A stretch of DNA of 64,000 bases from an uncultured Methanosarcinales archaeon (GTDB lineage: Archaea; Nanobdellota; Nanobdellia; Woesearchaeales; GW2011-AR9). Numbering within the stretch: the first letter of the stretch is position 1; the number at the start of each line of letters is the position of its first letter. The stretch is from contig CAZNUS010000002.1 of assembly GCA_964576385.1 (NCBI GenBank), positions 7,844-71,843 of the forward strand, in the 5' to 3' direction. Below the pieces are notes generated by a model. It had not been told where the DNA came from, searched no databases, and saw nothing but the letters and a program-made list of their open reading frames with translations. The position numbers were made by a program, and so were the translations under genes. Shown here in pieces: positions 1 through 64,000 of this stretch.

Positions 1-80
1 TCAGATAGTTCCTTATCCCTTGCAATATAGCTATCTGAATTACATAAAACTTAAAAATAGAATTTTCAACTATTGAATAC

Positions 81-764
81 ATGAGAAAAATGATGCTTTT
101 AGCAGCTGTTGTTAGTTTTATGTTGTTGGTATTGCTTCCCGCCTGTAAGACACAAACAGGTGCAGCTATTGCAGAAGAAGATCCTTGCTCTTTATTAGAA
201 GGCTCGGCGAAGGATAATTGCTATTTTGAAGCAAATAAATGTAGTAAAATAAGCTCCTTTACTGTTAGGGACTCCTGCGTAGCAGAATTAGCTAAGCTGA
301 AAGCAGATATCAAAGTGTGCAATCTAATTAAGAATGAAAAGACCAAATCATATTGTCAAGAACAAATTGCTGAATTAACTAATGATTCAGAGATCTGTTT
401 AGGTATCAAGGATCCTTACTGGCAGGACAACTGTCACTTTAATTTGGCAATAGATGATAATAAAGACGCTTACTGTTCGCTGATCAGCAGCACTGAACAA
501 AAAAACAAGTGTTTTTATGAAATTGCTCTTTCCACAAAAAACTCTGTTTTGTGTGAACTTCTCCCAAGGGATGATAAGGGAAGATGTATCTTTCAGGTTG
601 CTGTCGCTAAGCCGGATTACCTCCTTTGTCAGGACTTAGAAGAACCAATAAATCGTGATTCTTGTAGAAAGAAAGTAGCAAGGGTAAGTAATAATCCGGA
701 AGTTTGTGAATTGATTGGAACTGAACAGATTAAAAACTTCTGTCGTGAGCAATTTAAGAAGTAA
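81..764 (+). CDS. Cys-rich secreted lipoprotein-like repeat protein (hypothetical)
   Basis: 227 aa ORF. Hydrophobic N-terminus ends in a lipobox-like LLPAC. About 16 Cys recur every ~10-12 residues in repeated D-x-C...K-x2-C-Y/F units. Confidence 0.5.
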   Translation: MRKMMLLAAVVSFMLLVLLPACKTQTGAAIAEEDPCSLLEGSAKDNCYFEANKCSKISSFTVRDSCVAELAKLKADIKVCNLIKNEKTKSYCQEQIAELTNDSEICLGIKDPYWQDNCHFNLAIDDNKDAYCSLISSTEQKNKCFYEIALSTKNSVLCELLPRDDKGRCIFQVAVAKPDYLLCQDLEEPINRDSCRKKVARVSNNPEVCELIGTEQIKNFCREQFKK

Positions 765-1047
765 TTAGTTCCATCTTCCTCATTTAATTTATGAGGCGTT
801 CTATTTAAGCTGATAATACAAGTATAACTCTTAGAATCATTATAGATAATTGTGTTAATTATGTTGTTGAATTTTAGCAATTATCTATTTAGAAATGCCT
901 ATTTTATGTCACTTAATTAATACATATCTCTATAATTCTACATTTAGGTTTTTAACTGCTAATTGGTTTAGAAATTTAATGCAAGTAATTATACTTCATA
1001 AGCTTGATTACTCTAAATAAAGAATTAAAACTAATTCTTAGAAAAAA

Positions 1048-1224
1048 TCAGCAGCAATGGTGTTTCTTATTCCAACTATACGTCCTAATTGCCGCAGTTT
1101 TACCATAGCCGCAAGAAGCGCATCTCTTTTTTCGGATATGATATGCACGTTTACCGCATCTTTTGCAGGGGATATGCGTTTTCTTTCCGCTTTTTACCCC
1201 CATACTGGCTGTTCCTTTAGTCAT
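1048..1224 (-). CDS. rpl37e: 50S ribosomal protein L37e (zinc ribbon)
   Basis: Hand translation of the minus strand gives MTKGTASMGVKSGKKTHIPCKRCGKRAYHIRKKRCASCGYGKTAAIRTYSWNKKHHCC. It has the C-x2-C-x14-C-x2-C L37e signature. It lies immediately downstream of the Sm gene, the classic archaeal operon arrangement. It is not in the ORF track because it is under 60 aa; it shadows the spurious + ORF 1057..1245. Confidence 0.85.
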   Translation of the reverse strand: MTKGTASMGVKSGKKTHIPCKRCGKRAYHIRKKRCASCGYGKTAAIRTYSWNKKHHCC

Positions 1225-1310
1225 GTTTATTATCTCCTAAAATAATTTTTAAATATATTTTTATTGTTTATTTGATTAATAAGCCCAAATTAAAAATAAT
1301 ATCTCTCTGC

Positions 1311-1538
1311 TTACGCAGGAGAAATAATAGTAATAGTATCTCCTCTGATAAATACTTTCCCTAATTTTCTTTTTAATTCGCCATTCTGATGCTCTTCTGC
1401 ATCTTCCAATACAGTATTGATATGAATATCAAATGCTTTTAATTTCCCAAGATATCGGTAACCATTTTTTAGGTCAACCATCACTGTCTTATTTCTGGCA
1501 GCATTTAATGCGTCTAAAGGTCTTGCTCCTTCATCCAT
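1311..1538 (-). CDS. Sm-like archaeal protein (SmAP/LSm)
   Basis: 75 aa. The Sm1/Sm2 fold pattern is present (VMVDLKNGYRYLGKLKAFDIHINTVLEDAEE...KVFIRGDTI). It sits upstream of rpl37e. Confidence 0.85.
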   Translation of the reverse strand: MDEGARPLDALNAARNKTVMVDLKNGYRYLGKLKAFDIHINTVLEDAEEHQNGELKRKLGKVFIRGDTITIISPA

Positions 1539-1692
1539 AATTACACCCCCTGTAACTTTATTGGTTAGAATGTATGTGCTATATAAATCTTTGCTTTATT
1601 AACGAAGAAACTTACACAGCAAACAAATCTGTAAAAATATATACATATCTCTATTTATCTTTTTACTCTTTTCTAGACATTATAGTTTCTAC

Positions 1693-1836
1693 GTACGTAT
1701 TAAGTTGTTGGCCAAGAGGTCAATTTTGCTGAACTATCGTGACAGGAACAGATGTGAAAATCTTCGAAATAACTGTTATTTTCAGTCAACATCACTTCAT
1801 ATTTTCACCAAAATGGACGGCCAACTTAATACGTAC
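1693..1836. mobile_element. MITE-like element, copy 1
   Basis: 144 bp. The 14-bp terminal inverted repeat gtacgtattaagtt/aacttaatacgtac is perfect and extends through ttggcc/ggccaa. It is flanked by the 8-bp direct repeat gtttctac at 1685-1692 and 1837-1844. It is about 75% identical to the 17099-17243 copy. Confidence 0.6.
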
Positions 1837-1880
1837 GTTTCTACGAAACTATTATAAAGAAAAACATAGTTTGTACTTTT

Positions 1881-2441
1881 ATGGTTGATTTTCAAAAATT
1901 ACAAGAAGATATTCATCGCTATGATGAAGAGCGTGAAAAATTAATTAAGAAGAGCCGTGATGTTCTAAAGTTAAGTAAACTGATTATTTATGCTGTGCAT
2001 CGTGACGAGCTAACGAATGCTGCTAAGCTTGTAAAGCAGATAGAAACCGAAAAAAAAGCGTTAGATAAAATTTCTCAACATAGTGATAAGATGGGTACTG
2101 AAGGAAGTTATAAGGTCGCTATACAAGAATATGTCGAAGCAGTGTTGTATTATGAATTCGTTAAAACCGGAAAACTTATTGACATAACCGTTTCTGCTGA
2201 ACATTTTGTCCTAGGATTAGCTGACCTGCCCGGGGAATTAACAAGAAGAGCTGTATTTTTAGCAGGAAAAGGCAAAGTTGATGATGTAAAAAAGATTGCT
2301 GAACAGGTTGATTTTATTTATGGTGAGTTGTTAAAATTTGATTTTAGAGATAATGAAATTAGACGAAAAGTTGACTCTGTTAAATATGAATTAAGAAAAC
2401 TGGAAGATTTAGTTCTTGATTTAAAACTAAAAGGAAGATAA
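1881..2441 (+). CDS. Translin-family protein (putative)
   Basis: 186 aa, all-helical composition. Motifs resemble translin: SRDVLKLSKLIIYAVHR, QEYVEAVLYY and GLADLPGELTRRAV. Assigned from memory of the family, not from a search. Confidence 0.5.
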   Translation: MVDFQKLQEDIHRYDEEREKLIKKSRDVLKLSKLIIYAVHRDELTNAAKLVKQIETEKKALDKISQHSDKMGTEGSYKVAIQEYVEAVLYYEFVKTGKLIDITVSAEHFVLGLADLPGELTRRAVFLAGKGKVDDVKKIAEQVDFIYGELLKFDFRDNEIRRKVDSVKYELRKLEDLVLDLKLKGR

Positions 2442-2468
2442 ACTCATTTTGTCCTTCCAATCACTTAT

Positions 2469-3080
2469 TTATTTTAATCGATAAAATTCATCATTCTTTT
2501 CAGATCTTTCAAAATTAAAGCCTATCTCTCTAAATAATTGTTCCACATTGTCAGGATCATAGATCCATCCATTTCTATATTGTGCTAACCCTCGAAGATG
2601 GTCTGGATCTAGATATTTTGCCCAGCGGATTAAAAAAGTATCAGAATCCCTTAATGGAAGCGAAACTAATAATCCTTGGTCTGCTACTCGCCGTGAATCA
2701 ACTAAGAGGTCTATGACTCCTCTACGAGTTGGAACATGTTCTAATATCTGCGGTAATAACGTAACATCAAATTGCCCATCGTCAAATGGAAGTTTTTTTC
2801 CATCACCTAAACAAAGGCTAATCTTTTCTGATAGGCCTTCCTTTTGGACTCTTGTCATTGCTCGTTGTAATCTTCTTTCAGAGATATCATAGCCGGTAGC
2901 GGATGATAATATTCCTTGGTTAATTAATTGGCGGATAATGTAAGCTTCAGCAGTTCCAACTTCCAGCACTGATCGAGGATCCTCAAAATGTTTTAATTCT
3001 TCAGATATTTTTTCAGGAGTTTTAAAAAATGCTGCCCAGGTTTCTGCCGACAACAGGTCATAAAAATCGTGGAATTTCAT
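2469..3080 (-). CDS. Class I SAM-dependent methyltransferase
   Basis: The motif I-like segment is VLEVGTAEA, followed by GYDISERRL. The acidic post-II region is LCLGDGKKLPFDDGQFDVTL. Confidence 0.7.
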   Translation of the reverse strand: MKFHDFYDLLSAETWAAFFKTPEKISEELKHFEDPRSVLEVGTAEAYIIRQLINQGILSSATGYDISERRLQRAMTRVQKEGLSEKISLCLGDGKKLPFDDGQFDVTLLPQILEHVPTRRGVIDLLVDSRRVADQGLLVSLPLRDSDTFLIRWAKYLDPDHLRGLAQYRNGWIYDPDNVEQLFREIGFNFERSEKNDEFYRLK

Positions 3081-3200
3081 AATCTATAAAAAAAACCAGC
3101 CCTATTTAAATGTTTCTAACTTTCACCCCTTTTTAGTTACAATTTAGAAAGATTTATAAATCATTATCCATTTGGTCTATGATAAACATCATAGTGATCT

Positions 3201-3224
3201 TAATAATAATAATAATAATAATAG
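3201..3224. repeat. (TAA)7 microsatellite upstream of 3249 gene
   Basis: taataataataataataataatag read directly. The same stretch read in the other frame gives a poly-Y run in a reverse ORF. Confidence 0.8.
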
Positions 3225-3248
3225 TTTACTGTTATCACTTCCTTTAAC

Positions 3249-3845
3249 ATGAAAATATTAGCCATCAGCGATTTGCATGGAGATAGGGGTTTTGCTAGAA
3301 AGATGGCTGAAAAAGGCGCAAAAGAAAAGGTTGATTTGGTTATTCTTAATGGTGATTTTGTTGATGCGCAAGGGAGGTCTGATGGCATAGTTGGTTTATT
3401 TAAAGCAAAAGGATTAGAAGTTGCTGTCATGCCTGGGAATCATGAGGGATTAGCTGAAGTTGATTTTCTTTCTCAGAAATATGGTGTAAAAAATTTGCAT
3501 GGGTATATTTTAAGGAAAGGTGAGGTCGGTATATTTGGCTGCGGGTATGCTGATGTAGGTATTCATCAGCTTAGGGAAGAAGATTTCTTTAATACTCTTA
3601 GGCAAGCCCATTCACAGGTAAAAGATATGAAAAAAAAGCTAATGGTAACGCATATCCAGCCTAGTGAAAGTATTCTGGGCATAGATATGTGGCCAGGCTC
3701 AACTGGAGTAAGAAAGGCAATAGAAGAGTTTCAGCCAGATTTGCATCTTTGTGGTCATGTTCATGAAACTGAAGGTATTGAAGAAAAGATCGGTAAAACC
3801 AGAGTTATTAATGTTGGCAAGAGCGGGAGGATATTTGAGTTATAA
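3249..3845 (+). CDS. Calcineurin-like metallophosphoesterase
   Basis: The metallophosphatase motifs are present: DLHGD, GDFVD, GNHE and GHVHE. Confidence 0.8.
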   Translation: MKILAISDLHGDRGFARKMAEKGAKEKVDLVILNGDFVDAQGRSDGIVGLFKAKGLEVAVMPGNHEGLAEVDFLSQKYGVKNLHGYILRKGEVGIFGCGYADVGIHQLREEDFFNTLRQAHSQVKDMKKKLMVTHIQPSESILGIDMWPGSTGVRKAIEEFQPDLHLCGHVHETEGIEEKIGKTRVINVGKSGRIFEL

Positions 3846-4189
3846 TGCTAGAAGATATTTACCATGCAATCTTGGACAAACCCGGTGTCTCTTATATTCC
3901 AGGTGATTCTGAATCGCTTACAATATCTGGACCACATGAACGGCTACGTTTGTACTCTGAAGGAGGAAAACTATGGTTAGATTATCATAAGCATGGTAAA
4001 GCCCCAGTAATATTAACAGAAATGAAGCTTCCCATAGCACATCAAGGTAATTTAGGAGATCGTGCCTTTCGTATGATTAGAGAAGAATTAGGTAGGGATA
4101 GTACAGCTGACCGTGTAATCCTGCAATTAAACTCTGAAAAAGTAGGACAGCTAACTAGACGTTTAGAAGAATTTTGTAGCTTTATTTAG
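3845..4189 (+). CDS. hypothetical protein
   Basis: 114 aa ORF. The TAATG stop/start overlap with the upstream gene suggests translational coupling. Confidence 0.4.
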   Translation: MLEDIYHAILDKPGVSYIPGDSESLTISGPHERLRLYSEGGKLWLDYHKHGKAPVILTEMKLPIAHQGNLGDRAFRMIREELGRDSTADRVILQLNSEKVGQLTRRLEEFCSFI

Positions 4190-4207
4190 ACTTTTTAGTC
4201 ATTTAAA

Positions 4208-4948
4208 CTATAACTGTTGAAATGCTAAATTAGATGGTTTTTTTCTTAGAATCATCTCCATATAGGGTCCTTTTTGATTATCATGCGCTTGAGATTTAAA
4301 AACAGCATAAACTCTATCTCCCGTTGTTACTACTCTTATGGTCCTTTGACCTCTTCCATAAACATTCCATCCTCCTTTCCTTTCAAAGTCTCCTTTGGAC
4401 AAATATTTAACTGCTTGGATAACCTCTTCCCTAGACATCCCTGGGAGAACTCTTACAGGACAATTATCCCCTATAGTATTAAGTTTAAATTTTCTTGCTA
4501 ATCCAATCTCTTTATTAAAAAGATATTTTACTATCTGCTCTTGTGATAATACTGTAGTGCTGATAATATCTGGATCAAAGCAAACTCTCAATCCATTTGT
4601 GAGCCCATTTAATCCATGTTTTATTGTTTTCATAAAACTATGGATTTTTCCTCGTGGAATATTTTCTGTTTGAGATTTTTCTATAACTGCAATCAACAGC
4701 TGAAGGGTGGCGCCTATTTTCAGATATCCGTTCCTTAAATCTGGTACTGTAGAATTAAATTTATCATACCATGCTCTGAGATTATTAAGATAAGTCTCAA
4801 AAATAGTTTTTGATTTTCCTGTATCGCTTTGAAACCTTAGCGCTTCAACAACAGCTAATAGCTCAGAAATCCTTTTTGGATCGGCAATATAGCTAAAACT
4901 AGGATTGTCTAAAATTTGAACATAAGGCTGTAATTTTTTAAACTTCAT
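4208..4948 (-). CDS. hypothetical protein
   Basis: 246 aa ORF with no confident family assignment. Confidence 0.4.
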   Translation of the reverse strand: MKFKKLQPYVQILDNPSFSYIADPKRISELLAVVEALRFQSDTGKSKTIFETYLNNLRAWYDKFNSTVPDLRNGYLKIGATLQLLIAVIEKSQTENIPRGKIHSFMKTIKHGLNGLTNGLRVCFDPDIISTTVLSQEQIVKYLFNKEIGLARKFKLNTIGDNCPVRVLPGMSREEVIQAVKYLSKGDFERKGGWNVYGRGQRTIRVVTTGDRVYAVFKSQAHDNQKGPYMEMILRKKPSNLAFQQL

Positions 4949-5153
4949 GATAACACCTTTTTTATTGTTAAAACATTAACCTAAACAGTTGCTCCTCATC
5001 TATTTCGTTTAATCAGGTAATATTAATTATTTAGGTTATATTAATTATTTATTATATAAATCTATTTTACAAAATGACTATCTTTATTATCCTCACTAAA
5101 TTTATATACCTATTCGTCATTTCTAATTTAATTTTACCTAAAGAGGTGTATTT

Positions 5154-7649
5154 ATGAAGCAATCATCAATTAGATATATGTTAGTTCTTTTGATATTAAT
5201 AGTTCTGTCATTTTTTGTTTTTGCCGAAGATTTAGATAATGCTGAAGAAACAGAAAATGTAGAGGAACTCTCAGATACCGGTGTAAATTCAGATGATACT
5301 CTTTATGATGAAGAGTTTGATAGGATTACTGTAGAAGGCATTTATGATGATGTAGATGAAGTTCAATTAGAAGGGGAAGCTGGGATGACTCCCGACAGTG
5401 GATTATATTTCTTAGAAGAAATTGTCGAGAGTGTTCTAGTAGGCGATGACCCTGAAACTGCTTTAAAGTATAAAGAAGAAAAAATATTGGAAGCTAAAGA
5501 GATGGTAGAGTCAGGAAATGAAGAAGCTGCCGAAAAAGCCTTATCTAATGCAGAGGAATATAACACTATCATCAAAGAAGAAGTTTCTCCAGAAATAGAG
5601 ATGAAAGTAAGGGAAAGCAGCAAAGCTGTAAAAATGGTCTTAGAAGATTTTGACCTAGAAGATGAAAAGTGGGGAGACATTAGGGAAACTGTTGATGAAA
5701 ATCTCCAACAAGAAGATAAAGTTGCTTTGGCTGCAAAAATTTCCAGCAAGATCGCTGGATTATGTAAAGTCCTATCCGATTTAGATCCCTTAGAGTATTC
5801 AAAGATATGTAGGACTGATGATGATGCTCCAAAATGGAAACAGGATTTAGATAAAGAATTGACTGCAGAACAGGAAAAAGAAGCCAGGGAATTCTTTGAA
5901 ATAATGTCGGAATGCTTCCAAAACCCTGGAGAGTGTAGATGCAATGATATTACGATTAAACCATTTGCTGAAAAATGCAGTACTATTGCTCCTCTAGCAG
6001 CTAAGTGTGAAGAAGGAGATGAACGTGCTTGTGGGGATATGGAAAAAGCAGGAGACCCTATAGATTTATTGCCGGACTATCTGCAAGATGTGATGGAAGA
6101 TGTTGAAGATAAGTATAGTGAAGCAAAGTATGATCTGCATATGCCCAGTGAATGTGTTAAAGAAGGCGCATTGACTAGGGAAGCTTGTATGAAAGTTATG
6201 TTTAGGCTTAATGCTCCTGAAGAATGTCAGCAGGCTTTAGAAAATGGGGATATCAACCCTAAAAATGAAAAAGAGGCCCGAGAAGCATGTGAAAGAATAA
6301 TGTTTAATAGTGAAGCACCTGATGAATGCAGAGAAGCAGGTTTGACCGATTTTAGAAGTTGTGAGAGGCATATGTTTAAGTTAGAAGCTCCTCCAGAATG
6401 TCTAGATGCCGGTTTGACTGGCTCGGGCAAAGATGACTGGAAAAAATGTGAACAGATCAGATTTAAGATAGATGCTCCACAAGAATGCTTGGATGCTGGA
6501 CTAACTGGGCAAGGTCGTGACGATTGGAGGAAATGTGATGCTCTCAGGTTCCGCTTAGATGCTCCTCAAGAATGTTTGGATGCTGGTATAGATGGTTCTG
6601 GGAAAGACGACTGGAGAAAATGCGATGCTATAAAATTCAAGCTTGATGCTCCTCAGGAATGTTTAGATACTGGATTAGATGGTACGGGAAGAGATGATTG
6701 GAAGAAATGTAATGTTATCAGATTTAAATTAGAAGCTCATCCTGATTGTCTTGCTGCTGGATTGACTGGGGCAAGGGATGATGATTGGAAAAAGTGCAAT
6801 AGTATTAGATTTAAATCAGAAGCTCCTGAAGAATGCCAGCAATTTGCTAACGAACGTGATCCTTGGAAATCCTGTCAACCTCTCCAATTTAGAAAAGATG
6901 CCCCTCAAGAATGCCTAGACGCTGGTTTAGACGGCACGGGCAGAAATGATTGGAAAGAGTGCGATAAGATTAGGAAGGAATTAGACGGGAAAGAACAGCA
7001 ATCAGAAGAGATGGATAATTCTGGTGAAAATAATGGCAATGAGCGAGAAGATCAGCAACAGCGGAATGGAGAAGATTCTAATAATGGAGAATGGTCTAAT
7101 GATAGAGAATCCTCTAATGAATGTTCCAATGGTTGTTCAGATGAATGCGGTGATAAACAATGGGACTGCTCAGCTGGAAGATGCGAATGTTTCTCTGATG
7201 ATAATCGCGACGATTCGAGAGATTCTGGTTCAGATGGTTCTCATTCCGATGGAACTGGTTCAGGCAGCGATGGAGGGTCTAGCGATTCAGGTGGCGATTC
7301 AGGATCTAGTGGTGATTCCAGTTCTGGAAGTGGGGAAGATTCATCTGGCAGTTCTGGAGAATCAAGTAGGGATGGTCCTAGTTCAGATGATTCGACTTCA
7401 GATGGTTCTGATTCAGGCAGCGATTCAGGATCTAGTGGTGATTCAAGTTCTGAAAGTGGATCTTCATCTGATTCAGGCAGCGATGAAAGCTCTAGTGATT
7501 CTGGATCTAGTAGCGAAGTTTCTTCTGATGATTCTTCTTCTTCAGGAGAGGCCATTACTGGATCTGCAACAAAATTTGTTTATTCAGGTAATTCCGGAGA
7601 AAATCGTTTCCGAAAGCTTGGTAACTTAAATTACTTTTACAGTGATTAA
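5154..7649 (+). CDS. Large secreted acidic repeat protein (about ten tandem ~35-aa two-Cys repeats plus an SD-rich tail)
   Basis: 831 aa. N-terminal signal/TM, then an acidic region. About ten tandem copies of AP-x-EC-x12-14-C-x3-(R/K)F(K/R)(L/I)(D/E), for example APQECLDAGLTGQGRDDWRKCDALRFRLD. Then a Cys cluster and a ~200-aa Ser/Asp/Gly low-complexity tail. Confidence 0.6.
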   Translation: MKQSSIRYMLVLLILIVLSFFVFAEDLDNAEETENVEELSDTGVNSDDTLYDEEFDRITVEGIYDDVDEVQLEGEAGMTPDSGLYFLEEIVESVLVGDDPETALKYKEEKILEAKEMVESGNEEAAEKALSNAEEYNTIIKEEVSPEIEMKVRESSKAVKMVLEDFDLEDEKWGDIRETVDENLQQEDKVALAAKISSKIAGLCKVLSDLDPLEYSKICRTDDDAPKWKQDLDKELTAEQEKEAREFFEIMSECFQNPGECRCNDITIKPFAEKCSTIAPLAAKCEEGDERACGDMEKAGDPIDLLPDYLQDVMEDVEDKYSEAKYDLHMPSECVKEGALTREACMKVMFRLNAPEECQQALENGDINPKNEKEAREACERIMFNSEAPDECREAGLTDFRSCERHMFKLEAPPECLDAGLTGSGKDDWKKCEQIRFKIDAPQECLDAGLTGQGRDDWRKCDALRFRLDAPQECLDAGIDGSGKDDWRKCDAIKFKLDAPQECLDTGLDGTGRDDWKKCNVIRFKLEAHPDCLAAGLTGARDDDWKKCNSIRFKSEAPEECQQFANERDPWKSCQPLQFRKDAPQECLDAGLDGTGRNDWKECDKIRKELDGKEQQSEEMDNSGENNGNEREDQQQRNGEDSNNGEWSNDRESSNECSNGCSDECGDKQWDCSAGRCECFSDDNRDDSRDSGSDGSHSDGTGSGSDGGSSDSGGDSGSSGDSSSGSGEDSSGSSGESSRDGPSSDDSTSDGSDSGSDSGSSGDSSSESGSSSDSGSDESSSDSGSSSEVSSDDSSSSGEAITGSATKFVYSGNSGENRFRKLGNLNYFYSD

Positions 7650-7664
7650 ACCAACTATATTCCA

Positions 7665-8783
7665 ATGAAACCAGTTATTTTTAAATTATTTTATCCTTTA
7701 TTTTTTCTAATGATATTTACTATTTTTTTTTTGATATTTTTTTTGCAGGGTTGTTCAGGAACCAATAATTTTTTCGAAGATCCCATTGGAAATGATTTGT
7801 CCAAAGACGCACTTTACGATGAAGCATTAATAAAATTGCATCAGCAGGGTGTAACTAACATTACTAACAGTAACATTACTAAAACTAGTATAACTGAGAA
7901 AAATTTGACAGATGATACTCTTGCTGAAACTGATTTGGCAGATTTAGACAAGCGGTTTAATCTTCTTAAAAAGAAGATCAGTTCTAACCTTGATAGTTCA
8001 AAAATAAATTTGGCTCAGTTCGTAGGGATAAAGATTGAATTAGATTATTTGAAGATCCAAGGGTATAATCAAAGCAAGGTAGATAATCTATGGGTTGCTT
8101 TCCGAGGTTTGTTTTCAGTTAAAGAGCCAGACTACCGCGGTTTAAGCTTAAATGATCGGTATTACTCAATAAATAGGACAATAGAACGGATTGGCTCTAA
8201 AGAAGAAGAACTCACTGTAACGAAATACTTAGAATTGGAGCAAAGCATTAACCAACTCGAAAAAGATCAGTACCTAGAGCAGAGAGTTTCTAGTTTAAGG
8301 TCACTTTTTTTGAAATTAGTTTTTAGTGAAATAGAATCTGCAATTCTAAACTATGAGCCATTATCTTTTGAAGAGCAAGAAATTATTGAAGATAGTACTC
8401 AAGAGGCTGAAAAGAATAAAACTGAAGAAGTAGGATCTCAATTAGATGAATCACTGCAATTAGAAGAATCTGAAGAAGAACTTAAAGATAAAGAAGACCT
8501 TAAAGAACCACAAGGACCGCAAACCAAAGTAGTTCATCTAATTGATGGTGGGTTTGCTGTCAGTTCGATAAGAATTAATCTAAATGATACCGTACAATGG
8601 CTAAATGCAAGAGAAGGACGTTATAAGATGGCTTTTATTGTAGGAAATAGAAACTGTCAGGAAGTTAAGAGCAAATTTTTTGGCTCAGGAGAATCATTTA
8701 ACTGGACTTTTATCAAACCTGGCACTTGCTGGATATCTGATGGGATCTTTACTACTCAAGCAATGAGTGTGATAGTAACATAA
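7665..8783 (+). CDS. Membrane-anchored/secreted acidic protein with C-terminal cupredoxin-like fold domain
   Basis: 372 aa. N-terminal TM with LQGCSG. The C-terminus follows a plastocyanin-like pattern (NDTVQWLN ... FIKPGTCWISDGIFTTQAMSVIV) but lacks the canonical His ligands. Confidence 0.5.
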   Translation: MKPVIFKLFYPLFFLMIFTIFFLIFFLQGCSGTNNFFEDPIGNDLSKDALYDEALIKLHQQGVTNITNSNITKTSITEKNLTDDTLAETDLADLDKRFNLLKKKISSNLDSSKINLAQFVGIKIELDYLKIQGYNQSKVDNLWVAFRGLFSVKEPDYRGLSLNDRYYSINRTIERIGSKEEELTVTKYLELEQSINQLEKDQYLEQRVSSLRSLFLKLVFSEIESAILNYEPLSFEEQEIIEDSTQEAEKNKTEEVGSQLDESLQLEESEEELKDKEDLKEPQGPQTKVVHLIDGGFAVSSIRINLNDTVQWLNAREGRYKMAFIVGNRNCQEVKSKFFGSGESFNWTFIKPGTCWISDGIFTTQAMSVIVT

Positions 8784-8937
8784 ACTATGTTTAGCTCGGC
8801 GGTAAGTGATTTTTTACTTATATTGTTGGACAAAATAACTACATAATATCTGGCCGACACTAATCTCTGGAAGCCTTAAATGATTCCGTTGACTCTAGTA
8901 AAAAAAATACCTTTAGGACAAGAATAAATGACAATTT

Positions 8938-9579
8938 CTATTCAAATTTTAGGAAAGCTATTGATTTATTTAAATCTTTAGAATCAACTATAAAAATTGT
9001 GTCTGTCCAACATGATAAAAATTCGTAGATATTAACTCCATTTTCCGCAAACAGAGATGTGAGGAATGATACCACTCCGGGAATTGTTTCAATATCTTTA
9101 GATGATTTAATATTGATTAGCACCATGTTTTTATTTAGTTTTATCATCTCGCTTTTTGTACTTTTTTCAATTAGCTGAACATATTTTTCTTGGGTAATTA
9201 TTGTATAGTTATCCGATCCTTCTAGGATATACGAACAGCCAGATTCTTTTTTTATTTTACTTTGTATATCCTCAAGTAAATCAAAATTAATACTTTTCTT
9301 CAGAATAAATACTACTATCTTGTTCTTAATTTCTATTTCCGAATTAGAAAGTAATCTTGATATTTCTTTTTCTTGGCCAAATTCTTTCCTTAAACTATCT
9401 TGTTTTCTTCTAGCGGCTATTAATATTGCTTCTTTTGAGCTTTTTTTTCCGATATCCAATTCTTTTGCTATATATCTGGCTAATGCTGAATAGTTTATTA
9501 GCCCTTTCTTTAGACAATGCTTGATGTGTGGGTGTTCATTAATGTAATCATTTGTGATTTCAGTTGTATTTTTCTCCAT
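8938..9579 (-). CDS. ACT-domain protein, putative amino-acid-responsive regulator (N-terminal HTH-like)
   Basis: 213 aa. The C-terminal ACT-like pattern is MVLINIKSSKDIETIPGVVSFLTSLFAENGVNIYEFLS...TIFIVD. It lies upstream of argG. Confidence 0.5.
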   Translation of the reverse strand: MEKNTTEITNDYINEHPHIKHCLKKGLINYSALARYIAKELDIGKKSSKEAILIAARRKQDSLRKEFGQEKEISRLLSNSEIEIKNKIVVFILKKSINFDLLEDIQSKIKKESGCSYILEGSDNYTIITQEKYVQLIEKSTKSEMIKLNKNMVLINIKSSKDIETIPGVVSFLTSLFAENGVNIYEFLSCWTDTIFIVDSKDLNKSIAFLKFE

Positions 9580-9709
9580 AATTAAGTTGATTATATTTAA
9601 ATTATATAAATTTTACTATTTTGTTCTATTTAGAACATTATTGTTAAATTTTGTTTTATATTAATCATTAAATATAAATGCTTCTTTTGAATACTTAATT
9701 CTGATTAAA

Positions 9710-10933
9710 ATGAAGAACAAAGTGATACTAGCATATTCGGGGGGGCTTGACACTTCTGTAATACTCAAATGGTTGATATACAAGGGATATGAAGTTATTT
9801 GTTATATTGCGGATGTTGGTCAAGATGAAGATTTTGATAAGGCTAAATCCAAGGCTCTATCTATTGGAGCAAGTAAAGTATACATTGAGGATTTAAAGGA
9901 AGATTTTGTTAAAAATTACATCTTCCAGGCATTGAAAGCTAATGCTATTTATGAAGGCAAGTATCTTCTTGGAACTTCGTTAGCAAGACCATTGATAGCA
10001 AAAAAACACATAGAAATTGCGAAGAAAGAAGGAACAAATATAGTTGCGCATGGGGCTACAGGTAAAGGAAATGATCAAGTAAGGTTTGAATTAGCTTTTA
10101 TGAAGCTAATGCCTGATGTAAAGATTATTAGTCCATGGAAAGACAAGGAATTTTTAACTCAATTTGATGGAAGAACTGATTTGATTAATTACGCCAAAGA
10201 AAATGGGATTCCAATAAATTCAACTCTTCAAAAACCTTATAGTATGGATGATAACCTGATGCATATAAGTTATGAAGCTGGATTACTAGAAGATCCAAAA
10301 TATGAAGCTAAAGAAGAGATGTACAAGAAGACAGTATCACCAAAAAATGCGCCAGATAAAGAGATTAAGATCATCATTGATTTCAAAAAAGGTACTCCTA
10401 TTAAGGTCACTAACCTTACTGAAGATAAGGTGGTTGAAGGAGCCTTGCAATTATTTCAATATTTAAATGAATTAGGTTCTAAGAATGGTATAGGGAGAAT
10501 AGATCTTGTTGAGAACCGTTTTGTTGGTATAAAATCACGAGGGGTATATGAAACTCCTGCAGGAACCATTTTGCTAAAAGCGCATCTTGATCTAGAAGGT
10601 ATTACATTAGACAAAGAAGTGTGCCATTTAAAAGATATGCTCATGCCAAAAATTGCCGAATTAATCTATAACGGATTTTGGTTTAGTCCTGAATTTGAAT
10701 TTTTAATGGCTGCAATAGAAAAAAGCCAAGAAAATATTGAGGGGAAAGTCTATTTGACTCTTTATAAAGGAAACATTTTTGTCACAGGGCGTGAATCTGT
10801 GAAGTCTTTGTACGATGAAAATATTGCAAGTATGGATAAATCAGGAGGATATGATCAAACAGATGCGATAGGCTTCATTAAAATAAATGCATTAAGACTA
10901 AAATTAGGTGCTCACAATGAAAACTTGGGATAA
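9710..10933 (+). CDS. argG: Argininosuccinate synthase
   Basis: The [11 protein letters not shown]-loop is present, the protein is colinear with ArgG, and it is 407 aa. Confidence 0.95.
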
Positions 10934-12098
10934 AGGAATCAATCAGAAAAAGGAAATTGAACAGTTCACAGTAGGAAATGACTATATCTTAGATAAGAAA
11001 CTAGTAAAATTTGATTGTTTAGCTTCAATAGCTCATGCTAATATGCTGAACAGTATTGGTTTACTTTCGGATGATGAGCTTAAACATTTAGTCGATGGAT
11101 TGAACGAGATAATCGAGCTTGATTCAAAAAATCAGTTTGAAATTAAACAAGACGATGAAGATTGTCACACTGCAATTGAAAACTATCTTTTAATGAAACA
11201 TGGCGAAGTAGGGAAAAAAATACATACCGGAAGGTCAAGAAACGATCAAGTTTTAACAGCCTTACGCTTGTACGAGAAAGATGAGCTGAGTGCGATAAAG
11301 AATTTTATTAAAATATTTATAACCTCGATAGATTCTACTATAACAAAGAGTGGTTCCATAAAATTACCTGGATATACCCATATGCAAAAAGCAATGCCCA
11401 CTAATATAGAAACATGGCTGGGAAGTTTCAAAGAGTCAATGCAAGATAATCTAAAGATGGTTGATGCTATCCAAGAATTGATAAATCAGAATCCTCTCGG
11501 TAGCGCTGCAGGATTTGGTGTACCCGTGTTTGAAATTGATAAAGAGAAGACCGCAAAAGAATTAGATTTTTCAAAAGTAATGAAAAATACCTTGTATTGT
11601 CAGTTAAGCAGAGGTAAATTTGAGGCTCAAATACTGAATGTTATCTCAGTGATTATGTTTGATTTAAACAAATTGGCAACTGATCTTATGCTTTTTAATA
11701 TGCAAGAGTTTGGTTATATCGAATTACCTTCTGAATTTTGTACCGGAAGCTCTATTATGCCTCAAAAGAAGAATCCAGATGTTCTTGAATTGATTCGTGC
11801 AAAATACCACGTTATTCTTGGGGAAGAGTTCAAAGTAAAAAGCATGATTGGAAATCTTATTTCAGGGTACAACAGGGATATTCAACTGACCAAAGAACCA
11901 TTAATTAATTCTTTTGATAGCTTGAAGGAAAATCTCTCAATAATGTCTTTAGTTATAGTTGAGATGAAAATACACAAAGACAACTGTGAAAAAGCAATGA
12001 CCAAAGAGTTATATGCTACTGAGGAAACCTACAGATTAGTAAACCAGGGTCTTCCATTTAGAGATGCATACAAAGACATAGGAAGAAAGTATCAATAA
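10908..12098 (+). CDS. argH: Argininosuccinate lyase
   Basis: The fumarase/lyase signature GRSRNDQV and the SIAHANML region are present. It overlaps the argG 3' end. The true start may be the ATG at 10917. Confidence 0.9.
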
Positions 12099-12169
12099 AG
12101 TATTTTTATCAATCCTTGATTGATTTTCTTGCTAAAAATTTTAAAAGTAAGACCATTTAAGAATAGTTT

Positions 12170-13438
12170 ATGGCTAAAATCAACAATTTAAATAACCACT
12201 TAACTAAAACTATTTTTCCTGAACTTCTTGCTCCGGTTGGCAATAAAAGCATGTTGGTTGCAGCGGTCAAAGCTGGAGCTGACGCTATTTATTTTGGGAT
12301 CAAAGGATTAAATATGCGTGCCGCTTCAGGTAATTTCTCTCTCGATGATCTATCCGATATCGTGAAATATTGCCATAAAAATAAGGTAAAAGCTTATTGT
12401 ACCTTAAATGTCATTGTTTTTGAATCAGAGTTAAAGCGATTGAAAGAAGCACTTATCGAATTAAAGAAGGCAAAGATAGATGCGGTCATCTGCTGGGATC
12501 TAGCAGTTATTAAAATATGCAAGGAGCTAGGTATAACCGTACATCTTAGTACCCAAGCTTCTGTCTCTAATTCTGAATCTGCGAAATTTTGGAAAGAATT
12601 GGGAGTAAAAAGGATCGTTCTAGCCCGAGAATGTTCTTTAGAAGACATTAAAGAGATAAAAGAAAAAGCTGATATAGAAATCGAATGCTTTGTTCATGGG
12701 GCCAGGTGTATTTCTCTTTCTGGACGCTGTTTTATGAGTCACGAATTATTTAATAAATCAGCAAATAGGGGGGAATGTTTACAGCCCTGCCGTAGGGAGT
12801 GGAAAGTAACTGATGAAGAAGGTAAAGAGATGATCATGAATCATAATTTTATTATGAGCGCTAAAGATCTGTGCGCTTTACCGCTTCTCCCAAAATTAAT
12901 TGATCTGAAGATTAACTCACTTAAAATTGAAGGCAGAAATAGAGGGGCAGAATATGTCCATAAGGTAGTCTCTGGTTATAGAAAAGCTTTAGATGCTGTT
13001 AAAAATAAAATTTTTAGTGAAAAATTAGCAGCAGAACTTGTTGAGGAATTAAATAAAACCTATAATAAAGGATTTTCTCAGGGATTTTTTGTTGATTATC
13101 CTTACCATCAGCGCTGTGATGTTTACGGCAGTAAAGCTGCTGAAGAAAAGATACAAGTAGGGAAAGTAAAGAATTTCTATAAGAGAAATAAAGTCGTAGA
13201 GTTTAGGATTGACAGCGGGGATTTTTCTAGAGGTGATAAATTAGCTTTTATCGGAGATACTACTGGTTATATTGAACAGATAGTTACAGATATCCATAGT
13301 GATTCTGGAAAAATAAGCACTGCAAAAAAAGGAGAAATAGTTACCCTTAAAATAACCAATATTGTACGTGAAAACGACAAAGTTTTTCTTATTAAGAATA
13401 GGAATTTTAAAAAAGAAGCTTCACACAAAAATAATTAA
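12170..13438 (+). CDS. Peptidase U32 family protein
   Basis: The U32 signature E-x-F-x-HGA-x-C-x4-SGRC is present as ECFVHGARCISLSGRC. The fold is TIM-barrel-like. Confidence 0.85.
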   Translation: MAKINNLNNHLTKTIFPELLAPVGNKSMLVAAVKAGADAIYFGIKGLNMRAASGNFSLDDLSDIVKYCHKNKVKAYCTLNVIVFESELKRLKEALIELKKAKIDAVICWDLAVIKICKELGITVHLSTQASVSNSESAKFWKELGVKRIVLARECSLEDIKEIKEKADIEIECFVHGARCISLSGRCFMSHELFNKSANRGECLQPCRREWKVTDEEGKEMIMNHNFIMSAKDLCALPLLPKLIDLKINSLKIEGRNRGAEYVHKVVSGYRKALDAVKNKIFSEKLAAELVEELNKTYNKGFSQGFFVDYPYHQRCDVYGSKAAEEKIQVGKVKNFYKRNKVVEFRIDSGDFSRGDKLAFIGDTTGYIEQIVTDIHSDSGKISTAKKGEIVTLKITNIVRENDKVFLIKNRNFKKEASHKNN

Positions 13439-13468
13439 TCGCACTTCACCAACACCATATTCCTTTAT

Positions 13469-13568
13469 ATTTATAGCGGTGGAAGTAAATAATTATATGT
13501 TTATTCACTGCTATATCCAGAGGAAATTACTCTTTAGCTATACGAATATTAATTTCCTTTCGTATAAT
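13469..13568. repeat. Intergenic repeat family 2, copy A
   Basis: About 100 nt, roughly 80% identical to 25444-25541. The shared blocks are atttatagcgg.ggaag.aaata, gctatat.cagag.aaattactc and atattaatttcct.tcgtataa. Confidence 0.6.
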
Positions 13569-13620
13569 AATCAATATATATTTCCCAATCAATATATATT
13601 TACCTACTCCTAAATATTCT

Positions 13621-14907
13621 CTATTCATAAATATCCCTATCAATACGTCGACCAAGCGCGTTAGCATAAGCTTCCCAATGATTTAGCTTTTGCTGTAAGT
13701 TTTCTTGCCTCATCTGAATATCAAATTCAGTAGGAGCTTTTATCTCAAGATATGCTGAAAGCGCTTTCCTTTTTTGTTCCATAGATTGGATAAATCTCTT
13801 TCTTTTTTGTTGATCAAGAGAGAGTTCAACTAGTTGCTGGAGAACTCGACTCTCATCTGAATACTGATTACCATCAGAATATTTTTGTCGTAATGCTAAT
13901 AGACCTTCATAACCTAGAGCATGCTGTTCTAACGAAGAAGGTGAACCAGAAGTTTCGTAATGTTCTTGAATAAGAGCTATTTCGTCTGGTATGATGTGGT
14001 CTGCTAGAAATCTTCCTGATGGGTTACTTTTTCCTAATTGTAGGGCAACCGACATTGCAAAAGAATCTGCAAAACCTTCTCGTAGCCAAGGGTCAAGCGT
14101 TTGAACATCTACTCCTCTAGTTTTTAAGGCAAAATCTTGGACGTAGTGCCCGTATTCATGAAAATAAGTGTGAACAGCATGAGCCCCATAGCGTAGTAAA
14201 GTATCGCGATCAAATAATATCATTCCATTAATATACCCACCAGCTGCTTTTAAGTCTTTTAATACGGTTGAAACCTTTTCATCTAGTGGTAGTTCAAGTG
14301 TTGAAATTTCAGTTTGACAACCTTGCTGAAATAATGGCCTGCTGATATTTGATAATAACTGTTCATAAAAGCGGTCGAAAAAAGGTTCTTGAACGTAATA
14401 ACCTCCAGTTATTCCATCTAACCAAGGTCGAATCTCTCGCTCTACGAACTGATCTAACAGGAGCTTCACTTCTTTTTCATAACTATCATTTAAGAAAGCT
14501 GTAGATATATCTGGTAAAGAGATCGGTGGCGCTGGTAAAAAGAATACAGGGCCTTCATAGAAATGATGTCTATGTCGAATTTGCTGTATTGTTTGTGGAA
14601 TTAATATTGGTTTACAATCAACGGGTTTATCTTCTGTTAAACAGGCCTCAAATCTTTTGAAAGCAGGATCTTCTTCAACATCATCCATTCTTTTTTCTAG
14701 TTCTTTTCTACTCTGTTTTTCTCTAGTTTCCAATTGAATCTTAGCGGTATCCCAAGAAAATGGGGATTGGTGTGGTATTGGACTAGGTAAAGGAGCTTCC
14801 AGTCTACAATAATCTTCCAAAAATCTCAGTGGTTGAGCTACTATATTCGATGTAAGTAATAACCCTATACCCAGAGTAAGAGCTCTAACTGAATTTATCA
14901 GCGTCAT
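13621..14907 (-). CDS. Secreted HExxH zinc-metallopeptidase-like protein (hypothetical)
   Basis: 428 aa. N-terminal signal peptide. A zincin HExxH motif sits in YFHEYGHYVQD. Confidence 0.45.
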   Translation of the reverse strand: MTLINSVRALTLGIGLLLTSNIVAQPLRFLEDYCRLEAPLPSPIPHQSPFSWDTAKIQLETREKQSRKELEKRMDDVEEDPAFKRFEACLTEDKPVDCKPILIPQTIQQIRHRHHFYEGPVFFLPAPPISLPDISTAFLNDSYEKEVKLLLDQFVEREIRPWLDGITGGYYVQEPFFDRFYEQLLSNISRPLFQQGCQTEISTLELPLDEKVSTVLKDLKAAGGYINGMILFDRDTLLRYGAHAVHTYFHEYGHYVQDFALKTRGVDVQTLDPWLREGFADSFAMSVALQLGKSNPSGRFLADHIIPDEIALIQEHYETSGSPSSLEQHALGYEGLLALRQKYSDGNQYSDESRVLQQLVELSLDQQKRKRFIQSMEQKRKALSAYLEIKAPTEFDIQMRQENLQQKLNHWEAYANALGRRIDRDIYE

Positions 14908-15034
14908 TTTATTTTGTTACTCCTAATCAGTTATAAATCTTTTGGTTAAAACTGAAGGGATTTATCTCAACAAGCAAAAAACGCATATTTTCTTACTCAT
15001 TTTTATTAACTAGGCCTTCCTAATGCCTAAATAA

Positions 15035-15436
15035 ATGTTGGACCAATTATTTGATGACTTTGTTCGTAGTAGGAGATTAGAACTAATAGAAACATCTGAT
15101 AACCTTCAGGCAGCTGGTTTTAGGTTAAGTGCATTTTATGAAAAGAATATTTCTCCAGAAGTCATGAGGATAGAAAAGAAGGTAAATGAAAGTTGTTGTT
15201 ATGTGATTGGTTCAAATTCAGCATATCGCCTGACTATTAGTATTACTTATGCCTGTCTTGGAGACTATTTAACTTTGCTTTTACATGATGATCATTTTTT
15301 TACAAATATGGGTGTAAGAAAACAATTTGAGGGGTATCTCGGAAAACTAATTGCTCCAACCACGATGGTCAGATGTGAATTTGATTGTGATGAAGAAGGA
15401 ATTCAAGCAGTACTTGATTGCTTTTATCCTTGTTAA
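15035..15436 (+). CDS. hypothetical protein
   Basis: 133 aa ORF, Cys-rich C-terminus. Confidence 0.35.
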   Translation: MLDQLFDDFVRSRRLELIETSDNLQAAGFRLSAFYEKNISPEVMRIEKKVNESCCYVIGSNSAYRLTISITYACLGDYLTLLLHDDHFFTNMGVRKQFEGYLGKLIAPTTMVRCEFDCDEEGIQAVLDCFYPC

Positions 15437-15538
15437 ACTATAGATAATTCTGTAGGATATATAACAAATTGCACAGAATTATCTAATAAGACAATTCCAA
15501 AAGAGTCATATAAACCAGGGGATTGTCTATATTTAAAA

Positions 15539-15829
15539 TTATAATTCATAAAAATCTTGTTTAGCATAATCTCTGGTGAGTCTTTCTCCATCAGAAATAT
15601 ATGTTATTCCGATAGTTTCTACAGAATCTCTACCAATTAACTTTAATCCTACAATAGAAACGGGATGGCCGTCTATTTCTGAAATCAATCTGCATTTCTC
15701 AGTTGCGTTTGCTAGTTCCTTAGTCACTTCTAGAGCTAGTCTTAATGTTTCTTCAGATTGTTTTAATGGATCGGAAATAGTTCTACCTTGAACATTAATT
15801 ACCAGTGATTCTAATTGTTGAGTTTTCAT
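15539..15829 (-). CDS. hypothetical protein
   Basis: 96 aa ORF. Confidence 0.35.
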   Translation of the reverse strand: MKTQQLESLVINVQGRTISDPLKQSEETLRLALEVTKELANATEKCRLISEIDGHPVSIVGLKLIGRDSVETIGITYISDGERLTRDYAKQDFYEL

Positions 15830-15842
15830 AATCTAATTATAC

Positions 15843-16784
15843 TTAAGGAGTACCGATTCCACCAGTTCCTGTAAGTGTAGGTGGTTGGATTATTCTTTCT
15901 AACCTATTATCTGCTTCTGTTTCTATTGATTCAACTAAACCTTCAAAAATAGATCTATATGTGCTTGCAACCAGTTCATGATTTGCCGGCAATTGTTCAT
16001 TAGCTTTTCCTCTATAAACTATCACTGTTTCTACTTCATCCCAGGCAAGCATACTTCCATTGCCCTTAAAACCAACACCGGTAATTGAATCACAATAAAT
16101 TCCTCGATTCTCACAATCAGGAACTTTATCTGTTTTTGCAGTTAATTCAACTGAGTCAAGAGAGTAACTGCCATCACCAGTTGAAAATAAAAAAGATTTT
16201 TGTCCCCAACTGTATACTCCTCTTGCATTTGTTGCTTCTCCTGACAAATTTAAATGATACCTTGCTCCGGTAGCTATACCTTGTTCTCCATCGTTAGGAA
16301 CATCGGGTACTGCTGGCTGTTCTACTGACACTATGGATAGATAATGTCCATTCAGAACACTTTCTAATAATGGGTGGATACTTTCTTCTGGATCGGGAAA
16401 TGGACCATTCCCTTGAGGATTAGAAGGGCTTACTCTGTTAGCTAGACAACTAGCCAAATTATCTTGTAAAGCTTCTTCTCTTTGTGAACAATCAGTGACA
16501 TCAGCATCCATATCCCATATTCTTAAATTCAATCTTCTGCTTTCTGCCAGTTCAGCTTGAGTTTTAGATAAGTTCTCTTTTTTACCTTTCAGTTCTCTTT
16601 GGCAATCTCCTTCTAATTGACTAACCCGACCAAGGTCATCTGAAAAAGGGAAATATACCGCAGCCGCACCAACACCAGCACCAACAGCCAATGCTGCCAA
16701 AGTAGTTAAGGTATAAGTAAGTTTAGACATGTTTATCTCCTTATTTTTTATATTGATTCCTGAAAAATGGGACGTATAACCCAC
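15843..16784 (-). CDS. Membrane-anchored hypothetical protein
   Basis: 313 aa. N-terminal Ala/Gly-rich TM helix, a coiled-coil-like region, then a C-terminal globular domain. Confidence 0.45.
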   Translation of the reverse strand: MGYTSHFSGINIKNKEINMSKLTYTLTTLAALAVGAGVGAAAVYFPFSDDLGRVSQLEGDCQRELKGKKENLSKTQAELAESRRLNLRIWDMDADVTDCSQREEALQDNLASCLANRVSPSNPQGNGPFPDPEESIHPLLESVLNGHYLSIVSVEQPAVPDVPNDGEQGIATGARYHLNLSGEATNARGVYSWGQKSFLFSTGDGSYSLDSVELTAKTDKVPDCENRGIYCDSITGVGFKGNGSMLAWDEVETVIVYRGKANEQLPANHELVASTYRSIFEGLVESIETEADNRLERIIQPPTLTGTGGIGTP

Positions 16785-16921
16785 TGCTTGCAGCGGATAT
16801 TAGATCCCCATTAAGATCTATTTCTCTTCTCATATGCCTATTATTTATAAATCTTTTGCTACTAAATAGTGGTATTTGCTTTTAGTAAAGTTTTTTATAG
16901 TTCTTATTTTTATGTGTTAGT

Positions 16922-17050
16922 ATGATCATTAATTGTCCAGAATGCGGGAAAAAGTTGCATGAGGGCCAGCATCATTACGCCGATGGTTTTTTTAAGGTTC
17001 AATACTGTAAGGGCTGCGGGTTTCGTAAAGAATCTGCTTTAGAATTATAG
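16922..17050 (+). CDS. Small zinc-ribbon protein (possibly ribosomal S27ae-like)
   Basis: 42 aa by hand translation: MIINCPECGKKLHEGQHHYADGFFKVQYCKGCGFRKESALEL. Two CxxC knuckles. Not in the ORF track because of its size. Confidence 0.4.
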   Translation: MIINCPECGKKLHEGQHHYADGFFKVQYCKGCGFRKESALEL

Positions 17051-17098
17051 TGTGTATAATCCGCATATATACAAAGACTATAATCCTTTAGAAGAATC

Positions 17099-17243
17099 GT
17101 ACGTATTTAGTTAGATGGCCAAGAGGTCAATTCTGCTAAGCTATAGTGACAGGCACAGATGTGAAAATCTTCGGAATCATTACTATTTCTGATAAGAATT
17201 ACTCCAGATTTTCACCAAAATTGACGGCCAACTAAATACGTAC
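17099..17243. mobile_element. MITE-like element, copy 2
   Basis: 145 bp with TIR gtacgtatttagtt/aactaaatacgtac, flanked by the 8-bp direct repeat gaagaatc at 17091-17098 and 17244-17251. The internal core is conserved with copy 1: ggccaagaggtcaatt, gtgacagg and gatgtgaaaatcttcg...attttcaccaaaat. Confidence 0.6.
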
Positions 17244-17264
17244 GAAGAATCTAGTAAATGCATA

Positions 17265-18272
17265 TCATTTTAGCCGTATCTTATTGGTGTTTCCATAAGG
17301 AATCTTCTCGATTAGGCCCTTTAACTCCAAATTTCTTACTTTACGGGAGAGTTTTACTTTAGAAAGACCTGTTTTCAAAGCCAATTGTTTCTGCCATAGT
17401 TCCTGTTGCGGTGCATTAAATAATATTTCAATAATCAGCTTCTCTTCTTCAAATAGGTTTCTAGTTAGCTCTTCTTTGGAACGTAGTAATTCTTCTTTTT
17501 TTTTACTATCTCTGGTTGTAATGATTTCTGCAGAATTTTTATTTTTGTTAAATTTATGAGATAGGTTAAACCCCTGTACATTTAGTTTTTCAAATAGTCT
17601 ACTTTTATTTCTAAAAAATAATAGACTTATACCTAAGGCGATAAACACAATAATAACAGTTAGCTGGAGAAGCAACTTTATTTCTGGGCTATTAGGTTGA
17701 TCATATATTATCATCATAGCTTTATTGCTGATGATATGCTTCTCGTTCCAAGAGATGATTACATTCCTGCCGTTGGTCTGAACCAGATCTGTTTTTGGGA
17801 TGATGGATGGTGTCGGTGATTGCAAACTATGTTTTAATATAGCTCCTTCGGGAAGAATGACATTTACCTGAATTCTCTTAGCATCTAATTCTCCTAGGTC
17901 TAAAATAAAATAGTCATCTCTACTTTCTTCGATTAAGGATTCCGTGATATATTTTAAGGTGAACTGTTTAAACAACTTGTTGCTTTTGAGAACTATCTCA
18001 GTGTAGTCTTTAGAAGGGTTTAATTCAAAATTAACACTATGTACTTCTATTGCTTTGGCGTCAAGTGGCAGGATGAGATGATATTGAGAATGGTATGCTA
18101 AAAAAGAGATATTCTCTTCAACTATAATTTTATCACCAATAATTGTATAGGTCCCTTGATAGCTATCAATTTCTTCCTGACCTGTTTTCGCTGGAGAAGT
18201 ATTTTCTTCCGCTAATGCTATCCCTGACAAGAACAGTAAGATAAGACCTGTGACTTGAAGTAATTTGTTCAT
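17265..18272 (-). CDS. Membrane-tethered winged-helix regulator with large extracytoplasmic domain
   Basis: 335 aa. Signal peptide, a ~190-aa outside domain, one TM helix and a C-terminal wHTH (LSKVKLSRKVRNLELKGLIEKIPYG). Confidence 0.5.
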   Translation of the reverse strand: MNKLLQVTGLILLFLSGIALAEENTSPAKTGQEEIDSYQGTYTIIGDKIIVEENISFLAYHSQYHLILPLDAKAIEVHSVNFELNPSKDYTEIVLKSNKLFKQFTLKYITESLIEESRDDYFILDLGELDAKRIQVNVILPEGAILKHSLQSPTPSIIPKTDLVQTNGRNVIISWNEKHIISNKAMMIIYDQPNSPEIKLLLQLTVIIVFIALGISLLFFRNKSRLFEKLNVQGFNLSHKFNKNKNSAEIITTRDSKKKEELLRSKEELTRNLFEEEKLIIEILFNAPQQELWQKQLALKTGLSKVKLSRKVRNLELKGLIEKIPYGNTNKIRLK

Positions 18273-18380
18273 ATGTTTAAAAAATAAGAGTAGTTTAAAG
18301 ATTTTTAGGTATTAACTGTCAGGAGAGATTATTTTTAAATCATTTTGCCCAATCCCGCCAACATAAATTCCCCAGAAACA

Positions 18381-19010
18381 TCAGATCTCCAGAATAACAT
18401 CTTTCTTCTCAAATCTCACTTTTGGCCTTTGAGCATAACTATCATCAGCAGAACGATAGCCTAAAGCGCAGGCAACTACGGTTATTAAACCTTCTTTTTG
18501 TAAGTTAAGAATCTTATCAAAGGATTCTTTTTCTATACCTTCCATAGGACAAGCGTCAATTCTTTTTACTGCTGCGGCCATCATCAGCATGCCTAACGCG
18601 ATATAGGTCTGTCTCTGCGCCCATTCTGACAAGGTTTTCTGATCTTTTCTTTGCATAGACTCCAAAATTCTTTTCTTATAACCCTCCAATGACTCTAAAC
18701 TTACATCCCTGATCTTTACAATATTCCTGATATGTTTTTCAGCTAGTTCTGCATTCACTTTTTGTGGTACAGAGAAAACAACAAAATGAGAAGCATCAGT
18801 AACCTGATCTTGGTTGTGCGATACTTTTTTTAACTCTTGCCTTAACTCTTTACTTTTAACGACTAGAAACTTCCATGGCTGTAACCCATACGAAGAAGGA
18901 GATAAGCGTAACACTTCTTCTAACTCCTTCCAATCTTTGCCAGGGATCTTTTTAGCAGGATCAAATTTTTTAGTAGCATACCGCCATTGGAGATCATCAA
19001 CAATTGTCAT
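18381..19010 (-). CDS. Nitroreductase family protein
   Basis: Nitroreductase-like motifs are present: RYATKKFDP and the C-terminal LGYRS. Confidence 0.8.
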   Translation of the reverse strand: MTIVDDLQWRYATKKFDPAKKIPGKDWKELEEVLRLSPSSYGLQPWKFLVVKSKELRQELKKVSHNQDQVTDASHFVVFSVPQKVNAELAEKHIRNIVKIRDVSLESLEGYKKRILESMQRKDQKTLSEWAQRQTYIALGMLMMAAAVKRIDACPMEGIEKESFDKILNLQKEGLITVVACALGYRSADDSYAQRPKVRFEKKDVILEI

Positions 19011-19162
19011 AAGTCTTAATAAAAATAAAGTAATTTAAATTGTTTTCCTTTTGCGGTAATACTTTAACTTACCAGTACATAGTTAAACCAAATTAACCCC
19101 TAACCTTGACGACGACTTTGCTTTACTAAGCTGTAGTATTACCTTTCGTTATGTTCTTACCA

Positions 19163-21454
19163 TCAAATCTTTTTTCCCTTCAACATCAAGGAATTAACTA
19201 CCACACTCACCGAGCTTAAGGCCATAGCGCCTCCAGCAATCATCGGGCTTAACAACCATCCGGTAAAAGGATAAAGCGCACCGGCAGCAATTGGTATGCC
19301 TAAAACATTATAGACTAATGCCCAAAACATGTTCTGTCTGATCTTACTCATGGTTAGACGGCTTAATTTAATAGCTTTAGGAATATCTAACAAGCTATTT
19401 TTCATGAGGACAATATTACCGGATTCCATCGCCACATCAGTGCCTGAACCCATGGCAATACCTATGTCAGCCTGCGCCAAAGCAGGAGCATCATTAATGC
19501 CATCACCCACCATAGCTACTTTTCCTTTGCGCTGTAATTTTTTAACGTAACTAGCTTTGTCTTCAGGAAGAACCTCTGCAAAAAAGTCAGTGATTCCAAC
19601 TTTTGAAGCAATTGCTTTAGCCGTACGCTGATTATCTCCGGTAATCATGAATACTTTCAGTTTCAGCTTCTGTAGCCTACGGATAGCTTCTGGAGAATCT
19701 TCTTTTATCTCATCTGCCACAGCAATCATGCCTCTACATTTTTTTCCTTCAGTAAGAACCATTACAGTCTTACCTTGTTCTTCTAAAGCGTTAATTTCAT
19801 TTCTTGGCAAGGAAATGCCCAATGATTCCATCAGCTGCGGATTACCTAGGTGATATTCAGTTCTACCTACCATAGCTCTAACACCTTTCCCAGGGATGGC
19901 TTTGAAATGATACACTTTCTGCCAAGAAACTTTTTCTTGTACAGCTTTATTAACGATAGCTTCTGCTAAAGGATGCTCAGAGTTCTTCTCGATACTCCCA
20001 GCAATTTCCAAAAATCCCTTTTCATTGATTCCTTCAGGTATAATATCGGTTACTTCCGGTTTTCCTTTAGTTATAGTACCTGTTTTATCAAAGATAACTA
20101 TTTTTAACTTATGAGCAGTTTCTAACGCCTCTCCTCCTTTAATCAAAATACCTTCTTTAGCTCCTTTTCCCGTACCGACCATAATCGCTGTTGGTGTAGC
20201 TAATCCTAAGGCGCAAGGGCAAGCAATCACTAAAACAGCAACAGCAGTGATCAAAGCAAAACTTAAGGTTTCATCAAACAAAAAGTACCAACTTCCAAAA
20301 GTTAGTATGGAAATGATCACTACAACCGGTACAAAATAAGCGGAAACTGCATCAGCAAATCGTTGTATTGGCGCCTTTTTAGTCTGAGCTTCTTCAATTA
20401 AGCGAACTATCCTTGATAAAACAGTATCGCTGCCAACTTTGGTTGCTTTGAACGTAAAACTTCCTTGTTTATTAATGGTAGAGCCGATAACAAAATCTCC
20501 TTTTTTCTTTTCAATAGGGATGCTTTCCCCCGTTACTAAACTTTCATCAAGAGCAGAATGTCCATCAACAATGATACCATCAACAGGAACTTTTTCTCCA
20601 GGCTTAACAATGACTAAGTCATTAAGCTGTACATCTCCAATATCAATTTTTTGTTCTTTACCATTTCTAATAATCAAGGCCGTCTTCGCACCCATTTTCA
20701 TCAATTTAGTGATAGCTTCACTAGTTTTTCCTTTAGCGAGCATCTCTAAATACTTCCCGACAACAACTAGTGTTATAAGAACTGCAGCAGCTTCAAAATA
20801 CTGATCTGCTTCTGGCAGGAATAGGACAGCAAAAACAGAGTAGAAGTAAGCTGCGCTGGTACCAAGTGCAATTAGCGTATCCATATTTGCGCTTTTACTC
20901 TTTAAAGCGGCCCAGGCGCCTTGATAAAATGATTTTCCAATGTAAAATTGTACGGGGGTAGCTAGAAACCAAATGATAAAATTACGGAAAGGAATATCTT
21001 CTGGCATGAAGAGCATGCTTAATAACAGAGCAGGAAGCGAAAAGGCAGTGCTTAATACTATCTTCTGTTCCAATTTTCGCAGTTCTTTCTTTCGTAGCTG
21101 AGCTTCTTTTTTTGGATCCATCTCTTTAGCCGAATATGCTTTATAGCCCTTATTAACAATAACGCTGATTAGTTTATCTTCTTTTACTTGGATAGGATCA
21201 AATTCTACTGCCGCTTTTTCTGAAGAGAAGTTCACATTAGCAGAAACTACTCCAGGCGTCTTTAATAATGCCTTAGAGATGATAGTAGCGCAACTGGCGC
21301 AATGCATTCCGGATATTTTAAAATTGGCTCTAGTCATGCTTGCTTGTTTATTATTTCTACTATCAATATTTAATTTGTTATTTTCACTATCACCATTTAA
21401 TCCATCGTCAGCATTTAATTTCTGATTGCTATTTTGTTTATTAATTTCTTTCAT
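19163..21454 (-). CDS. copA: Copper-translocating P1B-type ATPase
   Basis: N-terminal HMA with GMHCASC. The TM CPC motif is ACPCALGLATP. DKTGT, TGDN and GDGINDAP are all present. Confidence 0.95.
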   Translation of the reverse strand: MKEINKQNSNQKLNADDGLNGDSENNKLNIDSRNNKQASMTRANFKISGMHCASCATIISKALLKTPGVVSANVNFSSEKAAVEFDPIQVKEDKLISVIVNKGYKAYSAKEMDPKKEAQLRKKELRKLEQKIVLSTAFSLPALLLSMLFMPEDIPFRNFIIWFLATPVQFYIGKSFYQGAWAALKSKSANMDTLIALGTSAAYFYSVFAVLFLPEADQYFEAAAVLITLVVVGKYLEMLAKGKTSEAITKLMKMGAKTALIIRNGKEQKIDIGDVQLNDLVIVKPGEKVPVDGIIVDGHSALDESLVTGESIPIEKKKGDFVIGSTINKQGSFTFKATKVGSDTVLSRIVRLIEEAQTKKAPIQRFADAVSAYFVPVVVIISILTFGSWYFLFDETLSFALITAVAVLVIACPCALGLATPTAIMVGTGKGAKEGILIKGGEALETAHKLKIVIFDKTGTITKGKPEVTDIIPEGINEKGFLEIAGSIEKNSEHPLAEAIVNKAVQEKVSWQKVYHFKAIPGKGVRAMVGRTEYHLGNPQLMESLGISLPRNEINALEEQGKTVMVLTEGKKCRGMIAVADEIKEDSPEAIRRLQKLKLKVFMITGDNQRTAKAIASKVGITDFFAEVLPEDKASYVKKLQRKGKVAMVGDGINDAPALAQADIGIAMGSGTDVAMESGNIVLMKNSLLDIPKAIKLSRLTMSKIRQNMFWALVYNVLGIPIAAGALYPFTGWLLSPMIAGGAMALSSVSVVVNSLMLKGKKI

Positions 21455-21539
21455 TTGTACACCATCATTCGTTTGTAGATATCTAATAGCCTAATATTTT
21501 TTGCCTCTAATCAACTTCTTATATTCTTCATAATGCTAT

Positions 21540-21872
21540 CTATCTTTCCCCTCGAATAATCTTACAGCAATACTCATTCATATGCTTATCAATCAGCGCT
21601 AGTAATGGCTTAATGGTAGCATCGTTTACTTGGTAGTAGCAGTGCTTTCCTTTACGTTCAGGAAAAACCATGCCGCAGTGCTCCAAGCGCCGAAGATTAT
21701 GGGAAACTAATGTCTGTTCCAAACCAGTTTCAGCACAGATCTCTTGTACACACTTCTTCCCCAACTTAAGGGTATTCACGATCTTGAGCCTATTGGCATT
21801 GGCTAAAGAGCTAAAAAAAAGCTTATAAGCCGCAGGGGGTATCTTGTTTATATCAATTGATTTTTTTATCAT
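21540..21872 (-). CDS. ArsR/SmtB-family metalloregulator
   Basis: The HTH is CVQEICAETGLEQTLVSHNLRRLEHCGMV. Cys residues flank it. Confidence 0.8.
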   Translation of the reverse strand: MIKKSIDINKIPPAAYKLFFSSLANANRLKIVNTLKLGKKCVQEICAETGLEQTLVSHNLRRLEHCGMVFPERKGKHCYYQVNDATIKPLLALIDKHMNEYCCKIIRGER

Positions 21873-21977
21873 ATGACTATATTTTCATATATCATTTATA
21901 AATGTTATGCTATTTTGTTAATCGCCTATTAGATTTTAACTGAGATTTTAAAATAAATAAAGATAATTAAAGCTTGT

Positions 21978-22397
21978 TTATTCAACAATCAGTTGTCCAA
22001 CCATATTTCGATGTCCATCTCCGCAGTAAACATTACAGCGGAATTTAAAGCTGCCTTTTTTGTCTGCAGTGAACGCTACAGATGTTTCTTGTCCAGCAGT
22101 GATGCCTTCAGATGAAACACCTAATTCCGGAATGGATATGCCATGGTAACCACTAACACCAACTATTTTTAAGGTAACTTCTTCTCCTTGTTTAACTTTA
22201 ATGACGGAAGGAGTAAATCCAAAATTATAGGCTTTAACTACTATCTCTTTAGTTGAAGCTCCCGTTTCTTTAGTTAAAGTTCCGCTTTTTTCCTGTGCAT
22301 CTGCAACCGAAGCCCCAGTGCTCTGTTCCTTGCTGCAACCGAGCAGAACCAAACTTAATATCATTAATACACTTAACAACACCTTCACTTGTCTCAT
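21978..22397 (-). CDS. Cupredoxin-domain lipoprotein (type-1 copper-like)
   Basis: Lipobox LLGCS. The cupredoxin ligand pattern is YHGISIPELGV ... FRCNVYCGDGHRNMVG. Confidence 0.7.
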   Translation of the reverse strand: MRQVKVLLSVLMILSLVLLGCSKEQSTGASVADAQEKSGTLTKETGASTKEIVVKAYNFGFTPSVIKVKQGEEVTLKIVGVSGYHGISIPELGVSSEGITAGQETSVAFTADKKGSFKFRCNVYCGDGHRNMVGQLIVE

Positions 22398-22501
22398 AGT
22401 TTTAACCTCCTTATTCTATTTAATAAATTTATAATTTTAAATATTTAACGTTGCCGATATATTAACTTATCTTTCAATATTTTTATGATCTTAAAACTAT
22501 T

Positions 22502-24019
22502 TTACCTTGCTGCTCCACAACCGCAACCGCCTCCACCCATGCTACAGCTGCCTCCAGTAGGTACTTTCGCTTTGTTAAGATCCTGGCTTACCGTAGCAGT
22601 ATCAACTTGTTCTTGAACGATAAAAATTCCTTGGAGCATACCCATAGCGCAGCTCCAGGAGATACTGCCCGTTTCTGTAGGAGTAAATTCTATAACTTGC
22701 TCTCCTGGTTTTATCTTAAAATTAAGCCCTAATTTTGGTACGACAATGGCGCTATTGCACCCATTTAATTCTTTACCATCAATAATCCATTTGACTGGAA
22801 CGTTTTTCTGTAAGATAAATTTATTTGGGCTCCATCCGCTATATTTGACATCCATACGTATCTCTTGGTATCCATCCTTAATCGTAAATGTGTTTTTAGC
22901 AGCATCATTTCCGCTGTCGCTTGTGGGAGTAAATGTTTCGCTTAATCCGCTAGTTAAGGAATTAAAATCATATCCGCTTCCGGTAAGAGCTAAACCGCGA
23001 TTAAGCATAATCAATCCCAATATTAAGATAAAAACACCGGAAAATTTTAATATTTTATACGTTGCTTTTGAGCCTACAAAACTGGCGAAATAGCCAAATC
23101 CCAGCATTACTGGTAACGTGCCCAGACCAAAGATAAATAACATTTTTGCTCCTTCCGATACGCTGCCAGTGCCTGCAGCTAAGATATACATCGCTTGTAA
23201 TGGTCCGCAAGCAATCATTAGTCCATTTAATAAACCAATGATTAAAGGGCTGTGGTGATGATGAGCTTCAGTGCTAACAAATTTTTCTATAAAACTTGGC
23301 CAGCGCCACTGAAATTTTCTTAATGAAGGAAAGATATTTAACATTTTTAATCCAAATATCATTAAAAATATTCCTGCAAAGATACCTACAAATCCCCTTA
23401 TAACTGGCGTGAATGCTATGATGCTTCCTAAGAATCCAAATATTGCCCCTATTACTGTGTATGATAATGTCTTGCCAAAAGCATAAGATAGATGCATCTT
23501 GTGCGGCTTTTTCCCTTGTTGTGCTCCTTTGGCAGTGTAAGAAACAACAAAACCACCGCACATAGCGATGCAATGAAATCCAGTTAATAGCCCGATGACA
23601 AATAACAAGCCGTAGCCAATATTTTGTCCAACTTCTGGTAGTTGTATACCGCTTAAATTAAAAATATATATCCCTGCTGCGATTAAGCCGATTAAAAGAA
23701 TAAACCATCCAACAAAACTACTAGAACTTTCTTTTTTAATTATATTTTCACTGATATCCAACTCTGCACAATGGTACCCTTTTTCTTCTATGGCCTTCTT
23801 AATATCAGCAATATTTGTTTTTTGCTCATCAAAATTGACTGTTACTATTTCTGTTTTATAATCAACATCTAAAGAATGTACTCCTTGTAATTTTAAAGCT
23901 TGCTTAGCGATAATTTTCTCACAGCTGTGGCAAGTCATACCTTTAGCTTTAAATTGTTTAGTCGTCATGAATACCCTCCTTGAAATATTTATTGAAGTAG
24001 TTACCCAACTTAGCACCAA
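22502..24019 (-). CDS. HMA-domain / polytopic membrane / C-terminal cupredoxin-like fusion protein
   Basis: The likely true start is M18 at 23968 (MTTKQF...). An HMA domain has MTCHSCEK. About 8 TM helices follow, with HCIAMCGG and a HHHH loop. The C-terminal cupredoxin-like domain has Cys/Met at the ligand positions (GCNSAIVVP...SWSCAMGM). The tail is GGSCSMGGGGCGCG. Confidence 0.6.
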   Translation of the reverse strand: MVLSWVTTSINISRRVFMTTKQFKAKGMTCHSCEKIIAKQALKLQGVHSLDVDYKTEIVTVNFDEQKTNIADIKKAIEEKGYHCAELDISENIIKKESSSSFVGWFILLIGLIAAGIYIFNLSGIQLPEVGQNIGYGLLFVIGLLTGFHCIAMCGGFVVSYTAKGAQQGKKPHKMHLSYAFGKTLSYTVIGAIFGFLGSIIAFTPVIRGFVGIFAGIFLMIFGLKMLNIFPSLRKFQWRWPSFIEKFVSTEAHHHHSPLIIGLLNGLMIACGPLQAMYILAAGTGSVSEGAKMLFIFGLGTLPVMLGFGYFASFVGSKATYKILKFSGVFILILGLIMLNRGLALTGSGYDFNSLTSGLSETFTPTSDSGNDAAKNTFTIKDGYQEIRMDVKYSGWSPNKFILQKNVPVKWIIDGKELNGCNSAIVVPKLGLNFKIKPGEQVIEFTPTETGSISWSCAMGMLQGIFIVQEQVDTATVSQDLNKAKVPTGGSCSMGGGGCGCGAAR

Positions 24020-24043
24020 AGTATTTACCTTAGTCCCACAAGA

Positions 24044-24247
24044 CTATTCAGCAGTATATCCTTCATTTTTAATAATATGTTTTATTTGCTCTAAAGATAC
24101 TTTTTTCTCATCAAAATTTACTGCAACAGTTCCTTTCTTATGGTCTACAGAGCAACTGTTCACTCCTAATTCCTCAAGAGCATCTTTTATTAACACTTCG
24201 CAGCTCTTGCAATGCATGCCTTTAACTGTTAGTATTGTCTGTTTCAT
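24044..24247 (-). CDS. copZ: Copper chaperone, HMA domain
   Basis: 67 aa with GMHCKSCE in a ferredoxin-like fold. Confidence 0.85.
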   Translation of the reverse strand: MKQTILTVKGMHCKSCEVLIKDALEELGVNSCSVDHKKGTVAVNFDEKKVSLEQIKHIIKNEGYTAE

Positions 24248-24280
24248 TTTTTCCTCTATTATTTTATTTCCTCTACTATT

Positions 24281-24547
24281 CTATTTTTTGTGAAGTTCTT
24301 TCTTCATCTCCTCAAATTCCTTTTTACTTATCTCACCTTTAGCGTAACGTTCTTTAACAATTTCTAAGGCATCTCTACTTAATACAGTTGCGATGCCCGA
24401 TCCTTTGCTGTACTTCCAGATAGCCCAGATTATAAAAACTATAACGGCTAACCAAAATATTCCAATTAAAAACATGCTTACACCTCCTAATATCCCTACG
24501 CTTCCAAATAAATTGCTGAAGCATCCTAAGTATGGCATTTTGATCAC
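24281..24547 (-). CDS. SHOCT-domain membrane protein
   Basis: One TM helix plus a C-terminal SHOCT-like segment (LEIVKERYAKGEISKKEFEEMKKEL). Confidence 0.6.
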   Translation of the reverse strand: MIKMPYLGCFSNLFGSVGILGGVSMFLIGIFWLAVIVFIIWAIWKYSKGSGIATVLSRDALEIVKERYAKGEISKKEFEEMKKELHKK

Positions 24548-24754
24548 CTATTGTTTAATTTGTTTAGTTCAATTTGTTTAATTTTGATTATTTATAATGT
24601 CTCGGCTATTGTTAAACCACCGAGAAATAATTCTTATTTCTTAGGTACAGAAAATCTTTTTCAGATTTTCCCGTGTCAAGAAAAAATAATCTTTCATTTT
24701 TCTTGTTGTTTAAATTGAAATAGTTCTGTTTGCAACGGTTTATAAATTATATTG

Positions 24755-24768
24755 TGAAACTAGTTTCA
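24755..24768. promoter_or_regulatory. Perfect 14-bp palindrome TGAAACTAGTTTCA, candidate operator
   Basis: Read directly. It lies ~100 bp upstream of the 24866 ORF. Confidence 0.4.
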
Positions 24769-24865
24769 TGAGAAAAATATCCCCCTTTGTGGGAAATAGT
24801 TTCGGGCACGGTATTCCTGAATAATTTCATAACCTTTATTAATAAATAAAGCTTAAAATAAAATT

Positions 24866-25396
24866 ATGATAACACCAGATCAGTTTCAAGGAACTGTCTT
24901 AAAGTTTGCATTGCTGTATCATGGCTGCAGCGATAGGTATCGCGCAGAAGCAGCAGCAGGCACTATCTCTCGGTCACAAGAGAGAGTCCCAGAGTATATT
25001 GGGAGTGTTCCTATGCCGTATGCAGAAGTACGGTTTACAGGGGGTTCTAGTACTATCACTTTATCTTCTGTTGAGAGGAATCCGAGAGTTACATGGGGTG
25101 TAGAATATATGCTTCGCCTAGATCAGACCAGTTTTGATCAGTCGGATAGAATGAAACAATTACAGTCTAGAGGTGTGCTTACTTATGATCGATTAGGTGA
25201 AGAGCCGAATGGTATTCATCAGCAAGAATTTGCTCAAGTTTTCTTTGATCTTAGAGACGAAAAGGTAACCTATGCAGGATGGAATAAGTTTTTACAAGCT
25301 GCAATATCTCATTTTCCAGATATCGAAGGAGCTAGTCTTGAAGTAGGTTTGGATGAGTTTTTTAAGATGTTTGAAGATAAACATATCGTTAAATAA
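24866..25396 (+). CDS. hypothetical protein (compositionally atypical, higher GC)
   Basis: 176 aa ORF. Visibly more G+C than its neighbours. Confidence 0.4.
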   Translation: MITPDQFQGTVLKFALLYHGCSDRYRAEAAAGTISRSQERVPEYIGSVPMPYAEVRFTGGSSTITLSSVERNPRVTWGVEYMLRLDQTSFDQSDRMKQLQSRGVLTYDRLGEEPNGIHQQEFAQVFFDLRDEKVTYAGWNKFLQAAISHFPDIEGASLEVGLDEFFKMFEDKHIVK

Positions 25397-25443
25397 CTCC
25401 TTATTTTTGTTATTATTAGTAGGGTCAATTCTTAGCAGGGTGA

Positions 25444-25541
25444 ATTTATAGCGGCGGAAGCAAATATGTGTAGTTTATCCGGCGCTATATTCAGAGAAAA
25501 TTACTCATTAGATCTCCGGATATTAATTTCCTCTCGTATAA
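25444..25541. repeat. Intergenic repeat family 2, copy B
   Basis: About 80% identical to 13469-13568. Confidence 0.6.
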
Positions 25542-25546
25542 CTTTC

Positions 25547-26062
25547 TTAGGACTTTAGTATGACTATATTCGTCATACCCCTTCTTTTGCGTTCAAGCAG
25601 CCCTTTTCCTTCTAATCTATCTAAAACTCTAGAAACTTTAACTTTAGTTAACTTTGTTTCCTTAATTAGTGAACTCTGATAAACTGATCCTTGTTCCCTC
25701 AATAGGATATTCATGAGTTGCTGTTCTTCAGCATCAAGTGATTGTATTTTCTCCTTCCACTGCTTCTCTTTTTCTTCTGAAGTTATTGCATTAGGATTAC
25801 TTTCATGAATGATCTCTTTATGGACTATTATCTGTTCATTTTTTAAGAAAAAAGTAATTCCTAACCCTAATGCTACTAATAACCCTACTAGTGTATAACT
25901 AATCATTTTTTGAGTCTTTAGGGTTACTTGCATAGGACAGGAGGCGCCGTGGGTACATGTAGTATTAACAATGGTTTCTATAGCATTATTAAAGGAGACT
26001 ACAATGAGAAATACTACTAATGCTAGTGCTATTACTAAAAAACCAACATGCTTATTTTTCAT
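25547..26062 (-). CDS. Membrane-tethered winged-helix regulator with extracytoplasmic Cys loop
   Basis: 171 aa. Two TM helices bracket a short outside loop containing CTHGASC. The cytoplasmic wHTH is LTKVKVSRVLDRLEGKGLLERKRRG. Confidence 0.5.
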   Translation of the reverse strand: MKNKHVGFLVIALALVVFLIVVSFNNAIETIVNTTCTHGASCPMQVTLKTQKMISYTLVGLLVALGLGITFFLKNEQIIVHKEIIHESNPNAITSEEKEKQWKEKIQSLDAEEQQLMNILLREQGSVYQSSLIKETKLTKVKVSRVLDRLEGKGLLERKRRGMTNIVILKS

Positions 26063-26153
26063 TGTTAGAAAATATCTGCTTTTTTATTTAAACTTTTGTA
26101 CTCTATTTTTTAAAATAGAGTTTAAACAAGCTAAAAAATAAAAAGTTAAAATA

Positions 26154-26771
26154 TTATGCAGTATGTTGGAATTCATTGTCAAGCATAGCTTGGTATCTTT
26201 GCGTTACAACGACCCAATCAATCGCTTTAAAAAATGCGCTAACATAATCCCCTTTCTTTAAGCCATAATCTACCATATAAGCATGCTCAAAAACATCCAT
26301 GATTAATAGCGGGGTTGTGCCTGCTAAATGTCCTACATCATGTTCGTTAATCCAAAGATTAAACATTTTTTTTCCAACTACATCATAAGCTAAAACTACC
26401 CAGCCTATACCCCTCATTGCGCCAACAGCTTTGAAATTAGTTTCCCATGCTTCCAGAGAACCGAATTGTCCAATGAGTGCTTTTGCCAAGTCTGAGGTAT
26501 TTGCTATTTGGTGCTTCGGATTTTTACTCATGTTTTGGAAGTACAATTCATGCATTCTCATTCCATTGAATTCCCATCCAAATCTTCTCTTTATCTCAGC
26601 AAATTCTGGCGTTGCTGTTTTTCCCTCCTTCACCATCTGCATCAGCGTGTCCATTAATTTATTAGTGTTAGTCACATATCCTTGATATAGAGTAAAATGG
26701 TTATTTAGCAAGGCATCGCTGAATCCAGTAGTGCCAAGTAAATGTTCAAACTGTTGTGCGTTGTAGGTCAT
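26154..26771 (-). CDS. sod: Fe/Mn superoxide dismutase
   Basis: SOD_Fe motifs are present: N-terminal H-x3-H context, DVFEHAYM and QRY. Confidence 0.9.
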   Translation of the reverse strand: MTYNAQQFEHLLGTTGFSDALLNNHFTLYQGYVTNTNKLMDTLMQMVKEGKTATPEFAEIKRRFGWEFNGMRMHELYFQNMSKNPKHQIANTSDLAKALIGQFGSLEAWETNFKAVGAMRGIGWVVLAYDVVGKKMFNLWINEHDVGHLAGTTPLLIMDVFEHAYMVDYGLKKGDYVSAFFKAIDWVVVTQRYQAMLDNEFQHTA

Positions 26772-26791
26772 TTTTTCTTACCTCTCCTGTT

Positions 26792-27502
26792 TTAGATTTT
26801 TCCTACTAGATCTAACCCTGGCTTAAGAGTTTTTTCACCAGGTTGCCAGTTTGCTGGGCAGACTTCTCCACCATGCTTGCGTACATACTGAGCAGCTTTA
26901 ACTTTACGAATAAGTTCAGCGCTGCTTCTTCCAATATTGTTAGCATTTAATTCGTAAGAGACTAACACACCATCTGGATCTATGATAAACGTACCCCTTA
27001 AGCTTAATCCTTCTTCTGCTATGTACGTTCCATATGCTCTGCAAATAGCTCCCGTCGTATCAGCAACCATAGGAAATTTTATCTTTTTAATAGTTGCAGA
27101 GTTGTCATGCCAGGCTTTGTGAACAAAAACAGTATCAGTAGATATGCTTAGTACTTCGGTGTCCATTGCTCTTAATTCTTCATAATGGTCAGCTAAATCT
27201 CCCAATTCTGTTGGACAGATAAAGGTAAAATCGGCAGGATAAAAGAATAATACCACCCATCTCCCTCGATAACTCTTTAGCGAAACTGCCTTAACTTGTT
27301 CATTATGATATACTTCTGCAAAGAAATTTGGGGCAGGTTTGTTGATAGTAGCCATATCCTCTTCACACTGTTCCATCGAACATTCTTCTTCAGATTCACG
27401 GCAGCAAGAACCAGCCGATTCCATCTCTTCAGTGCGGCAGCAACCACCCATACTTTCTTGTTCCATCTCTTCGTTTTCTCTACAACATCCGCTGTTATTC
27501 AT
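26792..27502 (-). CDS. Peroxiredoxin (AhpC/TSA) with N-terminal CC-rich acidic extension
   Basis: The peroxidatic FTFICPTE motif and a resolving Cys are present. The ~50 N-terminal residues carry three vicinal CC pairs plus CxxxxC. Confidence 0.9.
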   Translation of the reverse strand: MNNSGCCRENEEMEQESMGGCCRTEEMESAGSCCRESEEECSMEQCEEDMATINKPAPNFFAEVYHNEQVKAVSLKSYRGRWVVLFFYPADFTFICPTELGDLADHYEELRAMDTEVLSISTDTVFVHKAWHDNSATIKKIKFPMVADTTGAICRAYGTYIAEEGLSLRGTFIIDPDGVLVSYELNANNIGRSSAELIRKVKAAQYVRKHGGEVCPANWQPGEKTLKPGLDLVGKI

Positions 27503-27609
27503 TTTTTTCCTCCGTAACTACTTAAAATAAGCAGTTATCTATTTTATTTTCTTAAATTTATTTTTCTTAGGGAATAATTCTCAATAGCATCCTTTAGCAT
27601 CTAACTCTT

Positions 27610-27867
27610 TTAATATTGCTTTATAGTTACTATCCCTTTTTTAATAGTACATTGGCAGGCATAACGTACAGTTAGGGTGGCATCCATCATTTTTTCATTG
27701 TCCGTAAGCTCTGATAGGTTTTCTGCTCCTTCTACTATCTCTATTCGGCAAGTTCCGCATCTCCCTTCTTTACAGCCAAATAGTACCCCTAACTCTTCAC
27801 AAGCTTCTTGGATAGGGCTACCATCCTTAAGTTCTATTTCTTTTTCTTTAATTCTAATTACAGCCAT
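27610..27867 (-). CDS. 2Fe-2S ferredoxin-like protein
   Basis: 85 aa with C-x4-C-x2-C ... C spacing (CKEGRCGTC...CQC). Confidence 0.65.
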   Translation of the reverse strand: MAVIRIKEKEIELKDGSPIQEACEELGVLFGCKEGRCGTCRIEIVEGAENLSELTDNEKMMDATLTVRYACQCTIKKGIVTIKQY

Positions 27868-28240
27868 TTCTACAAGTATTGCATATTCCTTTAAAAAAAA
27901 TATCTACGGAACTAACCTGGAATAAATCATCTGGGCTTTTTTTTAAGATTTGGAATTGTACATTTTTATTAAATACATCACTAATAGTATTACACATATT
28001 GCAGATAAAATGGTGATGTTCAGACAGATCAGCATCATAATGAAATTGCTTATTGATCTCTAATCGTACAATTTTACCTTTTTCTGCCATGAGGTTTAGA
28101 TTACGATAAACAGTTGCTAAAGTAATGGTGGGAATTCTTTTTTTAATCTGTACATAAACGCCTTCAGCAGTAGGATGTGTTTTTACTGATTGCAGATACT
28201 CTAGGATCGTTAATTTTTGGATAGTGTTGCGGGTAACCAT
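27854..28240 (-). CDS. Fur-family regulator (PerR/Fur-like)
   Basis: ATVYRNL DNA-binding helix. HHHF-C-x2-C and C-terminal C-x2-C structural Zn motifs. Confidence 0.8.
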   Translation of the reverse strand: MVTRNTIQKLTILEYLQSVKTHPTAEGVYVQIKKRIPTITLATVYRNLNLMAEKGKIVRLEINKQFHYDADLSEHHHFICNMCNTISDVFNKNVQFQILKKSPDDLFQVSSVDIFFKGICNTCRNGCN

Positions 28241-28274
28241 AGTTAATCATTAAGCCAATTGATTTATGGTATAA

Positions 28275-28392
28275 CTTAGTAGCGAACGTTAATTTCATTC
28301 TGTAGTAGCGAATATTAATTTTATTCTAATAATTTGTCGCTACTAGGTATAAAAAACATAACTATTTAGATTATTAATTCTGTTTTTTAGTA
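28275..28392. repeat. Intergenic repeat family 3, copy 1
   Basis: Hairpin tagtagcga...tcgctacta, with the 5' arm duplicated. A 41-nt block aaaaacataactatttagattattaattctgttttttagta matches 31523-31563 with one mismatch. Confidence 0.6.
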
Positions 28393-28645
28393 CTAAACAA
28401 CTTATTAATAATAATTATTAATTAATATTAATTCTTTTATAAGAGTTATGAATTATAGTGGCGGACATTAATATCCTGAGAAACATCATACGTTTTTGGG
28501 ACACCAGAAATTGCCAAGCAATTTTTCAGTGATTGAACAATTTAATCCTGACACTATATCTAAAAGACCAAATAATCTGTTCAATTAATTATATCTTTTA
28601 GTATAGAATTGGGATATTTTTAACTAAAAAATAAGTTTTAATTAT

Positions 28646-29356
28646 CTAATGCAACTTCATCATTAACCTAAAAAAAGTAACCGCACTTAAGCAATAAGCT
28701 CCTATATAAGCTAAATCACTAATCATGCCTAAGGTTCCGTATATCCCTTGTGAAGAGGTATAGATATACAACAAATCCCCTAATAAAAAACCAATATTGG
28801 CATAAAACAAAAGGATAAGTTTTTGCTCATAAGGATCAACATTGCGGAAATGAAATAGAAGATTTGCTGATGTAATTAAAATTAATGTGCTCATGATAGG
28901 ATAAAAATAACCTAAGAAAACATTTCCTTGGCTTTTTGTAGCTTCTAGGTCTATAGTAGATACAAAATAAGTTACCACTACTGCTAATATTGCTCCAAGG
29001 ATCAATAAGATATTTAATTTTGATAATTCACCATTATTTTTATAAAGAGTATAACTAAGCGCAATAAAGGACAAGAACATAACTGCAGAACCGCTAACCC
29101 AGTATAAGTCCGGTATACTTACGGTTGGTGGCATTTCAAATACTTTGAATAGTAAGTACCAGCTTAATTCTCCTAATGCAAATAAAACGTAGCCGGTAAT
29201 TAAAAAGAAAAAGATAAAAAATTTTAGGTCAGAAAACAATTCTTCTAATTTATCTTTAAATAAGCTATTTATTACAATTATGCCTAAAATAGCTGTAAGT
29301 AAAGCAAAAATCAGAGTTATAAGGTAAAGGTTACCCTGAAGAGCTTCTACGACCAT
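28646..29356 (-). CDS. Polytopic membrane protein (hypothetical)
   Basis: 236 aa with about 7 hydrophobic helices. Confidence 0.4.
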   Translation of the reverse strand: MVVEALQGNLYLITLIFALLTAILGIIVINSLFKDKLEELFSDLKFFIFFFLITGYVLFALGELSWYLLFKVFEMPPTVSIPDLYWVSGSAVMFLSFIALSYTLYKNNGELSKLNILLILGAILAVVVTYFVSTIDLEATKSQGNVFLGYFYPIMSTLILITSANLLFHFRNVDPYEQKLILLFYANIGFLLGDLLYIYTSSQGIYGTLGMISDLAYIGAYCLSAVTFFRLMMKLH

Positions 29357-29523
29357 ATTATAATCACCATATTCTAACTCTCTTTTTATACTAGTTATTC
29401 TTTTTAGGAATGTTTAACTATTATATAAATCGTTCGGAAATACATTCGGAAATGCTTTAGCTGATTGAACTATGTCATAGTTAAAATAAAGGACGGCGAT
29501 ACTTTTATAATCCCTTAAATAAT

Positions 29524-29585
29524 CCTTTAACTACACTAACAAAAGAGAAATATCCCTTTAACTACATAAACAAACGAGAGATATC
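29524..29585. repeat. Tandem 31-nt direct repeat (x2, plus partial copies) upstream of pepF
   Basis: cctttaactacactaacaaaagagaaatatc and cctttaactacataaacaaacgagagatatc, with further ccctttaac copies at 29511 and 29612. Confidence 0.6.
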
Positions 29586-29637
29586 ATGAGAGATATCTTT
29601 TCAAAAAATAACCCTTTAACAAAAGTGGAATAATTAT

Positions 29638-31377
29638 ATGGCTTATAAAACATCTTCTTGGGATTTAAGAGAAATAACCCCAAAAAATATTGATCTAGAA
29701 TTAAAAGAGATAGGATTACTTGCAGCTGCTTTGGAAAAGAAAAGAAACTTACTAACCAATAATATTTCAGCAAACGAATTTTTATCTTTAGTTAAGGAAT
29801 TTGAACAGTTAAGAGTAAAAATAAGTAAAATAAGTTCTTATACTTCTTTAAAGTTCTCGGAGAACACTGCCGATCAGCAGATAGGGGCGGAAATGTCTAA
29901 AGTTGAGACTGCTTTAGCAAAAATAAGTAATAAGCTTCTATTTTTTAGTCTCTGGTTTAAAGACATGCCTGAAGCAAAAGCAAAAGAGTTAATCAATGCC
30001 AGCGGACCATACAGGTATCATTTTGAACAGTTAAGGGTGCTTAAGCCATATACACTTCAAGAGAGGGAAGAGCAGATTATTAATCTCAAAGATACTACTG
30101 GTGTTTCAGCATTAAACAATATCTATAATATTCTAACCTCGCAATTTAAATTTAGTGTTCAAGGGAAAGAAATAACCCAGGAAGAACTGTTATCTTTGTG
30201 CCGTAGTTCATCCAAAAATACCCGACAAGAAGCTTATACCCAGTTATTGACCAAGTATCGCGAGTATAACGGTGTGATAGGGGAAATTTACAAAAACGTT
30301 GTCAATGACTGGAGGGAAGAACATATTGGTTTAAGAGGCTATAAAAGCCCGATCTCGGTAAGAAACATTGCTAATGATATTCCTGATAAAGCCGTAGAAG
30401 CGCTGTTAAAAGTATGTGATAAAAATCAGCATTTATTTCAGCGTTTTTTTGAAATAAAAAGGAACAAATTAGGGATAAAGAATATGACCAGATTTGATAT
30501 CTATGCCTCTGTGGAAGAGAAACAACAGAAAACCGCTTACCACCAAGCAGCACAAATGGTGCTGGAATCATTTGACGCATTTTCACCTTTATTTAGAGAA
30601 AAAGCAGAAACTATTTTGGATTCAAACCATGTCCATTCCCAAGTTCAAAAGAAAAAAATGTCCGGAGCTTTTTGTGCTAATGTGAACACTAAAATACCCC
30701 CTTATGTTTTATTAAATTACACTGGCGATCTTCGCTGTGTTTCTACATTGGCTCATGAATTAGGGCATGGTGTCCATGATATGCTTTCTTCCATTCAGAC
30801 CGAGTTTACTCATCAAGCCTGTTTGCCATTAGCAGAAACGGCATCAATCCTTTCTGAGATGCTGCTTACCCAGAGCCTTATGAAACAGGATCCTAAAAAA
30901 GCGTCAGTATTGCTATTTTACAAATTAGATGATCTCTATGCCTCTATAATTAGACAGGCTAGTTTTGTAAATTTTGAAATTAAAGCTCATCTGATGATGG
31001 AGCAAGGGAAAACTATACAAGAGATCAGCGATTGTTATTTGTTAGACTTAAAAAAACAGTTAGGATCAAAGATAACAGTAGATAAGCTCTTTGCTTATGA
31101 ATGGATGTATGTTTCCCATTTTTTTCATGCTCCGTTTTACTGTTATGCCTATGCTTTCGGGAACCTGCTGACATTAGCATTGTATGAGATGTATGAAGAG
31201 CAAGGAGAGGAAATGGTGCCAAAAATCATTGAAATGCTTAGTAAAGGCGGAAGTGAATCACCGGTTAAAATTACCGACAGATTAGGCATAGATATATCTT
31301 CAGAAGAATTTTGGCAGAAAGGTTTTTTAGCGATAGAAAAGATGATCAGAACAGTTGATAAGAACAGTTGGAAGTAA
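29638..31377 (+). CDS. pepF: Oligoendopeptidase F (M3 family)
   Basis: HELGHGVH zinc motif and M3B-like length and organisation. Confidence 0.85.
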   Translation: MAYKTSSWDLREITPKNIDLELKEIGLLAAALEKKRNLLTNNISANEFLSLVKEFEQLRVKISKISSYTSLKFSENTADQQIGAEMSKVETALAKISNKLLFFSLWFKDMPEAKAKELINASGPYRYHFEQLRVLKPYTLQEREEQIINLKDTTGVSALNNIYNILTSQFKFSVQGKEITQEELLSLCRSSSKNTRQEAYTQLLTKYREYNGVIGEIYKNVVNDWREEHIGLRGYKSPISVRNIANDIPDKAVEALLKVCDKNQHLFQRFFEIKRNKLGIKNMTRFDIYASVEEKQQKTAYHQAAQMVLESFDAFSPLFREKAETILDSNHVHSQVQKKKMSGAFCANVNTKIPPYVLLNYTGDLRCVSTLAHELGHGVHDMLSSIQTEFTHQACLPLAETASILSEMLLTQSLMKQDPKKASVLLFYKLDDLYASIIRQASFVNFEIKAHLMMEQGKTIQEISDCYLLDLKKQLGSKITVDKLFAYEWMYVSHFFHAPFYCYAYAFGNLLTLALYEMYEEQGEEMVPKIIEMLSKGGSESPVKITDRLGIDISSEEFWQKGFLAIEKMIRTVDKNSWK

Positions 31378-31423
31378 TTAAGTTATAATAAGGTACCCTC
31401 ACATTAACTAAAATATAGTAGCG

Positions 31424-31563
31424 AACATTATTTTATTTTAATGATTTATCGCTACTATACTCTAAAATAACCCTCAGTTATTTTATGTACAAAAATGAAT
31501 AGTTTTTCATTTTTTGTATATCAAAAACATAACTATTTAGATTATTAATTATGTTTTTTAGTA
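31424..31563. repeat. Intergenic repeat family 3, copy 2
   Basis: Hairpin tagtagcgaaca...atcgctacta plus the conserved 41-nt block ending in a T-run. Confidence 0.6.
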
Positions 31564-31578
31564 TAATATGCTGGTATG

Positions 31579-31628
31579 GGTTGCTAGTAATAGATAAATA
31601 GAAGGTTGCCAGTAATAGATAAACAGAA
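31579..31628. promoter_or_regulatory. Two 25-nt direct repeats abutting the copB start codon
   Basis: ggttgctagtaatagataaatagaa and ggttgccagtaatagataaacagaa run end to end. The ATG is at 31629. Confidence 0.5.
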
Positions 31629-33764
31629 ATGGTAAACTACCAATGTCCTAAATGCGGGATGAAATACAGCCTGCCCGGAAAGTGTACCATGGATGGTGCA
31701 AAGCTGATTAAACAGGAAGATCAGAAATATCCTTCTTCTTCTTCTGGTGTTCAAAAAACCAATCATAGAATGCATCGAAATTATAAACTGCATCAAGATG
31801 GTGAACATTCTAGGAATCATCATTCGCATCACGAAATGATGGTTCGGGATTTTAAGAAAAGATTCTTTATTTCCTTAGCGTTGACTTTTCCTGTACTTTT
31901 GCTAACTCCTTTGGTTCAAAAAGTACTTGGGTTGAATATCACTTTTAAAGGGGATATTTATGTACTATTTGCACTATCAGCAGTAGTGTTTTTTTACGCT
32001 GGATTACCGTTTCTTAAAGGAAGTATAGACGAATTAAAAAACAAGCTTCCGGGAATGATGACCTTGATTGCTACCGCTATTAGCAGTGCTTTTATTTATA
32101 GTTCTATAGTTGTATTTGGGCTGAAGGGAGAAATATTTTTCTGGGAACTAGTTACTCTTATTGATATAATGCTTCTGGGGCACTGGATAGAAATGCGTTC
32201 AGTAATGGGGGCTTCTAAAGCTTTGGAAGCGCTGGCAAAACTGGTGCCTTCTGAAGCCCATTTGGTAAAAGGAAAAAGAATAATGAATGTTCCTATTTCT
32301 AATTTAGTTCCAGGTGATATTGTTTTAGTTAAGCCGGGAGAAAAAGTACCTTCTGATGGAATTATCTTTCGTGGGGAGAGCAGCTTAAATGAATCAATGT
32401 TAACGGGGGAGTCAAAACCAGTAAGCAAAAAAAAAGGAGATAAAGTAATCGGCGCTTCCATTAATGGGGAAGGGGCTTTATACATAAAAATAACTAATAC
32501 CGGAGAGAAAACTTACCTTTCACAAGTAATTCAATTAGTTAAACAAGCGCAAGAATCAAAATCAAAAACTCAGGATTTAGCTAACAGAGCAGCTACTTGG
32601 TTGACTCTGATTTCAATTTCTATTGGAACTCTTACGCTGGCCCTATGGCTTATGCTTGGAAAAGATCTTGCATTTGGTCTGGAAAGGATGGTAACTATTA
32701 TGATTATTACTTGTCCCCATGCTTTAGGTTTAGCAGTTCCTTTAGTTGTGGCCGTATCTACTGCAATATCTGCAAAAAATGGTTTTCTTATTAGAGATAG
32801 AGTTGCTTTTGAGAATATTAGGGATATAGATACGATTGTTTTCGACAAGACAGGGACTCTTACTAAAGGTGAGTTTGGCGTAACTGATATAGTTACCGAT
32901 GGATTAACTAAAAAAGAAGTATTGTTTTATGCTGCATCATTGGAGATTAATTCAGAGCATCCTATCGCTAAAGGTATAGTCAAAAAGGCAACAGAAGAAA
33001 GGATAAGGATTGGTAAGACTAAAAAATTTAAGGCTCTTCCAGGAAAGGGTATTCAGGGTGTTATTGGTAAGAAAGATATAATGGTGGTTGGTCCTTCCTA
33101 TCTTGCTGAAAAAGGCATAAAGCCAAATAAGATCAGCATTGAATTAGAACATCAAGGAAAAACAGTAATTTACATTCTTATTAAAAATAAGCTATTTGGA
33201 GCAATAGCTCTTGCTGATATCATCAGAGAAGAATCAAAGGAAGCAATCAGTACCTTAAAATCCATGGGGATAAAATGTATGATGTTAACTGGTGATAATC
33301 AAAAAGTTGCTGAATGGGTTTCTAAAGAATTAGGGTTGGATGATTTTTTTGCAGGAGTTCTACCAGATCAGAAAGCTAAAACGATCAAAAAGATTCAATC
33401 AAGAGGGTTAAAAGTAGTCATGGTAGGAGACGGTGTAAATGATGCTCCAGCGTTGGTGCAGGCCGATGCAGGTATCGCTATTGGCGCTGGAACGGACGTT
33501 GCTATAGAATCTGCTGATATAGTTTTAGTCAGGAATGATCCTCGTGATGTTGCTTCAATAATAGGTTTAGCTAAAGCAACGTATTCCAAAATGAAACAAA
33601 ATTTACTATGGGCTACTGGATATAATATTGTTGCTATCCCTCTGGCAGCCGGAGTGATGTATCACCAAGGGTTATTATTAAGCCCTGCTTTAGGAGCAGT
33701 ATTTATGTCTTTAAGTACGATCGTTGTAGCTATTAATGCCCGGCTGTTAAAGCTAAAGAAGTAA
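31629..33764 (+). CDS. copB: P1B-type heavy-metal ATPase, CopB-like (CPH motif, His-rich N-terminus)
   Basis: N-terminal CPKCG...C zinc-ribbon-like segment, then a His-rich stretch (HRMHRNYKLHQDGEHSRNHHSHHE). TM motif ITCPHALGLAVP. DKTGT and GDGVNDAP are present. Confidence 0.9.
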   Translation: MVNYQCPKCGMKYSLPGKCTMDGAKLIKQEDQKYPSSSSGVQKTNHRMHRNYKLHQDGEHSRNHHSHHEMMVRDFKKRFFISLALTFPVLLLTPLVQKVLGLNITFKGDIYVLFALSAVVFFYAGLPFLKGSIDELKNKLPGMMTLIATAISSAFIYSSIVVFGLKGEIFFWELVTLIDIMLLGHWIEMRSVMGASKALEALAKLVPSEAHLVKGKRIMNVPISNLVPGDIVLVKPGEKVPSDGIIFRGESSLNESMLTGESKPVSKKKGDKVIGASINGEGALYIKITNTGEKTYLSQVIQLVKQAQESKSKTQDLANRAATWLTLISISIGTLTLALWLMLGKDLAFGLERMVTIMIITCPHALGLAVPLVVAVSTAISAKNGFLIRDRVAFENIRDIDTIVFDKTGTLTKGEFGVTDIVTDGLTKKEVLFYAASLEINSEHPIAKGIVKKATEERIRIGKTKKFKALPGKGIQGVIGKKDIMVVGPSYLAEKGIKPNKISIELEHQGKTVIYILIKNKLFGAIALADIIREESKEAISTLKSMGIKCMMLTGDNQKVAEWVSKELGLDDFFAGVLPDQKAKTIKKIQSRGLKVVMVGDGVNDAPALVQADAGIAIGAGTDVAIESADIVLVRNDPRDVASIIGLAKATYSKMKQNLLWATGYNIVAIPLAAGVMYHQGLLLSPALGAVFMSLSTIVVAINARLLKLKK

Positions 33765-33880
33765 ATAGTAAGAATTAATGGTTATTTCTTTTTATTTCTT
33801 AACTGGGTCTAATACCCATAGCTGTTTCTGCTAGGAAACCCCAGAAACCGCAGTTTCTGATGTGCTGTGATTGGAATTTT

Positions 33881-35059
33881 TTATTCTTTTCCAGCAGCTT
33901 CTTTTACTGCTAGAGCAATACTGTCTGCAACTCCTCTGTCAAAAATGGAAGGAATGACTGTATCGATGGTGGGATTAACATGTCTGCTTAAGGCAAGGCT
34001 AGCTGCTAGCTTCATACCTAAAGTTATTTTTTTAGCTCTTGCATCAATTGCGCCGCGGAAAATTCCCGGAAAAGCCAATGCATTATTGATTTGGTTAGGA
34101 AAATCGCTTCTGCCTGTTCCGATAATACATGCTCCCCACTTTTTAGCATCATCAGGAAGCACTTCAGGTTGAGGATTGGCTAAAGCAAAAATAATCGGTT
34201 TATCTGCCATGGACTTAATCATCTTTTCAGTAAGAATATTCCCTTTACTTACCCCTATAAAAACATCAGCAGTTCTTAGAGCTTCAGATAATCCGCCGGA
34301 TATATTTTTTGGATTGGTCAGCTTCAGCAATAATTTTTTAGGTTCATTTAAATCTAACCTATCTTTAGAAATAATCCCTTGCGAATCACAAACAATTATC
34401 TCTTTAACAGGCAGGTCAAAATGGCTGCGAAATTCTGCAGGTGCTGGTAAAGAGAGTAATTTTGTTATAGCAGTTCCAGCAGCCCCTGCTCCGTTTATTA
34501 CTATCTTAATCTCAGAAATCTTTTTTCCTGTTAATTTTAAAGAATTATATAACGCTGCAAGTACGATAACTGCAGTTCCATGCTGATCATCATGAAATAC
34601 TGGAATTCCTATTTCTTGCAATCTTTCTTCAATTTCAAAACATCTAGGAGCTGAAATATCTTCTAAATTTATTCCGGCAAAATTAACTGCAATATTTTTT
34701 ACAATAGAGATTATCTCTTCTGTATTTTGAGTAGATATACAAACTGGAAAGGCATCGATTCCTGCAAATGTTTTAAACAATATTGCTTTCCCTTCCATCA
34801 CCGGAAGGCCTGCTTCTGCGCCGATGTTTCCTAAACCTAGGACTGCTGATCCATCAGAAACAATTGCAACGGTATTTTTTTTGATAGTAAGACCGTAAAC
34901 TTTTGATTTATCTTCAGCAATTGCTTTACATGCTTCAGCTACCCCTGGGGTATAAATTAAGGAGAGGTCATGTTTATCTTTAACTGGATATTTAGAAATA
35001 GTTGATATTTTTCCCCCTAATTTGGCGTGTAATTGTAATGATTCTTGATAGATATCCAT
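33881..35059 (-). CDS. NAD(P)-dependent malic enzyme
   Basis: LSLIYTPGVA and VSDGSAVLGLGNIG are present. The Rossmann motif is INGAGAAG. About 390 aa, the short prokaryotic form. Confidence 0.9.
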   Translation of the reverse strand: MDIYQESLQLHAKLGGKISTISKYPVKDKHDLSLIYTPGVAEACKAIAEDKSKVYGLTIKKNTVAIVSDGSAVLGLGNIGAEAGLPVMEGKAILFKTFAGIDAFPVCISTQNTEEIISIVKNIAVNFAGINLEDISAPRCFEIEERLQEIGIPVFHDDQHGTAVIVLAALYNSLKLTGKKISEIKIVINGAGAAGTAITKLLSLPAPAEFRSHFDLPVKEIIVCDSQGIISKDRLDLNEPKKLLLKLTNPKNISGGLSEALRTADVFIGVSKGNILTEKMIKSMADKPIIFALANPQPEVLPDDAKKWGACIIGTGRSDFPNQINNALAFPGIFRGAIDARAKKITLGMKLAASLALSRHVNPTIDTVIPSIFDRGVADSIALAVKEAAGKE

Positions 35060-35123
35060 CCTATCTGGATGCAGATGGGTGATACTACTTAAATTTTACT
35101 CAATAATCCCTCTAAATCTATTT

Positions 35124-35579
35124 CTAGATTAATCTTTTTCTGATAGCATAATCTAACGATGTTGAGAGATAGTCCTTCACAGTCATTCCTGAAGAAAGCC
35201 CCATTGTTTCTAAATGTTTTCTTCTATCATCTGTAACTTGTTTATGCTCAACTTCAGCGTGGGATGGCACATCCAATAATTCCACTGCACCTTGTAAAGC
35301 TAAACAATAGGCTAAAGTTCCTATTCCCCGTCTCTCTAAACCTTGGTAAATCACTAAAGGATAAAATCTTTCCCAGTACAACGTTTGGTTATTATAGATT
35401 AAACTACACCACCCTATTTTATCATGATCTAAGAAGAAGTGGATTCCTAAATAACCTCTTTTAGGATTACTGCTGGTACGGATTTGCGTAGGTCTCAAAA
35501 GTAAATTCCCTAAAGTAAATTCCCGCTTCTGCTCGTTCATTCCTTTATTTATTGAGCAATATTTTTTAAATGTAATCAT
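35124..35579 (-). CDS. GNAT-like acetyltransferase (putative)
   Basis: 151 aa with a weak acetyl-CoA motif, QGLERRGIGT. Confidence 0.35.
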   Translation of the reverse strand: MITFKKYCSINKGMNEQKREFTLGNLLLRPTQIRTSSNPKRGYLGIHFFLDHDKIGWCSLIYNNQTLYWERFYPLVIYQGLERRGIGTLAYCLALQGAVELLDVPSHAEVEHKQVTDDRRKHLETMGLSSGMTVKDYLSTSLDYAIRKRLI

Positions 35580-35780
35580 TATTTTTAAAAATAATCACTG
35601 AAGAAGATAAATATAGGCTATATACTCTATCAAAAGATAAATAGAGACAATATGATCCCTCAAAATATTATTATAGCAAATCACACTAATATTCGTAGCT
35701 TTTCGTTGTGATTTGCTTATTAGGAAATCACAAAAAACATACAAAAATTAAAGTTATTTCCGGTAGTTTAGTAAAAAATA

Positions 35781-35840
35781 TAAATCATATTTAATAACCA
35801 TAAACCATATTTAATAACCAGAAATTATATTTAATAACCG
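35781..35840. repeat. Three tandem 20-nt repeats (TATA-like core ATATTTAATAACC) 12 nt upstream of dph2
   Basis: taaatcatatttaataacca, taaaccatatttaataacca and gaaattatatttaataaccg. Confidence 0.6.
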
Positions 35841-35852
35841 CACCAAGGAAAA

Positions 35853-36119
35853 ATGTCTAGCTACGATTTAGAATTAGAGAAAGCTGTACAAGAGATATGT
35901 AAGACTAAGGCTAAGCTAGTTTGTGTTCAACTACCGGATGGACTAAAACCAGAAGCAGAGATCATACAAGTAGAAATTACTGCTAAAACTGATGCTCAGG
36001 TAGTCATCTGGTTAGGCTCTTGTTTTGGTGCTTGTGATATCCCTTTTGGGTTAAAAGAATTAGGGGTAGATCTATTACTTTGCTGGGGGCATGCTCCCTT
36101 TAGAAAGGAGATGTGGTGA
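35853..36119 (+). CDS. dph2: Diphthamide synthase Dph2, N-terminal domain (split gene, part 1)
   Basis: VCVQLPDGL and GSCFGACD, with the domain-1 Cys. It ends at TGA 36117-36119. Confidence 0.75.
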   Translation: MSSYDLELEKAVQEICKTKAKLVCVQLPDGLKPEAEIIQVEITAKTDAQVVIWLGSCFGACDIPFGLKELGVDLLLCWGHAPFRKEMW

Positions 36120-36826
36120 CCATGAAAGTAGCTTATATCGAAGCATTTTACAACAGACCTATCAATATAGATCAGAAAACATTAAATTATTTGAAAAAGT
36201 ACCCTACTATTGCAATGTATTCATCTATCCAGTTTCTCCGAGCATTGCCCAATATTGAACAGCAGTTAAAAAAAGCAGGCATTAAGGTTATCACATCACA
36301 GCCGAAAAGGACTGCGCATAGCGGGCAACTGTTGGGGTGTGATGTCGATGAGCAATCTTTAAAGTTAACTACTGAATTGCAAGAAGCGCATGCCTTTTTG
36401 TACATTGGTGATGGAAAATTCCATCCCTTTGCTTTGCTTTATGCACTAGAAGGAACTTCTAAGGAACTCATTTGTTATGATCCATTTAATTCTAGGATGG
36501 AAATAATGGAGATAGGTATTGTGCAAAGGAATAATAAGAAAAATCAGGCAGCGTTAGCCAAATTTTATCACTCTCAAAACATAGGTGTTCTTATTTCAAT
36601 TAAACCAGGACAGCAGTTCTTAAAGCAGTCCCTAGAACTAAAGCAGAAGTATCCGCAAAAAACCTTTTATTATTTTATTGATGACAAGATTTCTTTTGAT
36701 CAGTTAGAAAACTTTCCTTTTATTGATGTTTGGATCAATACTGCTTGTCCTAGGATTGGGTTAGATGATATTGATAAGTTTAGGAAAGGCGTCGTTAATT
36801 TAAGAGATGTTTATTATAGCAAATAA
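36113..36826 (+). CDS. dph2: Diphthamide synthase Dph2, domains 2-3 (split gene, part 2)
   Basis: LYIGDGKFHP motif. Reading frame +2 relative to part 1. The likely start is ATG 36122, 2 nt after the part-1 stop, with an SD-like GGAG/GGTGA just upstream. Parts 1 and 2 together give ~325 aa, the length of a full Dph2. Confidence 0.75.
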   Translation: MVTMKVAYIEAFYNRPINIDQKTLNYLKKYPTIAMYSSIQFLRALPNIEQQLKKAGIKVITSQPKRTAHSGQLLGCDVDEQSLKLTTELQEAHAFLYIGDGKFHPFALLYALEGTSKELICYDPFNSRMEIMEIGIVQRNNKKNQAALAKFYHSQNIGVLISIKPGQQFLKQSLELKQKYPQKTFYYFIDDKISFDQLENFPFIDVWINTACPRIGLDDIDKFRKGVVNLRDVYYSK

Positions 36827-37001
36827 CTTTACAAAGAAAAGAAATGGGGATTAATGTAATTTTCTATAGCTTTATACAACCTATAAGAAAGGACTCTAAA
36901 AACAGTCCCTTCAGCGCTTACGTTACTAAAAAGTCCCACATTCCAAACATTTAAAAACCAGTAAAAAAACTCTAATAAAACCAGACAACAAGGCAATTAC
37001 A

Positions 37002-38045
37002 ATGACCATCAACCCAATGCTTACAGATTCAGAAGTTCATTTGCTCAGAGAGGAATTAGCTACTGCTAAAAACCCTTTATTTTTGTATGATGGCGACGGC
37101 GATGGTTTAACTTCCTTTTTGTTATTGTATAAGATTAATCGTGAAGGAAAAGGCATTGCTTTAAACATGACATCTATCGTTGATGAGCAGTTTATACGGA
37201 AAGTGCAGGAAATAGATCCAGATAAGATATTTATTCTAGATGTACCTTTAGTAAAACAAGAATTTGTTGATCAGGCAAAAAGGCCTATTTTTTGGATAGA
37301 CCATCATCCGCCAGGGAAGATCACTAAAGTGAAATATTTTAATCCTCGGTTGAAAGATAAGGACGCATATATCCCTACGAGCAGAATGTGCTGGCAGGTT
37401 TCCCAGCATCCAGAAGATTTATGGATAGCTGCTGCTGGAAGCTTAGCTGATTACCATCTCCCTGATTTTATTGATGATTTCATTAAGGCATACCCAGACT
37501 ATCTTGACCAAAAATTAGATTTAAAGACTATCCTATATCATAAGCAGGTAGGAAAATTGGTGAAATTATTTTTTTTCCTGCAGAAAGGGCCTTCTTCAGA
37601 AGTAAGAAAATCAGTAAAAATCTTAACTAGGGTAAAATCTCCTGATGAAATTTTCAAGCAGACAACAGCGCAAGGTAAATTTCTCTATAAGCGTTTTGTA
37701 GTTATTAATGAAATGTATGAAGAGCTATTAGTTGAAGCAAAAAAATCTGTAACAAAAGAAAAATTAGTTCTCTTTAATTATACTGAAAAGAAATGGTCTT
37801 TTACAGCTAATCTCTCTAACGAATTATTTGGTTTATTTCCAGAAAAAATAATTCTTATCGCCAGAAGAAAGTCTGGAGAAGTGAAGTGTAGCTTAAGGGG
37901 TATAAACGTCCTATCGATATTACAGAATGCTCTACAAGGGATAGAGGGGCATGGTGGAGGACATCCTGAAGCTTGCGGTGCGGTAATAAAAGAGCAGGAT
38001 TGGGAACAGTTCTTGGATAATTTCAAGAGGGAGATGAATGCTTAA
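37002..38045 (+). CDS. DHH/DHHA1 phosphoesterase (NrnA/RecJ-like)
   Basis: DGDGDGLTS, IDHH and GHGGGHPEACGA motifs. Confidence 0.8.
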   Translation: MTINPMLTDSEVHLLREELATAKNPLFLYDGDGDGLTSFLLLYKINREGKGIALNMTSIVDEQFIRKVQEIDPDKIFILDVPLVKQEFVDQAKRPIFWIDHHPPGKITKVKYFNPRLKDKDAYIPTSRMCWQVSQHPEDLWIAAAGSLADYHLPDFIDDFIKAYPDYLDQKLDLKTILYHKQVGKLVKLFFFLQKGPSSEVRKSVKILTRVKSPDEIFKQTTAQGKFLYKRFVVINEMYEELLVEAKKSVTKEKLVLFNYTEKKWSFTANLSNELFGLFPEKIILIARRKSGEVKCSLRGINVLSILQNALQGIEGHGGGHPEACGAVIKEQDWEQFLDNFKREMNA

Positions 38046-38490
38046 ATCATTGCTGGTTTTGTTAATAGCCTTAAGTGGATTATTTTTTGGTTATATCTTA
38101 ACTTTAATTGCTCAGGAAGAATTATCCTTTGGGAAAAAATATTTTATTTTGGTTAAGAGACTTATTTTCTTAATTATTACATTAGTAGTATTAATCTTTT
38201 TTTGGAGAAATTGGATGTATTTTAGTTTATTTTTAATAGTGAGTATGTCCGTGTTTAGTTTACAATTAAATTATGCCTATTGGTGGATGGAATTACTGAA
38301 TTATAGTTTACTTATGGGCAGTTATTTAGTTATGGAATTTATTGTTGATGCTGATATCTCATCAAAGTTATTGATTGCCAGCCTTATATTCTTATATGGA
38401 CTGCCCGCAGGAACATTGATTTTTTCTAAACTTCTTCAAACAAATAGCTCTCATAAATCAAAGAAGAATAAATCACACCGGGAAAAATGA
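38038..38490 (+). CDS. Small polytopic membrane protein (hypothetical)
   Basis: 150 aa, 4 hydrophobic segments, basic tail. Confidence 0.4.
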   Translation: MLKSLLVLLIALSGLFFGYILTLIAQEELSFGKKYFILVKRLIFLIITLVVLIFFWRNWMYFSLFLIVSMSVFSLQLNYAYWWMELLNYSLLMGSYLVMEFIVDADISSKLLIASLIFLYGLPAGTLIFSKLLQTNSSHKSKKNKSHREK

Positions 38491-39146
38491 AGGAGAAAGA
38501 GCATATAAAGCTAGCTAAAAAAGGGCTGGAAGAGACGTTGAAAGAAAAAGTAAGCCCCTTGCTGGAAGAAACTATGGAAAAAAGCTGGGGCATAACAATA
38601 CCTCAGATCGAATCAGACATCACTGATCGCCTTAGAAATTCATCATTAAACATCTATGTTTCTCCGCATCTCAATTTTTTACAAGCAAAGAAAAAATTTA
38701 AAGAAGAATTTCTTAAAAAAAGTTTGCGTATGCATTTAGGAAATATTTCCCAGCTGGCAAAGACGTTGCGTATTGATCGAAGAAGCGTACATAGGGCAAT
38801 TAAGTCGTTAGAGATTAATGTAGAAAAACTCCGGACTAATGACCTTAAAAATTATCGTGAGCAGGAAATAGATCAGACTATCCGCTCCTCATTGGCGCAC
38901 TATGGAGAACTAATACAGCCCCAGCAGATGGAAAAATTATACTCAGAGGTACCGGGATTATCCAAAAATATTGTTAAAATTCTCCCTTTGCAGGAAATTA
39001 CTTGGAAAGAAGCGGAGCGTGATTTTGAGCGGCAGTTTATCTCCCATGTGTTGAAAGAAACCAACAAGGACTTTATTGCATCGGCAACAAAATTAAAAAT
39101 TAGAGTAGAAACATTGTATCGAAAGGTGAAAACGCTAGGATTATAA
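38487..39146 (+). CDS. hypothetical protein with HTH-like segments
   Basis: 219 aa with two Fis-type-HTH-like stretches, ISQLAKTLRIDRRSVHRAIKSL and ASATKLKIRVETLYRKVK. Confidence 0.4.
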   Translation: MKEKEHIKLAKKGLEETLKEKVSPLLEETMEKSWGITIPQIESDITDRLRNSSLNIYVSPHLNFLQAKKKFKEEFLKKSLRMHLGNISQLAKTLRIDRRSVHRAIKSLEINVEKLRTNDLKNYREQEIDQTIRSSLAHYGELIQPQQMEKLYSEVPGLSKNIVKILPLQEITWKEAERDFERQFISHVLKETNKDFIASATKLKIRVETLYRKVKTLGL

Positions 39147-39228
39147 AACAGTCATTTTAGCAGGATATGTCTCCGTAAATATTATATAGTTTAAGAGAAG
39201 AAAAGTTAAAAGAAGAGGAATTAAAAAG

Positions 39229-39741
39229 ATGGTTAAGAAGAGAAATAATAAAGATAATAACAATAATAATTCTAATAATAATCATCCTAATCATCCTAAT
39301 AATAATGAGAATGGTACTGAGAGCCATAATGCTAATAGTCATATCTGGAAGAGCCATGAAAAGAAGCATCCATTCTTCTCTCAAAAATTAACCCTTGGGC
39401 AAAAAGCAGCAGACGAATTAGCAGAATTTGCAGGAAGCTGGAGATTTATCATTCTCTTTTTATGTTCATTATTCTTTTGGATAGCAGTTAATACCTATTT
39501 TCTCTTAGAAAAACCATTTGATCCCTATCCTTTCATTCTTCTTAATCTGCTGCTCTCTTCTTTAGCAGCTATTCAAGCTCCAATTATCTTAATGGCTCAG
39601 AATCGACAGGCAGAGCGGGATAGGATACAAGCAAAGTATGATTATCAAGTAAATCGTAAAGCAGAACGAGAGATACAGATTGTGCAAAAGGAATTATCTC
39701 ACGTGAAGAAGATAATGTCCAGGCAGCTTCATCAAAAGTAG
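39229..39741 (+). CDS. DUF1003-family membrane protein with poly-Asn N-terminus
   Basis: GSWRFI...FDPYPFILLNLLLSSLAAIQAPIILMAQNRQAERDR matches my recollection of DUF1003. The Asn run is encoded by AAT repeats. Confidence 0.55.
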   Translation: MVKKRNNKDNNNNNSNNNHPNHPNNNENGTESHNANSHIWKSHEKKHPFFSQKLTLGQKAADELAEFAGSWRFIILFLCSLFFWIAVNTYFLLEKPFDPYPFILLNLLLSSLAAIQAPIILMAQNRQAERDRIQAKYDYQVNRKAEREIQIVQKELSHVKKIMSRQLHQK

Positions 39742-39796
39742 GGGAAAATATGATCTCATTGGAGATATATGCTCAAATGTTATAGATTCCTAAAAT

Positions 39797-40043
39797 ATGC
39801 TTTTTCCACTGGTGATTGCCGACAAGCAACTCACGAACGCTAGTGATTTGGTGTTCACCAGTGGTGAACCAACAATATTTACCTCTATGGAAAAAGCATG
39901 GTCAGAAAACCGGGGACTTGCCAGAGCTCGCAAGCGATGGCTCGCTCATTTACCAGCGAAGTGAGCATGCCACCGGTCGTTGCTCATCAGCAACTCACAA
40001 GCGTAAGTGACTTGATATTGACCAGTGGTGGTCGGTTTTCTTT
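39797..40043 (+). ncRNA. Candidate structured ncRNA, identity unassigned (SRP RNA or RNase P RNA are candidates)
   Basis: About 250 nt and locally GC-rich in an AT-rich genome. Long-range pairing atgctttttcca/tggaaaaagcat. Two paralogous hairpin modules: ccactggtga...tcaccagtgg and ccaccggtc...gaccagtgg. Each has an apical caaCTCAC-8nt-GTGAyTTG stem-loop. It ends in a T-run, ttttcttt. The internal 64-aa ORF is probably spurious. Confidence 0.45.
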
Positions 40044-40114
40044 GACAATAATAGCATTTTAGTATATTCTGTATTAAGTAATAGTTTATATAATTTATAA
40101 CATTACCAACAGCT

Positions 40115-40369
40115 ATGATTCCTTTTCAAGAAGATATTAGCGTTCTACTAAAAGTTCCGGTAGATGAAGAATTAGAAGCAAAGTTGCTTTTTGCAAGTAA
40201 AGCAGTTGAAAGATATGCAGGTGTACATAGGTTAGAAGGATACACATCAGGGATGTATAAAGGAGAGGTTAGCATAGTAATTGATGTTGCAAATGGAACA
40301 ATTAATCCCGAAAAACGCTTGCCAGATACTATTCATGGAGTTCAAATCTATTATAAGATAAAGCCGTGA
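40115..40369 (+). CDS. hypothetical small protein
   Basis: 84 aa ORF. Confidence 0.35.
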   Translation: MIPFQEDISVLLKVPVDEELEAKLLFASKAVERYAGVHRLEGYTSGMYKGEVSIVIDVANGTINPEKRLPDTIHGVQIYYKIKP

Positions 40370-40424
40370 TAAATTCATCCCACTTTTTTCTAAATTAAAT
40401 GCTCATTTTTTCACTTGACTAAAT

Positions 40425-40811
40425 TCAATCGACCAAAATAACTCTGTTTTTCTGCCTGATTGTCAGATAAGGCTTATATAATCGTTTTTTTAGTTCCTTA
40501 TCTTGAGTTAATATAATCTCGCCTTGTTTTGAATGTTCAACTAACTGGTCATCTACGTTTCTTAGCTCAGCAGCTTCTGGTTTTGCCATAATTCTAACTT
40601 TTTTAGCTTTAAGTAAGTCTAGTGCTAACTTTGCTCCGCGCTTGTATTTTCCTCTCTGCACGTCCATTATTTTTTTAAGTTCAATAATTGTTCCTTCTAG
40701 AACTGACAGTTGAAATGGGAAATAACAAACTCTTTCTATCTCTGAAAATATATCTATCTTAAATTCAGAAACTGCCATTAAGCTATTAGTATCAAGGATG
40801 ATTTTTTTCAT
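40425..40811 (-). CDS. PIN-domain protein (Fcf1/Utp24-like)
   Basis: ILDTNSLM near the N-terminus and conserved acidic residues (E, D...TQDKELKKRL). About 128 aa, typical of archaeal Fcf1. Confidence 0.55.
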   Translation of the reverse strand: MKKIILDTNSLMAVSEFKIDIFSEIERVCYFPFQLSVLEGTIIELKKIMDVQRGKYKRGAKLALDLLKAKKVRIMAKPEAAELRNVDDQLVEHSKQGEIILTQDKELKKRLYKPYLTIRQKNRVILVD

Positions 40812-40813
40812 GG

Positions 40814-41785
40814 TTAACCTAATGTTGGTATCATTGATTTTTTAGCGATTAGGCCGACACTAACTACTGCGTAAATCCTGGCAAATACCATCAAGAAAAT
40901 AAATAAAAAAGCGCTAAGTAGCATCAAAAAAAAGTTCTCGCTAGCTAAGCTAAGGTAAACGAGATATATTGATGCTGTTATCATCGATAAACTAATCAAT
41001 AATATTGGCAAAGTTAAATGCGCCTTTTTAATTCCGCAAACAAACCATCTTTTTAAGAAATACTTCCAGCTTTTACTTTCAGAAACACTTAATGAAACAA
41101 AATGAAGATAATAAATGGCGATGAATACAAACAGTAACCATCTGGAAATTTGTCCAAAAGAACTAACATCTACACCTTGAAGAACTAAACTTTTCAGAAA
41201 GAAGTAACTGCTGGTGAAGAATATGCCATATAACAGAGCTGATGATGCTAAAAATTTTAACCATTGGTGCAGAAAATCAAGCCAGATAATATTTTTCATC
41301 AGCTCTCCTTTTCTAATTATATAGTGTGTTAATGTCCAAATGCCTCCATATATTATTAAAAAAATACCTCCAATCCATAATGAAAAATAAAGGATGTTTT
41401 CTTTAAGTGAGGTATAACTCTTCTGCATTCTTAATAATTCCTTATGGACATCTTTTAGAAATGCTTCTCCCTGCTCAATCTGGCTGGGGTTGTAATTTGC
41501 TTCCTGAAGCGGGGTCATAATATTTTGTACATCATTAATTAGCCTTACTTGGTAAGTTAATCCTATATATATTACTGAAAAAAGTAATACTGTCTGAAGA
41601 ATTAGCAAGATAAAGAACAAGAATTTATTTATGGATATTATCTTCAAGGAATGATGAAATCCTTTGATAACAGTCCATTGTTTCCAGTTCTGTTCCTTAG
41701 AGATAAAAAAATTCATAAGAGAAATGAACATCAGTGACCATAAAAAGGTTGCGGTGTAAATATCAATAATCATCATCATCATCAT
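40814..41785 (-). CDS. Polytopic membrane protein (hypothetical)
   Basis: 323 aa. The 5' end runs into a (CAT)5(AAT)6 microsatellite, so the start is uncertain. Confidence 0.4.
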   Translation of the reverse strand: MMMMMIIDIYTATFLWSLMFISLMNFFISKEQNWKQWTVIKGFHHSLKIISINKFLFFILLILQTVLLFSVIYIGLTYQVRLINDVQNIMTPLQEANYNPSQIEQGEAFLKDVHKELLRMQKSYTSLKENILYFSLWIGGIFLIIYGGIWTLTHYIIRKGELMKNIIWLDFLHQWLKFLASSALLYGIFFTSSYFFLKSLVLQGVDVSSFGQISRWLLFVFIAIYYLHFVSLSVSESKSWKYFLKRWFVCGIKKAHLTLPILLISLSMITASIYLVYLSLASENFFLMLLSAFLFIFLMVFARIYAVVSVGLIAKKSMIPTLG

Positions 41786-41984
41786 AATAATAATAATAAT
41801 AATTGATATTGATTATTATATTTTATCCGCAGATGCTATATTTAAATACAGGGGATTTCACCACTCTTTTGACTGGTGTTCCGCCAGCTTTATTCCTAGA
41901 TTGGTCTAATACCCCGCAGCTTGCTCCGGTGGGAGTTTCATTTGAGGTTCTTGGGTCATTTTTATCAGAAATGTTGAGTTATTT

Positions 41985-42824
41985 TTAAAGTATCCCGTCG
42001 CTAACAAAGTAATCTTTTAGGTTTAGCATTATATTTTGCTTATTACTACTAATGATTTTTCTTGCGCCTGCTTGAATGAGACCAGATTCTAGTTTGGATA
42101 CCTCGGGAAGTGCTAATCTATCCGAATCAATGGTTGATATTTCCATTGGATAAAGAGGAGTAGTATCAACTCCTGGCGTAGCTTTTCTAAGTTTCTCAAA
42201 AGCTTCCACTACTCTTTTACCTGTTATTACATTTGCAAATCCTACCGGAACAACACCACAATCCCGACATTCATTTCCAGTTCGTATTTCACTTACAGCA
42301 TCTGCGATGTAATATATTTTTGTTGCACCCTGACTTTGAATGTAAGCAAAGTGATCCCTTCCTTTTTGAAAACCAGAACGACTACCTAATATCTCACATA
42401 AATAATCAGAAATAACCTTACCTTGGGCGGTTTCTCTCCACCGGTCTAAAACTTCTTGATCTACCGCAGAACTAATGTAATGTCTTATTCCTCTCTGACG
42501 TAAATTTCTTAACAATTCTACAGATCCATCAAAATATTTGAGTGAACTCTCTACTCCAATTGAGAGCATGGTATAATAAGCTGCCGCATCATCAATATTT
42601 TCAATTACATCTTGTCTCTCTACATTAAAGAGCCGCATTTTTTCTGCAACTGAAACACCAGATTTTTCAAACCCCCAGTTTATCAAATCTTCTATACAAA
42701 TGTCTCCCCTTAAATCTGGAGGAATATGCTGCAAAGAGGAAAGAGCAAATGCAACTGCATTTTCAGGCATTCTATCTACAAGAACACCATCTCTTATCCA
42801 TACAATGGTGATATCTTCTGTCAT
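41985..42824 (-). CDS. HAD-like hydrolase (putative), compositionally atypical
   Basis: WIRDGVLVD is a motif-I-like segment with R in place of the nucleophile D. Visibly higher GC than neighbours. Confidence 0.35.
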   Translation of the reverse strand: MTEDITIVWIRDGVLVDRMPENAVAFALSSLQHIPPDLRGDICIEDLINWGFEKSGVSVAEKMRLFNVERQDVIENIDDAAAYYTMLSIGVESSLKYFDGSVELLRNLRQRGIRHYISSAVDQEVLDRWRETAQGKVISDYLCEILGSRSGFQKGRDHFAYIQSQGATKIYYIADAVSEIRTGNECRDCGVVPVGFANVITGKRVVEAFEKLRKATPGVDTTPLYPMEISTIDSDRLALPEVSKLESGLIQAGARKIISSNKQNIMLNLKDYFVSDGIL

Positions 42825-43071
42825 CTTTATTTATTTGGGAATGTGACTCTATATAAATAATTAATCAAAAAAAGAACAGACCCCCAGTGCTACGCACATA
42901 TAGACTCAGCTTCGTCTCGAATTGATTGGAACTCAAATTTTACTTTTCGGACGAAATTTTGCCCAACTACGCAGGGCAAAAGAACTTAACAGGAATTATA
43001 CTCAATCAAAAAATAAAATATACCTGTTTAACATACCAGTTGAATATTAGAATACAAAACTAAAAAACCCC

Positions 43072-43311
43072 TTAATTCTCATATAACCCATCGTAATCAT
43101 TGAAAAATGCTCCTTTAGTAGATACTTTTTTTACCTTTACTAAGATCTTCTGATTATTCTTTAAAGTAAAGACTACTTCCGGCAAATCTTTTTTCTGCGC
43201 TTCTTCCAACTTTTTAACTATCTCCATTTCTGAGAGTTGAGACTCTTTCAATCCTAATAATTCTTTGATAGACATATTCCCTCCTATATCTGTTAAATCA
43301 TTTTTGTGCAA
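43072..43311 (-). CDS. hypothetical small protein
   Basis: 79 aa ORF. Confidence 0.3.
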   Translation of the reverse strand: MHKNDLTDIGGNMSIKELLGLKESQLSEMEIVKKLEEAQKKDLPEVVFTLKNNQKILVKVKKVSTKGAFFNDYDGLYEN

Positions 43312-43402
43312 ATCCTATACTAATCCTAGTGCTAATGTTGAGTCTACTCTAGAGTCTACTAACAACATCATATTTTTATGTGGCTAATAAAACCACAGAG
43401 CA

Positions 43403-43747
43403 TTAAACAATTAGCTCTTCTTCGTACGATTCCAGGAAATCTTCCTCATCAGTGAAGTCTATCTCATCTTCTACAAAGCTCAATCCTTCTTCATAGCCTT
43501 GCATGATGCCATCTTCTTCGTGCCTTAAGACGTCTTCTTCTACTAAGATTTCCCTTTTTTGTCTGGAGTATATTGTCTCATCTTGAAGTAAATCTCCACC
43601 GAGATAAGCACTCCACCCTTTTTTCATTGTTGTATCCATGTTCACCACCCCTAGCATAACCTTTCCCCCATGAAAGTATCTGCTGTATCTTTTAGATACA
43701 AAACATTTAAATATAAATACATTTGCCAGATAGTATATAGTATGCAT
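43403..43747 (-). CDS. hypothetical acidic protein
   Basis: 114 aa ORF, Glu/Asp-rich C-terminus. Confidence 0.3.
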   Translation of the reverse strand: MHTIYYLANVFIFKCFVSKRYSRYFHGGKVMLGVVNMDTTMKKGWSAYLGGDLLQDETIYSRQKREILVEEDVLRHEEDGIMQGYEEGLSFVEDEIDFTDEEDFLESYEEELIV

Positions 43748-43779
43748 ATATCATTATACTTAAGGGGGGAGCGGTAATC

Positions 43780-44730
43780 ATGGAATATCGAAAATTAATT
43801 TCTTTTGGAAAAAGCAGTTTTGTAGTTTCATTGCCAAAAAATTGGGTTAGGCAGAATAAGCTTCAGAAGGGAGATTTAATCTACTTTGATGACAATGGCC
43901 CTAATCTAATATTGAGCAAACAGGAGAATAAGCATGATGATGAAGAAAAAGAGATAACTATTCAAACTGATAAGAAAAGTACTCGACAGATACAACGGGA
44001 AATTATTTCTGCTTACATCCGAAATTATAAAACTATCATTTTGATAGGTGAAGAACTAAAAAATAAGGTAGAGGATATTCAAAAAATAATCCAGAATCTT
44101 GTTGCTTTAGAAATTTTAGAGCAAACTTCTAAGAAAATAGTTGCTAAGGACTTTTTGAATATGCCGGAAACTGAAATAAAGTCCCTTATTAAAAAGATGG
44201 ATGTAACAGTAAGGTCGATGCTTAGCGATTGCAAACTTATTTTTACTGATGATGTTTATACTAATATTAAGCACCGGGATAGCGATGTAAATAAGCTTAG
44301 TTTTTTAGTTTACCGGGCAATCCGCTACGGATTGGAACATCCGATCATTATTGATAAAAAATACCATATGTCTTCCAATGAATTGCTGAGCTTATGGTGG
44401 GTTGTTTTTAATATTGAAAATGTAGGGGATGATGCTAAAAGAATTGCTCGCTATGTGCAATCGATGGAGTTTAATCCTGAGATGAAAAATAAGTTTTTAT
44501 CAATTTTGGATAAGTTAGATAAGAATTATGTGCAGTTAATGAACTCACTATATAAGAATGATCAATTTTTGGCTCATGCAATTCATGAGACCAAAAAAGA
44601 AACAATCGCTCAGTGTGATGATTTTTACAAAAGATATCATCAAACTATGTGGTGCGGGCACTTAGTCAACCAACTAAAATCACTAGCCACAAATATCCAC
44701 AATATTGGGCGATCAGTGTATCAATATTAA
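43780..44730 (+). CDS. AbrB/SpoVT-domain - PhoU-like regulator
   Basis: N-terminal swapped-hairpin AbrB-like segment (ISFGKSSFVVSLPKNWV...GDLIYFD). Helical PhoU-like repeats follow. Confidence 0.6.
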   Translation: MEYRKLISFGKSSFVVSLPKNWVRQNKLQKGDLIYFDDNGPNLILSKQENKHDDEEKEITIQTDKKSTRQIQREIISAYIRNYKTIILIGEELKNKVEDIQKIIQNLVALEILEQTSKKIVAKDFLNMPETEIKSLIKKMDVTVRSMLSDCKLIFTDDVYTNIKHRDSDVNKLSFLVYRAIRYGLEHPIIIDKKYHMSSNELLSLWWVVFNIENVGDDAKRIARYVQSMEFNPEMKNKFLSILDKLDKNYVQLMNSLYKNDQFLAHAIHETKKETIAQCDDFYKRYHQTMWCGHLVNQLKSLATNIHNIGRSVYQY

Positions 44731-44845
44731 TAATCACCATAGTCCTCATAATTAGTAAATCTTTCATAATTTTTACTATCAAGTAATAAATTGTGCGAAA
44801 GATTAATAAACGGGGTTTAGTTTTAAGCTCGAAGATAGCTTAAAC

Positions 44846-46231
44846 ATGATTCACTCGTCAAGATATGCCCATATGGGGGAAGTTATTTCTATAAATCGCA
44901 CTAGTGTGCTTGTCAAAACAACAAGCGAATCTGGTGGGAAATTAGTGGTAAAATCATATCGGCCAAGTGATTTTCTGAGGGAGAAGGAATTACATTTGGG
45001 GTTACCTCCGGTAACTATGGATGGCGGATATAGGCGATCACCGGGGCATTATTGGGAAAAAGAAGCTGCTGTTTTAGAAATATTAACCGATTCACAACAA
45101 GAAGGAAGAACTGTTGTTAGAGTTCCTACGTTTTATTCTAAAGATCCTGAAGATTTAACGATTGCTATGGAGTATCTCGACTTACCTGTCTTATCAGATG
45201 AACTTGCTAAATACGAATCTGATGAGGATAAACAGCCATTTAGAGAGCGACAACTTCAGGAAGTAGGGGGATTGCAGTTAGCCTTGAATCACATAAATAA
45301 TGCGGGGAGGTTAACAGAACTTCGTTCATCTTTTTCTAATCAAGGTTATAAGCCAAGAAAAGTAATTAATTTTAGAGATTATCGAGAAGAAATTCAGAGG
45401 CTAAGCTTACAGCTGCGTTTATTAGCGTTTACCCATTCTGATGCTGTACGCTCACGTTTCGGAATAGATGATCAGTGGAAATACACCACTGATTCTTGGG
45501 GATTATTTAAAAAAAATGTGAGCGCCTATCTTTCAGAACGCGGGATTAATTTTCAGGATTTTGTCAGAAAAGCAGTAGAAAGGCATGAGAAAATAATATA
45601 TGGAGATAAAAGCCCTTATGGTAAAATAGGTGATTTAAGGTCTCTAAAAAAAAAAAAAAAAGTAATCTTAGTTCATGGTGATGCTGGACCTCAAAATACA
45701 TTCTATGATCAATATAGCCCCTGGAGATTTGGTGACTGGAATGAAGTCAGATTAGCTAATCGGCATTTGGACTTAGTTCATGCCTTATATCATACCTCTA
45801 ATGACCCCTCAGAATTAGCAGCTCTGCATCTTTTAAGCGATTATTTTCGTGAAGAACCTCAGCAGGAAGAAGAGAAAGGAGACTTATCCTTGTTTCTGTT
45901 GAGAATAATTGAGACGAGATTAATGGAGAACATGCGTTGGATTGCTAGTGATGCTAGAAGATCCGTCGCTGATACAAGAAGAATTTTTGGGCCGACCTCT
46001 GAAAGGTTAAATGATCTACAAGTAAAGAGCTACAATCTCAGTAGATTTAGTAAATTCTCGCGATTTTATGTTCGTGACCAAGGAAGGGATGTTTTAGTTA
46101 GTGGTCAAACCTTAGAGCATAGGCTTATGCTGGAACAATTAAGTGCATTTGAACGATTATTTCATGCATTGGAAATACCTGATATTTCAGATTATGCATT
46201 AAAAGTAGCTGAACTTAGCGGCACTGGATAA
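44846..46231 (+). CDS. Protein-kinase-like phosphotransferase (APH/ChoK-like) family protein
   Basis: VVKSY lysine and a catalytic-loop-like LVHGDAGPQN. It contains an A16 homopolymer at 45646-45661 encoding KKKKK. Confidence 0.45.
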   Translation: MIHSSRYAHMGEVISINRTSVLVKTTSESGGKLVVKSYRPSDFLREKELHLGLPPVTMDGGYRRSPGHYWEKEAAVLEILTDSQQEGRTVVRVPTFYSKDPEDLTIAMEYLDLPVLSDELAKYESDEDKQPFRERQLQEVGGLQLALNHINNAGRLTELRSSFSNQGYKPRKVINFRDYREEIQRLSLQLRLLAFTHSDAVRSRFGIDDQWKYTTDSWGLFKKNVSAYLSERGINFQDFVRKAVERHEKIIYGDKSPYGKIGDLRSLKKKKKVILVHGDAGPQNTFYDQYSPWRFGDWNEVRLANRHLDLVHALYHTSNDPSELAALHLLSDYFREEPQQEEEKGDLSLFLLRIIETRLMENMRWIASDARRSVADTRRIFGPTSERLNDLQVKSYNLSRFSKFSRFYVRDQGRDVLVSGQTLEHRLMLEQLSAFERLFHALEIPDISDYALKVAELSGTG

Positions 46232-46233
46232 CT

Positions 46234-47085
46234 ATGGGTAGAACAAATAGCGAGGAAGTACTTCATCATGCTAAAGAAGTAGCAACTGAAGTAGGTTTTT
46301 TTATCACTAAATTTCGCTATTCTCCTCTTACAAGAGAGAAAGACCCTTCTCCCAGCACAATATTTGATGACTATGCCGATAGATATTTTAGAGATAGATT
46401 AGAGAGAAGAACTGGTATTCCAGTATTTACAGAAATCAGTGACGACATCTCTAGGAGATTAAAATTAGAACACTTTTGGTGGGTTGATCCGATTGATGGA
46501 ACTGCTTCTTTTGAAAAACATTTGGCAGATTTTGCCATATCCTTGGGGAATGTTAATCTCGGAAAAGTAATTGGCGGTGTTATTTGTGAACCGCATCCAG
46601 ATAGGATGGTCATGAATTTTGCGATGGAGGGGAGAGGAGCATATTCTCAAAGAATAACTTACAACAAGAGTGGTAATCCTAGCTTTATACAGCCGAGAAG
46701 AATGCGGGTGTCCAAGCGTAAAAGAGATTTAGTTGCCATACTTGGCAGGAGCGAAGATCAACTTACCCGTCAGCTGTACAAAGAATTAGGATTTTCAGAA
46801 AAAGAAGGGATTAGGAATTTTACCGGTAAGGCTTTAGCTATAGCTAGAGGTGAAGCAGATGTTTATGTATTTGTAAATAAGGTTCATGATAAAACCTATA
46901 AGGCTTGGGATACCGCAGCCGCTAACGTTATTCTCAATGAAGCGGGGGGTAGAATAACTGATTTAGATGGGAAAGCCTTAAGTTATACGGCAAGGGATCC
47001 AACACATCTTGGCGGCATAGTTATGAGTAATGGATATAGGCATGCTGATATTTGTGAAAAATTAAGGGATGTGTTTAAAACTTAA
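46234..47085 (+). CDS. Inositol monophosphatase / CysQ-family phosphatase
   Basis: The WVDPIDGT motif. The start lies 2 nt after the upstream stop. Confidence 0.8.
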   Translation: MGRTNSEEVLHHAKEVATEVGFFITKFRYSPLTREKDPSPSTIFDDYADRYFRDRLERRTGIPVFTEISDDISRRLKLEHFWWVDPIDGTASFEKHLADFAISLGNVNLGKVIGGVICEPHPDRMVMNFAMEGRGAYSQRITYNKSGNPSFIQPRRMRVSKRKRDLVAILGRSEDQLTRQLYKELGFSEKEGIRNFTGKALAIARGEADVYVFVNKVHDKTYKAWDTAAANVILNEAGGRITDLDGKALSYTARDPTHLGGIVMSNGYRHADICEKLRDVFKT

Positions 47086-47221
47086 AGATCATGATTATAA
47101 TTGTTAATTATTAATAGTCTATATCTTTCTTCAGTATGTAAATTTTTCTCTAACTCTTAAAAATAGTTAAAAAAATAGTTAAAAAGTTTTATAAACGATA
47201 CGGTAGTTTTTAATGATACTT

Positions 47222-47365
47222 GCCGGGGTAGCAAAGCCTGGCCAAAAACTGTATGTGAAAGCATCAGTTAGGCTCAATGCGCAGGACTTAAGGAGCAGCC
47301 AGCGGATGCTGGTTAAGCAATCCTGTTCCTTAGTGGATTCGGGGGTTCAAATCCCTTCCCCGGCA
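47222..47365 (+). tRNA. tRNA-Leu(UAA) with two introns (D-loop region and 37/38)
   Basis: Acceptor gccgggg/ccccggc, discriminator A. D-arm gca-aagcctggccaaaa...tgc. Anticodon stem cagga/tcctg with loop cuUAAg and a 27-nt intron. Long variable arm ttccttagtggattc. T-arm ggggg-ttcaaat-ccctt. Total 144 nt. Confidence 0.75.
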
Positions 47366-47402
47366 TATTTTATTTAATCCATTGATTGCCATTGTTATTA
47401 TA

Positions 47403-47443
<41 letters not shown>

Positions 47444-47531
47444 TGGAAAGATATTTCAACTATAAACTATTAGTAGAACTATAAAATCTTTCCTAGAACC
47501 ATCAAAAATAATTATCATTTAGCTCTATAAA

Positions 47532-48011
47532 ATGCGCCAGGCAACTCTTTGTATCTTAATGAATTCTTCTGCTTCAACTATCATTTTAGGATATAAAAAA
47601 AGAGGATTTGGCAGTGGAAAGTATAATGGTTTTGGCGGGAAACCAAAAGAACATGAATCAATATTACTTTGCGCTGTAAGGGAACTGAAAGAAGAAAGTG
47701 GCATAGATGTTAAAGAAAAATCTCTGAAAAAGGCTGCTGAATTGATGTTTACTTTTCCTAACCATGCTGATTGGAACCAAGTGGTGCATGTATATTTACT
47801 TACTACCTGGATTGGTAAACCCATAGAAACAGAAGAGATGAAACCAGAACTATTTTCTTTCTCTGAGCTGCCTTATGATCAAATGTGGGATGATGATAAA
47901 TATTGGCTGCCTTTAGTTTTACAAGGGAAAAAAATAAGAGGACATTTTACTTTTTCAGATGATAATAGTACTGTACTCCACCATCAGCTAGAAGAAGTTG
48001 AATCCTTCTGA
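47532..48011 (+). CDS. Nudix hydrolase
   Basis: Nudix box GGKPKEHESILLCAVRELKEESGI. Confidence 0.85.
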   Translation: MRQATLCILMNSSASTIILGYKKRGFGSGKYNGFGGKPKEHESILLCAVRELKEESGIDVKEKSLKKAAELMFTFPNHADWNQVVHVYLLTTWIGKPIETEEMKPELFSFSELPYDQMWDDDKYWLPLVLQGKKIRGHFTFSDDNSTVLHHQLEEVESF

Positions 48012-48136
48012 TCTTTAGTACATCATTAGTTAGATGACGAATATGATATATCAATAATATGTCCATTTTCTTTGATGATTGGCGCTAATTAGGATGCACA
48101 AAAAAAGTGTTTTCTGGATAACTCAACTCTACTTTG

Positions 48137-58034: not shown

Positions 58035-59099
58035 ATGGAATTTATCGTGGAGAGGGCCTTGGGCAATACGTCTGAGCCAGAACTGGGTAACTTTAACCAG
58101 GCAAATATTAAAGTAATCGGAGTAGGCGGAGCCGGCAACAACATGGTTGGCTGGTTATATAAAAAAGGAATTAAGGGAGCTGAAATTTTAGCGTGTAATA
58201 CTGATCATCAGCATTTAAACATCACTGGTTCTGATCGTAAATTCTTGTTAGGTAAAGACTGCACCAGAGGATTGGGTTGTGGTGGTTTCCCTAATAAAGG
58301 AGCAGAAGCAGCGCAAGAATCTTTGAATCAATTGAAAGAATCCTTAAAGGGATCGGATATGGTCTTTGTCTGTGCAGGTATGGGTGGAGGTACAGGAACA
58401 GGTGCTTCTCCAGTAGTTGCTCAAGTAGCAAAGGATACTGGTTCAATAGTTATTGGAACGGTGACTATGCCCTTTAAGATTGAAAGAGCTCGTTGTGACA
58501 AAGCAGAATTTGGTTTGCAGCAATTAAGACAAGTATGTGATACTGTTATTGTCATTGATAACAATAGATTGGTTCAGATTGCTGGAAACTTACCGATTCA
58601 ACAAGCCTTTGCTGTAGCTAACGAATTAATTGCTACCATGATCAAAGGAATTGTAGAAACGATTGCCGTCCCATCTTTGGTCAACCTTGATTATGCAGAT
58701 GTAAAAGCAATCATGACTAATGGTGGAGTTGCTGCCATTGGTGTAGGAAGCAGCGATACTAATAATAGAGTAGAAGAAGCGGTGAAAGGAGCTTTATCTA
58801 ATCCATTACTAGACATCAACTACGATGGTGCTACTGGCGCTTTAATCCATGTAACTGGTGGACCGGATATGACCTTGGATGAAGTCAGCAAAATAGGTGA
58901 ATTAGTCACTGAAAGCCTGCATGATGATGCCAACGTTATCTGGGGAGCAAGAGTTGCCGATGAGATGAAAGGTAAACTTACTGTTATGACCATCATTACC
59001 GGAGTAAACTCACCATGGATACTCGGTAAAGTGGATGCAAAACATGCTCGTCAAAGAGCTCAAGCACTAAGCAGCGAGTTGGGCATAGAACTAGTTTAA
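58035..59099 (+). CDS. ftsZ: Cell division GTPase FtsZ
   Basis: IKVIGVGGAGNNMV, the tubulin signature GMGGGTGTGASPVVA, and NVDFAD-like motifs are present. Confidence 0.9.
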   Translation: MEFIVERALGNTSEPELGNFNQANIKVIGVGGAGNNMVGWLYKKGIKGAEILACNTDHQHLNITGSDRKFLLGKDCTRGLGCGGFPNKGAEAAQESLNQLKESLKGSDMVFVCAGMGGGTGTGASPVVAQVAKDTGSIVIGTVTMPFKIERARCDKAEFGLQQLRQVCDTVIVIDNNRLVQIAGNLPIQQAFAVANELIATMIKGIVETIAVPSLVNLDYADVKAIMTNGGVAAIGVGSSDTNNRVEEAVKGALSNPLLDINYDGATGALIHVTGGPDMTLDEVSKIGELVTESLHDDANVIWGARVADEMKGKLTVMTIITGVNSPWILGKVDAKHARQRAQALSSELGIELV

Positions 59100-59399
59100 G
59101 TGGGATTTTTTCCCACCTCATACTTCATCTTGCCTTAACTGCTTCTGAACACCACCCCCCCTTCGTTCAAACGATAAGGCAAGATTTTTTTTTCTTTTTT
59201 AGGAATTTTAAATCTTTATTTCTTCATGGGTTGAATACCCCGTGCTCAGCATCGATTATTTTTCAACCATGAAGATTAAAAATACTCCGGAGCTTGCTCC
59301 GGTGGATTTTTATTTAAGAAAATAGTTTTTCTGTCCACATATCTACTCAACTACTTCTTAAGAGTAACATTTAAATAATGAGCTATTTTTTTTGTAGAA

Positions 59400-61943
59400 A
59401 TGGCTGGTTTCGGAGATTCAGATGATGAAGATGATGGACATAGTAGTGAACATACCCATATTCATTCTTCAGCACCGCCTCGTTTAGATGATATGATGCG
59501 TGCAATTAGCCAAAGAATGGGCGGGCCGAGTATTGCTGACCTTGAAAGTGCAAAAGAAAAAGCTGGGCTAATTCTTCCTATAATACGACGTACCAGAAAA
59601 CACCGTGCTCAATTAGAACAGTTTTTAGACGAGCTGGCAAGAAATTTTCCTCCTCAGCTCCATGATATCTCACGTGAGGCAAGAGCTGCTCACATTTACC
59701 ATACCATTGAACATCCTATTACTCTTTCTCTTAGTAATATCCTTAGAGACCAGCTTAAATTGGCTTCTTTGCAAGGATATACTTCTGTTCTTGAAGGAAG
59801 TGGTCTTAAAGAATTTTCTGCTGAAAGATTACGAACACGGGGATATGAGAATTATCAACAGCAAATGTTTCTCGAAGCTTATCACGGAACTGAAGAAGCA
59901 GCCAATCAGATAGTAAGTGCTTGGCTAAGTGGAAGTGTCAATATCAATACAGCTCTAGAAGGTGGAATTAAAGCCGTGGCCATTTACCAAGCTTATTTGC
60001 GTGAACGTTTTCTTAAGCCTGCTGATGAAGAACCAGATAAAAGAAGGCAGATTATGGTCATCAGAAACCCAGGGGAAGAGCGTACTGTCAGTCATGTAAA
60101 ACTAAAATTGTTGGAAGGTAATGCTCCTTTAACTGATTTATTGCTGGATTTTTCTAGAAACTTACCCAGAGGTAGAGAAATAGTTCAGAGGAGAAAGGGT
60201 GATCCTAGAGTACAATACAGTCATTTTGCTGTGACTGAAGCGGCGAGAAAACTGATTACGATTTCCGATCCTACTTTCTTAGGCTATCTAGACAATCCTA
60301 ATTCTTTCTTTACTAATATTGCTAATGCCGCAACTGCTTATCTTAATTATATCGAAAGATCAGCCAAAGAAGTTCAGCAATTAATCGCTTCAAATAATAC
60401 TATAGCTTTAGCTAGTACTTTAAGGGATTCAGGAGTCCACCCACAATTGATAGGTCAAATCCTTCAGGATGGTGGTAATATTGCTAGATTAAGAAAATTA
60501 GCTGAAAGGGTAAGAGGTATTGCTTTAGATGATGTTGTACAAAGGGAAGAAGATTACCGTCCAGATAATGAAAGAGAAAGAAAAACCCAAGAATTGCTTA
60601 CTAGACAACTTACTGGGTTATATGAAGCAATGAAAACTATTGCTAAAGTGTCTACTGGAAGAGGTAGTGAAGATAGAAAAGAGAACCGAAAAGAAGTTCT
60701 TGCTTATGAAGCCATTACTACGGCCTTAGAATTAAATGTTGAGATAGAACAGCTGCAACGAAGCAGGAGATTACGGCAAAGAGATCGGGATTTAGACGAC
60801 GGAAACTTATTTTATGTAGGAACACAAGGGATGCTGGGAGAGTTTGGTTTTGAACGTGCTGAAGCACCTTTAATCCGGGAGGAAGATGTCATCGGCAAGT
60901 CTTTTGATCAAGCGAAAGAAAGAATTGCTTTAGCTAGACTGACGGCACAATATCCACATTTGATGCGAATGAGCTCTCCTACAGGGACAGTTAAAGCTAA
61001 TTTGATGCTTATTGGCCCCCCGGGATGTGGCAAGACTGAGTTAATAAGAGCAGTAGGGGGCAGTCCAGACGTAATTGGAGCAGCTGTAGGTATTCATAAT
61101 ATTGAAACTGCTTGGGCTGGGGAAAAAGTAGGGAATGTTGGCCGTGTTTTTACCAAAGCTGCTGCGCTTTATGAAGATAATCGCGCAGAAAAACCGGTAG
61201 GTCTAGGGATTGACGAGATGGAAGGATGGTTTGAAGGGCATAGCGCTAGGCAGGTTGAAACAGTCTTGTTGCAAATGTTGGATGGTGCTGTAACTTATGA
61301 CGGAGTTTTCACTATGGCCTTGACTAACAAACCGGAACTGATCCCTGGACGAATTATGAGGAGATTTCAATATGTAGGTATAGTAGGGGAATTAGAACAA
61401 GATGAAAGAGCTCGCTTAATGAAAATGTTTGTAGAAAGAGGCTTGCCGGTAGAACCAAGAGTAGAAGAATATTACGGCGGGTGGGCTGGCCTTTTGGCGG
61501 ACGCTCCAGGAGATGTCGTTAGAAAAATTGCTGATGTTATCCATTCCGATATTTTACCAGTTTATATTACTGAGAATCCTAGAAAAGCTAGGTCTATAGA
61601 AAGAATTCTGCGTGAAAGAGATGAGCGTAGAGGTCATGATCTAGATGCTGATAGGGCCTTTGTTAAACGGAAACTGCGAGAACATGGTATAGTAGTTGGT
61701 CCAGAACATATTGAAAAAACAGTTGGGTATGCTTTAAGTAACCCAGGGATTAGGAGGGAAATTTCTGAAGCCAAAACTACTTATAGAAACGCGCATGAGA
61801 TGTTGGCGGCAATTCAAGAAGGAGCAGAAGTAGGTGATGGTTTTTCTTATCATCGTCCTGTTGGATTTAGATTGTCTGATAGGCTTGTTGAGAAAGAAAT
61901 CAAAAGAAGGATAGAGCCAGCTGAAGAAAACGTTGAAGAGTGA
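59400..61943 (+). CDS. AAA+ ATPase with ~500-aa unassigned N-terminal region
   Basis: Walker A GPPGCGKT, Walker B GLGIDEMEG, sensor-1/SRH ALTNKPELIPGRIMRRF. Acidic N-terminus. Confidence 0.6.
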   Translation: MAGFGDSDDEDDGHSSEHTHIHSSAPPRLDDMMRAISQRMGGPSIADLESAKEKAGLILPIIRRTRKHRAQLEQFLDELARNFPPQLHDISREARAAHIYHTIEHPITLSLSNILRDQLKLASLQGYTSVLEGSGLKEFSAERLRTRGYENYQQQMFLEAYHGTEEAANQIVSAWLSGSVNINTALEGGIKAVAIYQAYLRERFLKPADEEPDKRRQIMVIRNPGEERTVSHVKLKLLEGNAPLTDLLLDFSRNLPRGREIVQRRKGDPRVQYSHFAVTEAARKLITISDPTFLGYLDNPNSFFTNIANAATAYLNYIERSAKEVQQLIASNNTIALASTLRDSGVHPQLIGQILQDGGNIARLRKLAERVRGIALDDVVQREEDYRPDNERERKTQELLTRQLTGLYEAMKTIAKVSTGRGSEDRKENRKEVLAYEAITTALELNVEIEQLQRSRRLRQRDRDLDDGNLFYVGTQGMLGEFGFERAEAPLIREEDVIGKSFDQAKERIALARLTAQYPHLMRMSSPTGTVKANLMLIGPPGCGKTELIRAVGGSPDVIGAAVGIHNIETAWAGEKVGNVGRVFTKAAALYEDNRAEKPVGLGIDEMEGWFEGHSARQVETVLLQMLDGAVTYDGVFTMALTNKPELIPGRIMRRFQYVGIVGELEQDERARLMKMFVERGLPVEPRVEEYYGGWAGLLADAPGDVVRKIADVIHSDILPVYITENPRKARSIERILRERDERRGHDLDADRAFVKRKLREHGIVVGPEHIEKTVGYALSNPGIRREISEAKTTYRNAHEMLAAIQEGAEVGDGFSYHRPVGFRLSDRLVEKEIKRRIEPAEENVEE

Positions 61944-62109
61944 TATAGTAAAGGCAATACAAAATAGTAAATTTTTACTCACTGTTCTGTTTTAATCAAA
62001 AACTTAATTTTCATTTTGCTTAGTCAGAAACATAATTCTCAGTTCAAATTGTAACTATTTTTAAGGAGAAAATTTAAATATTCGATAGATTTTCTGATGA
62101 TATATTTCT

Positions 62110-62751
62110 ATGGCTGAAGAAAGATTTCATACGTTGGAAGTTCAGAAAGATTTAGAAGGATTAGCAGAAGCTCCTGGAAAGATTTTTTCTCTTCGCCGAT
62201 TAGTTCAATTTTTAACCGTCGGTAATCCCGATGATGTTTTAGGGGTAAGCACTAGCACTGCTTTGGCATTTGATGGAGAGCGAAGCTTATTAGTTTATCC
62301 TGATTTGCACCTTCCAGATTTGGTCGGGCGTTTAAGATCACCTACACTGTTTCAGGAATTGAAAGGTTCAAGAGTTACTCGCCTTTGTTTTACAGTTGTT
62401 CATCCTATCGACCAGCCGGCATATCAGTATGTTATTCTTGGCGATGATGAATGCTTAGCTTATACTACAGAAGTTCTCGATGACGGATGGGGTTCAAGAA
62501 TAAGTCCTCCTGTGGAATTGGAGTATGCCTCTAAGCATCATCTTTTCAAAGCAGCTTTAGGTTATAACCAACGGGAGTTAGATATATTCAAAAAAAAATC
62601 TTCTGGAGGTGGACAAAGAAATGTTCTTCTTGATCTGAACTTAGATACTTCTGTTCCGGGATTATATTTACTAGGCTTTAATCGATTTGGAGATCTAGTG
62701 GCAAGGGATGCACGCTCTGAAATGAAGTTTTATACTCTTAAAGAAAAATAA
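62110..62751 (+). CDS. hypothetical protein
   Basis: 213 aa ORF, co-directional with ftsZ and the AAA gene. Confidence 0.4.
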   Translation: MAEERFHTLEVQKDLEGLAEAPGKIFSLRRLVQFLTVGNPDDVLGVSTSTALAFDGERSLLVYPDLHLPDLVGRLRSPTLFQELKGSRVTRLCFTVVHPIDQPAYQYVILGDDECLAYTTEVLDDGWGSRISPPVELEYASKHHLFKAALGYNQRELDIFKKKSSGGGQRNVLLDLNLDTSVPGLYLLGFNRFGDLVARDARSEMKFYTLKEK

Positions 62752-62818
62752 ATTCGTAAATTATGCTAATATTTAACTTGTTATTTAACGTGTTTATTAC
62801 TAATATCTCTCTTACAAA

Positions 62819-63280
62819 TTAATATCTGCAATATTCTTTTGTTCTGATGCATTCTCGTATTGTCCTTTCGATCTCCGCCATCCTCCCCTCGTCTTCCGAC
62901 TCTAAGTAGAAAAAAACTTCTCCGGTATATCTTTCTCTAATTCCATCCCGGCTGTTCTTCTTGGTAGTGATTTCACCATAAAATGAATAGGATATTACTA
63001 CATCATCTACTTTTCTTCTTTCGTGTAGATCAATATCTTTATTATCTTCTCTGCCATGTCGTGATGTTTCAATAGATTGGCTAGTCCAAACTACACCGTC
63101 TAACGTTTCCATAATATTACTAAAGCCAACCGGTGAACGATGATTTCGCCAAGTGGCATTTCTTATCGGGCCTTCGTAAATTGTTTGTCTCATAAAATTA
63201 TTTTCGTCTATCAGTTTAAAGATGTTGTGGAAGAATTTAATCGTCCGATATTCTAATGCCCCTCTAGAACTAGACCTCAA
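62819..63280 (-). CDS. hypothetical protein
   Basis: 153 aa ORF. Confidence 0.35.
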   Translation of the reverse strand: MRSSSRGALEYRTIKFFHNIFKLIDENNFMRQTIYEGPIRNATWRNHRSPVGFSNIMETLDGVVWTSQSIETSRHGREDNKDIDLHERRKVDDVVISYSFYGEITTKKNSRDGIRERYTGEVFFYLESEDEGRMAEIERTIRECIRTKEYCRY

Positions 63281-63349
63281 ATTAATAATTTATTCAGAAG
63301 TGAGAAATAAGAATAATCATCTTTTTTATAATTGAACTCTTCTATTTTT

Positions 63350-63901
63350 TTATCCACTTTTTCCAGGTAAATATATCTGCTTAATTGAATATTCAAACCT
63401 ATGAAATCTGTAATAGCTAATTACATCTGGAAATTTTGTTCTGAGGTCATTAATTATTCTTTTCATTTCAATTACATCTTTAACAATCACTTCTATTTCA
63501 AAGTCAGGACCGCCGATTGTCCTCATCCGATAGACAACGTTCTTATGATTTTTGGCGTACTCATTCATTTCTTTGATGCGGGACATATCATTTAAATAGA
63601 AGTCAATTTTATAAAAAACATATCCTAATTTTGTTTCATCAATGAGAGCATAATAACCTAGTACTATCTTTTTCCGTTCTAAATTTTTAAGACGATAGAT
63701 TGCAGCTTTTGGGGTAAGGTTAATTGTTTTAGCGATTTCGGTGATGGGCGTCTGCCCATGTTCAGTAATAACTTTTAAGATGTCATAATCTAATTTATCA
63801 TAATCTGCTTCTTTTTCCCTGCCAATAACTAACTCTTCTGTTTCAGGTTTATCAATAAGGAACTTCATGGGGTAATGGATCATATCTACCGATTCATACA
63901 T
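63350..63901 (-). CDS. Lrp/AsnC-like regulator (HTH plus RAM-like domain), putative
   Basis: HTH ITEIAKTINLTPKAAIYRLKNL, followed by a beta-alpha-beta-rich C-terminal half. Confidence 0.45.
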   Translation of the reverse strand: MYESVDMIHYPMKFLIDKPETEELVIGREKEADYDKLDYDILKVITEHGQTPITEIAKTINLTPKAAIYRLKNLERKKIVLGYYALIDETKLGYVFYKIDFYLNDMSRIKEMNEYAKNHKNVVYRMRTIGGPDFEIEVIVKDVIEMKRIINDLRTKFPDVISYYRFHRFEYSIKQIYLPGKSG

Positions 63902-64000
63902 TTCATATTTTTGGATATACTTTTTGTATTTAGAAATAAAAATAAACCATTTTTTAGCAAATTCTTGGATATCTTTAACCCAAACATAGAAAGCAATATC

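Follow-up and report, generated by a model that had tools for sequence, protein, structure and literature searches.

Among archaea, MITEs have been reported in Sulfolobus, Halobacterium and Haloquadratum (reviewed in PMC10969869), and a MITE-Tracker survey covering 8,220 archaeal genomes drew attention to one 'Woesearchaea' genome because of its high MITE density (PMC11602168). The elements described here, hereafter referred to as family A, share with the MITEs of prokaryotes their size, terminal inverted repeats, short target duplications, lack of an ORF, A+T-rich intergenic sites, stem-loop and presence in several copies (PMC10969869). They differ from prokaryotic MITEs generally in their low copy number and in that four length classes carry one terminal repeat.

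We analysed a stretch of 64,000 nucleotides (hereafter referred to as the window; G+C content, 35%), in which a preliminary description had recognised two copies of a MITE-like element. Family A elements are 144–145 bp long, have perfect terminal repeats, are bracketed by 8-bp duplications that differ from site to site, are noncoding, form a hairpin and occupy A+T-rich intergenic sites. Three full copies are present in one species, a half copy was found elsewhere, and three sister length classes occur in related species. We consider it highly probable that family A represents non-autonomous DNA transposons (MITEs) in the genome of a groundwater Candidatus Woesearchaeota, the group named as the source of the flanking proteins. 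The MITE reading of the preliminary description is thus supported by the repeats, the duplications specific to each site, the absence of coding capacity, the additional copies and the empty site of a sister element, all of which are described below.

Copies of family A and their insertion sites

Copy 1 (positions 1693–1836, plus strand) is 144 bp long. Its left terminal inverted repeat, GTACGTATTAAGTT (1693–1706, plus strand), is matched at the right end by the exact reverse complement, AACTTAATACGTAC (1823–1836, plus strand), and the 8-mer gtttctac stands in identical form on both sides of the element, at 1685–1692 and 1837–1844. Copy 2 (17099–17243, plus strand) is 145 bp long and has the ends GTACGTATTTAGTT and AACTAAATACGTAC; the 8-mers flanking it, at 17091–17098 and 17244–17251, both read gaagaatc. 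The preliminary description had reported these two elements with their bracketing repeats, and the inverted ends of copy 1, and each base and coordinate that it gave was reproduced. The ends of copies 1 and 2 represent an 'A' and a 'T' variant, respectively, of the 14-bp terminal inverted repeat GTACGTATTWAGTT, which is perfect (14/14) in all three full copies.

The two copies lie in the same orientation and are 83% identical. Their alignment runs out precisely where the terminal repeats end, and the flanks past the 8-mers are unalignable. Because the similarity stops at the terminal repeats, the flanking 8-mers do not belong to any larger duplicated tract, an origin that the preliminary description had kept in view. 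When up to two mismatches were allowed, the 14-mer had six matches in the window against 0.95 expected, and the four exact ones among these coincide with the ends of the two elements. At the spacing of the copy 1 duplication, 8/8 matches occur at 0.8–1.4 per 10,000 window positions (~1e-4 per site). These figures, taken together, exclude chance. No further copy or fragment was detected in the window with nhmmer or a covariance model.

Copy 1 lies inside a 342-bp gap that separates the divergent Sm (LSM)–L37e genes (LSM/Sm, 1311–1538; L37e, 1048–1224; both on the minus strand) from the translin gene (1881–2441, plus strand), and the flanking genes are those named in the preliminary description. 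A GAAA-N-TATTATAAAG block, which is conserved in related species about 25 nt before the translin ATG, starts in the window directly after the right-hand duplication of copy 1. We infer that this block is the apparent translin promoter (TATA box), left intact by copy 1. Copy 2 is located between the 3′ ends of two convergent genes, a 42-aa zinc-ribbon ORF and the gene for a 335-aa DUF7343 protein. The insertion sites are intergenic and A+T-rich, and the window insertions are most likely neutral passengers.

The Sm–translin gene order has been preserved in relatives with 74–80% identity in translin. The gap in these relatives measures 168, 94, 220 and 126 bp without an element, as against 342 bp in the window, which is the sum of 190 bp and the 152 bp of element plus duplication. 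The TATA-box-adjacent block is conserved in the relatives right up to the insertion point of copy 1. Element-free junctions at the window copies would read cattataGTTTCTACgaaactatt or ctttaGAAGAATCtagtaaat; no such exact empty site was found, the closest relatives in the databases, the same population aside, being 80% (translin) or 73% (nuclease) identical.

Four independent contigs from the species of translin P0012 (L031:1–150, L032, L033 and L034) begin within the 3′-terminal part of an ORF; this ORF, which terminates in SALKRLFGSTVKSHKMPMINAEMFCRLIAYNIEAILKETFY and a stop, ends about 15 nt before the translin TATA box. We take this ORF end to resemble the C-terminus of an IS4/IS5-type transposase; the 44-residue fragment had no Pfam match. 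If the ORF belongs to an IS, another kind of mobile element would have entered the same promoter-proximal gap in a related species. It was rejected as the partner of family A, since its end is unlike the terminal repeat and the fragment lacks a Pfam match.

The genome and metagenome collections were scanned with a family A interior pattern, once each. The genome scan yielded a third full copy, with perfect terminal repeats and the flanks cGAAAAAA/tGAAAAAA, which lies between aIF-1A and a PD-(D/E)XK nuclease gene, upstream of aIF-1A. The contig that carries it matches one from GCA_016185745.1 at 100% identity, and this assembly also has contigs 99.5–100% identical to the window; copy 3 therefore belongs to the window species (Candidatus Woesearchaeota). 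The gap downstream of the aIF-1A start is ~258 bp with copy 3 and 110 bp in contig L038 of a related Woesearchaeota, which has a single GGGAAAAAAAATA run where the window species has cGAAAAAA, the element and tGAAAAAA. The 8-bp duplication thus differs at each copy: gtttctac (8/8), gaagaatc (8/8) and c/tGAAAAAA (7/8). Copies 1 and 3 are 79% identical, and the three full copies are 79–85% identical pairwise and have a homologous interior.

The metagenome scan added a half copy, consisting of the left 85 nt of family A, on a Hainich groundwater contig (L022:1720–1801). The 85 nt lie directly against the 3′ end of a HEPN gene whose partner is a nucleotidyltransferase gene, and the contig ends before any right half would be visible. 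The half copy could be a truncation, or it could come from an element that carries, or was interrupted by, a toxin-antitoxin pair. The search for more copies beyond the window, which the preliminary description had advised, thus provided a third full copy, the half copy and the sister elements described below. The known copy number remains low, all three full copies belonging to one species.

Searches of other collections gave chance matches or none. No extra copies came to light as spurious ORF calls when the translated element was searched against large protein collections, in which it had no homologue among 5.8 billion clusters or 1.84 billion representatives. BLAST of the element against phage and plasmid sequences gave no match, and its sequence was not found in Rfam, in the phage and plasmid collections or in the literature searched. 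An Alphaproteobacteria sequence picked up by the genome scan (L004) matches by chance, within a gene. The viral contigs matched by seven patterns are phage coding sequences that carry GGCCAAGAGGTCAATT by chance, and an isolated 14-mer in L006 and a match inside a coding sequence in L056, both from the viral scan, are likewise attributed to chance.

The contigs of GCA_016185745.1 break inside copies 1 and 2 and read through copy 3, and a Logan contig (SRR12113431) begins inside copy 1. The longest exact stretch common to copies 1 and 2 is 19 nt, which is shorter than the usual assembly k-mers. That contigs break in spite of this short shared maximum hints at further near-identical copies or at presence/absence variation.

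To place the insertions relative to the divergence of the copies, we compared the hairpin apex with the ends. Identity among the copies is 50–60% in the apex and their overall difference is 15–21%; despite this divergence, 23 of the 24 duplication positions and 42 of the 42 terminal-repeat pairs are intact. Had the apex divergence followed insertion, duplications as intact as these would have been retained with a P of 5e-4 or less, a value calculated from the target duplications alone and on the assumption of ~0.2 substitutions per site per copy since insertion. A divergent apex combined with intact repeats and duplications thus argues that the copies derive from source elements that had already diverged. 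The three insertions would accordingly be young relative to the split of their source elements, which points to a larger pool of family A members, past or present.

The window has several other features of note. A second intergenic repeat of ~100 nt, unrelated to the MITE, is present at 13470–13567 and 25440–25541 (83% identity across 69 nt); each copy lies shortly downstream of a minus-strand gene, and these two genes are unrelated. A partly palindromic, A+T-rich repeat of 45 nt occurs at 28348–28392, 28559–28603 and 31519–31563, its first and third copies being 96% identical; it is found upstream of a 128-aa ORF (27854–28240) and of a P-type ATPase gene, and may be a shared operator. Long ATT/AAT trinucleotide runs are located at gene boundaries (3192–3226, 41766–41803, 47391–47445 and 52797–52842). 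Contigs L001 and L023 of GCA_016185745.1 are otherwise 99.9–100% identical to the window; this assembly lacks the 129 bp at window positions 189–317, which lie in frame inside a Cys-rich ORF (81–764), and ~78 bp of the window (~22277–22354) remain unaligned between two L023 segments. Both differences are taken to be strain-level indels.

Sister elements and a precise empty site

With a covariance model constructed from the three copies, we found a 184-bp sister element in GCA_016181345.1, a related Woesearchaeota (L038:3402–3585). Its terminal repeat is identical (GTACGTATTTAGTT) and its interior is different. It is flanked by AGAAATAT and AGAAATAC and folds as a long hairpin (−63.5 kcal/mol). 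Where L038 has the 8-mer, the element and the 8-mer again, contigs L048 and L049 read gacaattaaAGAAATACaataaatc once, with a single 8-mer AGAAATAC and no element (L048:~125–150, and L049). Contigs L045–L047 also have one 8-mer at this site, in the variant form ACAAATAC, and no element. The empty-site contigs come from a close relative of L038, the nuclease being 97% identical. This precise empty site demonstrates transposition, with an 8-bp duplication, of elements that have these ends. Empty sites had been proposed as a check in the preliminary description, and the one obtained here is that of the sister element with the identical terminal repeat.

Two other length classes were found. A 404-bp element (L045:4849–5252; also in L046 and L047, and cut off in L048–L050) has the ends ATACGTATTTAGTT and AACTAAATACGTAC and lies just downstream of the PD-(D/E)XK nuclease gene. 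Its interior is partly similar to that of the 184-bp element, it contains no ORF longer than 43 aa, and no target duplication is visible around it. A decayed element of 166 bp (L054:9786–9951, GCA_016185625.1) has the degenerate ends GTCTATTAAGTT and ACTTAATATATAC and the flanks CACAAGAC and CACAAGTC, and occupies the aIF-1A–nuclease gap, as does copy 3, but at a different position. It carries the 'A' repeat form (ATTAAGT) at both ends. We had considered that the A/T change at position 10 of both repeats was a one-off double mutation of copy 1; since the decayed element shares the 'A' form at both ends, the change is a subfamily trait.

At L038:5463–5476 and L045:3844–3857, between the chorismate mutase and nuclease genes of two related species, an isolated AAATAAATACGTAC is conserved that differs from the right terminal repeat at one position. 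This may be what is left of a solo end, or it may be there by chance.

Family A has no coding capacity, its longest ORF being 50 aa in copy 1 and interrupted in copy 2. No transposase domain was detected in the 40 largest ORFs of the window, and the statement of the preliminary description that the window has no transposase ORF holds for these. An autonomous IS with these ends was found neither in ~350 kb of Woesearchaeota sequence nor in the single genome-collection and metagenome scans with the family A interior pattern, nor in the viral scans. The full-length IS with the same termini that the preliminary description had proposed to look for was thus not found in the 40 ORFs of the window, in the ~350 kb or in these scans.

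Proposed mobilisation of the element and alternative explanations

If family A is a MITE, its 14-bp ends, GTACGTATTWAGTT, would be bound by a transposase encoded elsewhere, and this enzyme would probably also bind the subterminal GGYC...GTC blocks that both arms contain. The transposase would attach the element to target DNA cleaved with an 8-nt stagger, and repair of the two gaps would then leave an 8-bp direct repeat, different at every site. We infer a transposase of the DDE type that acts in trans.

The whole element can be drawn as an imperfect hairpin along its full length, with z-scores against shuffled sequences of −4.2 and −5.6 for copy 1 and −5.2 and −7.2 for copy 2. The blocks common to both arms are the 14-bp terminal repeat, GGCC, GTCAATTTTG and GTGAAAATC. 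The left arm has in addition 3–4 nt, then AAGAG, then a 25-nt block. The subterminal motif GGCCAAGAGG, in which AAGAG has no partner in the right arm, stands on the plus strand at 1710–1719 in copy 1 and at 17117–17126 in copy 2. In the form GGYCAAGARG it is present in the left arm of 7/7 elements examined, from four length classes, and in the right arm of none. The sequences adjacent to the motif differ between the length classes, yet remain complementary: the arms read GGCC-AAGAG-GTCAAT ... ATTGAC-GGCC in family A and GGCC-AAGAA-GTTAGC ... GCTAAC-GGCC in family D (166 bp). Arms that change together in this way would fit one protein that binds the same motif at both ends, and would equally fit selection for the hairpin. 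Sequence variation is concentrated in the apex, with 23/38 variable columns as against 13/107 elsewhere. RNAalifold reported five two-sided changes in the apex. Since the apex alone folds no better than shuffled sequence, we do not claim selection for pairing, or compensatory evolution, within it.

Elements bounded by GTACGTATTWAGTT might be moved by an undescribed DPANN transposase lineage, or by an enzyme that a host or a virus supplies to these reduced genomes from outside, possibly with recognition of the ends as a folded single strand. The lack of a partner IS in our searches and the concerted change of the arms keep this explanation compatible with the data, and the one-sided AAGAR insertion could mean that the hairpin is recognised as folded single-stranded nucleic acid and not as duplex DNA. 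We regard it as rather unlikely.

A strong fold could also mean that the element is a structured noncoding RNA or a regulatory hairpin (a terminator, an insulator or an sRNA gene) that is kept for its function, the 8-mers being incidental. The z-scores of −4.2 to −7.2, the conserved arms with a variable apex, the one-sided motif conserved across the families and the position of copy 2 between convergent genes would all be expected of such a hairpin. The distribution of the element is not: three sites have three different flanking duplications, the sister element has a precise empty site, and the copies lie in unrelated surroundings (a promoter gap between divergent genes, convergent 3′ ends and a site upstream of aIF-1A). 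No Rfam family matched the window at gathering scores, and a search up to E 10 gave only sub-threshold matches to unrelated families (best E, 0.75–6.8). The apex has no significant structure. A strand-specific RNA, suggested at first by the better fold of the family A minus strand, was rejected: when the arm with the motif is placed on the left, it is the opposite strand that folds better in family A, whereas in the 184-bp (B) and 166-bp (D) elements it is the motif strand, so that the preferred strand is inconsistent between length classes. We therefore consider a functional RNA or hairpin very improbable. The earlier judgement that the element reflects transposition and not a structural RNA is upheld by the three differing duplications, the empty site of the sister element and the absence of an Rfam match.

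The hairpin, which spans nearly the full length of the element, might alternatively be moved as single-stranded DNA by an HUH/Y1 enzyme that recognises the AAGAR-bulged arm, as in palindromes derived from IS200/IS605 or in the REP/RAYT type. The asymmetric bulge has been kept while the flanking arms differ and still pair (GTCAAT/ATTGAC in A, GTTAGC/GCTAAC in D), which is in line with this mode of movement; matched arm changes are, however, equally expected if one protein binds a duplex motif at both ends. Against it stand the 8-bp duplications, seen at five insertions, and the empty site, where the 8-mer occurs exactly once. IS200/IS605-type and REP elements are not known to have target duplications or terminal inverted repeats, and an assignment to the IS200/IS605 palindrome-associated elements or to REP was rejected because family A has both. 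We accordingly give scant credence to movement by an HUH/Y1 enzyme.

It is also very improbable that the copies arose where they now lie, each from a full-length IS by internal deletion, the short form itself never having moved. The autonomous partner was not found in the scans, as this explanation would have it, and NTG-GYC-AAG-ARG could be the relic of a transposase start codon region. The three copies, however, have the same 144–145-bp architecture and a homologous interior with 79–85% identity. Three independent deletions would not produce a shared architecture and interior, which argues that the short form itself transposed.

Finally, chance similarity or an assembly artefact, to which the metagenomic origin of the assembly and the breaks of one related assembly inside copies 1 and 2 might point, can be dismissed with near certainty, because the statistics exclude chance and the same sequences were recovered independently in the window, GCA_016185745.1, GCA_964570195.1 and the Logan contig of SRR12113431.

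Significance and relation to known elements

Family A points to recent transposition in a reduced DPANN genome (Woesearchaeota). The 14-bp end combined with GGYCAAGARG constitutes a specific probe for the responsible transposase, and the same probe can be used to track strain-level insertion differences in groundwater populations. Contig breaks in metagenome assemblies of the lineage fall at these elements, and the examples encountered here adjoin but spare the apparent TATA-box promoter blocks of housekeeping genes.

Among insertion sequences, the IS6/IS26 family resembles family A in its 8-bp target duplication and its short, generally perfect terminal repeats. The terminal inverted repeats of IS6 elements are 14 bp long in the figure and 15–20 bp in the text of PMC7986276, and their ends have GG tips and, further in, the motifs cTGTt and caaa (PMC7986276). 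GG tips, cTGTt and caaa are all missing from GTACGTATTWAGTT, and derivation from IS6/IS26, a common archaeal family, was rejected because this terminal signature is absent. Duplications of 8 bp are also made by IS66/ISBst12, the ends of which start with GTAA, and by IS1595, IS256, ISL3, ISH6 and the ISH1 group of IS5. Family A is like IS66/ISBst12 in the length of its duplication and in a terminus that starts with GTA, and these families may serve as leads to its partner.

The ERIC, RUP and Correia/NEMIS elements and QMITE2 of Coxiella are likewise imperfect palindromes or long stem-loops over their whole length (QMITE2: PMC10969869). They belong to another domain of life and have no sequence relationship to family A. 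Transcription and effects at the RNA level have been documented for some elements of this type. Family A leaves the knowledge of how MITEs work unchanged. These comparisons support the view that it is a MITE of the ordinary kind, to which the present analysis adds a missing partner transposase, a one-sided motif, an empty site and a superfamily of elements that share their ends.

Follow-up and report, generated by a model that had tools for sequence, protein, structure and literature searches.

Within the 64,000-nt stretch of DNA analysed here (the window), positions 17099-17243 form a 145-bp non-coding element of the MITE type, with GTACGTATTTAGTT at its start and AACTAAATACGTAC at its end. 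A sister copy lies in the same window, and the differences between the ends of the two (...TATTAAGTT / AACTTAATA... in copy 1, ...TATTTAGTT / AACTAAATA... in copy 2) are matched from left to right, so that the 14-nt terminal inverted repeat is perfect in each. The question raised by this locus is what keeps the two ends of such an element complementary. Two answers were offered in the initial annotation: either each copy is maintained as a hairpin, possibly doubling as a structured small RNA, or the two ends are homogenised. The answer that we consider probable is that the element is a MITE, a non-autonomous DNA transposon, and that matched transposase-recognition ends are selected in its active lineages.

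Copies, target sites and genomic context

Proteins encoded in the window include LSM, translin, argininosuccinate synthase, P-type ATPases, and FtsZ. The host is a DPANN archaeon of the Candidatus Woesearchaeota, a member of which has a protein 100% identical to the translin. Copy 1 sits between the divergent genes for LSM (1311-1538, minus strand) and translin (1881-2441, plus strand), 7 nt upstream of a ATTATAAAG box in the translin promoter that is conserved upstream of translin in relatives. Copy 2 is found between two convergent genes, 22 nt past the stop codon of the gene at 17265-18272. In a relative with an 80% identical translin, four contigs (L034-L037) start, over their first 100-190 nt, inside the C-terminus of a DDE transposase-like ORF located directly upstream of the conserved translin promoter box; there, the promoter-proximal spot of copy 1 is taken by a different insertion sequence.

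The span first assigned to the second copy, 17091-17251, is exactly the element plus both 8-bp duplications (Table 1). Its terminal inverted repeats were recovered as inverted-repeat matches at 17099-17112 and 17230-17243. The window holds just four exact matches to the terminal 14-mer, GTACGTATTWAGTT, one at each end of the two copies; with up to two mismatches allowed, there are six matches versus 0.95 expected, and none of 100 shuffles reaches six. A covariance-model search of every window position returned copies 1 and 2 and no further match. The identity of the two copies, initially put at ~75%, was measured as 82.8% over the element with gaps counted as mismatches (81% ungapped over 138 nt).

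Table 1. Coordinates, in the window, of the two copies and of the structural parts of copy 2
Feature	Position	Strand	Remarks
Left target-site duplication of copy 1, GTTTCTAC	1685-1692	+	
MITE copy 1 (W1), 144 bp, A-type ends	1693-1836	+	covariance model R1, 151.2 bits
Right target-site duplication of copy 1, GTTTCTAC	1837-1844	+	
Left 8-bp target-site duplication of copy 2, GAAGAATC	17091-17098	+	same 8-mer on either flank
MITE copy 2 (W2), 145 bp, T-type ends	17099-17243	+	covariance model R1, 152.6 bits, E = 1e-34
Helix 1, left arm, terminal inverted repeat	17099-17111	+	13 pairs with 17231-17243; paired in all copies
Helix 2, left arm, TGGCC	17116-17120	+	partner 17226-17230
Helix 3, left arm, GTCAATTCTG	17126-17135	+	partner 17216-17225
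25-nt left-arm bulge without right-arm partner	17136-17160	+	partly conserved, C..A...AT.....C..G.ACA
Helix 4, left arm, GTGAAAAT	17161-17168	+	partner 17208-17215, ATTTTCAC
Apical region, variable	17169-17207	+	no invariant column among 39; in subfamily II, shorter by 22 nt
Right arm, unbroken 36 nt	17208-17243	+	3' strands of helices 4, 3, 2, and 1
Right 8-bp target-site duplication of copy 2, GAAGAATC	17244-17251	+	

Scanning metagenome contigs with a terminal pattern yielded five full-length copies (L020-L024), all intergenic and at unrelated sites, on contigs that encode archaeal proteins (PCNA, a fused primase, ribosomal protein S6e). Together with W1 and W2, they form two subfamilies. 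Subfamily I (W1, W2, L022, and L023) consists of copies of 143-145 bp that are 72-84% identical, and subfamily II (L020, L021, and L024) of copies of 121-122 bp that share 96-99% mutual identity and are ~62% identical to subfamily I. A distant relative (L064/L065) scores 41 bits with the covariance model. The L024 copy was found in all four assemblies of its population. The orientation of the copies with respect to flanking genes is mixed, and they occupy promoter-proximal positions as well as spacers between convergent and between co-directional genes; for several, the distance to a start or stop codon is 11-50 nt, and co-transcription is predicted.

An 8-bp target-site duplication flanks all seven copies, each time with a different sequence. 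Three of the seven duplications are perfect, three have one mismatch, and that of L024 matches over 7 bp; thus, among L020-L024, one is perfect and three carry one mismatch. W1 and W2 are regarded as recent insertions because their duplications are perfect. Read in element orientation, the duplications begin with G in seven of seven cases, and the last base is variable; this suggests an asymmetric target preference, consistent with non-equivalent element ends.

Other assemblies of the same organism break within the element. Contigs JACPNB010000122, 083, and 093 (GCA_016185745.1) and a Logan contig from run SRR12113431 encode proteins identical to those of the window and end inside window copies, which is the expected behaviour of dispersed repeats; the MITE copies account for the short-read assembly breaks of this organism at these sites. 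The FtsZ-bearing contig also ends within the window and so added no DNA of the source genome, and look-ups of window proteins near the right edge found no record. A public-assembly contig ends inside the ORF at 5154-7649 (plus strand), which encodes 831 amino acids with several DGTGKDDWKKC-like repeats and long Gly/Ser/Asp-rich repeats, its sole Pfam match being DUF5667, under the family threshold. In relatives with a 78-80% identical translin, no copy is present and the LSM-translin spacer measures 94 or 168 nt versus 342 nt in the window, and relatives of the L024 organism, which lack the element there, have 128-139 nt at the S6e site, where L024 has ~1.2 kb including the element; at both sites, the relatives are only 78-80% identical in protein, so that the flanks are not alignable base for base.

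Wider searches were largely negative. Approximately 190 kb of relatives' contigs, retrieved via translin and S6e homologues, held one distant relative (L064/L065) but no further close copy, and a second covariance model that included the distant relative found no additional copy in 264 kb. An internal 18-mer gave 18 matches in one genome per species, about the chance number (the public assembly of this organism breaks inside the element, one base short of this 18-mer); its two archaeal matches, L012 and L015, proved to be unrelated coding sequence. Two scans of viral contigs with right-end patterns produced chance matches only, as confirmed with the covariance model, and similarity searches of a plasmid collection and a phage collection returned no match to the element.

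The copies, 121-145 bp long, share no reading frame and have stops in most frames. A protein-coding reading was rejected: the one frame that is open in copy 1 is interrupted in copy 2 by a stop at codon 4. Six-frame peptides of five copies had no homologue at E <= 1 among 5.8 billion proteins. Rfam gave no match in the window at gathering thresholds, and permissive Rfam searches reached at best 13-22 bits against thresholds of 40-94; a C/D-box sRNA was set aside, as the weak matches fall within the variable apical region and the copies do not have them in common. The proteins of the window that were scanned include neither a transposase nor a RAYT-like gene product, and no autonomous element with these termini was seen in the window, the fetched loci, or the viral contigs; the patterns scanned against the genome and metagenome collections are blind to full-length elements with differing ends. 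The initial assignment to the MITE class holds: inverted repeats, duplications, several copies, and no coding capacity are all present, as the structural definition requires, and an autonomous partner is the missing item.

Several other repeats were noticed in these sequences. In three of the five metagenome loci, the MITE lies inside, beside, or ~220 nt from a double-hairpin repeat (L020 3900-3995, L022 1030-1420, and L024 9708-9815) that is composed of two small hairpins, GTAAACCAAC-N20-GTTGGTTTAC and GTCCAACA-N20..57-TGTTGGAC, with TATAG-like pentamers at its borders. In L024, this repeat splits a nucleotidyltransferase-like ORF, whose frame is restored when the repeat and one TATAG are removed; it resembles a palindromic element of the IS200/IS605 type (PATE-like). 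In L020, a degenerate relative of the MITE (3868-4062; 15.5 bits; ends GTATGTATCAAGTT ... AATTTAATACGTAC) is separated by 8 bp from the subfamily II copy; it encloses the double-hairpin repeat, forming a repeat nest. The window itself contains an intergenic repeat of ~95 nt at 13473-13567 and 25447-25541 (plus strand; 83% identical), with a TATA-like TTTATAGCGG at the start, a hairpin GGAAATTA...TAATTTCC, and no Rfam match, and the pair could represent paralogous small-RNA genes or a common regulatory element. It also contains a palindromic 45-nt repeat, AAAAACATAA-N16-TTATGTTTTT, at 28348-28392 and 31519-31563 (96% identical), the second copy of which is located 65 nt upstream of the P-type ATPase gene at 31629-33764 and is operator-like.

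Foldback architecture and covariation of the arms

All seven copies share one fold, an interrupted long hairpin whose four helices (alignment columns 1-13/133-145, 18-22/128-132, 28-37/118-127, and 63-70/110-117) comprise 36 pairs. The left arm is the right-arm sequence broken by bulges of 4, 5, and 25 nt, which are present in every copy. The largest bulge has nine invariant columns of 25 among the seven copies, and the apical regions of subfamilies I and II cannot be aligned with each other. Helix 3 of copy 2 contains a single C.A mismatch (column 35/120). The distance of helix 4 from the terminus is 63-70 nt on the left and 29-36 nt on the right. The idea that the subfamilies arose separately, each as a foldback of a single IS end, was rejected, as the left-arm bulges are homologous across subfamilies.

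This architecture clarifies the internal blocks that had been described as conserved. The complementarity noted for the last two, GTGAAAAT (17161-17168) and ATTTTCAC (17208-17215), is confirmed, and they pair in predicted folds as helix 4; gtgacagg is common to the two window copies only and not to the family, and ggccaagaggtcaatt is not one block, being composed of helix 2 (GGCC), the AAGAG bulge of 5 nt, and the first bases of helix 3 (GTCAATT).

The joint change of left and right end variants, first noticed between two copies, holds in all seven full copies, and none of them shows the uncorrelated ends that had been named as evidence against it. In particular, the A/T difference at column 10 is matched at column 136 in seven of seven copies, as U-A in four and A-U in three. 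Two-sided changes also occur deeper inside the element, as a covariance analysis of these copies reveals: pair 36/119 is G-C in L023 and U-A in the other six copies, and the helix 4 pairs 64/116, 65/115, and 70/110 switch jointly between GTGAAAAT/ATTTTCAC in subfamily I and GCAAAAAC/GTTTTTGC in subfamily II. In total, five of 36 pairs have two-sided changes in the seven copies, and 99.2% of cells are paired. The covariation score was reached by none of 500 column shuffles, and sliding the partner columns by 1-3 positions left no two-sided changes. When the distant relative L064 is added, the number of such pairs rises to 12 and helix 4 appears in a third complementary version, CAAAAAAC/GTTTTTTG, in an alignment that was fitted to the covariance model and is therefore biased towards the structure. 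The independent covariation events are few, because three of the five pairs all mark one subfamily split, and any mechanistic conclusion is based on seven close copies and one distant one.

The stems are conserved in sequence as well as in pairing. Among the seven close copies, 26 of the 36 pairs show no variation at all; invariant columns make up 57 of 72 stem positions versus 14 of 73 unpaired ones (Fisher p = 2e-13), and the contrast persists when only the left-arm bulges are used for comparison (p = 2e-4). W1 shares 71 of 72 stem positions and 41 of 72 loop positions with L022, and 68 of 72 and 52 of 73, respectively, with W2. The near-identical, young copies L020, L021, and L024 differ by three stem and two loop changes, which is the same rate, and none of the stem changes is compensated. 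Constraint thus seems to act on propagating lineages and not on resident copies, judging from the loop-biased differences between W1 and W2 and the uncompensated changes in young copies.

The ends of the element vary in a manner of their own. Three characters are linked in the T-type ends of W2 and subfamily II, namely columns 10 and 136 and, within a bulge, an additional A at column 15. Unlike its ends, the interior of W2 groups with that of W1; ends therefore behave as discrete types that are independent of the interior. These end types suggest recombination between elements or matching with variant transposases, as far as seven copies allow.

The clustering of matched changes is what a process without selection might also produce, in which the arms are homogenised by intramolecular template switching at the quasi-palindrome or by gene conversion from arm to arm. 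In bacteria, the correction of quasi-palindromes by template switching is a well-established source of mutations. It would fit the joint change of three of the eight helix 4 pairs as well as the co-travelling of column 10, column 136, and the column-15 indel as an end type. However, copying one arm from the other would erase the bulges, and the 4-, 5-, and 25-nt bulges of the left arm persist in both subfamilies and can still be made out in the distant relative, so homogenisation is unlikely to be the main cause. Moreover, six one-sided changes have been left uncorrected, the column-15 indel lies in a bulge and has no partner from which it could be copied, and the greater sequence conservation of stems than of loops would be left unexplained. 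The proposal that the ends are homogenised is hard to reconcile with the persistent bulges and uncorrected mismatches, and we regard it as a long shot.

The other early proposal was that each copy is maintained as a hairpin and may double as a structured small RNA. In an RNA form of this proposal, the host would select the hairpin, each copy being kept as a small RNA or as a hairpin that affects transcript ends or transcript stability. Predicted folds are indeed strong, on both strands and with RNA or DNA parameters (z between -4.3 and -7.2 relative to shuffles): for copy 2 as RNA, -39.6 kcal/mol (z = -4.5) is predicted, and for its opposite strand, -49.5 kcal/mol (z = -7.2). The covariation is real, the copies near stop or start codons are predicted to be co-transcribed, and the one-sided stem changes, read in window orientation, comprise four G.U versus one C.A, as RNA pairing would favour. 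In addition, RNA-level effects have been documented for Correia and ERIC elements (PMC10969869), and compensatory changes have been described for bcr1 (summarised in PMC3184786). Against a host RNA, however, the excess of G.U (four of five changes) is not significant (two-sided p = 0.375), and the better-folding strand is the minus strand in subfamily I and the plus strand in subfamily II, so that the predicted folds favour no consistent strand. The copies face either way relative to flanking genes and occupy heterogeneous contexts, no Rfam family matches, and inspection by eye found no ATTATAAAG-like promoter box inside the element. Furthermore, young copies change in stems as fast as in loops and are not compensated, and the stem sequence itself is conserved beyond what pairing demands. 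The suggestion that each copy is maintained as a hairpin or structured small RNA is thus not upheld, and we consider selection on a host RNA very unlikely.

Probable selection on propagating lineages

Selection on transposition competence accounts for the evidence better than selection on a host RNA does. According to the mechanism that we prefer, a putative transposase would move the element in trans, cutting the target with an 8-bp stagger. The ends would be the long inverted repeats, that is, the unbroken 36 nt on the right and the same sequence with bulges of 4, 5, and 25 nt on the left, and one transposase would have to recognise both. Lineages would keep multiplying only while both ends match; as a result, subfamily differences would appear as matched changes on both arms, and arm sequence would be conserved. 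After insertion, a copy would be freed from this selection and would decay. The hairpin, which both strands can adopt either as RNA or as single-stranded DNA, would then be a by-product of the architecture and not a selected trait, although read-through transcripts of a copy may incidentally be affected by it. That the stems are kept in sequence, and not in pairing alone, is a prediction of recognition of both ends by one protein, since a structural constraint would tolerate more variation. From these patterns we infer the kind of transposase and end recognition as the selective agent; covariation and the differing conservation of stems and loops, by contrast, were observed directly.

Four points weigh against this explanation. 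No autonomous element with these ends and no transposase was found among the window proteins scanned or in the fetched loci. If helix 4 is a protein-binding site, it is spaced differently at the two ends. Its three perfectly complementary versions would fit selection for pairing better than a fixed binding sequence. Finally, the ratio of four G.U to one C.A leans towards the RNA model, though not significantly (p = 0.375).

The helix 4 data are one reason to consider that the foldback is needed for movement itself, for instance via a single-stranded DNA intermediate that snaps back on the lagging-strand template, in which case active lineages would keep pairing along the whole stem. Three different versions, each perfectly complementary and at unequal distances from the termini, would fit such a requirement. 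As single-stranded DNA, copy 2 has a predicted fold of -26.2 kcal/mol (z = -5.9), and folding of both strands is as a DNA-level property would give; uncompensated decay of young copies would place selection on propagating lineages only, which fits the preferred explanation equally well. However, the stem sequence is over-conserved for a purely structural role, with 26 of 36 pairs unvarying in the seven close copies, and the three bulges are retained in all copies though they weaken the hairpin. An 8-bp target duplication combined with inverted repeats is the signature of DDE transposases acting on double-stranded ends; the known single-strand transposases (IS200/IS605 family) are not known to leave a duplication. 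Duplications of 8 bp are made by families that include IS1595, IS256, ISL3, IS6, IS66, and the ISH1 group of IS5. Taken together, a snap-back intermediate appears unlikely.

Selection of pairing itself, whether through a snap-back intermediate used by an 8-bp-duplicating transposase or through an RNA hairpin at gene ends of the DPANN host, is likewise improbable; it is kept under consideration because of the three complementary versions of helix 4 and their unequal distances from the termini. If pairing were selected, the family would be a tractable case for hairpin-dependent transposition or for MITE domestication in DPANN archaea, and a snap-back intermediate together with 8-bp duplications would be an unusual combination.

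With selection for matched transposase-recognition ends as the preferred explanation, compensatory changes in a mobile foldback may reflect the element's own propagation, and alone they are no sign of an RNA gene. Moreover, a MITE family of Woesearchaeota, whose mobile elements are otherwise known mostly from bulk surveys, is now bounded by its ends, 8-bp duplication, and foldback, and comprises at least two subfamilies and a distant relative.

Comparison with known mobile repeats

MITEs are on record in the archaea Sulfolobus, Halobacterium, and Haloquadratum, and a foldback whose transcripts form stable stem-loops is a textbook feature of prokaryotic MITEs (PMC10969869, a review). In a large survey, a 'Woesearchaea' genome ranks among the archaea of highest MITE density, with 105 per Mb (PMC11602168). 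The element resembles other prokaryotic MITEs in its size (121-145 bp), terminal inverted repeats, duplication, non-coding character, intergenic location, several copies, and stable predicted stem-loop; in contrast to them, it has no match in Rfam or in the plasmid or phage collections and no known cognate insertion sequence. The complementarity of the foldback arms is real, but it is an already-known property of MITEs and not evidence for a new RNA gene.

A close parallel is bcr1 of the Bacillus cereus group, a mobile repeat of ~155 bp with flanking short direct repeats, in which compensatory base-pair changes preserve the double-stranded structure and structural stability has repeatedly been lost in single copies (summarised in PMC3184786). 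The mobile repeat, flanking direct repeats, and compensatory changes that preserve pairing are common to both. The bcr1 repeat differs in being bacterial, with 5-bp repeats, a cruciform of two independent stem-loops, and demonstrated transcription, whereas the present element has an archaeal host, an 8-bp duplication, and one long interrupted foldback predicted from sequence.

REPINs, which are hairpin-forming REP doublets, likewise combine two conserved inverted ends with a variable spacer and can fold into a long hairpin as single-stranded DNA or RNA. Their mobility depends on RAYT tyrosine transposases, and they are not known to leave a target-site duplication. Unlike REPs and REPINs, the element has 8-bp duplications at all copies, and the window proteins scanned include no RAYT-like gene product. 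Compensatory changes are common in REPINs and have been ascribed to selection on the replicating element, not to a cellular function (PMC3116915).

Correia elements (NEMIS, Neisseria) and ERIC (enterobacteria) are likewise foldback MITEs and serve as the model of how a MITE can also act as an RNA element; the present family shares no sequence similarity with them, and its hairpin is predicted. Correia elements duplicate TA, not 8 bp. Both kinds, at 100-160 bp, form RNA hairpins when co-transcribed, and RNase processing and effects at the mRNA level have been shown by experiment (PMC10969869, PMC3184786). Lastly, the PATEs derived from IS200/IS605 elements carry subterminal hairpins and have neither inverted repeats nor a duplication, whereas the element described here has both.

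Follow-up and report, generated by a model that had tools for sequence, protein, structure and literature searches.

A Cys-pair-rich acidic N-terminal tail on AhpC-type peroxiredoxins of DPANN archaea, with a possible redox function

Few antioxidant enzymes have been studied as thoroughly as the peroxiredoxins. Entamoeba histolytica, an anaerobe or microaerophile without glutathione and catalase, possesses a surface-associated 29-kDa peroxiredoxin antigen (EhPrx or Eh29), the Cys-rich N-terminus of which is the closest precedent for the protein described here; as in our case, a 2-Cys peroxiredoxin core is combined with an N-terminal extension carrying several vicinal Cys. The extension of EhPrx (UniProt P19476), the single Cys-rich N-terminal one known so far on a peroxiredoxin, was described in 1990 and has had no accepted function since then; its removal is reported to lower H2O2 scavenging. 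Residues 1-23 of EhPrx are flexible, and density was seen in the ring centre by cryo-EM (PMC13532219). The flexible N-terminal extension of another 2-Cys peroxiredoxin decamer, Leishmania infantum mTXNPx, reaches into the lumen of the ring and performs its own separate function (PMC6368585), although it is short, hydrophobic or aromatic and not Cys-rich, and binds unfolded clients. Classical bacterial AhpC (Salmonella typhimurium, E. coli) is tail-less, starting 2-4 residues before the first strand, and is reduced by AhpF, which is encoded next door. Vicinal pairs on flexible terminal segments are also found in flavoprotein disulfide reductases, where they are C-terminal, single and fixed in position. 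The C-terminal CC of mercuric reductase (MerA) passes soft metal between a buried redox centre and the outside. In the arms of high-Mr TrxR (SCCS, TCCS, GCCG, GCUG) the vicinal pair shuttles electrons between the same kinds of location, carrying them as 8-membered-ring disulfides (PMC11508645).

The DNA analyzed in this work (the window, 64 kb in full length) belongs to a tiny symbiotic DPANN archaeon and encodes an ordinary AhpC-type peroxiredoxin with a tail of Cys pairs. The features of the gene and its core were as follows:

26792..27502, minus strand: full peroxiredoxin ORF, 236 aa, AhpC-type typical 2-Cys peroxiredoxin plus N-terminal tail
26960..27346, minus strand: AhpC-TSA thioredoxin-fold domain, residues 53-181 (Pfam)
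27215-27217, minus strand: codon of the peroxidatic Cys96 (CP), within the AhpC-TSA domain
26819..26896, minus strand: 1-cysPrx_C C-terminal region, residues 203-228 (Pfam)
26858-26860, minus strand: codon of the resolving Cys215 (CR), in GEVCPANW

The protein begins with MNNSGCCRENEEMEQESMGGCCRTEEMESAGSCCRESEEECSMEQCEED and continues with M50-ATINKPAP... and then FYPADFTFICPTE. The AhpC-TSA domain (PF00578) was matched in Pfam with 131.2 bits against a cutoff of 26 (E 2.6e-38), and 1-cysPrx_C (PF10417) with 39.9 bits against 21.1. Residues P89, T93 and C96 of the PxxxTxxC motif (P89-ADF-T93-FI-C96) and R169 were invariant among 45 homologues, as was C215, which fits the EVCPxxW motif of the resolving Cys. 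The best solved relatives were the AhpC proteins of Salmonella and E. coli (E 7e-67, residues 54-236, ~56% identity), which share with the window protein a near-identical active site, the resolving-Cys motif and the C-terminus ...LDLVGKI; from this identity to decameric AhpC structures we infer that it is likewise assembled as a decamer. The core was modeled with an AF2 pLDDT above 90 (monomer). The score obtained with the NCBIfam AhpC equivalog TIGR03137 (267.3 bits over residues 51-236) lay under the cutoff of 272, which the scores of close relatives straddle (265.8 to 287.7 bits). PrxU (NCBIfam NF040737) also remained below its cutoff (231.2 vs. 270 bits); its alignment extended into the tail with no gain in score, and tail-less relatives reached equal values (235-236 bits). 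By its sequence, the window protein is a complete AhpC-type typical 2-Cys peroxiredoxin, with the canonical core that the first-pass annotation had claimed.

Ahead of this core, the following features were distinguished, those of the Cys being read directly from the sequence:

27356..27502, minus strand: tail, residues 1-49, acidic, Cys- and Met-rich, predicted to be disordered
27482..27487, minus strand: vicinal pair C6-C7 (GCCRE)
27437..27442, minus strand: vicinal pair C21-C22 (GGCCRTE)
27401..27406, minus strand: vicinal pair C33-C34 (SCCRESE)
27365..27382, minus strand: single cysteines C41 and C46 (ECSMEQCE)

The acidic CC-CC-CC extension reported in the first-pass annotation was borne out: its 49 residues include 8 Cys (three CC pairs), 16 Asp or Glu (33% acidic) and 5 Met. 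The AF2 monomer model presented it as coil without secondary structure (pLDDT about 50-60), so it is predicted to be floppy, or intrinsically disordered. None of the other ORFs of the window (about 70) contained more than one CC. The window tail alone had no family match in Pfam at E<=10, and a Pfam analysis of six tails returned nothing meaningful, with only sub-threshold keratin high-sulfur matches for the tail of relative P0128. TRF detected no DNA repeat in the window tail, where the units can be recognised in the protein sequence but not in the DNA.

The start of translation was considered with the help of one further feature:

27509..27513, minus strand: Shine-Dalgarno GGAGG, 6 nt upstream of the first ATG (27500-27502)

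No Shine-Dalgarno sequence was found before the codon of the internal Met50 (27353-27355), the sole similar string lying 1 nt away. GGAGG likewise precedes the Met ahead of the first CC in L001, L004, L007, L011 and L091, and in the last of these loci stop codons lie directly upstream of that Met. The GC content of the tail is coding-like (45% vs. 25% in the upstream intergenic region), a run of 49 open codons has a P of about 0.02-0.05 in this 35% GC genome, and the tails of relatives display in-frame indels of 30 nt and of 3 nt together with protein-level conservation. This indicated that the tail is translated, because GGAGG stands before the first ATG and none before Met50, the Cys are conserved, and the repeat indel keeps the frame. 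The first-pass annotation had pointed to the contrary case, an artefact in which Met50 is the true start and the preceding 49 codons are a 5' leader. Its probability is next to negligible, as it is already largely refuted by the position of GGAGG and by the Cys kept in orthologous tails, even if an ATG is present at residue 50 directly ahead of the conserved core and the NCBI annotation of relative P0126 begins at the internal Met. Apparent Cys-rich N-termini were also seen in AhpC of CPR bacteria (L027, L029, L038, L081 and L085) and in the Bdellovibrionales-labelled L032; in the first three a Shine-Dalgarno-like site precedes the internal Met and the Cys tails may be untranslated, a point in favor of the artefact, and in L081, L085 and L032 no such site precedes any start.

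Homologues with similar extensions, for which the first-pass annotation had suggested a search, do exist, and the feature exceeds chance: N-terminal extensions with at least 2 Cys occurred in 23 of the 120 closest homologues (about 20%), the named organisms all being DPANN archaea, and the rest had Cys-free N-termini of 2-8 residues, a few of them up to about 27. To call the fusion unusual, as had been done, was therefore an overstatement, given this recurrence and the long-known Entamoeba tail. The extensions ranged from MGCCQE up to four GCCxE units. Of the 23 tails, 16 had no more than one dithiol (CC, CxC or CxxxC) or three Cys, placed in the first ~10 residues, and short non-repetitive versions such as MGCCQE, MENCC and MECEC were present. 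Number and pattern of Cys varied (CC, CxC, CCC; 2 to 9 Cys), their counts showed no even-number preference, and some tails contained His (P0083, MENEHEHDCKGHCEEGCCEED; P0040, MGHEHEGCCC). As compared with the TrxR and MerA arms, those of DPANN are N-terminal, acidic, variable in length, formed by 1-4 pairs and placed on a peroxidase.

Alignment of the tails revealed no conserved stretch; GCC-x-E, however, recurs in tails that are otherwise unalignable, and in most units Met is concentrated at positions CC+3 to +7. Between the tails of P0003 and P0130, 9/9 Cys were conserved and 38/44 of the other positions, the nonsynonymous changes being roughly as many as the synonymous. The tail of L001 is encoded by a 30-nt tandem repeat in 3.5 copies, and the copy number of the in-frame 30-nt unit was three in P0127 and four in P0128. 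These comparisons indicated that the tail Cys are conserved while linker residues drift, and that the arm lengthens or shortens by in-frame duplication of a roughly 10-residue unit, GCC-[QKR]-E-x-x-M-E. A neutral or near-neutral low-complexity expansion, in which slippage of a GA-rich repeat encoding Cys and Glu is tolerated on a disordered terminus, would agree with this tandem-repeat origin and copy-number polymorphism, with the rapid change of non-Cys positions, and with a scattered phylogenetic distribution in which most relatives lack the tail. We nevertheless consider it very unlikely: Cys pairs are kept across unalignable tails and in the short forms, the window tail is free of DNA-level repeats and therefore old, yet has kept every pair, and Cys, being costly and reactive, would hardly persist neutrally at 16%.

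Searches with the tail alone were empty, because its brevity and biased composition defeat sequence search: a word-indexed search gave no candidate, exhaustive phmmer with the 52-aa tail found 0 matches among 1.84 billion representatives, and of 46 candidates from a profile of ten tails none reached E<=10. Among 4371 mechanical ORFs from the gene neighborhoods of 89 related loci and the window, acidic multi-CC termini were found on AhpC only. A degenerate DNA motif (GGATGYTGYMRNGAR-N(12-33)-TGYTGYMRNGAR) was scanned against metagenomes, although it is unsuited as a specificity test. Among the matches listed, most were noise (simple repeats, eukaryotic fragments, antisense frames); the P0127/P0128 AhpC clade was recovered, along with lipoprotein-like Cys/Lys/Glu repeats and a HisRS with a His-rich and CC-acidic C-terminal tail (L135/L193), in which acidic CC repeats (ECCGCCKEG) follow a HHHDHDHDHDHGHSH run. 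An ORF family beginning with MSGCCHEH was discarded, as it lies antisense inside a membrane-protein gene.

Several genes around the peroxiredoxin, and one more distant in the window, bear on its function:

26154..26771, minus strand: Fe/Mn superoxide dismutase, its start 20 nt past the peroxiredoxin stop codon (Pfam Sod_Fe_C)
27610..27867, minus strand: small plant-type 2Fe-2S ferredoxin-like gene, 85 aa, directly upstream (Pfam Fer2, E 3.5e-11)
27854..28240, minus strand: Fur-family regulator, PerR-like, overlapping the Fer2 start (Pfam FUR)
27523..27546, no strand assigned: AT-rich inverted repeat TAAAATA-N10-TATTTTA in the ahpC leader
53339..53698, minus strand: thioredoxin (WCGPC; NCBIfam TIGR01068, 127 bits vs. 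a cutoff of 96.8)

The ahpC gene sits in a PerR / Fer2 / AhpC / SOD oxidative-stress cluster. The ahpC-sod pair was present in about 35 of 89 related loci, by which the superoxide dismutase is the conserved partner gene; the Fer2 gene likewise adjoins ahpC in L013, L015, L016 and L019, and a Fur/PerR gene lies upstream of it in L007-L009, L011, L034 and L052. The best NCBIfam matches of the Fur-family protein were PerR models (99.5 bits, under their cutoffs), and it is probably the regulator of the cluster. The inverted repeat is weakly suggestive of a possible operator, as chance might well produce arms of 7 nt where the spacer has 25% GC. An AhpF-like ORF (with the CHNC N-terminal domain) was absent from the 64-kb window and from the DPANN loci, in contrast with the classical bacterial loci L069, L071, L087 and L089, where AhpF adjoins ahpC. 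The thioredoxin of the window is a candidate for the physiological reductant, and L018 contains an ahpC-grx-like-trxR operon.

In view of the sequence data, we give a probability of about 40% to the reading that the tail works inside the decamer ring as an auxiliary arm of redox-active dithiols. By homology, AhpC would form (alpha2)5 rings with the N-termini directed into the lumen, and therefore ten arms, with about 80 thiols, would lie inside or next to the central hole and within reach of the active sites. The arm would serve as an auxiliary dithiol/disulfide module: after condensation of CP-SOH with CR, its thiols would exchange with the CP-CR disulfide, or they might trap CP-SOH, ending as vicinal (8-membered ring) or inter-pair disulfides that thioredoxin or a Grx-like/TrxR system could reduce. 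This would permit extra turnovers under limiting reductant supply, in the manner of a 'redox capacitor' or relay. Consistent with this reading, the tail is translated, repeat-driven and recurrent, its Cys are under selection and it is predicted to be disordered; the N-termini of 2-Cys peroxiredoxin decamers line the ring interior (PMC6368585; for EhPrx by cryo-EM, PMC13532219). The single-dithiol form of most tails would suffice for a redox centre and would make a poor metal buffer, and candidate reductants are at hand in the window and in L018. The restriction to AhpC, within the gene neighborhoods covered, also points this way. Chemical precedents, by analogy, are the TrxR arms and RexT, whose vicinal pair is oxidised by H2O2 (PMC8960804).

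The loss of scavenging reported for truncated EhPrx would match the redox arm too. The core of EhPrx (FYPLDWTFVCPTE), which belongs to the eukaryotic Prx1 type as opposed to the AhpC subgroup of the window core, is 40% identical to the window protein, as calculated with a full-length EhPrx sequence verified in fragments. With this same sequence the two tails did not align, so their likeness appears to be convergent; furthermore, the EhPrx tail is Lys/Glu-balanced and partly helical (C24-E39), whereas that of the window is strongly acidic. Since they are not homologous, the precedent is one of analogy only. Other points speak against the redox arm: thioredoxin can reduce CP-CR directly, leaving a relay with no obvious gain at steady state; the very acidic context should raise the thiol pKa and slow exchange; the variable Cys pattern and the His variants resemble a compositional metal-binding tail more than a precise redox centre, and Cys counts have no preference for even numbers; and most DPANN AhpCs lack the tail. 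Cys154 of the core was rejected as a partner of the tail, as its presence does not track that of the tail.

A close and serious rival, somewhat less probable, is a metal(loid)-binding tail, that is, a gene-encoded Cys/Glu/Met(/His) ligand set similar to metallothioneins or phytochelatins. Displayed on a decameric scaffold that would be abundant and induced by peroxide, it could bind As(III) or soft cations such as Cu(I), Zn(II), Cd(II) and Hg(II), so that Fenton-active or thiol-toxic metals would be buffered where peroxide is removed. This is essentially the idea of the first-pass annotation. The tail does share dense Cys in CC, CxC and CxxC patterns with metallothioneins, phytochelatins, Cox17 and ArsD-ArsR sites, and Glu plus Cys chemistry with phytochelatins, (gamma-Glu-Cys)n. 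Its composition, including the CCC, CxxxC and His-containing variants, the Met placed after the CC pairs, a unit copy number that behaves as a capacity trait, and the similar repeats after the His-rich run of HisRS all agree with metal binding. By analogy, vicinal pairs in flexible termini of ArsR types 2 and 3 are established As(III)/MAs(III) sites (PMC11868830). In the window, moreover, the peroxiredoxin gene lies between two P1B ATPase/HMA clusters; the copper-type neighbors are two P1B-type ATPases (one with an HMA domain), a standalone HMA protein and a cupredoxin, accompanied by an ArsR-family regulator and a DsbD_2-HMA-cupredoxin fusion. PerR regulons commonly include metal-homeostasis functions, which would also fit.

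Unlike metallothioneins, however, the window tail is 33% acidic, and it lacks the twin CX9C and CCxC motifs of Cox17; neither families of metallothionein, Cox17 or HMA nor their motifs (MxCxxC included) were found in it by Pfam at E<=10 and by inspection, and the Cox17/metallothionein-like character initially ascribed to it is not supported. Different from those systems and from phytochelatins, the tail is joined to an enzyme for which metal is not required. The commonest forms offer one dithiol per subunit, and hence little buffering capacity, and in the sampled DPANN neighborhoods no other protein, HMA proteins included, carries such a tail. The first-pass annotation was right that a copper island and a Fur/PerR gene are present, but the case for copper drawn from this context was not supported: no copper genes were found within 6 kb of the tail-bearing L001-L009, L011, L019 and L026, and in the HMA/CopA-adjacent relatives L035 and L049 AhpC is tail-less. 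Linkage of the tail to the copper island was rejected, as this neighborhood is not conserved across relatives.

Position in the lumen would suit another function, which we regard as unlikely, namely a redox- or metal-switched assembly or chaperone element. Under stress the tails would cross-link via inter-subunit disulfides or metal bridges, locking decamers or stacks, switching AhpC toward a holdase or regulating its oligomeric state. Brought together at high local concentration, ten disordered poly-Cys arms should readily be linked by inter-chain disulfides, the lumen-lining extensions of Leishmania mTXNPx are needed for client binding (PMC6368585), and EhPrx, whose N-terminal helix has been proposed as a ring stabiliser, forms high-mass oligomers. 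With a net charge of about -13 each, the tails would nonetheless offer unfolded clients a poor holdase surface and should repel one another; they also lack hydrophobic residues. N-myristoylation or palmitoylation of the MGCC start was discarded, as the signal is eukaryotic, the tail is highly acidic and there is no signal peptide; we know of no archaeal N-myristoyltransferase.

Returning to the redox arm, a bolder version, improbable in our estimation, would make the AhpC lumen, with its ten expandable Glu/Cys/Met arms and about 80 thiols, a self-contained nanoreactor. The arms might constitute a stoichiometric 'redox capacitor' that clears peroxide bursts with no dedicated reductase in reductant-poor ultra-small archaea, or they might be loaded with metal or an Fe-S cluster and draw electrons directly from the co-encoded 2Fe-2S ferredoxin.

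The tail recurs independently on DPANN AhpC; the design is therefore convergent, and so probably adaptive. The AhpCs with zero to four CC units form a natural series in which the effect of poly-vicinal-thiol arms on a thiol peroxidase can be probed. The tail also bears on peroxide and metal handling in genome-reduced symbionts that presumably lack glutathione and AhpF. Should the arm prove to be a set of metal ligands, it would add a rare case in prokaryotes of an antioxidant enzyme joined to a metallothionein-like module. If the nanoreactor is true, it would represent a previously unknown way to power a peroxiredoxin, or to add a second function to it, and would retrospectively explain the tail of the Entamoeba enzyme.

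The open reading frame began with exactly the N-terminal peptide quoted in the first-pass annotation, fused to a peroxiredoxin. The 2-Cys core described there was borne out by two Pfam domains and by the invariance of the peroxidatic C96 and the resolving C215, together with P89, T93 and R169, in an alignment of 45 homologues.

26792..27502, minus strand: AhpC-type peroxiredoxin, 236 aa (N-terminal peptide, Met50, then core)
Residues 53-181: AhpC-TSA domain (Pfam, E 2.6e-38)
Residues 203-228: 1-cysPrx_C domain (Pfam)

The nearest solved structures, matching residues 54-236 with E about 7e-67, were those of AhpC from Salmonella/E. coli, the likeness extending to the C-terminal LDLVGKI, and the score with the NCBI AhpC equivalog model (267.3 bits) fell slightly below the 272-bit cutoff. 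Top matches were proteins from Woesearchaeota/Nanoarchaeota (DPANN) MAGs, and an identical protein is recorded in an NCBI Woesearchaeota assembly. Apart from its tail (residues 1-49), the enzyme is an ordinary peroxiredoxin.

The tail contained 8 Cys, 16 Asp/Glu and 5 Met, just 3 of its residues being basic, and none of the other ~70 ORFs of the window encoded more than one CC. GGAGG was located 6 nt 5' of the first ATG, and inspection of the sequence upstream of the Met50 codon revealed no Shine-Dalgarno (SD)-like site with usable spacing. In relatives, GGAGG or GGAGGT occurred 7-8 nt before the Met directly preceding the first CC, giving the N-termini MVGCC… (loci L001 and L091), MEHGCC… (L004), MGRCC… (L007) and MKNEENCDC… (L011); in L091, stop codons lie immediately 5' of this Met. 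GC content was 45% in the tail vs. 25% in the upstream spacer, and the probability of fifty open codons by chance was about 0.02-0.05. The tails of the homologous proteins P0003 and P0130 differed in 6 of 44 non-Cys columns (five substitutions and one in-frame 3-nt indel) and in none of the 9 Cys. The tail of P0002 was a 30-nt tandem repeat (3.5 copies, 84% match), and its close relative P0127 presented three GCCxE units vs. four in P0128, an in-frame 30-nt difference. SD placement, GC content, open codons, Cys conservation and in-frame repeat and indel changes indicated, at the sequence level, that the tail is a real translated protein. It evolves through gain and loss of repeat units, while its cysteines are under selection. 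A near-neutral repeat expansion seemed quite improbable. The evidence also ran contrary to a start at Met50 behind an untranslated leader, an objection the first-pass annotation had itself raised; with the SD serving the first ATG, this is extremely improbable.

The homologue search suggested in that annotation returned extensions with at least two Cys in 23 of the 120 closest homologues and with one Cys in four more, the remainder having Cys-free N-termini of 2-8 residues (a few up to about 27). Minimal dithiol forms were MGCCQEEEY, MENCCGNK, MECECKLE and MECSNCEP; longer tails comprised 2-4 GCC-[QKR]-E units, and some displayed His or CxC runs (MENEHEHDCKGHCEEGCCEED, MGHEHEGCCC, MSEKECCNCKGYKCSCNCQKK). 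In an NJ tree built from the cores, tail bearers were dispersed. Scanning species-representative genomes provided further DPANN cases (L011, L019, L026) and apparent Cys tails in CPR bacteria, the start site being ambiguous in L027, L029 and L038 because an SD-like site precedes the internal Met; classical bacterial AhpCs were tail-less, with AhpF adjoining. In these three CPR loci the upstream in-frame codons encode MECKNEQGCC(R/H)EE… and MEGKEKNECSGMCEV…, and a purine-rich 'REEG'-coding stretch doubles as SD for the internal Met, so that gene callers may disagree. Literature searches yielded no description of Cys-rich tails on prokaryotic AhpC.

The 29-kDa 'cysteine-rich' peroxiredoxin of Entamoeba histolytica (EhPrx) carries …NQQKECCKK…QEKECCKECCCPRI… before its core (fragments, PMC5493030). 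According to a review, this region probably contributes to enzymatic activity (PMC4009108), and the part of PMC8515043 citing Bruchhaus 1997 reports lower H2O2 scavenging after removal of the N-terminus. However, the EhPrx core is of Prx1 type and only 40% identical to that of the window protein, and the tails are unalignable; the likeness is therefore most readily taken as convergent. The full-length EhPrx sequence behind this 40% was verified over the fragments printed in PMC5493030.

AlphaFold2 with 45 homologues gave pLDDT above 90 for the core and about 50-60, without secondary structure, for residues 1-50. N-termini line the ring interior of 2-Cys peroxiredoxin decamers, forming a central belt in Leishmania mTXNPx (PMC6368585), and in cryo-EM of EhPrx residues 1-23 were invisible, with additional density at the ring centre (PMC13532219). 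By homology, ten tails would bring roughly 80 thiols and 160 carboxylates into or near the lumen. The tail is unlikely to act as an assembly or holdase element switched by redox state or metal.

The oxidative-stress cluster is flanked on each side by a heavy-metal cluster. Between them, the two clusters encode a cupredoxin, a separate HMA protein and two P1B ATPases, of which one includes an HMA domain, in addition to the following.

21540..21872, minus strand: ArsR/SmtB-family regulator, 110 aa (PF01022)
22502..24019, minus strand: fusion of HMA, DsbD_2 membrane and cupredoxin-like domains, 505 aa

Among 89 related loci, copper genes within 6 kb of ahpC were present only in L035 and L049, both with tail-less AhpC, and in no tail-bearing relative. 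The copper-island argument of the first-pass annotation thus failed on comparison, and its Cox17/metallothionein assignment of the tail was unsupported. The ArsR/SmtB gene is located between the cupredoxin and HMA-P1B ATPase genes, and residues 102-103 of its product, close to the C-terminus (…NEYCCKIIRGER), form a vicinal Cys pair. AfArsR and SpArsR bind As(III)/MAs(III) through C-terminal vicinal pairs (PMC11868830), and in RexT a vicinal pair serves as the H2O2 switch (PMC8960804). The fusion protein terminates with a Gly/Cys tail (…GGSCSMGGGGCGCGAAR). Pfam gave no match for a 176-aa ORF that runs in the other direction (24866..25396, plus) between the metal and oxidative-stress clusters.

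On the minus strand, the oxidative-stress genes are ordered PerR-like Fur-family regulator (the Fur/PerR neighbour already noticed), 85-aa ferredoxin-like protein, AhpC and Fe/Mn-SOD; PerR lies 5' of ahpC in several of the 89 loci. Candidate reductants and a possible electron-donor partner were as follows.

27610..27867, minus strand: 2Fe-2S plant-type ferredoxin-like gene (Fer2), 85 aa, adjoining ahpC
53339..53698, window: thioredoxin
10001..11733 of L018 (Woesearchaeota): tail-less ahpC, 85-aa Grx-like CPYC protein, 309-aa low-Mr TrxR (CATCD)

A Fer2 gene (85-87 aa) directly beside ahpC also occurred in four more DPANN loci (L013, L015, L016, L019), regardless of whether AhpC carries a tail, and its product may be an electron donor of AhpC. 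The 25% GC spacer that separates the Fer2 stop codon from the ahpC SD contains an inverted repeat, TAAAATA-N10-TATTTTA (27523..27546), which may be an operator of PerR/Fur type or have arisen by chance. The L018 genes overlap or adjoin as an operon, resembling the Cp20/Cp9/Cp34 AhpC-reducing system of Clostridium pasteurianum; L052 also has a Grx-like gene 3' of ahpC. The ahpC-sod pair, with SOD directly after ahpC, was conserved in about 35 of the 89 loci (L001-L091), in DPANN archaea and many CPR/Patescibacteria, whose AhpCs were 58-66% identical to the window protein (best tblastn segment). This suggests a two-gene oxidative-stress cassette shared or exchanged between both ultra-small lineages.

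Redox and metal(loid)-binding roles of the tail are both compatible with the data. Metal or metalloid binding, which we regard as possible, is favored by the variable number and pattern of Cys, the His added in some tails, the enrichment in Met and Glu, the binding of As(III)/MAs(III) by ArsR proteins through vicinal pairs in flexible termini, and the recurrence of this acidic CC repeat at a HisRS C-terminus, immediately behind a poly-His/Asp stretch, among the motif-scan matches listed. Those matches included histidyl-tRNA-synthetase-like proteins with an HGTP_anticodon domain (L135 2..769, plus; L193 50..1003, minus), whose long C-terminal tail reads HHHDHDHDHDHGHSH…HDHHHGHGCC… and continues with ECCGCCKEG(E/D)(S/A)TE repeated 5-9 times, and small lipoprotein-like proteins with signal peptide and Cys (L191 537..926, plus; L194; L126 1484..1792, minus), consisting nearly entirely of ECCKEKACEAKS-type Cys/Lys/Glu repeats reminiscent of the Entamoeba tail. 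Our best guess, with a probability of about 0.4, is an auxiliary dithiol/disulfide arm. The module sits on a thiol peroxidase and was absent from all other mechanical ORFs (about 4,300) of the sampled neighbourhoods, and the commonest forms have one dithiol only, which suffices for a redox centre and is a poor metal buffer. Terminal vicinal-Cys arms of high-Mr TrxR are proven electron shuttles, the RexT pair is oxidised by H2O2, and the sole experiment on an analogous tail, that on EhPrx as cited, points to catalysis. Such an arm would serve AhpC as a redox relay or capacitor. The tail is a recurrent and apparently undescribed feature of archaeal AhpC-type peroxiredoxins, with a convergent counterpart known in Entamoeba.

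Follow-up and report, generated by a model that had tools for sequence, protein, structure and literature searches.

The block at positions 39797-40046 of the window (the whole stretch of 64,000 nucleotides that was analysed, from a groundwater member of the Woesearchaeota) is tentatively interpreted as a lineage-restricted, non-coding, structured two-domain small RNA gene of about 240 nt. As a small RNA it is plausible but unproven, since no known RNA family matches it and its only relative is a partial one. Of the structured RNA proposed earlier from the letters of the DNA, the GC-rich block, its long-range helix and its paralogous modules were confirmed; its nature as an RNA is putative.

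The block is located between a DUF1003 gene upstream and an ORF of 84 aa downstream and is richer in GC than any other intergenic stretch in the 64 kb (non-coding, ~250 nt); position, composition and both flanking genes were found as the sequence-only reading had placed them. Its GC content is 0.50-0.51 in comparison to a window mean of 0.35, and it forms the top 200-nt GC peak in the window (z 3.2). Among the 36 intergenic regions of at least 100 nt its local GC ranks first, and a local GC ≥ 0.55 occurred in only three of them, two tRNA-gene regions and the block itself. The MITE-like elements E1 and E2 of the same window are not GC-rich. The downstream 84-aa gene possesses its own TATA box at -30 and appears to be leaderless, so that the block lies outside any 5' UTR. 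Its product belongs to no known family, and the single-sequence AlphaFold model (pLDDT 76) is uninformative, since only generic ferredoxin-like matches (E ≥ 0.01) were obtained.

Three perfect inverted repeats of 9-12 bp were detected in the block. One is the previously described long-range helix, here termed P1A, which is a perfect 12-bp inverted repeat (39797-39808 / 39888-39899). Another one, P1B, had been missed; it is perfect over 9 bp (39904-39912 / 40033-40041) and extendable to 39901-39913 / 40032-40046. P1B encloses the second half of the block, and the T-run TTTTCTTT, described before as the end of the element, therefore belongs to this helix; it may nevertheless be an archaeal terminator. 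The two paralogous modules, M1 and M2, were recovered as a 61-nt direct repeat (39806-39866 / 39970-40030) with 75% identity and a distance of 164 nt. Their outer stems comprise 10 bp in M1, where the stem is perfect, and 9 bp with one C.A mismatch in M2. The motif CAACTCAC-N8-GTGAYTTG is present in both modules and was found twice in the window, with zero occurrences expected. The features of the block are as follows.

39776..40104, no strand assigned: AT-rich 13-nt imperfect inverted repeat AATGTTATAGATT / AATTTATAACATT around the whole block
39797..39808, plus strand: 5' strand of P1A, ATGCTTTTTCCA, containing a T5 run (inverted repeat, MFE fold)
39806..39864, plus strand: module M1, copy 1 of the direct repeat (folds; covariance model R1, 84.6 bits)
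39806-39815 / 39855-39864, plus strand: outer stem of M1
39816-39819 / 39826-39829, plus strand: hairpin Ha of M1, UUGC/GCAA
39831-39834 / 39843-39846, plus strand: hairpin Hb of M1, UCAC/GUGA
39835-39842, plus strand: apical loop of M1, GAACGCUA
39837..39841 with 40000-40004, plus strand: ACGCU (M1 loop) and AGCGU (M2 loop), potential 5-bp Watson-Crick kissing contact (sequence)
39863..39883, plus strand: small hairpin GGUGAA/UUUACC with a 9-nt loop within domain A (MFE fold)
39888..39899, plus strand: 3' strand of P1A, TGGAAAAAGCAT (inverted-repeat search)
39901..39913, plus strand: 5' strand of P1B, GUCAGAAAACCGG (9-bp inverted repeat, extended in the MFE fold)
39920..39941, plus strand: hairpin B1, GCCA-GA-GCU-CGCA-AGC-GA-UGGC (MFE fold; tandem G.A/A.G from the sequence)
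39944..39966, plus strand: hairpin B2, GCUCAUUU/AAGUGAGC, with the 7-nt loop ACCAGCG (MFE fold)
39970..40028, plus strand: module M2, copy 2 of the direct repeat (R1, 83.9 bits; three-way junction in the MFE fold)
39970-39978 / 40020-40028, plus strand: outer stem of M2 with the C.A mismatch
39979-39984 / 39989-39994, plus strand: hairpin Ha of M2, GUUGCU/AGCAAC
39995-39998 / 40007-40010, plus strand: hairpin Hb of M2, UCAC/GUGA
39999-40006, plus strand: apical loop of M2, AAGCGUAA
40032..40046, plus strand: 3' strand of P1B including the T-run TTTTCTTT at 40036-40043 (sequence, inverted repeat, MFE fold)

The small hairpin at 39863-39883 competes with a perfect 17-bp palindrome (GTTCACCAGTGGTGAAC, 39852-39868). 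The apical loops of M1 and M2 differ at exactly those positions which make them complementary over five Watson-Crick pairs; the probability of such complementarity by chance was ~0.014 in a simulation. The outermost repeat, AATGTTATAGATT / AATTTATAACATT, is possibly a chance product of the AT-rich spacer, and no target-site duplication is visible there.

The minimum free energy of the block is -93.4 kcal/mol versus -69.8 +/- 4.9 kcal/mol for shuffled sequences (z -4.8), and none of 200 shuffles folded as well. The minus strand folds equally well (z -5.1), only 2 of the 72 modelled pairs are G-U, and no A/U asymmetry was found at the unpaired positions. Taken together, this is the picture expected of DNA palindromes.

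Comparison of the two modules shows that their pairing is preserved. If the pairs are derived from the perfect repeats of M1, 16 of 17 remain standard pairs in M2 despite 25% divergence, with one G-C pair changed to C-G and one A-U pair to G-U. Of the 15 substitutions between M1 and M2, 11 fall on the 25 unpaired and 4 on the 34 paired positions (p ~0.005 by binomial arithmetic, if uniform rates are assumed). Usable covariation is limited to three module copies, and the shuffle control (229/500) was uninformative. The sequence-only reading had named a missing Rfam match, missing covariation and a missing transcript as grounds for abandoning the RNA; of the first two, only the lack of an Rfam match applies, and it carries little weight, since the intron-bearing tRNA genes of the window are overlooked in the same way.

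The third copy is the sole relative in all collections. It consists of one module core (L004) in the MAG of another, distantly related member of the Woesearchaeota (44% GC), which originates from the same groundwater sample. The core is identical in 23 of 23 nt (R1 score 36.5 bits, E 9e-6). It is located at a non-syntenic site, is non-coding there as well, and is neighboured by toxin-antitoxin-like genes and a recombinase gene; no neighbouring proteins are common to both loci. The MFE architecture corresponds to that of M2, with a closing stem of different sequence, followed by Ha with a different loop and by Hb, although the predicted closing stem alone could be due to chance (p ~0.15, estimated). 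The part conserved elsewhere is the module core of ~36-60 nt and not the 250-nt block.

Beyond the window, the exact core occurs in one other genome among 185,579 species representatives, and no genuine occurrence was found in metagenome and viral contigs. As this only other genome comes from the same groundwater sample, horizontal spread is suggested rather than an old conserved RNA. A search of genome contigs with the core pattern gave one real match (L004) and three chance matches; the match L006, which sits within an ORF of 692 aa, was discarded as chance. Eight matches in metagenome contigs were also taken as chance, because none of them has the loop or the flanks of the real copies. In viral contigs, the first pattern gave one chance match, two further patterns gave none, and blastn against a phage collection revealed nothing. 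The closest homologues of the DUF1003 protein are only 60-70% identical, and at the equivalent position next to their genes the element is absent, the spacer being ~100 nt long.

These observations bear on the question whether the block acts as DNA. It is rather unlikely that the block is, or derives from, a palindromic DNA element of foreign or mobile origin (MITE- or PATE-like, or an integration scar), whose hairpins would act at the level of DNA or ssDNA or not at all, and whose transcript would be incidental. The composition looks foreign (GC 0.50 in a genome of 0.35), the pairing is nearly exclusively Watson-Crick with equal scores for both strands, and perfect inverted repeats delimit each of the two halves in the manner of terminal inverted repeats. 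The absence next to the DUF1003 relatives and the occurrence of the only other copy at a different locus of a distant MAG from the same sample, beside toxin-antitoxin-like and recombinase genes, also fit a mobile element, and with E1/E2 the same window contains a clearly repeated family bounded by inverted repeats. In addition, the region falls within an assembly gap of GCA_016185745.1; this says little, since at its other end the gap breaks off within an ordinary gene. Ends of a Logan unitig and an NCBI contig in or beside the element were likewise rejected as a sign of mobility, their other ends being located in ordinary genes.

With MITEs and PATEs the block shares its short, non-coding and palindromic nature, the bounding inverted repeats, the foreign-looking composition and a patchy phyletic distribution. 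Elements of this kind should have either terminal inverted repeats with a target-site duplication or, in the IS200/IS605 type, hairpins at the left and right ends together with a cognate TnpA. In the block, inverted repeats bound each half as well as the whole, and the two similar hairpins are in direct orientation. In contrast to such elements, which are multi-copy, it is present only once in the 64 kb (blastn; covariance model even with filters off) and once, as the module core, in the other MAG. It shows neither a target-site duplication nor a cognate transposase nearby, its two halves have different terminal repeats, and genes for integrase, transposase or orc1 were not found anywhere in the 64 kb. 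Furthermore, selection kept the pairing between the two paralogues, which argues against a mobile remnant.

Another explanation, which we consider quite unlikely, is that the block is a cluster of DNA sites to which a dimeric protein binds, either a tyrosine recombinase (dif-like) or a different one, with the outer CCASTGG palindromes as accessory sites. The core AGCAACTCACG-AACGCT-AGTGAYTTGGT consists of two imperfect 11-bp inverted arms and a 6-bp spacer (or of arms around an 8-bp spacer). Read as AGCAACTCACG / AACGCT / AGTGATTTGGT, it fits the formal definition of dif, in which a 6-nt spacer separates imperfect inverted repeats of 11 nt (PMC8371274). The arms match at 8/11 positions in M1, 8/11 in M2 and 7/11 in L004, and arms and spacer are identical in M1 and the L004 copy. 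The latter lies 216 nt upstream of the gene for the recombinase, which is of the XerC/D type and, like a housekeeping XerA, shows 58-74% identity across Woesearchaeota. CCASTGG occurs only three times in the 64 kb, always within the block. Flanking inverted repeats are reported for archaeal dif sites, and in S. solfataricus two copies exist at one locus (PMC2958812).

Nevertheless, the motif is absent upstream of five other xerA loci of Woesearchaeota, and the core was detected in just one further species representative, although wide conservation among relatives would be expected of a dif site. A dif site should also be present once per chromosome, at the replication terminus, and it is unlike dif behaviour that the block contains two direct copies with different spacers at a distance of 164 bp. 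Conserved ATAA/TTAT inner positions characterize the dif sites of bacteria and archaea, and they are absent from the core. In the 64-kb piece, no GC-skew switch beyond the effect of gene orientation was detected at the site, and neither the GC-richness nor the nested long-range helices in which the core is embedded would be necessary for a protein-binding site.

A replication origin was rejected. Archaeal origins are marked by several ORB boxes of the TTCCAGTGGAAAC type, an AT-rich unwinding element and an adjacent orc1/cdc6 gene. The sequences TTCCACTGG and TTCACCAGTGGTGAA of the block resemble the mini-ORB sequence TTCCAGTGGAACT (PMC1904270) only partly. The 64 kb contain no orc1/cdc6 gene, and the block is GC-rich and not an unwinding element.

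If the block is a small RNA gene, as we tentatively assume, it should be transcribed. The genome's own genes, with a TTTAWATA box starting at -30, served as the yardstick for promoters, and two boxes were considered.

39779..39786, plus strand: weak TATA-like box GTTATAGA (6/8 in comparison to TTTAWATA), predicted start at ~39809, the beginning of M1
40087..40094, minus strand: TATA-like box ATTATATA (7/8), predicted start at ~40064, overlapping the palindromic TATA of the 84-aa gene

The putative plus-strand promoter is weak and reaches 6/8 or 5/8, whereas the tRNA genes of the window show 7-8/8 at -30, a value also found for many protein-coding genes of the window. A T-run is present at the end of the block, and no run of four or more T occurs in its interior; the T5 run in the 5' strand of P1A counts against the RNA. 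Judging from the modelled fold, the plus strand is slightly favoured by the tandem G.A/A.G pairs that hairpin B1 contains on this strand and by the few G-U pairs. A slim chance is left that the RNA is real but transcribed from the minus strand, comprising domain B only (~40064 to ~39890); it would start at a bidirectional TATA common to the 84-aa gene and stop at the T4 and T5 runs between domains A and B. The box ATTATATA has the right distance, both T-runs follow directly after domain B on the minus strand, and the fold score of this strand was given above. Moreover, at L016 the module is preceded on the antisense strand by a TTTTATAA box 30 nt upstream. Yet on the minus strand the tandem in B1 becomes U.C/C.U instead of G.A and the closing stem of L004 loses two pairs, while domain A and the complementarity of the two loops would be left unexplained.

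It is extremely improbable that the block encodes a small protein or is a pseudogene. Three reading frames contain candidate ORFs (39797-39964, 39816-40010 and 39898-40062) with a repeated peptide (PLVIADKQLTNASDLVFTSG / PPVVAHQQLTSVSDLILTSG), and of the 15 differences separating M1 from M2, 8 affect third codon positions (counted by eye; binomial p ~0.09). The ORF of 55 aa was also called by one gene caller (P0241). However, the two peptide repeats are in different reading frames, and a phmmer search with the 55-aa ORF against 1.84 billion representative proteins retrieved only the ORF itself and one low-complexity satellite-repeat artefact. A chimeric query of four overlapping ORFs revealed no homologue, no Pfam match was obtained, and in L004 the conserved core has a stop two codons upstream and no start codon. 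No recorded protein was identical to the 55-aa ORF or to the 84-aa ORF in an exact look-up. The GC-rich ORF, which the sequence-only reading had kept as its fallback, was therefore discarded; the block is non-coding, without homologues and with inconsistent frames.

No match for the block was obtained when the whole window was compared to Rfam at gathering thresholds, and at E ≤ 10 with lax filters a 431-nt region gave only junk miRNA and snoRNA matches, as did the region of L004. This agrees with the sequence-only reading, which had seen no convincing match to SRP RNA or RNase P RNA by eye. These negatives are soft, because Rfam and ARAGORN with default settings both miss the window's own multi-intron tRNA genes. 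ARAGORN detected no tRNA in the window by default and only one in intron mode (49958-50087). One tRNA of the window appears to carry an intron inside the T-loop. RNA genes of DPANN archaea are often too unusual for standard tools (multiple introns, split genes), and the window itself shows standard tools missing such genes.

Hence one might suppose a known RNA (SRP, RNase P, 5S, tRNA, H/ACA or C/D) that is disguised by introns or insertions, and some look-alikes were indeed seen by eye: GGAAAAAGCAUGGUCAGAAAAC resembles the helix-8 region of human 7SL, AACUCA..GAA..GUGA resembles loop C of 5S rRNA, and CAGAAAACCGG resembles CR-V of RNase P RNA. We nevertheless regard such a disguise as almost out of the question. 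The look-alikes are in the wrong structural context, the 'GGAA', for example, being part of the perfect 12-bp helix and not of a tetraloop, and none of these families contains anything comparable to the duplicated module.

SRP RNA is characterized by the GNAR tetraloop of helix 8, conserved symmetric and asymmetric loops and the Alu domain; there was no match at the gathering threshold or at E ≤ 10, and the look-alike GGAA...AGCA..GGUCA falls on the P1A helix and the linker and forms no hairpin. RNase P RNA contains CR-I (GAGGAAAGUCC) and CR-V (ACAGAAnnCGG), which form P4, and the helices of the C-domain. No Rfam match to it was found, and only the CAGAAAACCGG look-alike is present in the block, CR-I and the P4 partner being absent. 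5S rRNA (RF00001) is a three-way junction of ~120 nt that includes a loop C (CCGAAC..GAAGU.AAGC) as well as a loop E. Domain A has a 5S-like layout with a helix I and two arms, but the likeness to loop C requires a 6-nt insertion, the second arm has only 21 nt and no loop E, and RF00001 did not match the block region at E ≤ 10. For tRNA, neither a GTTCRAATC-type T-loop nor a D-arm was visible by eye, and T-loop, D-arm and acceptor stem were also absent according to ARAGORN in intron mode.

As for the guide RNAs, no ACA or ANA box was found directly 3' of the lower stems, which are followed by UGAACCAACA in M1 and UGGUCGGUUUUC in M2; the closest ACA triplets lie at distances of 8 nt and 17 nt. 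A K-turn or K-loop is absent from the apical loops GAACGCUA and AAGCGUAA, since the M2 loop lacks a 5' GA, and no 3-nt bulge plus GA/AG was seen. C/D box sRNAs possess boxes C (RUGAUGA) and D (CUGA), their C'/D' copies and a 12-nt guide spacing. In the block, only GUGAU-like fragments occur, which apart from the central GUGAY are not conserved across M1, M2 and L004, and CUGA is absent at the required positions. Three further candidates were rejected: a hammerhead or other ribozyme core (CUGGUGA of M1 is not conserved in M2; no Rfam ribozyme match), a mimic of the L11/GAC rRNA domain (only an 8-mer in common, at a different structural position), and the template or variable repeat of a DGR (the differences between M1 and M2 are not adenine-specific). 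A comparable DPANN RNA was not found described in the literature.

The small RNA that we tentatively propose would fold into two domains with long closing helices (P1A with 12 bp; P1B with 9 + 3 bp), and each domain would hold one of the ~60-nt paralogous modules. In each module, a closing stem would enclose the hairpins Ha ([G]UUGC[U]-loop-[A]GCAA[C]) and Hb (UCAC-N8-GUGA), which abut each other, and a 3' linker starting with YUUG would come next. The sequence-invariant Ha/Hb core, AGCAACUCAC...AGUGAYUUG, may be the functional element that a protein or a further nucleic acid recognizes, and the apical loops ACGCU and AGCGU may kiss and thereby dock the two domains together; the predicted RNA may act as a scaffold or as part of an RNP. 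A bolder version, which is unlikely, is that the block founds a new class of structured DPANN RNAs with two three-way-junction modules, each with its own closing helix, which dock by complementary loops, with the core as a recognition platform and a module that may spread horizontally among co-resident Woesearchaeota.

In several respects the block is similar to known RNAs. Klein, Misulovin and Eddy (2002) reportedly found the Hgc RNAs of Methanocaldococcus by screening for GC content. Like these, the block stands out as a GC spike between the genes of an AT-rich archaeal genome and combines a strong predicted structure with a lack of coding potential, and its fellow GC spikes in the window are tRNA genes; in contrast to them, it matches no Rfam family including Hgc, its host is not known to be a thermophile, and its transcript is predicted. 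With archaeal multi-hairpin H/ACA guide sRNAs it has in common the two tandem paralogous units of ~60 nt, in which a lower stem of 9-10 bp leads through an internal loop to an upper stem-loop. It differs from them by the lack of an ACA/ANA box, a K-turn or K-loop and a Rfam H/ACA match, and M2 and L004 prefer a three-way junction to a pseudouridylation pocket. Tandem glycine riboswitches and kissing-loop RNAs likewise have two homologous domains with their own P1 helices and, as is potentially the case here with five Watson-Crick pairs, a loop-loop contact, whereas the block has no known ligand, lies outside a 5' UTR and has no family match.

The general importance of the finding is limited, since on present evidence the block is an orphan with one partial relative, and should it prove to be a recombinase site or a mobile remnant of palindromic type instead, its interest would be local only. 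To our knowledge, almost no ncRNAs beyond rRNA and tRNA are catalogued for DPANN archaea. If confirmed, the block would be among the first lineage-specific structured RNAs of this group, with a module common to two unrelated Woesearchaeota of one aquifer, and this would be a hint of an exchange of RNA genes within episymbiont communities.

The genome studied belongs to a groundwater member of the Woesearchaeota (DPANN). The window is AT-rich (mean GC 0.352) and its top GC peak is the element described here (0.51 over 200 nt, z 3.2), which occupies most of a 373-nt spacer between a DUF1003 gene and an 84-aa ORF. Its surroundings have housekeeping character: argininosuccinate synthase and lyase, FtsZ, P-type ATPases and superoxide dismutase are encoded in the 64 kb, as are peroxiredoxin, diphthamide synthase and a DHH phosphoesterase, and no integrase, transposase, reverse transcriptase or orc1/cdc6 gene was found within the window. 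Two genes upstream of the element, a 219-aa protein (38487-39146, plus strand) carries a bacterial Fis-type HTH_8 domain, known from the C-termini of NtrC and NorR, and is encoded in an archaeal operon with the DHH phosphoesterase and a small membrane protein. The following features, the repeats among them obtained by repeat search, define the element and its flanks:

39229-39741, plus strand: DUF1003 gene, left flank of the spacer
39797-39808 and 39888-39899: perfect inverted repeat, 12 bp
39806-39815 and 39855-39864: perfect inverted repeat, 10 bp
39806-39866 and 39970-40030: direct repeat, 61 nt, 75% identity, 164 nt apart
39904-39912 and 40033-40041: perfect inverted repeat, 9 bp
bracketing the entire block: AT-rich imperfect repeat, 13 nt
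40115-40369, plus strand: 84-aa ORF, right flank of the spacer

All parts listed by the sequence-only reading (GC-rich block, long-range helix, two modules, apical motif) were present on re-examination, and the apical motif AGCAACTCAC-N7-AGTGAYTTG occurs twice, with zero occurrences expected. Because of a second long-range helix, absent from that list, the block consists of two domains, A (39797-39899) and B (39901-40046), each with its own closing helix (P1A and P1B). The T-run previously taken as a terminator does exist, but it is the 3' strand of the second closing helix. The palindrome CCASTGG occurs three times in 64 kb (39806, 39858, 40022), always within the element. The plus strand folds at -93.4 kcal/mol (shuffles -69.8 +/- 4.9; z -4.8). 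Perfect inverted 12-mers at most 150 nt apart are rare, with six loci in the window, two of them (8438, 52521) within ORFs; inverted 12-mer k-mer matches numbered 17 in the real sequence vs 0-7 per block-shuffled sequence.

Three plus-strand ORFs and one minus-strand ORF overlap the element. A protein gene was rejected: the repeated peptide changes reading frame between its two copies, Pfam gave no match for the ORFs, and when the 55-aa ORF was compared exhaustively (phmmer) with 1.84 billion representative proteins, only itself and a low-complexity satellite translation came up. With all four ORFs joined into a chimeric query there was no match even at E<=10, and a copy of the module in another genome has a stop codon two codons upstream of the conserved core and no start codon. 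Coding function thus has very little chance. The element is real, non-random, non-coding and highly structured.

Membership in a known RNA family is likewise highly improbable. The Rfam check proposed earlier yielded no SRP or RNase P match: at gathering thresholds the whole window gave no match to any family, and the 431-nt region at E<=10 gave miRNA and snoRNA noise only. By eye, the element has no ACA box adjoining either stem, no K-turn or K-loop, no C/D boxes, T-loop, D-arm or acceptor stem, no RNase P CR-I or P4 and no SRP helix-8 hairpin. The tentative look-alikes GGUGAACC, CAGAAAACCGGGG and GGUCAG fall into helices and linkers unlike the family structures. An absent Rfam match is weaker evidence than usual in this genome, because the same tools overlook tRNA genes of the window. 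These genes, each with more than one intron, make up two other GC-rich intergenic islands:

~47222-47366, plus strand: tRNA-Leu(UAA), two introns (D-loop region; after position 37), acceptor stem GCCGGGG/CCCCGGC, T-arm GGGGGTTCAAATCCCTT, TTTTATAA box ~30 nt upstream of the start
~49811-50087, plus strand: two adjacent intron-containing tRNA genes

The former of the adjacent pair (~49811-49953) looks like tRNA-Met/Ile(CAU), apparently with an intron within the T-loop (CCGGGTTCAAA|...|ATCCCGG, then TGTTGCC-A). None of the intron-bearing tRNA genes of the window was detected by default ARAGORN or Rfam (even at E<=1), and the intron mode of ARAGORN recovered one (49958-50087, 43-nt intron).

The tentatively preferred reading as a small RNA draws on this comparison, since among 36 intergenic regions of at least 100 nt only the element and the two tRNA regions reach a local GC of at least 0.55. 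The paralogous modules M1 (39806-39864) and M2 (39970-40028) point in the same direction. When copies were folded singly, M2 and the foreign copy shared a minimum-energy architecture of a closing stem, hairpin Ha (GUUGCU-N4-AGCAAC), abutting hairpin Hb (UCAC-N8-GUGA) and a single-stranded 3' linker starting with YUUG; their closing stems (CCACCGGUC/GACCAGUGG vs AAAUCUGG/CUGGAUUU) and Ha loops (CAUC vs GGUA) differ in sequence. In M1, Ha is weaker (UUGC-N6-GCAA), and this module can alternatively take the fold proposed earlier, where Hb is lengthened by CAA/UUG across a C.U mismatch. Of 17 pairs taken from M1's own perfect repeats, 16 remain standard in M2, with one compensatory exchange (G-C to C-G), one A-U to G-U change and one broken pair (C.A), and 11 of 15 substitutions fall in the 25 unpaired positions. 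By our own arithmetic, this retention has p ~0.005 under uniform rates; the covariation shuffle control (229/500) comprised two sequences only, with which significance is unattainable. The four positions that distinguish the apical loops GAACGCUA and AAGCGUAA are such that ACGCU (39837-39841) is Watson-Crick complementary to AGCGU (40000-40004) over 5 bp (p ~0.014 by simulation with random loops or paralogues with four substitutions, for a post hoc observation), whereas each loop pairs poorly with itself. Such complementarity would be expected of two domains docking within one RNA; domains A and B would then contact each other via these apical loops. Tandem G.A pairs in B1, the hairpin of domain B, also fit an RNA.

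Other properties speak against an RNA. The minus strand folds equally well (z -5.1), G-U accounts for only 2 of 72 pairs in the composite model, A equals U among the unpaired positions, and the 5' strand of P1A contains a T5 run on the plus strand. Promoters were calibrated on the genome's own genes: about 14 of 52 carry a TTTAWATA box (7-8 of 8 positions) starting 30-33 nt before the ATG, a spacing that indicates mostly leaderless mRNAs. At both tRNA loci, 8-of-8-type boxes precede by ~30 nt a start that itself lies 4 nt ahead of the mature 5' end. This spacing is a usable promoter rule for the genome. By this rule the plus-strand promoter of the element is poor:

plus strand: GTTATAGA, 6 of 8, start near 39809 (the 5' strand of P1A would then lie outside the transcript)
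plus strand: GATATATG, 5 of 8, start near 39795
minus strand: ATTATATA, 7 of 8, start would be near 40064

A putative minus-strand transcript from ~40064 would meet T4 and T5 runs directly after domain B. The fourth most GC-rich intergenic patch (41850-41965, 0.50) has a TTTAAATA box upstream and a T5 run downstream (plus strand), and neither a folding signal (z -0.1) nor an Rfam match.

The distribution of the core is a further reason for caution. When 185,579 species-representative genomes were scanned for the exact pattern, one match was genuine. It lies on contig JACPND010000007.1, in a second Woesearchaeota MAG (44% GC) of the same study and sample. Three other genome matches, of which the one examined further lies inside a 692-aa ORF, were judged to be chance, and all eight metagenome matches and the single viral-contig match look the same, as the loop and flanks of the real copies are absent; two further patterns did not match viral contigs. 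The foreign copy is identical to M1 over 23/23 nt, loop included, and scores 36.5 bits (E 9e-6) against an M1/M2-derived covariance model. It is a single, non-syntenic module rather than the 250-nt block. The window has no further copy, not even by covariance model with the filters off; at loci of the nearest DUF1003 homologues (60-70% identity), the equivalent position spans only ~100 nt. An old functional RNA with such a core would be expected in many Woesearchaeota; instead, only two MAGs have it, which are distantly related and come from a single sample. This distribution and the foreign-looking GC content fit horizontal spread; what spreads could be a selfish palindromic element or else an RNA gene that a mobile element carries along. 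A foreign or mobile palindromic element is less likely than an RNA but a serious alternative.

Assembly breaks fall in or near both module copies. The DUF1003 gene has identical copies on JACPNB010000114.1 (GCA_016185745.1) and on a Logan contig from SRR12113424, and GCA_016185745.1 misses 39944-40195, a stretch comprising the second half of the element and the first part of the 84-aa ORF (contig ends: 39943 for contig 114, ~40196 for contig 117). These breaks were given no weight, because the host's other gap end and the other unitig end lie within ordinary genes.

The foreign copy is placed between an MNT-like nucleotidyltransferase gene and an XerC/D-type recombinase gene, and the module core has the formal dif layout of 11 + 6 + 11 (PMC8371274). 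Archaeal dif sites have been reported with flanking inverted repeats and, in one species, with a second copy at the same locus (PMC2958812). Several points weigh against dif: the core is not conserved among relatives, the spacers of M1 and M2 differ, and the module motif is absent upstream of five other xerA loci. A cluster of recombinase or regulator binding sites is a serious but fairly improbable alternative. The recombinase itself looks like a housekeeping XerA, judged from homologues at 58-74% identity throughout the Woesearchaeota. The mini-ORB TTCCAGTGGAACT (PMC1904270) is resembled in part only, and the window lacks orc1/cdc6. The stretch from the foreign module to the xerA-like gene contains two further strong hairpins, TATAGTGGTGG...CCACCACTATA and AAGGAACGAA...TTCGTTCCTT (L004 590-680, minus strand, corresponding to 3810-3930 of the overlapping locus L016), the first of which has AGTGGTGGTC in common with the 3' end of M2. 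A conserved AAAGTTCG(T/C)NTAA box is situated between TATA box and start codon of XerA-like recombinase genes in different Woesearchaeota genomes:

L016 3971-4000: AAAGTTCG(T/C)NTAA box
recombinase loci L019, L022 and L023: same box, directly upstream of the ATG

The window also holds an unrelated repeated pair, E1 and E2, bounded by inverted repeats and not GC-rich, a difference that favors the RNA reading of the element:

1691-1838, plus strand: E1, intergenic, ~150 nt
17097-17245, plus strand: E2, intergenic, ~150 nt, 83% identical to E1

Perfect terminal inverted repeats of 16-17 bp (ACGTACGTATTAAGTTG...CAACTTAATACGTACGT) close both copies, and RNAalifold gave 45 pairs, four with changes on both sides. 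Their flanks may carry 4-nt duplications (TTCT and AGAA), and no Rfam family was assigned. They could be MITE-like elements or ncRNAs with a processing stem.

The likeliest single explanation of the GC-rich element, though held with less than even confidence, is a small RNA of two domains, restricted to its lineage, with the conserved Ha/Hb core as functional element; if a minus-strand variant is included, the chances of a small RNA are about even. The element is best filed as an orphan GC-rich structured ncRNA candidate in an AT-rich archaeal genome.

Follow-up and report, generated by a model that had tools for sequence, protein, structure and literature searches.

The question raised by this locus is whether a segment of 144 nt that tRNA finders pass over is a working tRNA-Leu(UAA) gene interrupted by two introns, one of them in the D-loop. 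The earlier note had proposed such a gene in the window, by which we mean the whole 64,000-nt stretch of DNA analysed here. At its default settings, ARAGORN reported 0 tRNA genes in the whole window, and nothing appeared at the tRNA-Leu locus when introns were allowed at default stringency. Rfam at its gathering threshold likewise gave 0 matches, and a permissive Rfam scan returned only the 3' half of the locus, misfolded and at 15.4 bits, together with chance matches. ARAGORN run with -ps85 on the whole window made 21 calls, mostly spurious and inside open reading frames, and these were left unused. One T-loop-like match at position 15209 of the window proved not to be a tRNA.

When both segments were excised at junctions guided by the BHB splice motif described below, ARAGORN recognized a clean class II cloverleaf of tRNA-Leu(UAA) with a score of 114.5. 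The spliced product of 86 nt has an acceptor stem of 7 bp (GCCGGGG/CCCCGGC) followed by the discriminator A73, a D-stem GCA/UGC, an anticodon stem of 5 bp (CAGGA/UCCUG) with the loop CUUAAGA, and a T-stem of 5 bp. The acceptor stem, T-arm, long variable arm and anticodon stem cagga/tcctg that had been called clean on first reading are thus all in place. Its 15-nt variable arm, UAA anticodon, A73 and D-loop AGCCUGGCCAA, which is of the AGCCUGGNCAA type, are those of a class II tRNA-Leu, and the same D-loop motif is present in archaeal tRNA-Leu genes of many lineages. The three exons are collinear on one strand within 144 nt, so the gene is neither split nor permuted. In a grid of two-segment deletions that varied positions and lengths, 1069 of the 7366 distinct variants gave a tRNA-Leu call; the same grid applied to dinucleotide-preserving shuffles gave tRNA calls in none of 60. 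The tRNA-Leu gene stands far beyond chance. Its parts and surroundings are collected in Table 1.

Table 1 Coordinates of the tRNA-Leu(UAA) gene, its parts and other features. Positions refer to the window unless a contig is named.
Feature	Position	Strand	Description
P-type (E1-E2) ATPases and HMA-DsbD-cupredoxin fusion protein	19163-24019 and 31629-33764		Two ATPases, one with HMA domain (19163-21454), and one fusion protein
Inositol-monophosphatase/CysQ-family protein	46234-47085	+	Directly upstream of the tRNA-Leu gene
A/T box TTTATAAA	47188..47195	+	Candidate TATA element of the archaeal type, 27-34 nt before the mature 5' end
tRNA-Leu(UAA) gene, entire	47222..47365	+	144 nt (86 nt exons + 58 nt introns), insertions at D-loop 3' edge and 37/38; order: GCCGGGG UA GCAA AGCCUGGCCAA (intron AAACUGUAUGUGAAAGCAUCAGUUAGGCUCA) A UGC G CAGGA CUUAAG (intron GAGCAGCCAGCGGAUGCUGGUUAAGCA) A UCCUG UUCCUUAGUGGAUUC GGGGG UUCAAAU CCCUU CCCCGGC A
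Exon 1	47222..47245	+	Acceptor 5' strand, U8 A9, D-stem 5' strand GCAA, D-loop; L010 1571-1594, no differences; end uncertain by +/-1 nt (A-run)
Intron 1	47246..47276	+	31 nt, D-loop/D-stem boundary, position 21/22
Intron 1 hairpin	47253-47264	+	AUGU-GAAA-GCAU
Exon 2	47277..47292	+	A22, UGC (D-stem 3' strand), G26, CAGGA (anticodon stem 5' strand), C32 U33 U34 A35 A36 G37; same as L010; cloverleaf by ARAGORN
Anticodon UAA	47289-47291	+	Within exon 2
Intron 2	47293..47319	+	27 nt, canonical position 37/38
Exon 3	47320..47365	+	A38, UCCUG, variable arm, T-arm GGGGG-UUCAAAU-CCCUU, CCCCGGC, A73; 100% identity to L010 1634-1679, 46 nt
T-rich tract UAUUUUAUUU	47366..47375	+	Directly 3' of the tRNA-Leu gene
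(ATT)16 microsatellite	47391-47439		Follows directly on the 3' side of the tRNA-Leu gene; TRF score 70
A/T box TTTAAATA	49777-49784		27-34 nt upstream of the tRNA-Met gene
tRNA-Met/Ile2(CAU)	49811-49951	+	Introns: 44 nt at 37/38 (49850-49893), 22 nt in T-loop at 59/60 (49916-49937)
tRNA-Ser(GGA)	49958-50086	+	Introns: 26 nt in anticodon stem at 29/30 (49988-50013), 19 nt at 37/38 (50022-50040)
L113	Metagenome contig Ga0209541_10123159		DPANN-like tRNA-Leu(UAA)
L062	Hain groundwater metagenome contig, 2522-2680	-	DPANN-like tRNA-Leu(UAA)

The decisive evidence comes from a relative. A scan of one genome per species for CTTAAG...GGTTCRAATCCNNNCCCCGGCA gave 34 loci, among them L010, which lies on contig JACPCC010000075.1, part of a Candidatus Woesearchaeota MAG whose GC content of 35% equals that of the window. 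Its tRNA-Leu(UAA) is identical to the predicted exons of the window at 86 of 86 positions. L010 has no D-loop insertion, GGCCAAAUGCG running uninterrupted where the window has 31 nt, and its 37/38 intron, CAACCCAAAGAAUGGGAGAAGUC, is 23 nt long and unrelated to intron 2 of the window. A NUDIX hydrolase gene comes after the tRNA gene in both (about 51% amino acid identity), and BLAST found no similarity between the two in flanks or introns. The two loci are positional orthologues. By this comparison, one insertion is 31 nt long and the other 27 nt; the 27 nt first counted after position 37 therefore stand, while the estimate of about 29 nt in the D-loop has to be raised to 31. The junction of intron 1 slides 1 nt either way within an A-run, so that 20b/21 or 22/23 are possible besides 21/22. 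The insertion boundaries read from L010 are also the cut sites predicted from BHB geometry. The twice-interrupted tRNA-Leu(UAA) with one D-loop intron is thus borne out by the orthologous exons, the spliced cloverleaf and the shuffled controls.

The single-intron relatives also explain the silence of Rfam. With its tRNA model (gathering score 29), L010, carrying the 37/38 intron only, reaches 43.1 bits, and L113, a metagenomic relative carrying the D-loop intron only, reaches 49.5 bits. The unspliced window gene fails because two large insertions lie in one gene, and we do not count this failure against it. The earlier note had named a locus that fails to score as a tRNA as what would speak against its reading; to the letter, this is what Rfam returns for the unspliced locus, whereas the single-intron orthologues score well above the threshold.

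One alternative is that the locus is a decaying pseudogene, a tRNA-Leu disabled by a D-loop insertion that is never removed. It would accommodate the absence of calls by default ARAGORN and by Rfam at the gathering threshold, the minimum free energy (MFE) fold of the D-arm region, which is not a BHB, and the lack of the D-loop insertion in L010, the closest orthologue. Substitutions would be expected in a pseudogene, however, and every exon position is kept although the adjacent protein is only about 51% identical and flanks and introns are unrelated, which argues that the exons are under strong purifying selection and belong to a working gene. Insertion boundaries exactly at the BHB-predicted cuts, an intron at the same junction carried independently by L113 and L062 with a compensatory change, and two neighbouring tRNA genes of the same design also count against decay. 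We therefore consider a pseudogene very unlikely.

A different structure or identity has also to be weighed against the working tRNA-Leu(UAA) gene. At relaxed stringency (-ps80, -ps70), ARAGORN proposes a tRNA-Ile(GAU) with a single 58-nt intron at 24/25, and blind enumeration of deletions scores a register with shifted 37/38 junctions, giving Leu with anticodon AAG, slightly higher than the UAA register (119.1 vs 114.5 in ARAGORN). However, the Ile(GAU) model comes with a defective D-arm and is called only at thresholds below the default, the AAG register puts the junctions outside the BHB bulges, and from L010 the mature tRNA must read ...CAGGA-CUUAAGA-UCCUG..., with UAA as its anticodon. 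To our knowledge, archaea normally have no A34 Leu tRNAs. Such readings retain only a marginal probability.

The bulge-helix-bulge motif (BHB) consists of a 4-bp helix between two 3-nt bulges, and the first two anticodon nucleotides pair with the intron (PMC4090602). In the tRNA-Leu gene of the window, each of the two junction pairs can be accommodated in 3-nt bulges on either side of a 4-bp helix. These BHB conformers are 0.9-1.5 kcal/mol less stable than the MFE, and when either intron region is folded without constraints, its MFE structure is not the BHB. Intron 2 matches the definition, anticodon pairing included: its UAAG pairs with C32 U33 U34 A35 to form the central helix, with the bulges A36 G37↓G and C A↓A38 (arrows mark the cuts). 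Its BHB-constrained fold has -14.2 kcal/mol against -15.1 kcal/mol for the MFE, with a 5' bulge of 7 nt and not 3 nt, and the strict 3-nt-bulge BHB, which includes a G.G mismatch, has -10.6 kcal/mol.

Intron 1 is less regular. The GGCU near its 3' end can pair with G18 G19 C20 C20a (G.U, G-C, C-G, C-G), and the resulting bulges AA↓A and CA↓A reproduce the junction GGCCAA↓AUGCG read from L010. This BHB-like conformer has -14.3 kcal/mol, compared with -15.8 kcal/mol for a competing AGCCUG/UAGGCU fold. Its outer helix is discontinuous, with six nucleotides of the 5' strand left unpaired between the D-stem and the central helix, and one extra unpaired A (47270) separates the inner helix from the central one. 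Within the intron are an AACUG/CAGUU helix and the GAAA-capped hairpin that had been noticed at the outset; the intron hairpin folds with -7.4 kcal/mol (z = -1.9).

Further evidence on intron 1 comes from L113 and L062, in which an intron likewise interrupts this D-loop junction (YCAA↓AUGCG) and G18 G19 N20 C20a form a helix of the same type with the intron's 3' end. This central helix reads GGCC/GGCU in the window and GGUC/GACU in the two relatives, the change of C20 to U being matched by G to A in the intron; as judged from the three sequences compared, this exchange is compensatory. L113 has the anticodon stem and variable arm of the window gene, and L062 has the same anticodon stem with a variable arm that is off at a few positions. 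Their introns, of 20 and 19 nt, are unlike that of the window in being unrelated to it, in their regular geometry (GGUC-AAU/AAA-CUUC...GAAG-GACU-AG↓A) and in having no extra A; L113 is without a 37/38 intron, and L062 has a third intron at 9/10. The intron 1 sequence itself had no match in any of the 155 fetched loci, and BLAST of the three window tRNA precursors against all fetched loci gave exon matches only.

The isoacceptor invites a third comparison, as tRNA-Leu(UAA) is the classic host of the trnL group I intron in bacteria and plastids, which sits between anticodon positions 34 and 35 and whose catalytic core exceeds 200 nt. By analogy, the insertions might be self-splicing or otherwise independent of the archaeal splicing endonuclease (EndA), and group I introns do occur in archaea (PMC6125680). 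However, insertions of 31 and 27 nt fall far short of the length of a group I or group II core, and this size effectively refutes the idea. Moreover, neither position, 21/22 or 37/38, falls between 34 and 35, both insertions can form BHB motifs, and no Rfam intron family matched in the gathering-threshold and permissive scans. We see next to no chance that self-splicing applies here.

As for the host, an argininosuccinate synthase (ArgG) encoded in the window shares 90% identity with a protein of Candidatus Woesearchaeota, with other top matches in Micrarchaeota and Aenigmarchaeota, and genes for diphthamide synthase, translin, a RIO-type kinase and FtsZ are present in the window as well. We take the host to be an archaeon of the DPANN group, most likely Woesearchaeota-like. 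We are confident in reading the locus as a functional class II tRNA-Leu(UAA) gene of such a low-GC archaeon, with two introns of the BHB type that are predicted to be spliced by proteins.

The gene would be transcribed alone from the A/T box about 30 nt upstream, its putative promoter, and transcription would stop at the T-rich tract, which is the likely terminator. The tRNA-Met gene is preceded, at the same distance, by a similar box. In the precursor, pairing of UAAG in intron 2 with C32-U33-U34-A35 would bring the junctions at 37/38 into a canonical arrangement, with AG↓G and CA↓A as the bulges, while pairing of GGCU in intron 1 with G18-G19-C20-C20a would set the other two junctions in AA↓A and CA↓A beside the D-stem, in a relaxed motif. 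EndA would then cut at four sites and an RtcB-type ligase would join the three exons. The encoded 3' end has no CCA, the T-rich tract coming next, and CCA would be added afterwards to the 86-nt tRNA. Cleavage, ligation and CCA addition are assigned here from established archaeal tRNA splicing; among the 51 window ORFs of at least 150 aa, there was no Pfam match to tRNA_int_endo (EndA) or RtcB. Removal of the D-loop intron would require an endonuclease tolerant of relaxed motifs away from the anticodon loop, and the relaxed-specificity splicing endonuclease that the earlier note had supposed in the host agrees with the literature (PMC5829648). An intron-free second copy of tRNA-Leu(UAA), if one exists elsewhere in the genome, may make the window copy dispensable.

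Two further tRNA genes, tRNA-Met/Ile2(CAU) and tRNA-Ser(GGA), lie 2.4 kb downstream, and each needs two excisions for a clean cloverleaf. Spliced in silico, they score 120.3 and 116.7 in ARAGORN, respectively. At the 29/30 intron of tRNA-Ser(GGA), the central helix is clean (GCGC/GCGU) and has AA↓A and UA↓G as its bulges; the BHB of the 37/38 intron of this gene is poor. Since tRNA-Ser starts 6 nt past the end of tRNA-Met, the two are probably co-transcribed. All three tRNA genes of the window thus have two introns each, and all are missed by default ARAGORN and Rfam.

Archaeal tRNA genes are known to carry up to three introns, also at noncanonical positions, with Thermoproteales and Thaumarchaeota as the best-known cases (PMC8450103, PMC4090602). 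The nearest counterpart is pre-tRNA-Glu(UUC) of Methanopyrus kandleri, with a D-loop intron at 20b/21 in a relaxed HBh' motif and a canonical 37/38 intron (Kaneta et al. 2018, PMC5829648); pre-tRNA-Thr of A. pernix likewise has a D-loop intron (PMC5829648). The window gene resembles the M. kandleri gene in having two introns at essentially the same places, the 3' part of the D-loop and 37/38, of which the D-loop one has a relaxed BHB. It differs in being a class II Leu gene and not a class I Glu gene, and in belonging to a low-GC DPANN archaeon and not a hyperthermophilic euryarchaeon. [quoted passage not shown] Thermoproteales also have several introns per gene (BHB, hBH or HBh') at noncanonical positions whose presence varies between related genomes, as in tRNA-Pro(UGG) of Pyrobaculum islandicum with introns at 25/26, 56/57 and 37/38 (PMC4090602; PMC8450103). 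[quoted passage not shown]

How widespread such genes are was seen in a metagenome scan for tRNA-Leu(UAA) with 15-45 extra nt between D-loop and anticodon, which gave at least 120 matches, all counts being lower bounds. Among the matches listed, 96 of 120 (within L036-L155) belong to one tRNA-Leu(UAA) family with a D-arm intron of 15-25 nt and a 37/38 intron of about 15 nt; this family of at least 96 members has a CCAA/UUGG central helix, at least 68 distinct intron cores and at least 31 different inner helices. On the contig of one member, L042 (e.g. 2860-2958), the PheRS beta subunit is 82% identical to that of Candidatus Nitrosopelagicus, which places L042 in Thaumarchaeota and with it, judging from this one member checked, probably the whole family. 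[quoted passage not shown] The thaumarchaeal D-arm sequence and the taxon names had no occurrences in the tRNAscan-SE 2.0 supplements. Like the window gene, the family combines this isoacceptor with D-arm and 37/38 introns and a central helix in which exon bases of the D-loop pair with the intron's 3' end. It differs in a junction about 2 nt further 3' (...CCAAAG↓GC...), in the helix (CCAA/UUGG versus GGCC/GGCU), in its shorter introns and in unrelated exon sequences. Further listed matches come from DPANN-like genes whose introns sit elsewhere in the tRNA, in some cases three to a gene.

The gene layout is therefore already documented in several archaeal groups and reveals no new mechanism. 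The earlier note was right that multiple and noncanonical introns are known from archaea; its restriction to a few lineages was too narrow, as the metagenome matches, the probably thaumarchaeal family among them, show them to be commoner. What the locus adds is a case of noncanonical tRNA introns in Woesearchaeota-like archaea, with orthologues having and lacking the intron. DPANN genomes surveyed previously, including one Woesearchaeota MAG, showed increased tRNA gene disruption, and their incomplete tRNA sets were taken to point to undetected disrupted genes (PMC5829648). Because all three window tRNA genes are missed by default finders, genomes of this lineage would look tRNA-deficient, with an apparent lack of tRNA-Leu(UAA), tRNA-Met/Ile2(CAU) and tRNA-Ser(GGA), in line with that remark. 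The main practical value lies in the annotation of DPANN tRNA sets and in concrete substrates for probing how broad the specificity of the DPANN splicing endonuclease is.

A more tentative reading, which we hold to be possible but doubtful, is that the lineage processes its D-loop, T-loop (59/60) and anticodon-stem (29/30) introns with a DPANN alpha4-type EndA that has only a C-terminal 'L3' loop, and that the presence or absence of the D-loop intron in genomes whose exons are the same reflects a recent gain or loss in DPANN, possibly by transposition. The link between an alpha4 EndA with L3 loop and noncanonical introns in DPANN was proposed from genome correlations only (PMC5829648). If it is true, the three-gene cluster of the window would be a ready-made set of substrates.

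Several minor observations accompany these results. The inositol-monophosphatase-family protein encoded upstream of the tRNA-Leu gene has relatives of at most 38% identity among 5.8 billion proteins, its own copy on a 1.4-kb contig aside. The ATPase and HMA-DsbD-cupredoxin genes look like a cluster for handling heavy metals or copper, unusual for a small DPANN genome. On the contig of L010, a second tRNA gene (2792-2902, +; Rfam 55.3 bits) with a 40-nt anticodon-loop insertion lies downstream of the NUDIX gene, at the place where the window has a gene for a PEP-utilising enzyme. Among the metagenome loci, the DPANN-like tRNA-Leu(UAA) genes L062, L069 (5647-5830, -) and L147 (2368-2478, -) have an apparent third intron at 9/10, right after U8 A9; these introns of 13-32 nt, each ending in ...AGA, occur besides D-loop or anticodon-arm introns and 37/38 introns. 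Finally, L004 (5150-5309, +), L099 and L105 hold a tRNA-Leu(UAA) of an uncultured archaeon with about 30% GC, in which an anticodon-stem insertion containing a decoy CTTAAG accompanies the 37/38 intron.
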